Part shown: positions 1-24,000 of the stretch, piece by piece | Numbering within the stretch: the first letter of the stretch is position 1 | Layout: each line of letters begins with the position of its first letter | From: Bacillus sp. 2205SS5-2 | GTDB taxonomy: Bacteria; Bacillota; Bacilli; Bacillales; Bacillaceae_K | Direction of reading: 5' to 3' | NCBI RefSeq assembly: GCF_037024155.1 | Contig: NZ_JAYKTS010000002.1 | Location: forward strand, 182,373-206,372 | DNA length: 24,000 nt | Program-made: the position numbers and the translations under genes | The notes under the pieces: model-generated | Seen by the model: only the letters and a program-made list of their open reading frames with translations | Databases searched by the model: none | Told to the model about the DNA's origin: nothing

Positions 1-861
1 CCACATACCTCTTCTGGACGGATTCCTTCTGAAAAAGGGTATCGATATTATGTTGACCATTTGCTTTCTCCTCACACTTTGAACAAACAAGATATGCAAA
101 AAATCCAATCGGTCTTTGCGGAAAGAATTTTCGAGATGGAAAATGTAGTGCAGAAATCTGCAGGTATTCTTTCCGAATTAACCAATTATACAACTATAGC
201 TCTTGGTTCCTTAGTCCGTGAAAATAGAGTGAAAAAACTCCAAATCATTCCGTTAAATCAGGAAACGGCTATCGCGATAATCGTCACGGATACAGGCCAT
301 GTAGAAAACAAAATGTTTACACTTCCACCAGGAATTGATTCAAGTGATCTAGAAAAAATGGCGAACATCCTAAATGAACGACTTATTGGTATACCACTTG
401 TGGAATTACATGACAAGATTTATAAGGAAGTAGCTGTTTTGCTGAAGCAACATATTCAGAGATATGATCTGGTGCTCCTATCTATTTCAGACGCTTTGAA
501 TTTACCGTCAAATGAAAAACTGTATTTTGGTGGCAAAACGAATATGCTAAATCAGCCAGAATTTCATGATTTAAATAAAGTGAAAAAGCTATTGCATATG
601 ATTGAGCATGAACAAGGGATCTATAAGTTGATTTCTCAGCTTCCAAATGGGATTCAAGTGAAAATCGGCAAAGAAAATGACTCTCTAGTAATGGAAGATT
701 GTAGTCTTATATCAGCTTCTTTCTCAGTTGGAAGCAATCAAGTTGGGACTATTGCCATATTAGGTCCAACACGGATGGAATATTCGCGAGTAATTAGTCT
801 GTTAAACTTTATCACTACGGATATGTCTAAAGCTTTAACCAAGCTGTATCAAAGCGAATGA
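1..861 (+). CDS. hrcA: Heat-inducible transcription repressor HrcA, C-terminal ~286 codons (5' end lies outside the window)
   Basis: Frame 1 is open from base 1 ([24 protein letters not shown]...) and runs into the listed ORF, stopping at TGA 859-861. It lies directly upstream of grpE-dnaK-dnaJ, the canonical Bacillus dnaK-operon order. Confidence 0.9.
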
Positions 862-978
862 GACTGGCCATATTGGTAAAGATAAGTCGATGGATGTTTT
901 GACAATATTCTCAAAACAACAGAGAATTATTGGTGGGGGCGAATTCTGGTTTTTTATCCTTTCAAGGAGGTGATACAC

Positions 979-1539
979 ATGAATGAAGAAACTAAAAATG
1001 AACAACCACTAGAAGAAGTTGAGGTCGAAACAGAAGTAGTTGAACCCATCTTTGATGAAACAGAGGAAGCGGGTAAAGCTGAAGGTCTCTCTTCAAAAGT
1101 GAGCGAATTAGAAGAAAAGCTAGTAGATGAAGAAACACGTTATCTTCGACTTCGTGCCGACTTTGATAATTTCCGTCGCCGAGTGAACTTAGATCGTGAG
1201 GCGAGTGAAAAATATAGAGCACAAAGTGTCATTTCTGATATTCTTCCAGCCCTTGACAACTTTGAGCGTGCGTTAAACTTGGAACCGGATAACGAACAAA
1301 CCAAAACTCTTTTGCAGGGAATGGACATGGTCTATCGCAGTCTAACAGATGCTTTAACGAAAGAAGGCTTAACAGCGATTCAAGCTGTCGACCAACCATT
1401 TGACCCGAATTTACATCAAGCGGTCATGCAAGTAGAAGACACAGAAAAAGAAAGCAATATTGTGCTTGAAGAGTTCCAAAAAGGGTATAAACTGAAAGAT
1501 AGAGTACTTCGACCAGCGATGGTAAAAGTAAATCAATAA
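979..1539 (+). CDS. grpE: Nucleotide exchange factor GrpE
   Basis: The ORF has an acidic N-terminus and a GrpE-type C-terminal domain ([15 protein letters not shown]). I prefer ATG 979, which is 8 nt after AAGGAGG (964-970), over the track's GTG 970, which overlaps that RBS. It sits between hrcA and dnaK. Confidence 0.93.
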
Positions 1540-1547
1540 TTACATAG

Positions 1548-3392
<1,845 letters not shown>

Positions 3393-3413
3393 GATTGGCT
3401 GACAAAATAAAAA

Positions 3414-3450
3414 GTCAAAGTCAGGAAGTTCTTGACTTTGGCTTTTTGTT
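3414..3450 (+). terminator. Intrinsic terminator downstream of dnaK
   Basis: A 12-bp stem pairs GTCAAAGTCAGG (3414-3425) with CTTGACTTTGGC (3431-3442). It includes two G-T wobble positions and a 5-nt loop, and is followed by TTTTTGTTT. Confidence 0.8.
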
Positions 3451-3452
3451 TA

Positions 3453-3635
3453 GGAAAAGCTCATTTCGTATACATTTTGGCTCTTTAGTCTAATTTTAGA
3501 TGGAATCCTCCAATTTGCAGTTGATACCCATCAAAGATAGACGAAAAGGTACCCGGAAACGAAGCGATATCACCGTTTATAGACTGAATCGAAGAACAAA
3601 ATCTTTGCGAAAACAGCCTTAGGAAAAAAGTGGAA
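3453..3635 (+). repeat. Contiguous copy of a ~185-bp A+C arm element (also present, split, at 17570-17660 plus 18020-18105)
   Basis: It aligns by eye with the phoH-pgpH gap. Left-side matches are AAAGCTCATTTCGTATACAT vs AAGGCTCTTTTCGCATACAT and TTGATACCCATCAAAGATAGACG vs TTGATTCCCATTAAAAATAGACG. Right-side matches are CCCGGAAACGAAGCGATATCACCGTTTATAGACTG vs CCCGAAACAAAGCTATATCACCGTTTATATACTG and CGAAAACAGCCTTAGGAAAAAAGTG vs CGAAAACAGCCTTTTGAAAAAAAGTG. The two ends are imperfect inverted repeats. Confidence 0.8.
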
Positions 3636-3656
3636 GAGGTAGTCACTTCAGCAGGG

Positions 3657-3899
3657 AGTCTTATCAAGCTGCAGTGGCTAAGGACTCGGGCATTTGTCAG
3701 CCCACTGCGTGAATCAAGATTCACTACGTGTTCTGCCAGATGCCTACCGTCCTAAAACAGCCACTTTCGCTTTTAGTCTTATCAAGCTGCAGTGGCTAAG
3801 GACTCGGGCATTTGTCAGCCCACTGCGTGAATCAAGATTCACTACGTGTTCTGTCAGATGCCTACCGTCCTAAAACAGCCACTTTCGCTTTTAGTCTTG
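3657..3899 (+). repeat. Tandem hairpin modules: 2 x 118 bp (3657-3774, 3775-3892) plus a 7-bp start of a third
   Basis: This is a direct head-to-tail repeat, 117/118 identical; the only difference is C3736 vs T3854. Each unit is an imperfect long hairpin closed by GCAGTGGCT...AGCCACT. A degenerate module tail (AGTCACTTCAGCAGGG, 3641-3656) precedes the array. Confidence 0.95.
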
Positions 3900-3926
3900 A
3901 TATTATTTTTTTTTGTGTGTTAAAAT
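3897..3926 (+). promoter_or_regulatory. Candidate sigma-A promoter for dnaJ: TTGATA -18 nt- TAAAAT with TGn extension
   Basis: TTGATA is at 3897-3902 and TGTTAAAAT at 3918-3926, about 37 nt upstream of the dnaJ ATG. The -35 hexamer is formed at the junction of the truncated third repeat unit (AGTCTTGA) with unique sequence. This is motif matching only. Confidence 0.4.
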
Positions 3927-3962
3927 AACCTTTATGCGAAACGAAACGGGAGTGTTGGTCTG

Positions 3963-5081
3963 ATGAGTAAAAGGGATTATTACGAAGTATTAGGTTTGGG
4001 GAAAAGTGCTTCTCAAGATGAGATTAAAAAATCATATCGAAAACTCTCTAAAAAGTTCCATCCAGACATCAATAAAGAAGCGGATGCAAACGAGAAGTTT
4101 AAAGAAGTGAAAGATGCTTATGAAACGTTGAGTGATGAGCAAAAGCGCGCTCACTATGATCGCTATGGTCATACTGATCCAAATCAAGGGTTTGGTGGCG
4201 GAGGAGCTGCCGGTTTTGGCGGTTTTGAAGATATCTTTAATTCATTCTTCGGTGGTGGAGGCGGAAGACGCCGTGATCCTAATGCCCCACGTCAGGGAGC
4301 AGATCTTCAGTATACAATGACGTTAAGCTTTGAAGAAGCGGCTTTTGGGAAAGACACTGAAATAGATATACCAAATGAAGAAACGTGTGAAACTTGTAAG
4401 GGGAACGGCGCTAAACCAGGAACTAAGCCAGAAACATGTTCTCATTGTCAAGGAACAGGTCAATTAAATGTAGAACAAGATACGCCATTTGGTCGAATTG
4501 TTAATCGTCGGGTATGTAACCATTGCGATGGAACAGGACAAACGATTAAGCATAAATGTTCTACTTGTGGTGGAAAAGGAAAAGTAAGGAAACGCCGTAA
4601 AATTAGTGTGAAAGTGCCAGCAGGAATTGATGATGGTCAACAACTTCGTGTTACAGGTCAAGGTGAACCTGGAGTGAACGGAGGACCGGCCGGGGATTTA
4701 TATGTGGTATTCCATGTAAGAACGCATGATTTCTTTGAACGAGATGGTGACGATATTTATTGTGAAATGCCTTTACATTTTTCTCAAGCAACGCTAGGTG
4801 ACGAAATTCAAGTACCGACTCTTCATGGAAAAGTGAAGTTAAAAGTGCCAGCAGGAACGCAAACAGGCACACGTTTCCGCCTAAAAGGTAAAGGTGTACC
4901 AAATGTTAGAGGATACGGGCAAGGTGACCAGCACGTGATTGTGAAAGTTGTTACGCCAACCAAATTATCAGATAAACAAAAATCTTTATTGCGTGAGTTT
5001 GCTGATATCAGTGGCGGAATGCCCGATGAGCAGCATCACAGTATTTTTGACAAAGTAAAACGTGCCTTCAAAGGTGAATAA
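3963..5081 (+). CDS. dnaJ: Hsp40 co-chaperone DnaJ
   Basis: It has a J-domain with an HPD motif (KKFHPDINK), a G/F-rich linker and four CxxCxGxG zinc-finger repeats ([32 protein letters not shown]). Confidence 0.98.
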
Positions 5082-5103
5082 TTGAAATGGAGTTGGTAGA
5101 GCA

Positions 5104-6045
5104 ATGAAGTGGTCTGAAATTAGTATTCATACGACTAACGAAGCAATTGAACCGGTTTCCAATATATTGCATGAAGCAGGTGCAAGTGGAGTCGTGATTG
5201 AAGATCCGTTTGAACTTGTCAAGGAAAGAGAAGATCAGTTTGGAGAGCTCTACCAGCTCAATCCTGATGATTATCCCGAAGAAGGGGTTATGGTAAAAGC
5301 GTATTTACCTGTTAATAGCTTTCTAGGTGAGACGATTGAAGAAATTAAGCTCTCTGTTAATAACTTAATGTCTTATGATATTGATATTGGTCTTAACAAA
5401 GTTGAAATTTCTGAAATAAATGAAGAAGATTGGGCAACCGCTTGGAAAAAATACTATCACCCAGTCAAAATTTCAGAACGATTTACTATTGTACCTACTT
5501 GGGAGAATTATCAACCAGTTTCTAGTGACGAGCTGATCATTGAACTAGATCCAGGAATGGCCTTTGGAACAGGGACCCATCCTACAACTGTAATGTGTAT
5601 TCAAGCACTAGAAAGAACGGTTCGCCACGGAGATGATATCTTCGATGTGGGGACAGGTTCCGGAGTTTTAAGTATTGCAGCAGCTATGCTTGGTGCTAAA
5701 TCGGTCGATGCACTCGATTTAGATGAAGTAGCGGTTCGTTCAGCAAGGTTAAATGTAGAACTAAATAAAGTAGAAGACGTAGTAACAGTCTCTCAAAATA
5801 ATCTTTTAGAAGGCAAATTAGGCCAGACTGATGTAATTGTGGCAAATATCTTAGCTGAAATAATTTTACGTTTTACGAAAGAAGCATTTGAACTTGTCAA
5901 GCCAGGAGGTTATTTTATTACGTCCGGTATCATTCAACCTAAAAAGCAGGAAGTGAAGGATGCTCTACAGAATGTTGGTTTTAAAATCGAAGAAGTGCTT
6001 GTAATGGAAGACTGGGTAGCAATGATTGCTAAACGGCCTGCTTAA
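5104..6045 (+). CDS. prmA: Ribosomal protein L11 methyltransferase PrmA
   Basis: The 313-aa product has a SAM-binding motif [13 protein letters not shown]. It follows dnaJ, as yqeT/prmA does in B. subtilis. Confidence 0.9.
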
Positions 6046-6067
6046 GTAGTGTTAAGAGGTGAAGGAA

Positions 6068-6823
6068 ATGCAAAGGTATTTTGTTAATGCTAATGGAAGC
6101 GTTGATCATTCCTCTTTTATTATGGATGGCGAAAATGCCCATCATATGGTACGAGTCATGCGAATGAATGTGAATGATCGTTTCTACTGTGTCTTTTTAA
6201 ATGGACAATCAGTTCTCGCGAAAATAGATGAGATTTCCAGTGAAACTGTTACAGCATCCATTGTAGAATGGATAGATGAAAGCAAAGAACTCCCAGTGAA
6301 CGTCACGATTGTGAGCGGGCTGCCGAAAGGGGATAAGCTTGAATATATCATCCAAAAGGGAACAGAGCTAGGTGCAGTGCGGTTTATCCCTTTTAAAGCG
6401 GATCGCTCTATTGTAAAATGGGATCCAAAAAAATCAGCAAAAAAAAGAGAACGTTGGGGGAAAATTGCTAAGGAAGCGGCTGAGCAATCACACCGAACAA
6501 TCATCCCTACTGTAGATGAACCGATTCATATGCAAAAACTGTTAAAACTGAGTGAAGAATACGATCATAAAATAGTCGCCTACGAAGAATCGGCAAAAGA
6601 AGGGGAACAAGCCCTTTTTGCAACGATTTTATCAAAGGTTAAACCAGACGAGAGTATTTTGATTATCTTTGGTCCAGAAGGCGGTCTATCCTCGAAAGAA
6701 GTGGAGGCATTCCTTCAACATAATTTTCTAGCTTGCGGACTAGGACCTCGTATTCTTCGAACGGAAACAGCGCCGCTATATGCATTATCATCTATATCTT
6801 TTAAATTTGAACTAATGAGGTGA
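6068..6823 (+). CDS. rsmE: 16S rRNA (uracil1498-N3)-methyltransferase RsmE (YqeU)
   Basis: The N-terminus MQRYFV and the SPOUT-type C-terminal motif FGPEGGLS are present. I prefer ATG 6068, just downstream of AAGAGGTGAAGG, over the track's GTG 6059, which lies inside that RBS. Synteny is prmA-rsmE-mtaB. Confidence 0.88.
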   Translation: MQRYFVNANGSVDHSSFIMDGENAHHMVRVMRMNVNDRFYCVFLNGQSVLAKIDEISSETVTASIVEWIDESKELPVNVTIVSGLPKGDKLEYIIQKGTELGAVRFIPFKADRSIVKWDPKKSAKKRERWGKIAKEAAEQSHRTIIPTVDEPIHMQKLLKLSEEYDHKIVAYEESAKEGEQALFATILSKVKPDESILIIFGPEGGLSSKEVEAFLQHNFLACGLGPRILRTETAPLYALSSISFKFELMR

Positions 6824-6827
6824 GGAC

Positions 6828-8183
6828 ATGCCGACTGTCGCTTTTCACACACTAGGCTGTAAAGTAAACCATTATGAAACTGAAGCGATTTGGCAGTTGT
6901 TTAAAGAAAATCAATATGATCGTGTTGATTTCGAAAAATCTTCAGATGTATACGTGATTAATACATGTACTGTTACGAATACTGGAGACAAAAAAAGCCG
7001 TCAAGTTATTCGTCGTGCGATTCGTAAGAATCCTGATGCGGTTATTTGTGTAACCGGCTGTTATGCCCAAACATCACCTGCCGAAATTATGGCGATTCCT
7101 GGTGTAGATATCGTCGTGGGTACACAAGATCGTCAGAAAATGTTAGCTTATATTGAACAATTTAAACAAGAACGAGAACCTATTAATGCGGTGAAAAACA
7201 TCATGAAGAATCGTGTGTATGAAGAGCTTGATGTTCCTGCATTCACTGACCGAACTAGAGCCTCTTTGAAAATCCAAGAAGGTTGCAACAATTTTTGTAC
7301 GTTTTGTATTATCCCATGGGCTCGTGGCTTAATGCGTTCTCGTGATCCAGAGGAAGTCATTCATCAAGCTCAGCAACTTGTGGATGCAGGCTATAAAGAA
7401 ATTGTACTTACTGGCATTCATACAGGTGGGTATGGGGAAGATATGAAGGATTATAACCTTGCTATGCTTCTAACTGATTTAGAAAAACAAGTAAATGGGT
7501 TGAAGAGAATTCGGATTTCTTCCATTGAAGCAAGCCAATTAACAGATGAAGTAATTGATGTAATTGATCGCTCTAAGCTGGTCGTACGCCATTTACATAT
7601 CCCATTGCAATCAGGTTCCAATACGGTGTTAAAACGTATGAGGAGAAAGTATACTATGGAATTCTTTGGTGAGCGCTTAGAAAAGTTAAAGAAAGCTCTA
7701 CCTGGTCTTGCGGTTACATCGGACGTTATCGTCGGTTTTCCTGGTGAAACAGAAGAAGAGTTCATGGAAACCTATGATTTTATAAAAAAACATCAATTTT
7801 CCGAACTTCATGTATTCCCTTACTCCAAACGTACCGGAACTCCTGCGGCAAGAATGGATGATCAAGTGGATGAAGAAATTAAAAATAAACGGGTACATGA
7901 ACTGATTGCCCTATCAAATCAGTTGGCGAAAGAGTATTGTTCTCTTTTTGAGGGAGAGGTTCTCGAAGTCATTCCTGAAGAAAAATTCAAAGGCGATGCA
8001 GAAAGTGGTTTATTTGAAGGATATTCAGATAACTACCTCAAAGTTGTATTTCCTGCAACCGAAGACATGGTTGGAAAGCTTGTAAAAGTTAAAATAACCA
8101 AAGCCGGCTATCCCTACAATGAAGGACAGTTTGTTCGCGTGTTAGAGGAAGATGAAAAGGAAGTACAAAAAGCGGTTATTTAA
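6828..8183 (+). CDS. mtaB: tRNA methylthiotransferase MtaB (YqeV), radical-SAM MTTase
   Basis: The 451-aa product has an N-terminal MTTase domain (FHTLGCKVNHYE), a radical-SAM CxxxCxxC motif (CNNFCTFC) and a C-terminal TRAM-like segment. It is the last gene of the heptacistronic dnaK operon arrangement known from B. subtilis. Confidence 0.9.
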   Translation: MPTVAFHTLGCKVNHYETEAIWQLFKENQYDRVDFEKSSDVYVINTCTVTNTGDKKSRQVIRRAIRKNPDAVICVTGCYAQTSPAEIMAIPGVDIVVGTQDRQKMLAYIEQFKQEREPINAVKNIMKNRVYEELDVPAFTDRTRASLKIQEGCNNFCTFCIIPWARGLMRSRDPEEVIHQAQQLVDAGYKEIVLTGIHTGGYGEDMKDYNLAMLLTDLEKQVNGLKRIRISSIEASQLTDEVIDVIDRSKLVVRHLHIPLQSGSNTVLKRMRRKYTMEFFGERLEKLKKALPGLAVTSDVIVGFPGETEEEFMETYDFIKKHQFSELHVFPYSKRTGTPAARMDDQVDEEIKNKRVHELIALSNQLAKEYCSLFEGEVLEVIPEEKFKGDAESGLFEGYSDNYLKVVFPATEDMVGKLVKVKITKAGYPYNEGQFVRVLEEDEKEVQKAVI

Positions 8184-8185
8184 GC

Positions 8186-8217
8186 AAAAACTCTGTCTCT
8201 TCTAGACAGAGTTTTTT
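8186..8217 (+). terminator. Intrinsic terminator downstream of mtaB
   Basis: CTCTGTCT (8191-8198) pairs with AGACAGAG (8204-8211) around a 5-nt loop. The stem is flanked by an A-run upstream and TTTTTT (8212-8217) downstream. Confidence 0.85.
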
Positions 8218-8398
8218 GATTCAGTTAGCAAATGTGATTTTTAAAATGGTGGAAGTCTAGGTACTGACACCTTGCTCATTTCTTAGCTATCGTGTTTGAG
8301 AATCATAAAAAGGGTAACAATAAGGTAGAACTCGTCTTTTCGACGAGAATTTGTTATGATGAAGAGGTACATACAACTGAGTGAAAGGAGAGAAAAAT

Positions 8399-9070
8399 AT
8401 GACTAAAGAAGTAGCAAAAATGATTGATCATACACTATTAAAAGCAGAGGCAACGAAACAACAGGTGGACACACTTTGTGAGGAAGCAAGAGAGCATCAA
8501 TTTGCCTCTGTTTGCGTAAACCCTACTTGGGTAAAATACTCTAGTGAAAAATTACAAGGTTCAGATGTGGAGGTCTGTACGGTCATTGGTTTTCCACTTG
8601 GAGCTACCACACCTGAAACGAAAGCATTCGAAACGAAAAATGCGATTGAAAATGGTGCTACTGAAGTGGACATGGTGATAAATATTGGTGCGCTGAAAGA
8701 CAGGGATTTAGAATTGGTAGAGCGTGATATTCGTGCAGTTGTAGCTGCATCTAAGGGAAAAGCACTATCTAAGGTAATAATCGAAACAAGTCTGCTATCG
8801 GATGAAGAAAAGGTTATTGCTTGCGAGCTTTCCGTTAAAGCAGGTGCGGATTATGTGAAAACATCAACTGGATTCTCAACAGGTGGAGCCACTGTAGCAG
8901 ATGTTACGTTAATGAGAAAAACAGTTGGACCAGATATTGGTGTGAAAGCCTCTGGTGGTGTTCGTAGCGTCGAGGATGCTCAAGCGGTAATGGAAGCTGG
9001 TGCGACTCGAATCGGTGCAAGTTCTGGTGTGAAGATTGTTCAAGGATTAACAAGTGATTCTGATTATTAA
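8399..9070 (+). CDS. deoC: Deoxyribose-phosphate aldolase DeoC
   Basis: It reads as a class I aldolase, with IDHTLLK near the N-terminus and the active-site lysine context [10 protein letters not shown] prefer ATG 8399, 6 nt after AAAGGAGAG, over the track's GTG 8381. Confidence 0.88.
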
Positions 9071-9138
9071 GCAATGAAAATACTCGTTAAGAAATTATAA
9101 CGGTTAGGGATTACAAGGTCGATAAATTAACAAACAAG

Positions 9139-9180
9139 TAAGCACTTCATTTAGCAGCTAAAATGGAGTGCTTATTTTTT
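9139..9180 (+). terminator. Intrinsic terminator after deoC (possibly shared with the convergent minus-strand gene)
   Basis: A 14-bp stem pairs TAAGCACTTCATTT (9139-9152) with AAATGGAGTGCTTA (9161-9174), with one T-G wobble, followed by TTTTTT (9175-9180). Confidence 0.8.
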
Positions 9181-9226
9181 GGGAAAATAGTATTTAAATG
9201 TATTTTATTCCAATGGTTATACACAG

Positions 9227-10144
9227 TTACCTATCATGAACAAAGAGCACAAAGCGTTCGAACTGGGAGGTAAACGGAAGAACTAGCAGTGATGTACCCA
9301 CATTGAAGATTACGCTTGCATGAGCAAGCTGAACAGCTGGATCCGAGCTTAATAACTGAGCGAGGTCTCCAAGCAAGCGGACCAAAGGTAGACAGGCTCC
9401 TACTCCGATTACATTCAACCAAACATGAACCCAAGCGGTTAACCTTGCTTCCTTACCACCTCCTATGCTCGCAAATAGAGCCGTAATACAGGTACCAATA
9501 TTAGCACCAAACATAATTAATATGCCTCCTTCTATCCCAATTAGCTGAGAGGAGACAAGACTCATGGCAAAAGCAGTTGTCGCAGTACTAGATTGGACAC
9601 AAGCAGCAAAAACAATTCCAAATAATAGTGAAATGACCGGAGAACGGAAATTTGAAGAAAAATCCAAATTTTTTTGAAGAGAATCAGAAAATAATTCGAG
9701 GCCGTTCATCGATAATAAAACAATTGAAAGTCCGATAAAAATAAATCCTAAGCTTTTTAGAAAGACTTTTTGAAAAATTGAAAGTAATAAACCGAGCAAG
9801 AGTAAAGGAATTATCAATTGACTGATTGAAATGGAGAATAATTCCAACGTGACAGTAGTGCCAATATTTGTACCTAGAATAATGCCAATCGACTGTTGGA
9901 AGGTAAGAATACCTGCAGAAACAAACCCGATTGTCATAACGGTTACGACCGAGCTACTTTGTAAGATGCCTGTACAGATGGTGCCAGCAATTAACCCTCT
10001 GGTAGGTGTTTTAGTGTAGGTTTGAAGCCAAGTTTTTAAGGATTCTCCAGATAATGTATACAAACCTTGTCGCAAAATGAGAATGCCAGTTAAAAATGAA
10101 CCGACTAATAAAACAAAAAAAACAAACAGCAACATCTCATACAC
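9227..10144 (-). CDS. Na+/phosphate (PNaS/NptA-like) cotransporter family membrane protein, YqeW-like
   Basis: The 305-aa product is highly hydrophobic and polytopic, with internally duplicated GTNIGT/GANIGT segments typical of Na/Pi cotransporter repeats. The RBS AAAGGGG lies upstream of the ATG. It occupies the position between mtaB and rpsU that yqeW holds in B. subtilis. Confidence 0.75.
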   Translation of the reverse strand: MYEMLLFVFFVLLVGSFLTGILILRQGLYTLSGESLKTWLQTYTKTPTRGLIAGTICTGILQSSSVVTVMTIGFVSAGILTFQQSIGIILGTNIGTTVTLELFSISISQLIIPLLLLGLLLSIFQKVFLKSLGFIFIGLSIVLLSMNGLELFSDSLQKNLDFSSNFRSPVISLLFGIVFAACVQSSTATTAFAMSLVSSQLIGIEGGILIMFGANIGTCITALFASIGGGKEARLTAWVHVWLNVIGVGACLPLVRLLGDLAQLLSSDPAVQLAHASVIFNVGTSLLVLPFTSQFERFVLFVHDR

Positions 10145-10216
10145 CCCTTTACAAATATGTATATGGACAAGTTTATGAGTAAATGATAATAATTAGGGAA
10201 GAATTTAGAATAGCTG

Positions 10217-10245
10217 TTGACCTTAACTCTTCCTTATATTATAAT
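10217..10245 (+). promoter_or_regulatory. Sigma-A promoter of rpsU-yqeY: TTGACC -17 nt- TATAAT
   Basis: TTGACC at 10217-10222 and TATAAT at 10240-10245 have an exact 17-nt spacer and lie about 75 nt upstream of the rpsU ATG. Confidence 0.7.
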
Positions 10246-10318
10246 TGCAAAGTACATGGACTTTGCATGTTTGAAGATGTCATGTAAGCGTAGTGTGTTC
10301 GGAGGGAGGGAAAGAGAG

Positions 10319-10492
10319 ATGTCAAAAACAGTCGTTCGTAAAAACGAATCGCTTGAAGATGCTCTTCGTCGCTTCAAACGTTCTGTATCCAAAACTGGAA
10401 CTTTACAAGAGTATAGAAAGCGCGAATTCTATGAAAAGCCTAGCGTAAAGCGTAAGAAGAAGTCTGAAGCTGCTAGAAAGCGTAAGTTTTAA
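10319..10492 (+). CDS. rpsU: 30S ribosomal protein S21
   Basis: The 57-aa product is [57 protein letters not shown]. The RBS GGAGGGAGGG (10301-10310) precedes ATG 10319. The track's start at 10217 is really the -35 box. Confidence 0.97.
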
Positions 10493-10509
10493 TTAGAGAG
10501 GGTGTATCG

Positions 10510-10956
10510 ATGAGTCTTCTCGAGCGTTTAAACCAAGATATGAAACAAGCGATGAAAAACAAAGAAAAAGAAAAGCTTTCCGTAATCAGGATGCTTAAAG
10601 CTTCATTACAAAATGAAGCTATTAAGCTCGGGAAACCGGAGCTTGCTCAAGACGAAGAGTTGACAGTCCTTTCTCGTGAAGTAAAGCAACGCAAAGACTC
10701 CCTCCGTGAATTCGAGAAAGCCAATCGCGGCGATCTTGTGGAAAAAATTCAATCTGAATTAACTTACGTCGACATATATATGCCTAAGCAGCTTTCAGAA
10801 CAAGAAGTTGAAGTGATTGTTAGCGAAACCGTCACAGAAGTGAATGCTTCTTCAAAGGCTGACATAGGGAAAGTGATGGGAGCTATTATGCCTAAAGTAA
10901 AAGGTAAGGCAGATGGTACTCTCATCAATAAGATAGTTCAGAAGTATTTATCCTAA
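10510..10956 (+). CDS. yqeY: GatB/YqeY domain-containing protein
   Basis: The 148-aa product has YqeY-type sequence (LKDAMKNKEK-like N-terminus, KADMGKVMG-like C-terminus) and lies immediately downstream of rpsU, as in B. subtilis. Confidence 0.88.
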
Positions 10957-10996
10957 AAAGACTGAGTAACAGCCTAGCTGTCGCTCAGTTTTTTTA
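10955..10996. terminator. Bidirectional intrinsic terminator between yqeY and the convergent SRPBCC gene
   Basis: The stem pairs ACTGAGTAACAGC (10961-10973) with GCTGTCGCTCAGT (10977-10989). It is flanked by AAAAA upstream and TTTTTT downstream. The T-run overlaps the stop codon of the minus-strand gene. Confidence 0.75.
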
Positions 10997-11443
10997 TTTT
11001 TCAGCTATTCTTTTCAACTCTTTTGCGCGATTTACAATAAAACGCCTCATATATTTTTCTAAAAATAATTTATCAGCTATTTTCCCGAAAATTCCAAAAG
11101 GAGATTTATACGAAAAGATGTCTATCATAAAAGTTCCAGTACCACTTTCTATAAAGTCGTGTCTATGCGTGAAAGAGTGGAATGCTCCTTTAACCATACC
11201 ATCTGTAAAGGTGTACGGTTTTTCCATCGTGATGATCCTAGCTGTTAAATTTTGTTTAACTCCAAAATGGATGGCTTCCCAAGTGACTGTATCCCCCATT
11301 TCCATCAGTCCAGTTGTAACACCACAAATAGCTCTTTCTTTCGTTCTGGTTGTTGTTTCTGTATGTACTTCTACGTTTCTCGCAAGGTCAAAACAAACAG
11401 TGAGTGGTTTTTCAATATAAATCTGGTGCTTAATAATAGGCAA
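10994..11443 (-). CDS. SRPBCC (START/Bet v1-like, polyketide-cyclase-fold) family protein, function unknown
   Basis: The 149-aa ORF has an apparent TTG start (complement of CAA 11441-11443) preceded by AAAGGG. The pattern of beta-strand-like segments and a C-terminal helix, including the FTHRHDF motif, resembles small SRPBCC proteins. This is family-level recognition from memory only. Confidence 0.55.
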   Translation of the reverse strand: MPIIKHQIYIEKPLTVCFDLARNVEVHTETTTRTKERAICGVTTGLMEMGDTVTWEAIHFGVKQNLTARIITMEKPYTFTDGMVKGAFHSFTHRHDFIESGTGTFMIDIFSYKSPFGIFGKIADKLFLEKYMRRFIVNRAKELKRIAEK

Positions 11444-11914
11444 GTGCTATCTACCCTTTCATTGGTGTAGGTTTAAAGACGTATAAACGTAAATGATCAA
11501 AGGTATCTGTCATTTACTAAACGCATGAAGATAATAGGAACTCTTTAACATTTTGCATTGTATTTTCGTTTTTGCAGATACAAACAAAAAGAAGGCGAAC
11601 AAAGAAACGGTCAAGTACGTTTTAGCCATACCTATAAAATGTCTTTTTATTGTATCATACGAGAATGTATACCGTTAATATTTTGAGCATGATAGATGGG
11701 TTTGAAAAGTGTTTACCTTAAATTGAATCTATCATGTTCTATACTTATTTCTACTGCATATTTTTTTGGTACTCCAAGCATTCATAACAAGCAATATTTC
11801 TGATGAAAGTATTTGACCATTGATATTTTTCACCTTGGATATTACGACACGCACTTATATGCAACTTCTGAAACGATTACTCGTGTCGACTTCTGCTGGT
11901 GAGAATTACCTAGT

Positions 11915-12098
11915 CAGTCGGCATGTCTTATGCTGGTCGCCGATAAACGGACACCTTGCGCTTTTCTTATTGTCTAGCTCCAGGTGCCATCGGCTCGAGG
12001 TCATAAGACAATCCGCCCAAAAGGTCAAAGGGCGACCATTCAGCCGGCATGTCTTATGCTGGTCGCCGATAAACGGACACCTTGCGCTTTTCTTATTA
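11915..12098 (+). repeat. Diverged hairpin-module array: one complete 126-bp unit (11973-12098) preceded by the 58-bp 3' part of another (11915-11972)
   Basis: The 58-bp direct repeat TCAG(T/C)CGGCATGTCTTATGCTGGTCGCCGATAAACGGACACCTTGCGCTTTTCTTATT occurs at 11915-11972 and 12041-12098 with 1 mismatch. The unit boundaries AGCTCCAGGTGCC...GGACACCTTGCGCTTTTCTTATT resemble the AGCTGCAGTGGCT...AGCCACTTTCGCTTTTAGTCTTAT boundaries of the 3657-3899 modules. Confidence 0.85.
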
Positions 12099-12111
12099 GA
12101 ATAAAGATAGT

Positions 12112-12141
12112 TGATGATTGTGTGTAAAAATAGATATAATG
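12112..12141 (+). promoter_or_regulatory. Weak candidate sigma-A promoter upstream of nfeD: TTGATG -18 nt- TATAAT
   Basis: TTGATG is at 12112-12117 and TATAAT at 12136-12141, starting 14 nt after the repeat array ends. Motif match only. Confidence 0.3.
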
Positions 12142-12185
12142 TAAGAGTAAGGATTCAAAAAAATAATAAAGAACTGAATGTTTTC

Positions 12186-12211
12186 GAAACTTATTTCTTT
12201 TTTTACCGTAA
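12186..12211 (+). promoter_or_regulatory. Candidate ECF sigma-W-type promoter for nfeD-floA-yqfB: CGAAAC -16 nt- CGTA
   Basis: GAAAC at 12187-12191 and CGTA at 12208-12211 have a 16-nt T-rich spacer and lie about 45 nt upstream of ATG 12257. The B. subtilis sigma-W consensus is TGAAAC-N16-CGTA, and the orthologous yqeZ-yqfA-yqfB operon is a known sigma-W regulon member. The first -35 base here is C, not T. Confidence 0.45.
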
Positions 12212-12256
12212 GAGATAAATAACTAGATAAAATAGTTGAGGGGAGGTGTGTAAACC

Positions 12257-13558
12257 ATGAAAAAATTATTGCCCTTTATTACTCTTTTAATTTCATTAGG
12301 ATTTATTATTCCGTCGGTCATGTCTGCTGAAAATGAAAAAGTTGCAATTATCCCTTTACATAAAGAAGTTGAAAAAGGGTTAGCGGCTTTTTTAGATAGA
12401 GCAATATCAGATGCAGAAGAAGCAGGTGCGGATACGATCATTTTTGATATTGATACTCCTGGAGGATTCGTCGATGCTGCCGCAGATATATCTCAATTAT
12501 TAAATGACGTAAAAATAAAGAAAGTGGCTTTTATTAACGAACAAGCATTGTCAGCGGGGGCATTTCTTGCTCTAAATGCTGATGAAATCTATATGGTGCC
12601 TTCGGCGAGTATGGGAGCAGCGGCGGTTATTGATCAACAAGGAAATACGGCAGGAAAGAAAGCCGAAAGCTATTGGCTTACAACGATGGAAACGGCTGCA
12701 GAGAATAGTGGGAGAGACCCAATTTATGCGCTCGCAATGGCAGATGAGGACATTGATCTTCCTGATTTACGAGCACCAAAAGGAGCATTGCTTACCTTAA
12801 GTGCCAAAAATGCAGAAAAGGTTGGGTACTCAGAAGGAACGGTGAAGGATCTTGATGAACTTTTAACGTTGCTTAACCTAGATGATGCGGAAGTAATCAA
12901 TATCAATGAGTCTTTTGCAGAGAAATTAGCCCGCTTCTTTACCAATCCAATTGTAGTGCCTATTTTATTATCTGTAGCAAGCTTAGGATTTATCGTAGAG
13001 CTATATTCACCTGGATTGGGTATTCCAGGTGCGATGGGACTAACGGCTTTATTATTGTTCTTTTATGGACATCTAGTTGCGGGGCTAGCGGGTTATGAAA
13101 CAATCATCTTATTTCTTGTAGGTGTGATACTAATCGTGATAGAACTTTTATTGCCTGGAGGGATTTTTGGCATTATTGGGGTCGCTGCAATTTTGGGGAG
13201 TATTATCATGGCAGGCGGAAATGTCATGTACATGGGAGTGTCGCTTATTATCGCCTTACTTGTTGCGATAATTGCAATGGTCGTGCTAGTTAAGGTGTTT
13301 GGCAAAAAAATGAGTTTGTTTAATAAAATTATTTTAAGGGATTCAACGAACACAGAGAATGGTTATGTTTCTAATCGTACACGAGAGGAGCTTATTGGTG
13401 CGATAGGAATCACGCAAACTGCTCTTCGTCCGGCTGGAACAATCATGATCGAAGACGAACGAATTGATGTAGTCTCAGAAGGTGGCTATATTCCAGAAGA
13501 AAGAAAAGTAAAAGTAATCAAAACAGAAGGATCGAGAATTATTGTTCGGGAACTGTAA
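12257..13558 (+). CDS. nfeD: NfeD-family membrane-bound ClpP-class serine protease (YqeZ)
   Basis: The 433-aa product has a signal/TM N-terminus and a ClpP-like domain (IDTPGG, ALSAGAF), then a block of TM helices and a C-terminal NfeD OB-fold segment. It lies directly upstream of floA. Confidence 0.85.
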   Translation: MKKLLPFITLLISLGFIIPSVMSAENEKVAIIPLHKEVEKGLAAFLDRAISDAEEAGADTIIFDIDTPGGFVDAAADISQLLNDVKIKKVAFINEQALSAGAFLALNADEIYMVPSASMGAAAVIDQQGNTAGKKAESYWLTTMETAAENSGRDPIYALAMADEDIDLPDLRAPKGALLTLSAKNAEKVGYSEGTVKDLDELLTLLNLDDAEVININESFAEKLARFFTNPIVVPILLSVASLGFIVELYSPGLGIPGAMGLTALLLFFYGHLVAGLAGYETIILFLVGVILIVIELLLPGGIFGIIGVAAILGSIIMAGGNVMYMGVSLIIALLVAIIAMVVLVKVFGKKMSLFNKIILRDSTNTENGYVSNRTREELIGAIGITQTALRPAGTIMIEDERIDVVSEGGYIPEERKVKVIKTEGSRIIVREL

Positions 13559-13579
13559 ACCAATAAGGAGGAAAAAAGA

Positions 13580-14578
13580 ATGTCTATTACACCAGAAACG
13601 ATTTTTGTTCTATTGGCGGTCGTAATCGCTGTTATTGTCCTTGCTGTTCTATTCACCTTTGTACCGGTGATGCTGTGGATTTCTGCATTAGCAGCAGGAG
13701 TGAGAATATCAATCTTTACATTAATCGGTATGAGGTTACGTCGAGTTATTCCAAATCGAGTCATTAATCCACTTATTAAAGCATCAAAAGCGGGATTAAC
13801 AGTGACAATCAACCAATTAGAGAGTCATTATTTAGCAGGAGGTAACGTTGACCGAGTGGTAAATGCCCTAATCGCAGCCCACAGAGCGAATATTGAGTTG
13901 ACTTTTGAAAGAGCGGCCGCAATTGATCTAGCCGGTCGTGACGTTCTGGAAGCTGTGCAAATGAGTGTAAACCCCAAAGTAATTGAAACTCCATTTATTG
14001 CCGGTGTTGCTATGGATGGAATCGAAGTAAAAGCAAAAGCAAGAATTACAGTTAGAGCCAATATTGAGCGGCTTGTTGGTGGTGCTGGAGAAGATACGGT
14101 GCTTGCTCGTGTAGGAGAAGGGATTGTATCGACGATAGGTTCATCTAGCAACCATAAAAAAGTGCTTGAAAATCCTGATTTAATCTCACAAACTGTTTTA
14201 ACTAAAGGGTTAGATGCAGGTACAGCTTTCGAGATTTTATCGATTGATATTGCCGATGTTGATATAGGTAAAAATATCGGGGCAGAATTACAAACAGAAC
14301 AAGCGGAAGCAGATAAAAACATCGCCCAAGCGAAGGCTGAAGAAAGACGCGCGATGGCTGTTGCTAATGAGCAAGAAATGAAAGCACGTGTTGAAGAGAT
14401 GAGAGCGAAGGTAGTAGAGGCTGAAGCTGAAGTACCGCTTGCTATGTCGGAAGCCTTGCGTTCTGGTAATATGGGCGTAATGGATTACATGAACCTTCGG
14501 AATATTGATGCAGACACTGAAATGAGAGACTCAATTGGTAAAATGACAGGTGATAAAAAAGATAAAGATCAGAAGTGA
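13580..14578 (+). CDS. floA: Flotillin-like protein FloA (YqfA)
   Basis: The 332-aa product has an N-terminal membrane hairpin followed by the conserved FloA core ([32 protein letters not shown]) and an Ala/Glu-rich coiled-coil. The RBS is AAGGAGG. Confidence 0.93.
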
Positions 14579-14614
14579 AAACCAAACGACCACTAAATAG
14601 GAAGGAGGGGGACT

Positions 14615-15034
14615 ATGGAAGCGATAATTATCGCTGTGATTATTTTTCTTCTAGGAAGGGTTTTCAATAAAGCTCAGAAGGTCGAGGAGCCCCCTACCTC
14701 GCCTTCCATTCCTCCTCAGCAAGATAAAGGGCGGGTGCAACATAATGCAGATCGGCAAGCCCCTATTCTGAATGAGAACCCAAGGAAGCAACATCAAGTT
14801 GATATGCAAAGAAATGAATTTATTGAAAAAAAATTAGAAGCAGAACATCAATTGAAAACGCTAGAACAAAGAAAAGCGGGACTTTCCAAAACAGCGGAAA
14901 GGTATAAAACACAAACAAAAAGCAGTACACCTACCGTACCATCTTTCAGTCAAAATGATATCATTAATGGAATTGTGTTGTCTGAAGTGCTTGGTCCTCC
15001 AAGATCCAAAGGCAAAAGAATGCGAAAATTTTAA
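14615..15034 (+). CDS. yqfB: Small membrane-anchored protein, YqfB-like (third gene of the nfeD-floA operon)
   Basis: The 139-aa product has one N-terminal TM helix and a Pro/Gln-rich, basic tail. It has a strong RBS (GGAAGGAGGGGG). Its length and position match B. subtilis yqfB. Sequence conservation was not verifiable by eye. Confidence 0.65.
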   Translation: MEAIIIAVIIFLLGRVFNKAQKVEEPPTSPSIPPQQDKGRVQHNADRQAPILNENPRKQHQVDMQRNEFIEKKLEAEHQLKTLEQRKAGLSKTAERYKTQTKSSTPTVPSFSQNDIINGIVLSEVLGPPRSKGKRMRKF

Positions 15035-15043
15035 GTGATGAAT

Positions 15044-15088
15044 CCCCATCTTTTCTCATAAACATGAGAGGAAAGGGGGTTCTTTTTT
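15044..15088 (+). terminator. Intrinsic terminator of nfeD-floA-yqfB; its 3' arm contains the yqfC Shine-Dalgarno
   Basis: CCCCATCTTTTCTCAT (15044-15059) pairs with ATGAGAGGAAAGGGGG (15064-15079): 14 of 16 positions pair, 2 of them T-G wobbles. The loop is AAAC. TTCTTTTTT follows and abuts ATG 15089. Confidence 0.7.
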
Positions 15089-15373
15089 ATGACAAAAAAG
15101 TTGATGCAACATTGGCGTCAATGGATAACAAAGCGAATGGACCTTCCAGAGGATGTGATGATGGATTTACCGAGAATCACAATGGTTGGGCAGCTCCATA
15201 TTTATATAGAAAATCATAATGGATTATTATCTTTTTCCGATAAAGAGGTTCGATTGTTATTAAAAAAAGGACAATTATTAATCAAAGGTAACAAATTTGT
15301 GATTAAAACGATTTTACCAGAAGAAATATTAATACAAGGTAAAATTCAGAAAGTAACCTATGTAGAAGAATAG
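15089..15373 (+). CDS. yqfC: Sporulation protein YqfC
   Basis: The 94-aa product shows the YqfC/YabP-like pattern (LPRITMVGQLHIYIENHNGLLSFSDKEVRL) and lies upstream of yqfD, as in B. subtilis. Confidence 0.88.
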   Translation: MTKKLMQHWRQWITKRMDLPEDVMMDLPRITMVGQLHIYIENHNGLLSFSDKEVRLLLKKGQLLIKGNKFVIKTILPEEILIQGKIQKVTYVEE

Positions 15374-15385
15374 AAAGGAGGCTAA

Positions 15386-16582
15386 ATGGTGAAAAATCAC
15401 TGGATGACTTTTGTGACAGGGAGTGTTGTGGTAAAAGTATCAGGTAAAGGAATAGAGCGATTTATTAACACATTAATTAGGGCAGAGGTTTCCATTTGGA
15501 ATGTCAAAAAAGTTGGGACGGAAACGGTGATCTTTACATTCTTCCTTCATGATTTACATAATGTGAGGAAATCAGTGCGTAGGAGCGACTGTAAAGTTTC
15601 GTTTATTCGAGGAAAAGGTCTTCCTTTTTGGTGGAAGCGTTCACGAAAAAATAGTGGCTTTATGATTGGGGCGGTCCTTTTCTGTTTCATGATTCTTGCA
15701 TTATCTAATATGGTGTGGAAGATAGAAGTGAAAGGGGCATCACCTGAAACGGAGCATGCCTTAAATAAGACTGTAAATGAAATGGGAATTCGTAAGGGTA
15801 AATTGCAATTTTTACTTCCAGATGTTGAGCGTATTCAATCGGATGTGACCCGTGAAATTGATAATATTACATGGGTAGGTGTGGAATTAAAGGGGACAAC
15901 CTTCCATTTTGAAGTCGTTGAAAAAACGGAGCCAGAAGAAAAAAAGGAGGTAGGTCCTCAACATTTAGTAGCGAAGAAAAAAGGAACTATCGTAAAGTTG
16001 TTTGTTGAAGTTGGAAAATCAGAAGTGAAAATTAATCAATATGTGGAAAAAGGGCAAATTCTTGTTTCTGGTTTAATTGGAAAAGAAGGTCAACATGAGG
16101 CTGTATCCGCACAAGGAGAAATTTACGGAGAAACATGGTATACAAGCACGGTTGTGATTCCAATGTCCTCACAATTTGATGTATTAACTGGTGAGGAGGA
16201 AAAGCGATTTTTTCTTTCTTTGGGAGGACTCTCCATACCGGTGTGGGGGTGGGGAGATATCGGTTATGACGACTATAAAGAAGAGAAAACCAAAAAATCG
16301 ATTAACTTCCTAAAATGGTCGTTGCCTATTTCCGTCGATACAACAAGTTACAAAGAAAGTGAGTCTGTTGAGAGAACCTATAACAAAGAGGAGGCTATAA
16401 AAGCAGCGATAGAGCTTGCGAAAGAAGATTTAGCATCTGAATTGTCACAAGATGCAGAAATATCGAATGGAAAAGTTTTGCAAGCTAAAGAAGAGAATGG
16501 TAAAGTAAGGGTAAATATTCATTTTCAAGTAATAGAAAACCTTGCAGAAGGACAACCCATCATTCAAGGAGACTCAGAATGA
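15386..16582 (+). CDS. yqfD: Sporulation protein YqfD (stage IV-like)
   Basis: The 398-aa product has a central TM segment. Its length and position are identical to B. subtilis yqfD. The RBS is AAAGGAGG. Confidence 0.88.
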   Translation: MVKNHWMTFVTGSVVVKVSGKGIERFINTLIRAEVSIWNVKKVGTETVIFTFFLHDLHNVRKSVRRSDCKVSFIRGKGLPFWWKRSRKNSGFMIGAVLFCFMILALSNMVWKIEVKGASPETEHALNKTVNEMGIRKGKLQFLLPDVERIQSDVTREIDNITWVGVELKGTTFHFEVVEKTEPEEKKEVGPQHLVAKKKGTIVKLFVEVGKSEVKINQYVEKGQILVSGLIGKEGQHEAVSAQGEIYGETWYTSTVVIPMSSQFDVLTGEEEKRFFLSLGGLSIPVWGWGDIGYDDYKEEKTKKSINFLKWSLPISVDTTSYKESESVERTYNKEEAIKAAIELAKEDLASELSQDAEISNGKVLQAKEENGKVRVNIHFQVIENLAEGQPIIQGDSE

Positions 16583-17538
16583 CAGAAAAGTTAAAAACCA
16601 TCAATATCTCATTAGAAGACACAAATCAAGCTGTTGCTCTTTTTGGCACAGGTGATACCCATTTAAAAATTATTGAAGAAGCATTGCATGTCACTATCAC
16701 TTCTCGTGGAGGAGATATCTATGTTTCGGGTGATGAAAGTAATGTCAAAAATACAAACAAAGTACTTTCAACATTACTTAAAGTAATCAAAAAAGGCATC
16801 AACATCGGTCCTAGAGATGTGTTATATGCTACCCAACTCGTTAACCAGGGCATAGTAGAGTATATGGTGGATTTATATGAAGAAGAAATCACCAAAAATG
16901 CCAAAGGTCAAACCATTCGAGTGAAAACATTAGGCCAGCGCCATTATATTTCAGCCATTAAAAAGAGTGATTTGGTTTTTGGAATTGGACCAGCTGGGAC
17001 AGGAAAAACATATCTTGCCGTTGTCATGGCTATCCGTGCACTGAAAAATGGAGAAGTTAAGAAAATTATATTAACACGCCCAGCTGTTGAAGCAGGAGAG
17101 AGTCTAGGTTTTTTACCAGGTGATTTAAAGGAAAAAGTCGATCCGTATTTGCGTCCGTTATATGATGCCTTACATGATGTTTTAGGCGCAGAGCATACAG
17201 AAAGATTGATTGATAGAGGAACGATTGAAATAGCTCCTCTTGCCTATATGAGAGGCCGTACCCTAGATGATGCATTTGTAATTTTGGATGAAGCTCAGAA
17301 TACAACTAGTGCTCAAATGAAAATGTTTTTAACGCGCTTAGGATTTGGTTCAAAAATGGTCATTACTGGCGACCCTACTCAGTTTGATTTACCAAAAGGC
17401 GTTCAGTCCGGATTAGTTCAATCAACCACGATTTTAAAAGATGTAAAAGGGATTTCGATAATTGTATTAGAGCAAGGGGACGTAGTACGGCATCCACTAG
17501 TGGCGAAAGTTATTACGGCTTATCAAAATCAAGGATAA
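16579..17538 (+). CDS. phoH: PhoH-family ATPase (YqfE)
   Basis: The 319-aa product has Walker A GPAGTGKT, Walker B-like ILDEAQN and GDPTQ. Its ATG overlaps the yqfD stop (ATGA, 16579-16582). Confidence 0.95.
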   Translation: MTEKLKTINISLEDTNQAVALFGTGDTHLKIIEEALHVTITSRGGDIYVSGDESNVKNTNKVLSTLLKVIKKGINIGPRDVLYATQLVNQGIVEYMVDLYEEEITKNAKGQTIRVKTLGQRHYISAIKKSDLVFGIGPAGTGKTYLAVVMAIRALKNGEVKKIILTRPAVEAGESLGFLPGDLKEKVDPYLRPLYDALHDVLGAEHTERLIDRGTIEIAPLAYMRGRTLDDAFVILDEAQNTTSAQMKMFLTRLGFGSKMVITGDPTQFDLPKGVQSGLVQSTTILKDVKGISIIVLEQGDVVRHPLVAKVITAYQNQG

Positions 17539-17569
17539 CCTGAATATATTATTCAGGTTTTTCTTTTTG
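17537..17569 (+). terminator. Intrinsic terminator downstream of phoH
   Basis: AACCTGAAT (17537-17545) pairs with ATTCAGGTT (17551-17559) around a 5-nt loop, followed by TTTCTTTTT. Confidence 0.8.
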
Positions 17570-17660
17570 AAAGGCTCTTTTCGCATACATTGTGGCTATT
17601 TCATCTGGTTTTTGATTAAATCGCCCATTTCCATGTTGATTCCCATTAAAAATAGACGGA
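17570..17660 (+). repeat. Arm A of the A/C element (left half; homolog of 3453-~3547)
   Basis: See the alignment blocks listed for 3453-3635. It ends with AAAAATAGACGGA immediately before the first hairpin module. Confidence 0.8.
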
Positions 17661-18019
17661 TCTAGCTGCAGTGACTAGCAGCTATGGGACAAATGTTATC
17701 CAACTCCAAAGGTCAGGACCTTCTCCGTTGGATAACATTTGCCCGCCGCTGCTGGGCGAGCCACTTCCGCATTTCGTGATCCAGCTGCAGTGGCTAGGGA
17801 CTCGGGCATTTGTCAGCCCACTACGTGAAGCAGGCTTCACTGCGTGTACTGCCAGATGCCTGCCGTCCCAGGGCAGCCACTTCCGCATTTCTCTGATCCA
17901 GCTGCAGTGGCTTGCGGCTCGGGGTCAAATGAATAACCCTCCAGCGATGCAGGCATCACCTCCGAGTTCTTCATTTGCCTGACGCCGCAGGACAGCCACT
18001 TCCGCATTTCGTAAATGAT
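17661..18019 (+). repeat. Three contiguous hairpin modules (17661-17780, 17781-17897, 17898-~18019)
   Basis: Each unit opens with AGCTGCAGTG(A/G)CT and closes with AGCCACTTCCGCATTTC. The middle unit is a close relative of the 118-bp units at 3657-3892. The outer units have different but equally self-complementary interiors (for example GGGACAAATGTTATCCAAC with GTTGGATAACATTTGCCC, and GGTCAAATGAA with TTCATTTGCC). Confidence 0.9.
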
Positions 18020-18105
18020 GCCCGAAACAAAGCTATATCACCGTTTATATACTGGTGCGAACAGCAACAAACTTTACGAAAACAGCCTTTTGAAAAAAAG
18101 TGAAA
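18020..18105 (+). repeat. Arm C of the A/C element (right half; homolog of ~3552-3635)
   Basis: The sequence CCCGAAACAAAGCTATATCACCGTTTATATACTG...CTTTACGAAAACAGCCTTTTGAAAAAAAGTGAA matches 3552-3635 block for block. Confidence 0.8.
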
Positions 18106-18180
18106 TTTTCGAGGAAAACTGTTATGATTTTACATAATTAACGTTATTGTACCTATCATATAGGGATAGGAAGGAGACCT

Positions 18181-20346
18181 ATGAATCAACTATTAGTAAA
18201 AATAAAGGAACTTATAAGCTTTAAAGTTTTCACAGGGATCATTTTCTTATTTCTCGGTTTCATTTTATACGGCCTTTTAATTAGTAATGTTCAGACAGAA
18301 ACGTATAATCTCGAATTATTTGAAGTGGCGAAAGAGACAATCTACTCACCTACAACAAAAGAAGATGAAGAAAAAACAGAACAACTAAAACAAAAGGCTG
18401 CTGAAGAAGTAGAACCTGTTTATGAGTATTCCCCAGACGTAAAAGAGAATCGAAAAAGTTTAATTACGTCAGTTTTTGATATGATTTTACAGATTCAGCA
18501 GGAGAGTAACTTTTCTTCACCACAATTAGAAGAACCTGAGCAAAATGAAGAAGTTAAACCATTAACGCCAAAAGAACGTTTAAACAAATTAAAATCTCGT
18601 TTAACTAAGGATGCCAATGAAAATGTGACTCTATCTATATCCGATCAAGTTTTTGAATCACTACTTGTAGCTGAGAAGGAAGAAATCCTATCAGCTCAGC
18701 GGATTGTTGTTGATGAAATCGAAAAGGTAATGGCAAAAAAAATTAGAGATGAAGGAGTCCCACAAGTAAAAGATGAGATTGAATCAAATATTGAATTAAA
18801 TAATCTCTCTCAACCTGTTAAAGAATCCTCGATTGCTATAGGGCGTTATGCTATTATTTCAAATGAAAAATACAGCGAAGAACTTACGAAAAAGAAAATC
18901 GAAGTCGTAATGGAAGAAGTAACTCCTGAACGAATTCTCGAAGGGACTGTTATTGTAGAAGCAGGGGATATTATTAGTGCGGAACAATATCGAAAGTTAA
19001 AGCTGGTAAATTTATTAAACGAGGAAAGTTCGAGTCGGGCACCTATTGGGCTAGCATTATTTGTTGCGATGGTGGTGTCTATTCTATATGTTTACTTCTA
19101 TAAATGGCAGATATCTGAAGAAAAAAAGCAGAATTACGTCATTTTATTGAGCCTAATCTTCGTATTGACCCTGCTCTTGATGAAGATTTTTGCATTATTG
19201 CAAGTGCTAGACATTATGGAGGTAGGCTACTTATTTCCGGCAGCTATGGCAACAATGCTCATTAGACTCTTATTAAATGAACGACTCTCGTTAATCATGT
19301 CCATATTATTAGCGGTATGCGGTAGTATTATATTTCATGAAAGCGTAGCTGGAAGTTTTAATATTGAAATTGCGATTTACTTTCTTTTTAGTGGATTAAT
19401 GGGGACGATTATTCTTTCCAAGCAAAATCAACGTTTATCCATTCTACAAACAGGGATTATTGTATCATTATTGAATATTATTATAATTTTCTTTATTGTT
19501 TTATTAGGATCAAATCCTTATGAAAATATGAATTATCTGTATTTATTACTTTACGCGTTTGGATCTGGCATAACTTCTGCCGTATTGACAATAGGTTTTC
19601 TTCCTTTCTTTGAGGCGGGATTTGGAATTCTTTCCACGATGAGATTGGTGGAGTTATCCAATCCAAATCATCCCCTATTAAAAAGAATCCTAACCGAGGC
19701 TCCAGGAACGTATCATCATAGTGTCATGGTGGCGAATTTAGCTGAGGCAGCGTGTGAAGCGATTGGAGCAAATGGACTTTTAGCTCGAGTTGGTTGTTAT
19801 TACCATGATATCGGAAAAACAAAAAGACCACATTTCTTTATTGAAAATCAAATGAATGGTCCGAATCCTCATGATCGTATTTCACCTGAGAGGAGTCGTG
19901 ATATTATTATTGCACATGCTGTTGATGGGGGAGAGCTCCTTAGAAAATACAAAATGCCCAAAGAATTTATCGACATTGCGGAGCAGCATCATGGCACGAC
20001 TTTTTTGAAATTCTTTTATCATAAAGCAAAAGAAACACGAAATGAAGTAAAAGAGGATGATTACCGGTATCCGGGACCAAAGCCTCAAAGTAAAGAGATT
20101 GCGGTTATTTCGATTGCTGATAGCGTTGAAGCGGCAGTCCGATCAATGGACCATCCTACGAAAGAAAAAATCGAGAAAATTGTGTCTTCTATTATTCAAG
20201 ATAGATTATTGGATGGCCAGTTTAATGAATGCGATATTACGTTACAAGAATTAGAAATTGTTAAAGAAACACTGTGTAATGCATTAAATGGCATTTTTCA
20301 TTCAAGAATAGAATATCCCGAGGATAAAAAGGAGAATGACTTATGA
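18181..20346 (+). CDS. pgpH: Membrane 7TM-HD cyclic-di-AMP phosphodiesterase PgpH (YqfF)
   Basis: The 721-aa product has an N-terminal TM helix plus an extracellular domain, then a 7-TM block and a C-terminal HD domain ([24 protein letters not shown]). The RBS is GGAAGGAGA. Confidence 0.92.
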
Positions 20347-20816
20347 GTTTGCAAATTGACTTTGTTGATGAAACGAAGGAATTAACTGAACAAGACCTGA
20401 CTCAAATAGAAGCTTTATTAAATTTTTCAGCAGAAAAGGAAGAAGTACAGGATGACTCTGAGCTATCTGTAACATTTGTCTCTAACGATCGCATTCAAGA
20501 TATTAATAAAGATTATCGAGAGAAAGATCAAGCGACAGATGTTATTTCCTTTGCAATGGAAGAACTAGGCGAGGGAGAGATGGAGATTGTTGGGGAAGGT
20601 ATACCAAGAGTTTTAGGAGATATTATCATCTCCGTTCCAAAGGCGAAGGAACAGGCAAATGAATATGGGCATAGTTTCTCGAGAGAACTTGGATTTCTTG
20701 CCCTTCATGGCTTCTTACATTTATTAGGTTATGACCATATGACAAAAGAAGACGAGAAAACGATGTTTTCTCGTCAGAAAGATATCTTAGATGAATATGG
20801 ACTCCAAAGAAGCTAA
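20343..20816 (+). CDS. ybeY: rRNA maturation endoribonuclease YbeY (YqfG)
   Basis: The 157-aa product has the zinc motif [11 protein letters not shown]. Its ATG overlaps the pgpH stop (ATGA, 20343-20346). Confidence 0.95.
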
Positions 20817-21180
20817 ATTTTTTCAGTGGTCAAAATTTTTGCCTGCCTTAAGCTATGCTTTAAATGGCCTGAAAATAGTTTGGAAAACACAACAGAATTT
20901 TCGTTTTCATACGTTAACAGCTGTCATCGTCCTCATCCTCTCCTTTAGTCTTTCTGTCAATAAAGTTGAATGGATGTTGATAATTATGGTGATTGCCGGG
21001 ATGTTTGTAGTTGAAATAGTGAATAGTGCGATTGAGTTTACAGTCGATTTAGTTACCGAAGAATTTCATCCTCTTGCTAAAAAAGCAAAGGATTTGGCGG
21101 CGGCGGCTGTTTTGGTTTATGCGATCGCATCAGTTTGTATTGGTTTTATTATCTTTTTACCGAAAATAGGGTTATTGTGA
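20797..21180 (+). CDS. dgkA: Undecaprenol/diacylglycerol kinase DgkA
   Basis: This small 3-TM protein has the NSAIE..VDL and HPLAK motifs of the DgkA family. I chose ATG 20797 (MDSKE..., matching the MDSK N-terminus I recall for B. subtilis DgkA) over ATG 20791. Both starts overlap the ybeY 3' end. Confidence 0.88.
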
Positions 21181-21213
21181 AAACAAGCTCATGTAAAATG
21201 AGCTTGTTTTTTA
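21181..21213 (+). terminator. Intrinsic terminator downstream of dgkA
   Basis: A 10-bp perfect stem pairs ACAAGCTCAT (21183-21192) with ATGAGCTTGT (21198-21207) around a 5-nt loop, followed by a T-run to 21212. Confidence 0.85.
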
Positions 21214-21385
21214 TTGAAAATCTTCTTTTTACATAACTTTATTTGAAATGCGTTCTATAGTTGGATAAAATATGAGGACAAGCCAATTAAAAAATAGGTA
21301 AATTGTTTGAATTTTCTTACTTTTTTAACAATGTTGTTACAGCCCATTAATTTCCTTGAGGAAATGTAGTAAAATAGAATTGTAA

Positions 21386-22712
<1,327 letters not shown>

Positions 22713-22918
22713 AATTTTTAGTACTGTTTTTTCACTTCAATACGTAAGAAGGATGCATAGTTCTAGTCAGATTTAGATGTGTTTAATACACTACAAATAA
22801 GGGTGAAGAAGTCAGTTAGTAAATTTTACGTCTTATGTTTTGAGGGATTAGGGTGAAGCTAAGAACAGAAGTCATTAGGGGCACTTACTAGTAAAAACAA
22901 GAAAGGTGGAGATTCAAT

Positions 22919-23062
22919 ATGTTAGATCTTACCTGGAAATTATTTCAAGAAACAGGTAATATAGACACGTATCTTCTCATCAAGGAGCTAGAAAGTAGTC
23001 AAATTGACAGTGGATTGACTGACGATGCTGAGCTAGTACAAGTTGATTTCCCTTTGTCTTAA
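22919..23062 (+). CDS. yqzL: YqzL-family small protein (47 aa); below the ORF-track length cutoff
   Basis: I translated it by hand as MLDLTWKLFQETGNIDTYLLIKELESSQIDSGLTDDAELVQVDFPLS. The RBS GAAAGGTGGAG ends 7 nt before ATG 22919, and the stop is TAA 23060-23062. The W-K-x-F-x-x-TG-x-I-D-TYLL motif and the era-yqzL-recO position match B. subtilis yqzL. Confidence 0.75.
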   Translation: MLDLTWKLFQETGNIDTYLLIKELESSQIDSGLTDDAELVQVDFPLS

Positions 23063-23116
23063 GATAAAAACTTAGTCATCCCTCGTAATGGTTGAATACT
23101 GACGGGAGGTGATGAC

Positions 23117-23884
23117 TTGCAACAGAAATGTGAAGGACTAGTGATTCGAACTAGTAATTATGGAGAATCAAATAAAGTAGTGACTGTTTTTTCAAGAGAA
23201 TTTGGTAAAGTTGCATTTATGGCTAGAGGAGCTAAAAAACCAAAAAGTCGTCTCTCAGCCGTTTCACAACCTTTTACTTATGGATATTTTTTATTTCAAA
23301 AAGGGAGTGGACTAGGAACTCTACAGCAAGGAGATATCATTTCAAGTATGAAAGGGATTAAAGGAGATCTATTTAAAACTTCTTATGTCACTTATATCTC
23401 AGAATTGCTAGATAAGGGAACCGATGATGCAAGGCCGAATCCGTTTTTGTTTCAGCTATATCTACAAATATTACAATATATAGATGAGGGTTATGATGCG
23501 GAAATTTTAACTCATATTTTTGAATTAAAGATGTTGCCTGTTTTAGGGTTGCATCCCACAATGAATGCTTGTGCTATTTGTGGGAATTCCGATGGATCAT
23601 TTGGTTTTTCGTTCAAAGAAAATGGGTTGATTTGCCATCGTTGTAAAGGTAACGATCCTCATCATTTCCCGCTATCTCAAAGTGCCGTAAAAATATTGCG
23701 GATTATGTATTTTTTCGATTTGAATCGAATGGGTAATATATCAGTGAAAGAAGAAACCAAGAATGAATTAACCACTTTGATTCGAAGTTATTATGACGAG
23801 GCTTCAGGGCTATATTTAAAATCAAGGAAGTTTTTAGATCAACTTCAATCCATTGAGGATTTAATCAAAAAAGACGAACCCTAG
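23117..23884 (+). CDS. recO: DNA repair/recombination mediator RecO
   Basis: The 255-aa product has a TTG start 4 nt after GGGAGGTGATGA, an N-terminal OB-fold region and the zinc motif CAICG...CHRC. Confidence 0.92.
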   Translation: MQQKCEGLVIRTSNYGESNKVVTVFSREFGKVAFMARGAKKPKSRLSAVSQPFTYGYFLFQKGSGLGTLQQGDIISSMKGIKGDLFKTSYVTYISELLDKGTDDARPNPFLFQLYLQILQYIDEGYDAEILTHIFELKMLPVLGLHPTMNACAICGNSDGSFGFSFKENGLICHRCKGNDPHHFPLSQSAVKILRIMYFFDLNRMGNISVKEETKNELTTLIRSYYDEASGLYLKSRKFLDQLQSIEDLIKKDEP

Positions 23885-23898
23885 GGTTCGTCTTTTTT
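23867..23898. terminator. Bidirectional intrinsic terminator overlapping the recO stop codon
   Basis: This is a perfect 15-bp palindrome: AAAAAAGACGAACCC (23867-23881) pairs with GGGTTCGTCTTTTTT (23884-23898). Confidence 0.85.
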
Positions 23899-23960
23899 GA
23901 AGTGTATAGAAAGAGTTAATCTTCAATTTGGGAAACTATTTTAACTAAGTCAAAATTGAC

Positions 23961-24000
23961 ATTCGTAATCCAGCTGCAGTGGCTCTGAGGCTCGGGCAAA
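23961..24000 (+). repeat. 5' part of a further hairpin module, truncated by the window edge
   Basis: ATTCGTAATCCAGCTGCAGTGGCTCTGAGGCTCGGGCAAA matches the inter-module junction consensus CATTTCGTGATCCAGCTGCAGTGGCT-n6-CTCGGG seen at 17770-17810. Confidence 0.8.

Follow-up and report, generated by a model that had tools for sequence, protein, structure and literature searches.

The dnaK-dnaJ spacer and its boundaries

The stretch of Bacillus sp. 2205SS5-2 DNA analyzed here (24,000 nucleotides; hereafter, the window) carries the genes hrcA-grpE-dnaK-dnaJ-prmA-rsmE-mtaB and, further along, phoH-pgpH and then recO, all on the + strand. The spacer between dnaK and dnaJ is framed by the following genes and signals:

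1569..3392, + strand: dnaK (Hsp70), the gene upstream of the spacer (Pfam HSP70, E 3e-253; open reading frame list)
3405..3452, + strand: predicted intrinsic terminator of dnaK, a hairpin of ~22 bp followed by the T-run TTTTTGTTT (predicted in folds)
3897..3926, + strand: sigma-A-like dnaJ promoter, TTGATA, 18 nt, TG-n-TAAAAT (promoter scan, 10/12 matches with the TG)
3963..5081, + strand: dnaJ, the gene downstream of the spacer (100% identity to DnaJ of Bacillus sp. 2205SS5-2)

The DnaJ sequence of the window is carried by one public genome only, and its closest relatives are those of B. spongiae (87%) and Rossellomorea (~83%). The spacer is 570 bp long here (3393-3962), while its counterparts in B. 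spongiae and Rossellomorea measure 296 bp and 193 bp, respectively. The hairpin of the dnaK terminator, predicted by folding though missed by a simple terminator scan, is kept in the spacers of both relatives, and the stretch that holds the dnaJ promoter is near-identical in B. spongiae, a relative without the repeats described below. The spacer of B. spongiae retains the terminator and the promoter and contains one TTAGGAGA, whereas the MITE and the hairpin module are both absent; a degenerate module, which a MAFFT alignment had hinted at in that spacer, was rejected since the covariance model of the modules (R1, see below) gave it no support. The earlier note had placed the repeats of the window between the dnaK terminator and dnaJ, and this placement is sound, with the terminator predicted here and kept in relatives, and the spacer being 570 bp long, as stated.

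A predicted ISL3-type MITE behind the dnaK terminator

Behind the terminator lie two segments that the earlier note had called arms A and C. The two are indeed contiguous at this locus, with nothing between them, and the same parts recur in another arrangement at 17.6-18.1 kb: by alignment, arm A (3443-3543) matches 17558-17658 (77%, E 1e-15) and arm C (3553-3629) matches 18021-18098 (82%, E 3e-16). The features associated with the arms are:

3458..3618, + strand: predicted 161-bp MITE (arms A and C) with imperfect terminal inverted repeats, AGCTCATTTCGTATACATTTTG... / ...CAAAATCTTTGCGAAAACAGCC (inverted-repeat alignment; homology to 17573-17658 and 18021-18087)
3450..3457, no strand: 8-bp target-site duplication TTAGGAAA, left copy (one TTAGGAGA at the corresponding position in B. 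spongiae)
3619..3626, no strand: 8-bp target-site duplication TTAGGAAA, right copy (8/8 identity to 3450-3457)
17573..18087, + strand: predicted sister MITE, with the duplication TTTTGAAA at 17565-17572 and 18088-18095, and with three diverged modules centrally (17660-18010)

The inverted ends of the MITE are imperfect (~22-33 nt in local alignments) and read GGCTCTTTTCGCATACATTGTGGCT..., with the complement ...CGAAAACAGCC; the end pairs, AGCTCATTTCG.../...CGAAAACAGCC and GGCTCTTTTCGC.../...CGAAAACAGCC, are of the type GGCTCTTTTCG, as in ISL3 elements. When left and right flanks were paired at all loci, three of the eight end pairs showed a perfect 8-bp duplication and one of the eight showed a duplication with 7/8 positions matching. 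The loci with flanking duplications are 3458-3618 and 17573-18087 of the window, positions 1290-1470 of a locus in Mesobacillus maritimus (M. maritimus L001; AAAAAGAA/AAAAAGAA), and a plasmid of M. foraminis (L021), where a 570-bp relative of the MITE is flanked by TAACATGA/TAACATAA. Because just eight end pairs were tested, three perfect 8-bp matches are beyond what chance would give. The site is empty in B. spongiae, the terminator there being followed by one TTAGGAGA and then by unrelated sequence. The unit at 3458-3618 is without coding capacity. A role of the A-C element as a structured RNA was also considered and rejected, its overall fold being no better than that of shuffles (z +0.7).

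ISL3-family insertion sequences and an ISL3-derived MITE have GGCTCTTCG ends and 8-bp duplications (PMC6305408, PMC11448079). Taken together, the inverted ends, the 8-bp duplications, the empty site, the lack of coding capacity and the likeness to the ISL3 literature identify an ISL3-type MITE, and arms A and C are, judging from these sequence features, the two halves of this single element; no ISL3 transposase with matching ends is present in the 24-kb window. The elements here and the ISL3-derived MITEs (the Microcystis MITE with GGCTCTTCG ends; ISArsp7) share GGCTCTT starts, the 8-bp duplication, small size, absence of coding sequence and presence in multiple copies, although the comparison of ends covers the first 7 bases (GGCTCTT) only, the window copies beginning AGCTCAT and GGCTCTT. 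Unlike the ISL3-derived MITEs, the insertions here directly follow terminator T-runs, i.e., each of the three chromosomal copies (two in the window and M. maritimus L001) sits directly after an intrinsic terminator, and some copies carry passengers, either hairpin modules or a small ORF. Two related MITEs in B. marasmi likewise show 8-bp duplications, have different ends (GGCTGTGTT), and hold one module centrally in each.

Two near-identical 118-bp units between the MITE and dnaJ

Downstream of the MITE, the spacer is occupied by hairpin modules, which were scored with a covariance model built from 29 modules (R1):

3641..3656, + strand: degenerate 3' tail, left by a module that was truncated or lost an internal part (pattern match, 2 mismatches; in register with the array)
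3657..3774, + strand: hairpin module 1, 118 bp including the 10-nt linker AGTCTTATCA (Tandem Repeats Finder; R1 90.5 bits, E 2e-22; RNA fold -44.2 kcal/mol, z -5.3)
3775..3892, + strand: hairpin module 2, 117/118 identical to module 1 (Tandem Repeats Finder; R1 92.2 bits; RNA fold -45.3 kcal/mol, z -6.1)
3893..3898, + strand: AGTCTT, a copy of the first 6 nt of the unit (Tandem Repeats Finder, direct comparison; TCTTGA conserved in B. spongiae)

Tandem Repeats Finder reports a repeat at 3657-3898 with a period of 118, 2.1 copies and 99% matches, which, together with direct comparison, bears out the claim of two head-to-tail 118-bp units that are 117/118 identical in this draft assembly. The sole difference between them (C3736 vs. 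T3854) corresponds to unit position 80 and is, as claimed, unpaired: in the minimum-free-energy fold it faces T41 across a 1x1 internal loop, of which it forms the 3' side. What had been described as the first 7 bp of a third unit needs a small correction, as six bases (AGTCTT) match but the seventh differs. These six bases overlap the -35 region of the dnaJ promoter. TCTTGA, conserved in B. spongiae, is part of the native dnaJ promoter region, and AGTCTT at 3893-3898 may be either the microhomology at the boundary of a duplication or native sequence. On the other side of the array, the reported degenerate module tail is recovered, in that 3641-3653 (AGTCACTTCAGCA) fits the 3' motif of the modules with 2 mismatches, a level at which the window has 7 matches vs. 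0.21 expected by chance, and the tail is separated from unit 1, downstream of it, by the length of one linker; R1 gives 3641-3656 no score.

The two units of the dnaK-dnaJ spacer share 99% identity vs. 55-83% for the other pairs of modules in the window, in agreement with the recent duplication or homogenization that had been proposed: the 118-bp units either duplicated very recently or are under homogenization. A near-identical 118-bp tandem in a draft genome is prone to collapse or expansion, and the pair might represent a mis-assembled single unit or longer array. However, arrays of 2-4 units occur in many independent assemblies and in metagenomes, and the two units differ at one base, meaning that two distinct copies were resolved; hence, we find an assembly artefact hardly credible here.

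A family of hairpin modules in Bacillaceae chromosomes

The modules belong to a family of ~113-123-nt hairpins that is found in Mesobacillus, Cytobacillus, Alkalihalophilus, one Enterococcus and metagenomes. An exact-pattern scan of a genome collection (one genome per species) matched 14 stretches in 8 species, namely Mesobacillus maritimus, Cytobacillus gottheilii, Bacillus mesophilum, B. marasmi, Alkalihalophilus marmarensis, Enterococcus sp. and two Bacillaceae MAGs; the Enterococcus locus (L008) holds two modules. A second module pattern was matched by 15 metagenome contigs, several of them marine, and R1 recovered 55 complete modules at E<1e-12, all of them strand-specific. Within the 24-kb window, modules or fragments of them are borne by five sites with diverse neighbors (3641-3898, 8246-8285, 11914-12097, 17660-18010, and 23962 onwards), two of which are:

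11914..12097, + strand: second module subfamily, a 5'-truncated unit and then a full unit, period 126 (57/58 identical; R1 114.8 bits for 11972-12092)
23962..24000, + strand: start of a further module after recO, cut by the end of the window (R1 partial match at 23968-24000)

Module loci lie in chromosomal intergenic DNA, for instance, after rplS, after or between tRNA genes, in the fabH-fabF spacer, and elsewhere, and the arrays are commonly found right behind a terminator T-run. Within arrays, modules are joined head-to-tail via 8-14-nt linkers, with no ORFs between them, and neighboring modules are often different variants. Modules are co-oriented with the flanking genes at about 10 of 13 loci (judged by eye), and copies in antisense orientation occur within a tRNA cluster and between fabH and fabF. 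A 103-aa ORF at 17671-17982 consists of modules and is spurious; a protein search with it returned one match only. BLAST searches of plasmids (PLSDB) with the region and with a consensus-type array gave zero matches, the module pattern was unmatched in viral contigs, and a phage BLAST of 17555-18135 (the MITE and three modules) gave only a 28-nt match to the MITE end, in four Bacillus phages.

The arrays also have a polarity, with a complete 3' end and a first unit that is often 5'-truncated, keeping its 3' part only. The truncated first unit is usually near-identical to the 3' half of its neighbor (e.g., 57/58 positions for 11914-11971 vs. 12040-12097). This polarity hints at a directional process of copying or insertion.

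The MITE and the modules as separate elements

The earlier note had implicitly treated arms and modules as one modular element. A parallel is the pneumococcal BOX element, which is organized as boxA-(boxB)n-boxC, also exists in A-C forms, and changes its module number by slippage or unequal crossover (PMC3049150). The likeness lies in the region 17573-18087, with its two partly complementary arms around a head-to-tail array, and in a module number that is variable and may be zero (3458-3618), with BOX being compared by architecture only; boxB is ~45 nt vs. 113-123 nt for the modules, which are individually long hairpins. Under such a composite reading, arms A and C and the modules would form one A-Bn-C element, and the dnaK-dnaJ copy would be a rearranged version with its modules displaced outside the arms. 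The three modules flanked by arms at 17573-18087 recall boxA-(boxB)n-boxC, the MITEs of B. marasmi hold a central module too, and BOX elements of the A-C form without B modules exist (PMC3049150). Modules sit centrally in MITEs in two genera, and may be a genuine component of some MITEs rather than a secondary insertion.

However, a perfect 8-bp duplication encloses the A-C unit at 3458-3618 and leaves the modules outside, most module arrays in other genomes are without arms, the MITE of M. maritimus and the plasmid copy of M. foraminis have no module inside, and the ends of the B. marasmi MITEs differ (GGCTGTGTT). That is, the dependence on arms that characterizes BOX fails for the modules, both at dnaK-dnaJ and in most arrays elsewhere. 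We consider a BOX-like composite quite unlikely, and the single modular element implied in the earlier note is not supported: arms A and C make a complete transposition unit, and since the modules are outside its target duplication, the MITE and the modules are juxtaposed at this locus rather than parts of one unit.

Covariation and strand asymmetry of the hairpins

Each unit forms a hairpin of ~100 nt (-44 to -55 kcal/mol, z -2.7 to -6.5) with a conserved base, TCYAGCTGCAG...CTTCCGCTTTTC. The base is near-invariant (TC-AGCT-CA on the 5' side and CTT-CGCTTTT on the 3' side), a few unpaired bases are conserved, and the stems are hypervariable yet stay paired. When covariation was scored on a model-independent MAFFT alignment of 29 modules, standard pairs made up 92% of cells, compared with 71% after shuffling and 33-53% when the partners were slid, 30 of the 32 pairs had changed on both sides (compensatory changes), and the cells with double changes numbered 175 vs. 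53 expected. The basal stem has two fixed mismatches, T.C / C.T, which on the complement become G.A / A.G. There is also a marked asymmetry between the strands, with 63 G.U pairs on the sense strand vs. 132 on the complement. The complementary strand is the more stable one in 48/51 modules (mean -53.1 vs. -46.0 kcal/mol, RNA parameters) and folds better in 4/4 modules with DNA parameters.

It is conceivable that the modules are a functional structured RNA, e.g., a cis-acting 3'-UTR stabilizer, an attenuator, an RNase III target or a small RNA, that is selected for its fold and here would tune dnaK-dnaJ read-through. Such a role would be in line with the strong compensatory changes and the conserved unpaired motifs, with the UUUU(C) that follows the hairpin, with the usual position of the modules just after genes and mostly co-oriented, and with the fact that BOX, Correia and ERIC repeats do affect transcripts (PMC3049150). 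Several observations speak against it, namely the rarity of G.U pairs in the sense strand and the greater stability of the complement (above), the antisense copies in the tRNA cluster and the fabH-fabF spacer, the absence of a promoter ahead of each unit and of any match to an Rfam family, and the presence of 5 module sites in 24 kb with diverse neighbors. In particular, the greater stability of the hairpin on the mRNA-complementary strand argues against a role as sense RNA. We regard the functional-RNA explanation as unlikely. Transcription of the modules as a dnaK 3' UTR or a dnaJ 5' UTR, which the earlier note had raised, is also not favored, given that the dnaJ promoter lies downstream of the array and the antisense hairpin is stabler.

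Rather, the downstream dnaJ promoter, the scarcity of sense G.U pairs, the stability of the complement, the two fixed basal mismatches (G.A / A.G on the complement), the antisense copies and the short T ends (see next section) favor maintenance at the DNA level, and we infer that the modules are maintained and propagated as DNA (a single-stranded hairpin or a cruciform) and not as sense-strand RNA. Templated correction within the quasi-palindrome might preserve the hairpin, or a protein might recognize it on one strand, and a weak incidental effect of the modules on read-through transcripts is possible.

Alternatively, the modules might be an active mobile element recognized by its structure, for which a putative enzyme would read the hairpin base on single-stranded DNA or copy units in a polar way, with REP/RAYT, the ends of IS200/IS605 and integron attC sites as analogues. 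The conserved base with its two fixed mismatches, the hypervariable but paired stems, the favoring of one strand, and the layout of the arrays beside terminator T-runs (3' end fixed, 5' end variable and truncated) are all compatible with this possibility; further, the frequent difference in sequence between array neighbors suggests serial insertion. On the other hand, no recombinase recurs near the modules, and when 347 ORFs of the window and 29 loci (30 sources) were compared all-against-all by BLAST, no neighbor protein family, transposase or reverse transcriptase recurred. Neither a target duplication nor an empty/filled pair was defined for any module, plasmid and phage copies were not seen in the searches above, and the near-identical pair at dnaK-dnaJ is most simply explained as a local duplication. 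Thus, we view active mobility as an outside possibility. We would give similarly low odds to the broader proposition that the modules are an undescribed structure-recognized element of the Bacillaceae, the mismatched base of which is read by an enzyme on one strand, or else a widespread functional antisense or structural RNA. If the modules were a structure-recognized element, polar insertion or copying beside terminator hairpins would lead to head-to-tail arrays that are fixed at the 3' end and truncated at the 5' end, and units would occasionally be seeded into MITEs.

Comparison of the modules with known repeats

In their behavior, the modules resemble the interspersed hairpin repeats BOX, EFAR, REP/BIME and Correia. 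EFAR repeats, as Venditti et al. are said to have described them in 2007, are palindromic repeats of Bacilli with several sequence types that form stem-loops and often lie beside gene ends or terminator-like hairpins; their units are reportedly ~170 bp long with two stem-loops. EFAR and the modules are likened by description only, and one Enterococcus genome (L008) has modules. The EFAR repeats of enterococci are listed among bacterial MITEs (PMC3733652). The REPs of Proteobacteria are 20-40 bp long and carry a tag, GTAG or CGTC; within BIMEs, their orientation alternates (PMC3733652, PMC2817692). An associated RAYT gene is a further hallmark of REPs and REPINs. The likeness to REP, BIME and REPIN sequences consists of intergenic palindromes in arrays, a hairpin kept by compensatory change and one strand that is presumably recognized. 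The modules were nevertheless rejected as REPs or REPINs, as they are 113-123 nt long, all in direct orientation within arrays, without a GTAG/CGTC tag, delimited by TCYAGCTGCAG / CTTCCGCTTTTC, and without a recurring neighbor gene.

Three further identities were considered and discarded. First, the modules are not intrinsic terminators: none was called in 3300-4000 when a GC-rich hairpin with a U-run of at least 5 in the 8 positions immediately after it was required, and the units end in CGCTTTTA or CGCATTTC, with merely 3-4 T. Second, integron attC sites have R''/R' core sites (RYYYAAC ... GTTRRRY) with cassette ORFs between sites; by inspection, the modules have the ends AGCTGCAG / CTTCCGCT, adjacent units and no cassette ORFs. 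Third, a function as carriers of Bacillus Chi (AGCGG on the complement) was dismissed by our own reasoning, since the units of the window have AGCGA or TGCGG in an unproductive orientation.

None of the modules in the window and 14 loci matched Rfam 15, whether at gathering thresholds or at permissive E-values, and the best sub-threshold matches in 3380-3970 (E>0.1) fall off the modules and map to the dnaK terminator, to the arm region or to 3883-3948. The Rfam family Bacillaceae-1 (RF01690) is also a small intergenic hairpin of Bacillaceae but differs in sequence and structure, and is 67 nt long. As a side observation, C. gottheilii has one copy of Bacillaceae-1 (RF01690) inside a module. In our partial coverage of the relevant papers, including the EFAR, bcr1-18 and Bacillaceae-1 literature, no description of a named Bacillaceae repeat that fits the family was found. 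Within the scope of Rfam 15 and these literature searches, the module family appears to be uncatalogued.

Proposed order of events and implications

We favor, at a probability of roughly 0.7, the explanation that two independent non-coding repeat elements form a mosaic in the dispensable stretch that separates the dnaK terminator from the dnaJ promoter, and that one of the two recently underwent a tandem duplication. When the MITE and one copy of its duplication are removed in silico, what is left is the terminator, ~20 nt, a degenerate truncated unit and the units, that is, the same order as that found after terminators elsewhere. The old module array would thus have formed first, its 5' tail having decayed since. 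The MITE, presumably mobilized in trans by an ISL3-family transposase, would then have inserted just behind the T-run of the terminator, at the TTAGGAAA site ahead of the array, and duplicated this 8-bp target. The tandem duplication of the 118-bp unit was probably the last step, leaving two units that differ at one unpaired base. The 6-nt direct repeat AGTCTT flanks the 118-bp unit on both sides and is a microhomology of the kind that slippage during replication or unequal exchange makes use of. It probably assisted the duplication, for which replication slippage and unequal recombination are the likely routes. The architecture at 17.6-18.1 kb is that of the same MITE family with a module array nested centrally.

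The spacer is 570 bp long because it is filled with selfish repeats, with the terminator and the dnaJ promoter left intact, and there is no need to invoke special heat-shock regulation. Since dnaJ retains its own promoter, the effect on the dnaK operon is likely small and at most one in which dnaK read-through is impeded or processed. The dnaK-dnaJ locus itself is ordinary and the MITE is a further example of a well-known kind. The window shows an ISL3-type MITE family that targets T-rich DNA behind terminators. The module family is moderately interesting. It is a large family of chromosomal hairpin repeats in Bacillaceae, and its covariation, the polarity of its arrays and the asymmetry between its strands are unusually clear. 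Repeats of this kind are candidates for new mechanisms at the DNA or RNA level, and they yield spurious ORF calls (e.g., the 103-aa ORF at 17671-17982). They also give rise to assembly breaks and to copy-number polymorphism that is potentially usable in strain typing; for instance, the orthologous site downstream of rplS holds 3 units in C. gottheilii vs. 2 in B. mesophilum.

Hairpin modules and an almost certainly spurious ORF in the window

Hairpin modules, or parts of them, were also found at the following sites in the window:

11914-12097, second module subfamily, upstream of an NfeD-family gene (12257-13558)
8246-8285, 40-nt module-tail fragment, directly after mtaB
23962-24000, module start, beginning 78 nt past recO and cut off by the end of the window

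The first of these comprises a 5'-truncated unit followed by a full unit with a period of 126, and the 58-nt overlap between the two is identical at 57 of 58 positions. Modules also account for the whole of a predicted GTG-initiated ORF of 103 aa at 17671-17982, which is almost certainly spurious and for which the databases gave only one relative, an unnamed NCBI protein of 105 aa.

MITE ends and cargo in other replicons

Elements with MITE ends were found on a plasmid and in another Bacillus genome (coordinates are local to each locus):

L021 2501-3070, 570-bp element with GGCTCTTTTCG-type ends, as in the window MITE; Mesobacillus foraminis 551-kb plasmid
L007 4624-4873, MITE of a different family, ends GGCTGTGTT / AGCTGTGTT; Bacillus marasmi
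L009 7140-7447, MITE of the same family as at L007, same ends; Bacillus marasmi

The plasmid element is flanked by a target-site duplication matching at 7 of 8 positions and by two IS110-family transposase genes, and it carries a small hypothetical ORF in place of modules. Both B. marasmi MITEs have 8-bp duplications (ATTTTTTT at L007, + strand; TTTGATTA at L009), and each has one hairpin module plus further hairpin-like sequence in its centre.

The right end of the ISL3-type MITE (CAACAAACTTTACGAAAACAGCC...) is, in addition, matched at 28 of 28 nt in Bacillus phage KKP_4047 (locus L015, 1501-1528), a match common to this phage and three related Herelleviridae phages. It is mostly intergenic, overlapping the 3' end of a gene annotated as encoding a hypothetical protein, and no MITE left end was seen within ~120 nt upstream of it; the phage sequence may represent a MITE end standing alone or a motif that phage and MITE have in common.

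Modules in Enterococcus, a tRNA cluster and around Bacillaceae-1

Two modules of the hairpin family are present in Enterococcus sp. PF1-24 (L008, 6127-6367). Their AT-rich composition (GC 0.40-0.42) suggests that they have long been resident rather than newly transferred. These modules may be linked to the EFAR repeats. At another B. marasmi locus (L011, 2189-2714), two tRNA genes are interleaved with three modules and lie on the opposite strand, so that the repeats are antisense within the tRNA cluster.

Finally, a full-length match to the Rfam Bacillaceae-1 hairpin motif (RF01690, 66 bits) was found in Cytobacillus gottheilii (L002, 1291-1357), on the opposite strand to the hairpin module (~1190-1385) that encloses it and that it splits. 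This arrangement has the appearance of an insertion and suggests that the Bacillaceae-1 'sRNA motif' may be a small hairpin that is interspersed or mobile in its own right.

Follow-up and report, generated by a model that had tools for sequence, protein, structure and literature searches.

The window analyzed here is a stretch of 24,000 nt in which phoH ends at position 17538 and pgpH starts at position 18181, leaving a spacer of 642 bp that begins at the intrinsic terminator of phoH, as the initial annotation had described. Most of the spacer consists of repeat parts, also as described: two outer arms, A and C, which are the halves of a MITE, and a central series of three contiguous hairpin units, H1 to H3 (Table 1). 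The arms had been placed at 17570-17660 and 18020-18105; both are present, but alignment to a paralogue shifts them to 17573-17658 and 18011-18087. The central modules occupy 17659-18010, within a few bases of the boundaries first drawn, and the G+C content of the middle one, estimated at about 60%, was computed to be 60%. Lengths of 120, 117, and about 122 bp had been given for the three modules; they are indeed contiguous, and the units are ~118 nt long with start-to-start spacings of 119 and 117 nt.

All three units open with AGCTGCAGTG(A/G)CT (at 17664, 17783, and 17900) and close with AGCCACTTCCGCATTTC (at 17775, 17891, and 18010). Each folds back on itself, as proposed, into one long hairpin, with z-scores from -3.1 to -5.8 on the plus strand and from -3.3 to -7.1 on the minus strand. 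When scored with a covariance model built mostly from the units of other genomes, H1 to H3 reach 84-103 bits (E = 3e-19 to 5e-24). An ORF at 17671-17982 that spans the hairpin units is spurious and has no Pfam match.

Table 1 Features of the phoH-pgpH spacer and related copies elsewhere in the window
Feature	Position	Strand	Details
phoH intrinsic terminator, stem-loop AACCTGAATATATTATTCAGGTT and T-run	17537-17569	+	Terminator-like hairpin; hairpin and T-run kept in Bacillus spongiae
MITE 8-bp target-site duplication TTTTGAAA, left copy	17565-17572	.	B. spongiae empty site is CTTTATGAAATAAAG
Arm A, left half of IS1595-like MITE, with left terminal inverted repeat GGCTCTTTTCGCATAC	17573-17658	+	78% identity to left half of the 3458-3618 copy
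Hairpin unit H1	17659-17778	+	Head GATCT; 5' box AGCTGCAG at 17664; 3' box CTTCCGCATTTC ending at 17775; 89-96 bits
Hairpin unit H2	17779-17895	+	5' box at 17783; 3' box ending at 17891; 60% G+C; 74% identity to dnaK-gap units
Hairpin unit H3	17896-18010	+	5' box at 17900; 3' box ending at 18010; 103 bits
Arm C, right half of MITE, with right terminal inverted repeat ...TACGAAAACAGCC	18011-18087	+	75% identity over 72 nt to the end of a Niallia plasmid IS1595-family IS
MITE 8-bp target-site duplication TTTTGAAA, right copy	18088-18095	.	
Promoter-like site for pgpH, GTGAAA-17-TATGAT with TG	18100-18128	+	Outside the insertion; kept in B. spongiae
Intact A+C MITE paralogue, dnaK-dnaJ gap	3458-3618	+	Flanked by 8-bp duplication TTAGGAAA at 3450-3457 and 3619-3626
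Two tandem hairpin units, 99% identical	3662-3897	+	~40 nt downstream of the intact MITE, outside its duplication
Isolated 3' portion of a hairpin unit (...CTGACACCTTGCTCATTTC)	8246-8285	+	Just downstream of mtaB terminator; weak, 8.5 bits
5'-truncated unit (11914-11971), then full unit (11972-12096)	11914-12096	+	123 bits
Start of a further hairpin unit (AATCC AGCTGCAGTGGCT...)	23967-24000	+	Cut by window end; downstream of recO terminator

With the phoH-pgpH spacer included, the window alone contains five intergenic sites of the hairpin family, which bears out the suggestion that the family is interspersed. The tandem in the dnaK gap may be preceded by a degenerate 3' fragment (~3640-3661), and helix 2 of the units at 11914-12096 contains compensatory changes (AGGTGCC...GGACACCT). 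The hairpin sites are absent from 21 kb of synteny with B. spongiae and from the synteny with Falsibacillus albus. A 149-aa ORF at 10994-11443, tested as a small-transposase candidate, has no Pfam match.

The MITE arms and the array between them

When joined, arms A and C align end to end with the 3458-3618 copy at 78% identity, interrupted only by a 2-nt gap at the site of the array. The resulting element is 154 bp long (154-161 bp across copies) and has no transposase inside. Its terminal inverted repeats (GGCTCTTTTCGCATAC versus the reverse complement GGCTGTTTTCGTAAAG) recur at 3458-3618 and in F. albus, and perfect 8-bp target duplications flank the phoH-pgpH, dnaK-dnaJ, and F. albus copies (TTTTGAAA, TTAGGAAA, and TTTTATTA, respectively). 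The initial annotation had suggested comparing the orthologous phoH-pgpH spacer in close relatives; in B. spongiae it is uninterrupted at this point and represents an empty MITE site, and F. albus carries the A-C MITE uninterrupted, without H units. These data show that the two arms are a MITE, probably derived from an IS1595-like IS, and that it transposed with duplication of its target. Terminal inverted repeats and an 8-bp target duplication are shared with IS1595-family IS elements and MITEs, and arm C matches the transposase-proximal end of an annotated IS1595-family IS on a Niallia plasmid (E = 3e-3, a single weak match); in a PLSDB search with the whole spacer, the MITE arm was the sole match. 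Because the assignment to IS1595 relies on this one weak match and a GGCTCTT start is also typical of ISL3, whose members (ISArsp7) share both this inverted-repeat start and the 8-bp duplication, a possible ISL3 origin is retained as an alternative.

The IS1595-like MITE entered TTTTGAAA, which lies downstream of the terminator of phoH and upstream of the promoter of pgpH, and duplicated this 8-bp target. The three hairpin units sit exactly in the middle of the MITE and split it into its two arms. The idea that the units had been inserted at the apex of a hairpin was dropped, since the intact MITE shows no significant folding (z = -0.9).

In the initial annotation, A, H, and C were taken as modules of one BOX- or BIME-like element, which would move as a whole with H as its variable-number central module. 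The phoH-pgpH feature does have IS-end-like inverted-repeat arms around a central tandem array of variable number, as do pneumococcal BOX elements (PMC3049150), and the A-C copy without a central module at 3458-3618 may be compared with A1C1 BOX elements. Variation in unit number, which had also been anticipated, was found: arrays comprise one to five units, placed head-to-tail with linkers of 2-4 nt, and one orthologous locus has either two or three. Against a single element, however, A plus C forms a self-contained MITE, found without H in F. albus and resembling the end of an IS1595-family IS, and H occurs without A or C at three other sites in the window and at no fewer than ~70 loci in other genomes. 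The dnaK-gap units lie outside the target duplication of the neighboring MITE, and H units have also inserted into a different host element for which an empty site is available. Furthermore, the H modules of an array differ from one another as much as randomly chosen members of the family do; copies of boxB, by contrast, are alike. The single-element interpretation is therefore largely refuted, and we consider it highly improbable. The free-standing MITE, the H units without arms, and the H units in another host element instead identify the layout as an insertion of one family into another, and we are confident that the phoH-pgpH feature combines, in nested form, two independent families of selfish, non-coding repeats. 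As an overall explanation we favor, with some reserve, this composite of a MITE and mobile hairpin units moved in trans.

Structure and distribution of the hairpin family

Using the covariance model, we collected at least 112 hairpin units, at least 102 of them distinct, from at least 75 loci; a metagenome scan was among the sources and contributed the matches listed for it, so that these counts are lower bounds. The units come from Cytobacillus, Mesobacillus, "Bacillus" marasmi and mesophilum, Alkalihalophilus, an Enterococcus, and metagenomes, with six named species represented in the genome scan, and nearly all of them lack the A and C arms (at least ~70 other loci). They are ~118-125 nt long and have near-invariant consensus ends, TGTC-Y-AGCTGCAG ... 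CTTCCGCTTTTC, in which the 3' box CTTCCGC(T/A)TTTC is followed by 3-4 nt. The ends, TGTCYAGCTGCAG and CTTCCGCTTTTCNNN, are not terminal inverted repeats; only six of eight box positions are complementary. The collection scans demanded both boxes, so that part of their conservation is built in; additional units found in the same loci by the model alone also keep them. The search pattern did not include the unpaired head, which reads TGTC in 78 of 102 units, GATC in 12 (including the phoH-pgpH units), and CGTC in 3.

Between the boxes is a long, imperfect stem of 31 consensus pairs, reaching ~50 bp in some units and carrying two fixed mismatches at its base, in which the sequence is free and the pairing is kept. 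Compensatory changes were identified in 27 of the 31 pairs when a MAFFT alignment was analyzed by RNAalifold. Across 96 units, 93% of the cells are paired; shuffling lowers this figure to 67% and sliding to 30-53%. Covariation is seen in 30 of the 31 pairs. No ORF was found to go with the units, and none lies between the hairpins.

The family is widespread in Bacillaceae, and we could not find a description of it in Rfam 15, PLSDB, viral contigs, or the literature. The Rfam search that the initial annotation had suggested gave nothing at the gathering score anywhere in the window; between 17500 and 18200, with E-values up to 10 admitted, there were only chance-level matches apart from the phoH terminator hairpin, which lies outside the units and gives one weak match at 24.9 bits, short of the gathering score (97). 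In eight loci with canonical units, Rfam recognized only tRNAs, a purine riboswitch, and an L19 leader, and nothing on the units themselves. Canonical units had no match among the PLSDB plasmids, and six pattern matches in viral contigs were all chance matches by the covariance model (10-14 bits). Literature searches by sequence and by keyword likewise yielded no description of the family, an absence that is not proof.

Strand asymmetry, insertion, and possible mechanisms

The strand complementary to the one read here is the better folder of the two in 94 of 102 units (p = 5e-17), and in nine of nine when DNA parameters are used. Of the base pairs, 91% are Watson-Crick, with 38 G.T pairs on the read strand versus 69 on its complement. 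Relative to GC skew the units are oriented 28:15, a weak bias that places the better-folding strand mostly on the leading-strand template, and relative to the flanking genes they are oriented 15:11, again a weak bias. An apparent co-orientation with genes in an early sample (7/7) was lost in this larger one.

Several properties are consistent with the units being host-selected RNA elements (modular intrinsic terminators, 3'-UTR stabilizer hairpins, or small RNA genes) that are retained through selection on the transcript and multiply by local duplication and recombination, not by transposition. Canonical units end in ...CCGC UUUUCUU(U/A)U, a GC-closed stem with a U-tract after it, and on its 3' side the inserted segment stops ~9 nt past the stem. 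Units are found at gene 3' ends, more often in convergent than in divergent gaps (13 vs 6), and many directly adjoin an opposite-strand gene at its stop codon or, for tRNAs, its 3' end; covariation is strong, and arrays change by whole units between boxes. However, G.U pairing is infrequent (1.3%), and less frequent on the strand with the U-tract than on its complement, it is the strand without the U-tract that folds better, and the 15:11 orientation to flanking genes is near random. The units in the window end in CCGCAUUUCG, with a degraded U-tract (CGCAUUUCG), and a promoter/terminator scan flagged none of the window's hairpin units as terminators and no promoter-like site inside the phoH-pgpH array. 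The unconserved interior leaves no binding or seed region, one insertion lies precisely inside another repeat, and the five window sites are missing in the nearest relative. On this evidence, host-selected RNA elements seem an unlikely explanation.

That the units are mobile DNA is, in our view, probable. The one clean filled/empty pair for a single unit (loci L119 and L081, with flanks 90% identical) has an insert TGTCC...CGCTTTTCCTTC, no target duplication, and an ambiguity of at most 1-2 nt; the host here is the other repeat element, and its empty site has no core-like sequence. The units are intergenic and lie most often just 3' of a hairpin and T-run, belonging either to an intrinsic terminator or to a further unit at its 3' end, and this accounts for arrays in which unlike units follow one another head-to-tail. 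Neighbors within an array are no more alike than random members of the family (0.74 vs 0.70), and a terminator-like hairpin in the sense orientation lies upstream of 13 of 69 arrays and downstream of 3. Neither the insertion point in the MITE (ATAGACG|G) nor that in the other host element (GGAGCC|TCC) is preceded by a T-run, which makes the terminator target a tendency, not a law. At the orthologous locus with three versus two units, the difference is an exact one-unit indel with breakpoints inside the conserved boxes, and unequal recombination between boxes explains it equally well.

The edges of the arrays are asymmetric. A 3' box precedes 31 of 72 arrays, but only 5 of the 72 have a 5' box after them, mostly belonging to full-length long variants and not to 3'-truncated units. 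Twenty-five arrays start with a 3' box that lacks its 5' box, as fragments of 12 to ~90 nt, and 3'-truncated units are essentially absent. A fixed 3' end with a ragged 5' end would be in keeping with a SINE-like retro-element or a rolling-circle product, in which single units or entire arrays are copied from the 3' end, by reverse transcription of a terminated transcript or by rolling-circle synthesis on the complementary strand, the incomplete copies being 5'-truncated leaders. The absence of a target duplication also agrees with such copying, as does a 3' boundary of the unit that coincides with the expected point of RNA release at an intrinsic terminator, and the perfect palindromes of the 3' box that adjoin units resemble snap-back or twin-priming products. 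These palindromes may, however, be native bidirectional terminators, and the truncated leaders usually share their type with a unit that follows, so that secondary deletion or unequal exchange inside arrays can explain them. In addition, the unit has no promoter, the strand that folds better is complementary to the putative transcript, and no reverse transcriptase or Rep gene was seen in flanks of ~4-7 kb. We regard copying of this kind as improbable. Similarly doubtful, to our judgment, is the proposal that the units are a new kind of bacterial non-autonomous element, a single hairpin of ~120 nt with fixed, mismatched ends, that homes to the 3' foot of a hairpin and T-run, either in intrinsic terminators or in its own tail, and is copied from its fixed 3' end, where rolling-circle synthesis or reverse transcription would generate both the 5'-truncated leaders and the arrays of unrelated units; if true, the family would amount to a parasite of terminators, a bacterial counterpart of SINEs or Helitrons.

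The asymmetric, conserved stem base with its two fixed mismatches, the retention of structure over sequence, and the better folding of one strand, as in the bottom strands of integron attC sites, may also be read as signs of attC-like folded-strand recombination sites, with arrays formed by recombinase-mediated integration at a conserved junction, and arrays often consist of n units plus one extra leading 3' box. This appears very unlikely, as there are no R''/R' cores (RYYYAAC / GTTRRRY) at the stem base, neither cassettes nor ORFs separate the hairpins, the ~4-7 kb flanks contain no integrase, the leading fragments vary in length instead of forming a fixed core, and the empty site of the filled/empty pair is devoid of core-like sequence.

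Most likely, the units are a non-autonomous hairpin element moved in trans. Flanks of ~4-7 kb at 75 loci contain only housekeeping genes and no conserved neighbor gene; all-against-all clustering of 559 flanking ORFs returned only ABC ATPases, HAD hydrolases, SpoIIE, PBP, DegV, and similar proteins, and no candidate mobilizing enzyme (RAYT, integrase, reverse transcriptase, or Rep) was seen in these flanks. Movement as a folded single strand is a tentative proposal, to which we give less than even weight: the folding strand would be the complement of the one read here, and the mobilizing enzyme, for which our best guess is an HUH/tyrosine-type single-strand transposase or a rolling-circle enzyme, would recognize the mismatched stem base. 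For the host, insertion would presumably bring, depending on its orientation, either one more terminator-like hairpin or a hairpin in the 3' UTR.

Relation to known repeat systems

Much is known of small palindromic repeats in Proteobacteria (REP, BIME, REPIN, and ERIC) and in streptococci (BOX, RUP, and SPRITE); to our knowledge, they have received little attention in spore-forming Bacillaceae other than the B. cereus group. The present family is widespread, easily modelled, and has clean, testable properties, which makes it a tractable system for finding a mobilizing enzyme and for studying effects on termination and 3'-UTR stability in the dnaK-dnaJ and phoH-pgpH operons. Its covariance model (R1) could also be used to annotate repeats that are otherwise a source of spurious ORFs such as 17671-17982.

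Among long-hairpin elements, the enterobacterial ERIC/IRU repeats (imperfect palindromes of ~127 bp) and the other long-hairpin MITEs Correia and RUP resemble the units in size, in forming one long imperfect hairpin, and in being intergenic and co-transcribed. They have terminal inverted repeats, and Correia and RUP also have target duplications and a matching IS, whereas the hairpin units end asymmetrically, insert without duplication, and are arrayed head-to-tail. The units resemble integron attC sites and the ends of IS200/IS605 (IS608-type) elements in keeping structure over sequence, in their conserved, asymmetric stem base, in having one better-folding strand, and in duplication-free insertion. 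They differ from attC in lacking core sites and cassettes. With regard to IS200/IS605 traits, they have no inverted repeats, no duplication, one better-folding strand, and one hairpin instead of two subterminal ones, and their strand bias is weak (28:15); IS200/IS605-type elements are strongly biased to the lagging-strand template, and a better-folding strand on the leading template is not their pattern.

Like REP, BIME, and REPIN repeats, including the CGTC-tagged ones of Di Nocera et al. 2013 (PMC3733652), the units are intergenic, multi-copy, and palindromic with compensatory pairing; they also have an unpaired tetranucleotide beside the stem, a short unpaired tail, and no target duplication, and they cluster at gene 3' ends. 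TGTC is a common variant of the CGTC tag, and the tagged repeats have no linked transposase and were not reported in Bacillota (PMC3733652); the TGTC head of the units matches this variant in sequence, a similarity that may not reflect homology. In contrast to REPs, which are 20-40 nt long with stems of 5-13 bp, the units measure 118-125 nt with stems of ~45-50 bp and have fixed end boxes of 8 and 12 nt with two invariant mismatches, and their host phylum is Bacillota. Head-to-tail dimers are rare among REPs, and BIMEs alternate in orientation, whereas the hairpin units are strictly head-to-tail; no RAYT was seen in the ~4-7 kb unit flanks. BOX, RUP, and SPRITE are reported to insert into one another (PMC3049150), and inter-family insertion, an intergenic location, and enrichment in convergent gaps are common to BOX and the phoH-pgpH feature (PMC3049150). 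Unlike in BOX, the central units are an autonomous family that is almost always without arms, each unit is a long hairpin by itself, the units of an array are unlike one another, and the arms together form an entire MITE that has an 8-bp duplication to itself. Taken together, the fixed asymmetric ends, duplication-free insertion, preference for the feet of terminators, arrays of unlike units, and better-folding strand are at odds with both standard mechanisms, those of DDE MITEs and of RAYT-mobilized REPs.

A MITE split by hairpin repeats between phoH and pgpH

The window has the gene order hrcA-grpE-dnaK-dnaJ-prmA-...-rpsU-yqeY-...-yqfD-phoH-pgpH-ybeY-dgkA-cdd-era-recO, a region conserved in Bacillaceae, and PhoH of the next relative, B. 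spongiae, is 84% identical. The 642-bp gap between phoH (end 17538) and pgpH (start 18181) opens with the terminator reported in the initial annotation, a hairpin with a T-run, and contains an IS1595-like MITE split by an array of three Bacillaceae hairpin repeats (H1, H2 and H3). The arms on either side of the array, A (17573-17658) and C (18011-18087), are one MITE and not terminal modules of a mosaic. When the array was taken out, A+C aligned end to end with an intact MITE copy in the dnaK-dnaJ gap (3458-3618) at 78% identity, the sole gap being 2 nt exactly at the array site. The initial annotation had read A, H and C as modules of one BOX-like element; this A-Hn-C mosaic was rejected, as A and C are contiguous without units at 3458-3618 and the units of an independent family at 3662-3897 lie outside the duplication of that MITE.

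The MITE is bounded by terminal inverted repeats (GGCTCTTTTCGCATAC; reverse complement, GGCTGTTTTCGTAAAG) and has perfect 8-bp target duplications at phoH-pgpH (TTTTGAAA), at dnaK (TTAGGAAA) and in the phoH-pgpH gap of Falsibacillus albus (TTTTATTA). Comparison of this spacer among relatives, as the initial annotation suggested, revealed an empty site in B. spongiae, where the target CTTTATGAAATAAAG is uninterrupted and the flanking phoH terminator and pgpH promoter-like site are both kept. An annotated IS1595-family insertion sequence on a Niallia plasmid matches arm C at its transposase-proximal end (75% identity over 72 nt) and likewise ends ...GCGAAAACAGCC; as ISL3 elements also have a GGCTCTT start and an 8-bp duplication, the assignment to a parent family is uncertain.

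The three contiguous modules with common opening and closing motifs were borne out: each of H1-H3 forms one long hairpin that folds well past dinucleotide shuffles and scores 84-103 bits with a covariance model whose source units came mainly from other genomes, which together exclude a chance origin. The G+C content of the middle unit, H2, is 60%, agreeing with the earlier hand count. H1-H3 share an array-specific version of the outer helix and 3' box (CGCATTTC, A replacing the family T) although their interiors are unrelated, which suggests gene conversion of ends or exchange of interiors. A 103-aa ORF with a GTG start (17671-17982) crosses all three units; it has no Pfam match and is probably spurious, and gene callers may annotate it.

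Coordinates of repeat features (bare coordinates, window; L numbers, collected loci of other genomes and metagenomes)
Feature	Position	Remark
Terminator-like hairpin + T-run	17537-17569	follows phoH
Unit 5' starts, AGCTGCAGTG(A/G)CT	17664, 17783, 17900	three contiguous units (H1-H3, 17664-18010)
Unit 3' ends, AGCCACTTCCGCATTTC	17775, 17891, 18010	three contiguous units
Two units, 99% identical	3662-3897	outside duplication of dnaK-dnaJ MITE
Lone 3' fragment of unit	8246-8285	
5'-truncated unit, then full unit	11914-12096	compensatory changes in helix 2 of full copy
Unit cut by window end	23967-24000	
A+C-type MITE, more copies or ends	L138 2167-2355, L046 ~10213-10240	metagenome contigs; one ~80 bp from a unit
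Long subfamily	L010 1898-2051, L035 2968-3120, L046 8023-8171, L048 3386-3661, L082, L094, L134, L138	
Second palindromic element, empty	L081 7085-7215	
Second palindromic element, filled	L119 11935-12220, L007 ~4600-4880, L009 ~7130-7450, L027/L053/L073	
Units alternating with opposite-strand tRNA genes	L011 2189-2714, L085 509-1091	3' ends of units and tRNAs within 0-4 nt
3'-box palindromes	L035 ~7725-7760, L116 ~880-911, L026 ~3000-3035	immediately upstream of units

Distribution and folding of the hairpin family

The hairpin units are a widespread family separate from the MITE arms and, as had been proposed, an interspersed repeat, with further copies in the window (see table) and in other genomes. 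A pattern scan in which each species was represented by one genome matched Mesobacillus maritimus, Cytobacillus gottheilii, Bacillus mesophilum, B. marasmi (5 loci), Alkalihalophilus marmarensis, an Enterococcus and two MAGs, and the genome and metagenome matches listed for the covariance model comprise at least 112 units, at least 102 of them distinct, at no fewer than 75 loci. The syntenic 21 kb of B. spongiae and F. albus contains no units. The yqeY-nfeD gap (10957-12256) is 1.3 kb here versus 225 bp in B. spongiae, and consists of a 149-aa ORF (10994-11443, minus strand; no Pfam match), ~450 bp of AT-rich sequence followed by hairpin units.

From 5' to 3', a unit comprises an unpaired head, a 5' box (AGCTGCAG), a long imperfect stem, a 3' box (CTTCCGCTTTTC) and 3-4 nt. 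The head, which lay outside the search pattern used to collect units, reads TGTC in 78/102 units; the H1-H3 array has GATC. Pairing between the boxes includes two fixed pyrimidine-pyrimidine mismatches, and the interior is free in sequence with pairing kept: compensatory changes were found by RNAalifold at 27 of 31 pairs of a MAFFT alignment. In a 96-unit alignment, whose figures lean towards structure because it was fitted to the covariance model, 93% of cells are paired (67% when shuffled, 30-53% with partners slid) and both sides change in 30/31 pairs. Size variants with the family ends are longer (145-300 nt) or internally deleted (37-74 nt); one subfamily of long units (145-200 nt) combines the usual boxes with a distinct conserved interior, …CGACTAG…ACGATAAGTCAAC…TTTATCTCAGT….

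Taken together, several features suggest that the constrained molecule is a DNA strand that folds while the unit propagates, and not a host RNA. Watson-Crick pairs make up 91% of unit pairs; G.T pairs number 38 on the strand read here versus 69 on the complement; and the complement folds better in 94/102 units (mean -54.4 versus -48.4 kcal/mol, p = 5e-17), as it does in 9/9 units tested with DNA parameters. Unit orientation is near random relative to genes (15:11 in co-directional gaps) and shows only a mild bias with respect to GC skew (28:15), and no promoter-like site was found inside the H1-H3 array. The better-folding strand is the one without the U-run and is antisense to every gene in the window. 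Canonical units in one orientation would still resemble long-stem terminators.

Insertion sites, arrays and propagation

Units insert without inverted repeats or duplication, nest within other elements, prefer terminator or unit 3' feet, and change in copy number by whole units. Two loci with 90% identical flanks, L119 and L081, form a filled/empty pair: L119 has precisely one unit more, TGTCC...CGCTTTTCCTTC, with a boundary ambiguity of ≤1-2 nt and no target duplication; the host is another palindromic element with inverted repeats, not the A+C MITE. This second element (~130 bp, inverted repeats of the GTTGATTTCCGC...GCGGAGTCAATCAAC type) is scattered through B. marasmi and metagenome contigs, and in B. 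marasmi and other contigs repeatedly bears a unit at one internal position, between GGAGCC and TCCTCG. An orthologous locus holds three units in C. gottheilii versus two in B. mesophilum, an exact one-unit indel with breakpoints within the conserved 3' box that could be insertion or unequal exchange.

Linkers between adjoining units are 2-4 nt, and array neighbours resemble each other about as little as randomly chosen family members (identity 0.74 versus 0.70), so most arrays are not recent tandem duplications. A 3' box precedes 31/72 arrays, in 25 of the 31 without a matching 5' box; these represent 5'-truncated units (12 to ~90 nt) or short terminator-like box palindromes. A 5' box follows only 5/72 arrays, most being full-length long variants, and 3'-truncated units are thus essentially absent. 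With a constant 3' end and an uneven 5' end, units could have been copied by rolling circle or reverse transcription, with secondary deletion within arrays as the dull alternative.

A terminator-like hairpin with a T-run lies in sense just upstream of 13/69 arrays versus downstream of 3/69, and at ≥15 loci a gene on the opposite strand ends (stop codon or tRNA 3' end) 0-7 nt from the unit 3' end. Where units alternate with tRNA genes, tRNA precursors would run directly into the reverse-complement hairpin. Short perfect palindromes in which the 3' box faces its complement across a loop (GAAAAGCGGAAGCGCC-loop-GGCGCTTCCGCTTTTC) resemble bidirectional terminators and could be ancestor, target or snap-back product of the family.

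The folded single strand of a unit may be mobilised in trans by an enzyme that would read the mismatched stem base; no candidate was found among genes flanking the collected units, which are housekeeping genes. The family would be of greater interest if the mobilising mechanism proved new.

Comparison with known repeats

The hairpin family had no match in Rfam 15, a check already envisaged in the initial annotation, nor in PLSDB plasmids, viral contigs or the searchable literature, and is apparently undescribed. The BOX analogy fails for A-H3-C, the parts being independent. In function and niche the units are like REP, BIME, REPIN and ERIC, and their TGTC head recalls the tag of CGTC/TGTC-tagged repeats, which are also without a linked transposase; the units differ in size, strict head-to-tail clusters, fixed boxes and phylum.

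What the first reader, a model, noticed from the sequence alone, without database searches (positions are those of the whole stretch)
17781..17897. Compensatory substitutions between module copies preserve a long hairpin, and wobble pairs favour the plus-strand RNA
I compared module 17781-17897 with the units at 3657-3774, and with the other modules. The closing helix GCAGTGGCT with AGCCACT is constant. The next helix changes as matched pairs: AAGGAC with GTCCT (3681-3686 / 3750-3754), AGGGAC with GTCCC (17781 unit), TGCGGC with GCCGCA (17898 unit), AGCAGC with GCTGCT (17661 unit), and ATCGGC with GCCGAT (11973 unit). The apical helix also co-varies: GTGAATC-AA-GATTCAC becomes GTGAAGC-AG-GCTTCAC. 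An opposed G/A pair in the internal loop (CACTGCGTG...CACTACGTG) is swapped to A/G (CACTACGTG...CACTGCGTG). The central helix GGGCATTTG with CAGATGCCT contains G-T and T-G pairs, which would be G-U wobbles in plus-strand RNA but A-C mismatches on the other strand. Five different sequences at the same helix position is the classic signature of selection on structure, not sequence.
Basis: seen in the sequence. Interest (0 to 1): 0.7.

Follow-up and report, generated by a model that had tools for sequence, protein, structure and literature searches.

The report
Hairpin repeat family in Bacillaceae chromosomes
The flagged 117-base module is one copy of a widespread, apparently undescribed intergenic repeat of Bacillaceae whose long hairpin is kept intact by matched changes on both arms, but the evidence points to a DNA-level repeat element rather than a plus-strand RNA.

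Summary
Window 17779-17894 is one of six complete 116-125-nt imperfect-palindrome units, plus four relics or cut copies. They lie in five intergenic gaps of a Bacillus sp. 2205SS5-2 chromosome segment.

Each unit folds into one long hairpin. In the six window copies, 22 of 37 pairs change on both sides and stay paired. In 140 distinct copies from other Bacillaceae, 30 of 31 pairs do so (93.7% paired against 66.9% in shuffles). The unit ends, two fixed mismatches, an internal loop and a bulge are nearly invariant.

The plus-strand-RNA reading is not supported:
- Wobble pairs are as rare as any other mismatch on both strands.
- The opposite strand folds better in 127/137 copies with RNA parameters and 135/137 with DNA parameters, whatever the direction of the neighbouring genes.
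- About a third of copies are antisense to the upstream gene.
- The focal array lies between a terminator and a promoter.

No Rfam family, phage, plasmid or paper matches. Syntenic regions of B. spongiae and C. firmus lack the units.

Best reading: a REP/BIME- or BOX-like structured DNA repeat kept as a Watson-Crick hairpin. It builds head-to-tail arrays, sits next to terminators and nests in relatives. The enzyme is unknown.

The parts
17779..17894 (+). Focal unit: one long imperfect hairpin. Helices: base 17784-17795 / 17875-17886 (two fixed mismatches); second 17797-17801 / 17865-17869; central 17803-17812 / 17853-17862; 17814-17816 / 17849-17851; 17819-17821 / 17844-17846; apical 17825-17830 / 17835-17840.
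   Evidence: Covariance-model hit of 88 bits, E = 4e-22. MFE -49.9 kcal/mol on plus and -50.2 on minus.
17659..17778 (+). First unit of the three-unit array. Its interior is a different subtype (AGCAGC/GCTGCT), and its closing helix has an A.C mismatch.
   Evidence: 97 bits.
17895..18013 (+). Third unit of the array, subtype TGCGGC/GCCGCA.
   Evidence: 101 bits.
3662..3778 (+). First of two 99%-identical units between dnaK and dnaJ. Same interior subtype as the focal unit, with three compensated differences.
   Evidence: 92.5 bits.
3780..3896 (+). Second unit of the dnaK-dnaJ pair.
   Evidence: 93 bits.
11971..12095 (+). Unit of the ATCGGC/GCCGAT subtype with co-varying closing helix CAGGTGCC/GGACACCT. 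About 78% identical (hand estimate) to units in Bacillus marasmi (L030).
   Evidence: 121 bits.
11905..11969 (+). 5'-truncated unit (3' half only) that heads the 11971 array.
   Evidence: Direct repeat D6, 98% identical to 12040-12097. Weak covariance-model hit at 11875-11969.
3641..3656 (+). Degenerate relic of a unit 3' end (AGTCACTTCAGCAGGG) just before the 3662 array.
   Evidence: Pattern matches. The same arrangement occurs in about a third of arrays elsewhere.
8246..8285 (+). Solo relic of a unit 3' end (GACACCTTGCTCATTTCTTA), about 25 nt after the mtaB terminator.
   Evidence: Repeat D4; sequence; weak model hit.
23962..24000 (+). 5' part of a further unit, cut by the window end, about 60 nt after the recO terminator (23865-23900).
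   Evidence: D3, 96%.
17537..17575 (+). Context: intrinsic terminator of phoH, upstream of the focal array.
   Evidence: Conserved in B. spongiae.
18100..18128 (+). Context: promoter-like site (GTGAAA-17-TATGAT with TG) of the downstream 7TM-HD gene. It is conserved in B. spongiae, so the array lies between a terminator and a promoter.

Best explanation
The module is a copy of a chromosomal, non-coding, structured repeat family of Bacillaceae. It is comparable in kind to REP/BIME, BOX or bcr1 elements.

Unit architecture (about 115-125 nt, one long imperfect palindrome):
- Nearly invariant ends: 5' TGTCYAGCTGCAG and 3' CTTCCGCTTTTC.
- Two fixed mismatches in the basal helix.
- A fixed internal loop (CTCG opposite TGTCG).
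- A fixed 5-nt bulge on the 3' arm.
- An A-rich apical loop.
- Helices between these landmarks may have any sequence as long as the two arms are Watson-Crick complementary.

Shown:
- The architecture above.
- Near-saturated Watson-Crick-only covariation.
- Arrays are uniform in orientation and made of unlike units joined head to tail.
- Unit number changes at an orthologous locus.
- 5'-truncated relics, nesting in the apex of longer relatives, and frequent adjacency to terminator hairpins.
- Absence from syntenic regions of related species.

Inferred:
- The constraint acts on DNA, as a hairpin or cruciform in single-stranded or supercoiled DNA. It does not act on a particular transcript.
- The invariant ends, loops and bulge are what a protein recognises. 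The helices only have to pair.
- Copies spread or are maintained by an unidentified structure-specific recombinase or transposase, or by a host process.
- New units are added next to the 3' end of a resident unit, next to a terminator-like hairpin plus T-run, or into hairpin loops.
- Arrays then grow and shrink by unequal exchange.
For: Structure and covariation.

Wobble pairs are no commoner than other mismatches on either strand.

Fold stability and the strand asymmetry are independent of the direction of flanking genes. The same asymmetry appears with DNA parameters.

The focal array lies between a terminator and a promoter.

The family is intergenic and occurs in both orientations, about 2:1.
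- No array has mixed orientation.
- Two units in opposite orientation sit inside one bkd operon.

The units in the window are lineage-specific.
- There are 0 units in the syntenic 21 kb of B. spongiae.
- There are 0 units in the same region of nine C. firmus strains.

Arrays are dynamic. At one orthologous locus the order is B-A in one species and relicB-A-B in another.

There is constraint in situ.
- Orthologous units are about 98% identical while the non-coding flank is about 87%.
- One compensated A-T to G-C change separates orthologues whose flanks are 95% identical.
- Stems change about 2.5 times more slowly than unpaired sites. At 90-95% identity there are 16 compensated doubles (about 0.3 expected by chance, my estimate from the per-site rate) against 29 singles.

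Relics, terminator adjacency and nesting.

The family appears chromosome-only and uncatalogued. No true copy was found in IMG/VR, phage or plasmid collections and no Rfam family matches.
Against: - No mobilising enzyme was found. Genes next to oppositely oriented units are housekeeping genes.
- No target-site duplication and no clean empty site were obtained. Mobility is therefore inferred from patchy distribution, not shown.
- The plus strand is preferentially the sense strand of the upstream gene (48:27) and the G-rich strand (51:19). This would also fit a plus-strand transcript function such as termination.
- Conservation of units above the flanks could mean a host function rather than selfish maintenance.
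- G.T is also fairly stable in DNA hairpins, so the lack of wobble argues for pairing on both strands. It does not argue strictly for DNA.
Confidence: 0.5

Rival explanations
1. The unit is a cis-acting RNA hairpin in read-through or operon transcripts. It would act as an intrinsic-terminator-like element, a barrier to exonucleases or a processing site, mainly in the plus orientation (long hairpin followed by UUUUC).
For: - On the plus strand the hairpin is followed by TTTTC(T).
- The upstream gene is co-oriented in 48 of 75 arrays, while the downstream gene shows no bias (40:42).
- Convergent gene pairs (14) outnumber divergent ones (8).
- Some units fill spacers inside operons.
- Units are more conserved than their flanks.
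Against: - About a third of copies are antisense to the upstream gene.
- Pairing and stability are identical in both orientation classes.
- There is no excess of G.U on the plus strand, and the minus strand folds better.
- Four of the window's sites already follow a genuine terminator.
- The basal helix next to the T-run has two fixed mismatches, and the T-run is only four bases.
Confidence: 0.25
2. The matched changes need no selection. Hairpins formed in single-stranded DNA during replication are homogenised by template switching (quasi-palindrome correction) or by mismatch repair between the arms. A mutation on one arm is then either reverted or copied to the other arm.
For: - Covariation is Watson-Crick only, with almost no one-sided intermediates.
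- Compensated doubles are in excess even among copies more than 90% identical.
- The plus strand lies on the G-rich strand (used here as a proxy for the lagging-strand template) in 51 of 70 arrays.
- The mismatches that persist on the plus strand are mostly pyrimidine-pyrimidine. From general knowledge, these are poorly recognised by MutS.
Against: - The two basal mismatches, the internal loop, the 5-nt bulge and an A.C position are kept in more than 90% of copies across genera. A pure drive towards perfect palindromes would erase them.
- Unit sequences are conserved above their flanks, and stems evolve more slowly than loops. Both indicate constraint.
Confidence: 0.12
3. One reading: each module is a gene or domain for a structured plus-strand non-coding RNA selected for its fold.
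For: - Strong covariation.
- Two G.U pairs in the central helix of three window units.
- A mild orientation bias towards the sense strand.
Against: - No conserved promoter or terminator flanks the units. Conservation stops at the unit ends.
- No Rfam match.
- Wobble pairs are not enriched, and the minus strand is more stable.
- The focal array is outside any obvious transcription unit.
- Many copies are chimeric or truncated.
Confidence: 0.05

Closest known systems
REP / BIME elements of Enterobacteria and Pseudomonas
   Same: - Extragenic, chromosome-only imperfect palindromes clustered in arrays.
- Strand-asymmetric mismatches.
- No terminal inverted repeats beyond the hairpin and no target duplication.
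- Found after operon ends.
   Different: - REPs are 20-40 bp (PMC3733652), whereas these units are 115-125 nt.
- BIMEs alternate orientation, whereas these arrays are strictly head to tail.
- REP copies are alike in sequence, whereas here the helices are hypervariable.
- No RAYT partner is known for this family.
Pneumococcal BOX elements (boxA-boxB(n)-boxC)
   Same: - Firmicute intergenic repeats that are modular, variable in module number and highly structured.
- They nest in one another.
- They are over-represented after genes, with about 60% on the leading strand (PMC3049150).
   Different: - No sequence similarity.
- BOX has terminal inverted repeats and target duplications (PMC3049150); none is seen here.
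- BOX modules are conserved in sequence rather than co-varying.
bcr1 of the Bacillus cereus group
   Same: A Bacillus intergenic repeat of about 155 bp. Compensatory changes keep a predicted structure, and the distribution is not conserved between strains (PMC3184786).
   Different: - bcr1 is specific to the B. cereus group.
- It has 5-bp direct repeats and two independent stem-loops (PMC3184786).
- The present family has one long hairpin and no duplication, and it occurs in other genera.
SPRITE (pneumococcal rho-independent-terminator-like element)
   Same: A hairpin of about 105 nt followed by a T-rich tract. It lies close to gene 3' ends, and no target duplication has been established (PMC3049150).
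   Different: - SPRITE is AT-rich with a single 18-bp duplex and a long U-rich tail.
- Here the hairpin has eight helical segments, 45-66% G+C and only four T.
- Arrays and nesting are the rule here.
Integron attC sites
   Same: - Similar size range (attC is 57-141 bp, from general knowledge).
- Structure is conserved while sequence is free.
- Fixed unpaired bases give strand asymmetry.
- They are recognised as folded single strands.
   Different: - No RYYYAAC/GTTRRRY core sites.
- No cassettes between units.
- No integrase nearby.
- From general knowledge, integrons are essentially unknown in Bacillota.

Membership tests
REP/BIME | Short (20-40 bp) imperfect palindrome | tested here: not met
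   Units are 116-125 nt with eight helical segments.
REP/BIME | Extragenic, many copies per chromosome | tested here: met
   Five intergenic sites within 24 kb of the window. 157 hits in 95 loci, essentially all outside long ORFs.
REP/BIME | Clusters with alternating orientation of palindromic units | tested here: not met
   All 105 arrays are uniform in orientation and head to tail.
REP/BIME | GTAG or CGTC tag at one end and a RAYT gene flanked by copies | tested here: inconclusive
   The 5' end is TGTC in most copies and CGTC in a minority. No RAYT-like gene is present in the loci held, and whole genomes could not be scanned.
MITE | Target-site duplication flanking each copy | tested here: not met
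   The 3-8 nt on either side of 49 arrays without an upstream relic show no duplication.
MITE | Terminal inverted repeats shared with an autonomous IS | tested here: inconclusive
   The ends are complementary only as the base of the hairpin, with two mismatches (GCTGCAG/CTTCCGC). No IS with these ends was seen. The search was limited to about 0.9 Mb of loci.
Rfam structured RNA families | Match to a curated covariance model | tested here: not met
   No hit at gathering threshold in the window. Nothing relevant at E <= 10 over the array or at E <= 0.1 over consensus-type units.
Integron attC | R''/R' core sites (RYYYAAC ... GTTRRRY) and gene cassettes between sites | tested here: not met
   The invariant ends are TGTCYAGCTGCAG and CTTCCGCTTTTC. 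Units abut directly with 0-8 nt between them.
CRISPR array | Short identical repeats separated by unique spacers, with cas genes or a leader | tested here: not met
   The 'spacers' are themselves hairpins belonging to recurrent subtypes shared between genera. Arrays are 1-5 units long and scattered among housekeeping genes.
Intrinsic terminator / SPRITE-like | Stable stem immediately followed by a U-rich tract, placed at the 3' ends of co-oriented genes | tested here: inconclusive
   A TTTTC tail follows the hairpin on plus, and the upstream gene is co-oriented 48:27. However, the consensus scan does not call the units as terminators, and about a third are in the wrong orientation.

The most novel reading that the evidence does not exclude
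The units are the substrates of an undiscovered single-stranded-DNA recombination or transposition system of Bacillaceae.
- The system would recognise a folded hairpin by its fixed mismatches, loop and bulge. This resembles how integron integrases recognise attC sites, or how IS200/IS605 transposases recognise their ends.
- The helices would be sequence-free or would act as identity codes.
- This would explain insertion next to hairpins and into hairpin loops, the head-to-tail arrays of unlike units, the lack of target duplications and the bias to the G-rich strand.
Probability: 0.2. Interest if true: 0.8.

Novelty: new variant of a known kind. Interest (0 to 1): 0.55.

Why it matters
If the reading is right, several genera of Bacillaceae carry tens to hundreds of copies of a large structured repeat. 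It is absent from Rfam and from the literature I could search.

Its covariation is nearly saturated and purely Watson-Crick, which makes it unusual among bacterial repeats. It offers a clean natural system for asking how hairpin complementarity is maintained in DNA: by selection, by arm-to-arm correction, or by a structure-specific enzyme.

There are practical consequences too:
- The units create spurious ORFs, for example 17671-17982.
- They change intergenic spacing between terminators and promoters.
- They split other elements.
- They will mislead searches for non-coding RNAs that rely on covariation alone.

Tried and rejected
Database and literature searches that found nothing:
- Rfam at gathering and permissive thresholds, on the window and on consensus-type units: no family.
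- IMG/VR pattern scan: 12 hits, all chance matches in coding-like sequence.
- blastn of a two-unit array against 72,556 plasmids and 50,697 phages: no match.
- Full-text searches for nine diagnostic strings and for keyword sets: nothing relevant.

The genome contigs pattern scan was mostly chance hits outside Bacillaceae. Only about 16 loci were real.

Attempts to find a partner enzyme:
- Genes between oppositely oriented units in L177 and L034 are bkd and acyl-CoA dehydrogenase genes.
- The 149-aa ORF in the expanded spacer at 10994-11443 has no Pfam match and does not look like a transposase.
- ORFs lying over the arrays have no Pfam match.

Other negative results:
- Target-site duplication: none.
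- Precise empty sites from B. spongiae: the spacers are too diverged, except that the phoH spacer shows a block insertion of about 510 nt.
- Exact-protein look-ups of the window's DnaK and PhoH failed. The source was identified through a homology search instead.

My first crude orientation count (94:78) understated a real bias. It was replaced.

CRISPR-like, attC-like, type III antitoxin-array and riboswitch readings were considered and dropped. There are no associated genes or defining motifs.

Full report
**What is there**

The window is a chromosome segment running from hrcA/grpE/dnaK through phoH and era to recO, with nearly all long ORFs on the + strand. Its PhoH is 100% identical to that of Bacillus sp. 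2205SS5-2. The next relative is B. spongiae at 84%.

Tandem Repeats Finder, repeat finding and pattern searches show units of about 118 nt in several intergenic gaps. A covariance model built from 26 units finds six complete units in the window, all on the + strand:
- 3662-3778 and 3780-3896
- 11971-12095
- 17659-17778, 17779-17894 (the finding) and 17895-18013

There are also partial copies:
- a 5'-truncated unit at 11905-11969
- end relics at 3641-3656 and 8246-8285
- a unit cut by the window end at 23962

**Check of the observation**

Two coordinates are one base off. The closing helix is not strictly constant, because the 17659 unit has an A.C mismatch and the 11971 unit has a co-varying variant.

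Each unit folds into a single long hairpin, with z-scores from -2.7 to -6.1 on the plus strand. On the six window units RNAalifold predicts 37 pairs, and 22 of them have double changes that keep the pair.

Comparing the focal unit with 3662-3778, the three differences in stems are all matched. Two are compensated Watson-Crick pairs and one is the swapped G/A mismatch. No stem difference is unmatched, while about nine differences fall in unpaired positions (read).

**The family**

A pattern scan of one genome per species found real copies in these taxa, among many chance hits:
- Cytobacillus gottheilii and C. purgationiresistens
- Mesobacillus maritimus
- Fictibacillus nanhaiensis
- Bacillus mesophilum and B. 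marasmi
- Pseudoneobacillus and Ureibacillus
- one Enterococcus sp.

A metagenome scan gave 97 matching stretches, of which 80 loci were returned. The model finds 157 units in 95 loci.

On 140 distinct units:
- 93.7% of cells are standard pairs, against 66.9% in shuffles and 35-55% with slid partners.
- 30 of 31 pairs have changes on both sides.
- 0 of 500 shuffles reach any measure.

An independent MAFFT alignment gives the same picture, with 26 of 31 pairs compensated.

Against this variability, some positions are more than 90% invariant:
- the 5' end T-C-Y-A-G-C-T-G-C-A-G
- the 3' end C-T-T-C-C-G-C-T-T-T-T-C
- two mismatches in the basal helix (T.C and C.T on plus)
- an internal loop (CTCG opposite TGTCG)
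- a 5-nt bulge on the 3' arm
- AAA in the apical loop

Some units are chimeras with broken pairing, for example L019a and L019c.

**Which strand, and RNA or DNA**

In the 31 consensus pairs there are 3862 Watson-Crick cells, 50 G.T, 74 A.C and 189 other mismatches. This is essentially the 1:1:4 ratio expected if wobble had no privilege on either strand.

Whole-unit folds favour the minus strand:
- all five window units folded on both strands
- 127 of 137 units, by 5.9 kcal/mol, with RNA parameters
- 135 of 137 units, by 5.6 kcal/mol, with DNA parameters

The cause is the fixed purine-purine and G.T oppositions that the minus strand gets where the plus strand has pyrimidine-pyrimidine and A.C. 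The asymmetry and the fold energies are the same whether the flanking genes run with or against the unit. They are therefore properties of the element, not of the transcript it happens to sit in.

**Orientation and position**

No array mixes orientations. Sizes are 1 to 5 units, and 71 of 105 arrays are single units.

A first crude count gave 94 same against 78 opposite flanking ORFs. With stricter ORF calls and de-duplicated arrays:
- the upstream gene is co-oriented 48:27
- the downstream gene is co-oriented 40:42
- the coding majority of the locus is co-oriented 47:23

The unit plus strand is the G-rich strand in 51 of 70 arrays (p about 2e-4). So there is a bias of two to three to one for plus being the leading or sense strand, much like the coding bias itself. 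About a third of copies point the other way. Two units in opposite orientation fill spacers of one bkd operon.

The focal array lies after the phoH terminator (17537-17575) and before a promoter-like site that is conserved in B. spongiae. The recO, mtaB and dnaK sites also follow terminators.

**Dynamics**

The syntenic 21 kb of B. spongiae and of nine C. firmus strains contain no unit. The phoH spacer is 120 nt in B. spongiae and 643 nt here.

At an orthologous locus, C. gottheilii has units B-A and B. mesophilum has relicB-A-B. The units are about 98% identical, while the adjacent non-coding flank is about 87% identical.

Between two metagenome orthologues with flanks 95% identical, the unit shows one compensated A-T to G-C change and one A.C mismatch. 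Two species carry a unit at the same point of the same bkd spacer, but the interiors are mostly different.

Along a minimum spanning tree of units, stems change about 2.5 times more slowly than unpaired sites. Compensated doubles are far above chance: at 90-95% identity there are 16, against roughly 0.3 expected by my estimate from the per-site rate, alongside 29 singles.

Of 87 distinct 5' flanks:
- about a third are 5'-truncated relics of another unit
- about a dozen abut an intrinsic-terminator hairpin plus T-run
- about twenty are the apex of longer hairpin repeats with the same kind of ends, so units nest within relatives

No target-site duplication is visible.

**What it is not**

- There is no Rfam family.
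- The ORFs over the arrays have no Pfam domain.
- There are no copies in phage, plasmid or viral collections.
- There are no cas, integrase or transposase genes nearby.
- No paper in the library prints its diagnostic strings or describes such a family.

The closest described things are REP/BIME, BOX, SPRITE and bcr1 (PMC3184786, PMC3049150, PMC3733652). Each shares some traits and fails on others, as set out in the membership table.

**Most likely mechanism**

I read the units as a structured DNA repeat.
- The fixed ends, mismatches, loop and bulge are the recognised features.
- The helices only have to be complementary.
- The constraint is on Watson-Crick pairing, which serves both strands. 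That fits a hairpin or cruciform in DNA better than one transcript.
- Arrays of unlike units, relics, nesting and terminator adjacency suggest addition next to or into existing hairpins, followed by unequal exchange.

The steps from 'structure is constrained' to 'DNA-level' and to 'mobile' are inferences. No enzyme, empty site or de novo insertion was seen.

The main rival is a cis-acting RNA hairpin, terminator-like in the plus orientation. It is helped by the upstream-gene bias and hurt by the orientation-independent maintenance. A neutral arm-to-arm correction process could produce the Watson-Crick-only doubles, but it does not explain the invariant imperfections.

**Verdict**

The strand and RNA inference is not supported. 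The family looks like an undescribed variant of the known class of bacterial structured intergenic repeats.

Noticed in passing
window 3455-3629; window 17570-17658 plus 18011-18096: There is a second repeat, 'X', of about 175-190 nt with terminal inverted repeats (AAAGGCTNTTTTCG / CGAAAACAGCCTTT). One copy is intact right after the dnaK terminator. The other is split by the three-unit hairpin array, inserted at ATAGACG^. X is absent from the B. spongiae spacer and from all other loci fetched.
   Followed up: partly
L207 11645-13078 (Cytobacillus firmus): A group II intron reverse transcriptase (RVT_1 plus GIIM) is inserted in the phoH-downstream spacer of one C. firmus strain and is absent from the eight other strains. 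I did not check its position relative to the phoH terminator.
   Followed up: no
L161 1133-1477; L158 1834-2227: Units sit at the apex of longer hairpin repeats that carry the same kind of ends (TGTCTAGCTACGGCGCC...GGCGCCTTCGCATTTC, and GCTCCAGGCGC...GCGCCTTCCGC of about 270 nt). This points to a superfamily of nested palindromes.
   Followed up: partly
L157 about 875-915; L113 about 7720-7760: Perfect mini-palindromes made of a unit 3' end and its exact complement (AAAAGCGGAAGCGC-ATA-GGCGCTTCCGCTTTT) sit just upstream of full units. They look like bidirectional terminators or footprints.
   Followed up: no
window 10994-11443 (- strand): A 149-aa ORF with no Pfam match lies in the yqeY-nfeD spacer. 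That spacer is 226 nt in B. spongiae and about 1300 nt here.
   Followed up: partly
window 17671-17982 and 11820-12104 (+ strand): ORFs of 103 and 94 aa run through the hairpin arrays and have no Pfam match. They are likely artefacts that gene callers could annotate as hypothetical proteins.
   Followed up: yes
L058 6126-6370 (Enterococcus sp. PF1-24): Two units with the family's ends occur in an Enterococcus genome, outside Bacillaceae. This hints at horizontal spread.
   Followed up: no
relics in L003, L111, L114, L125 and L139, upstream of arrays: Many 5'-truncated relics begin at or near the conserved internal-loop TTGTCG. This shares TGTC with the unit's 5' end (TGTCYAG) and may be a preferred breakpoint.
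   Followed up: no
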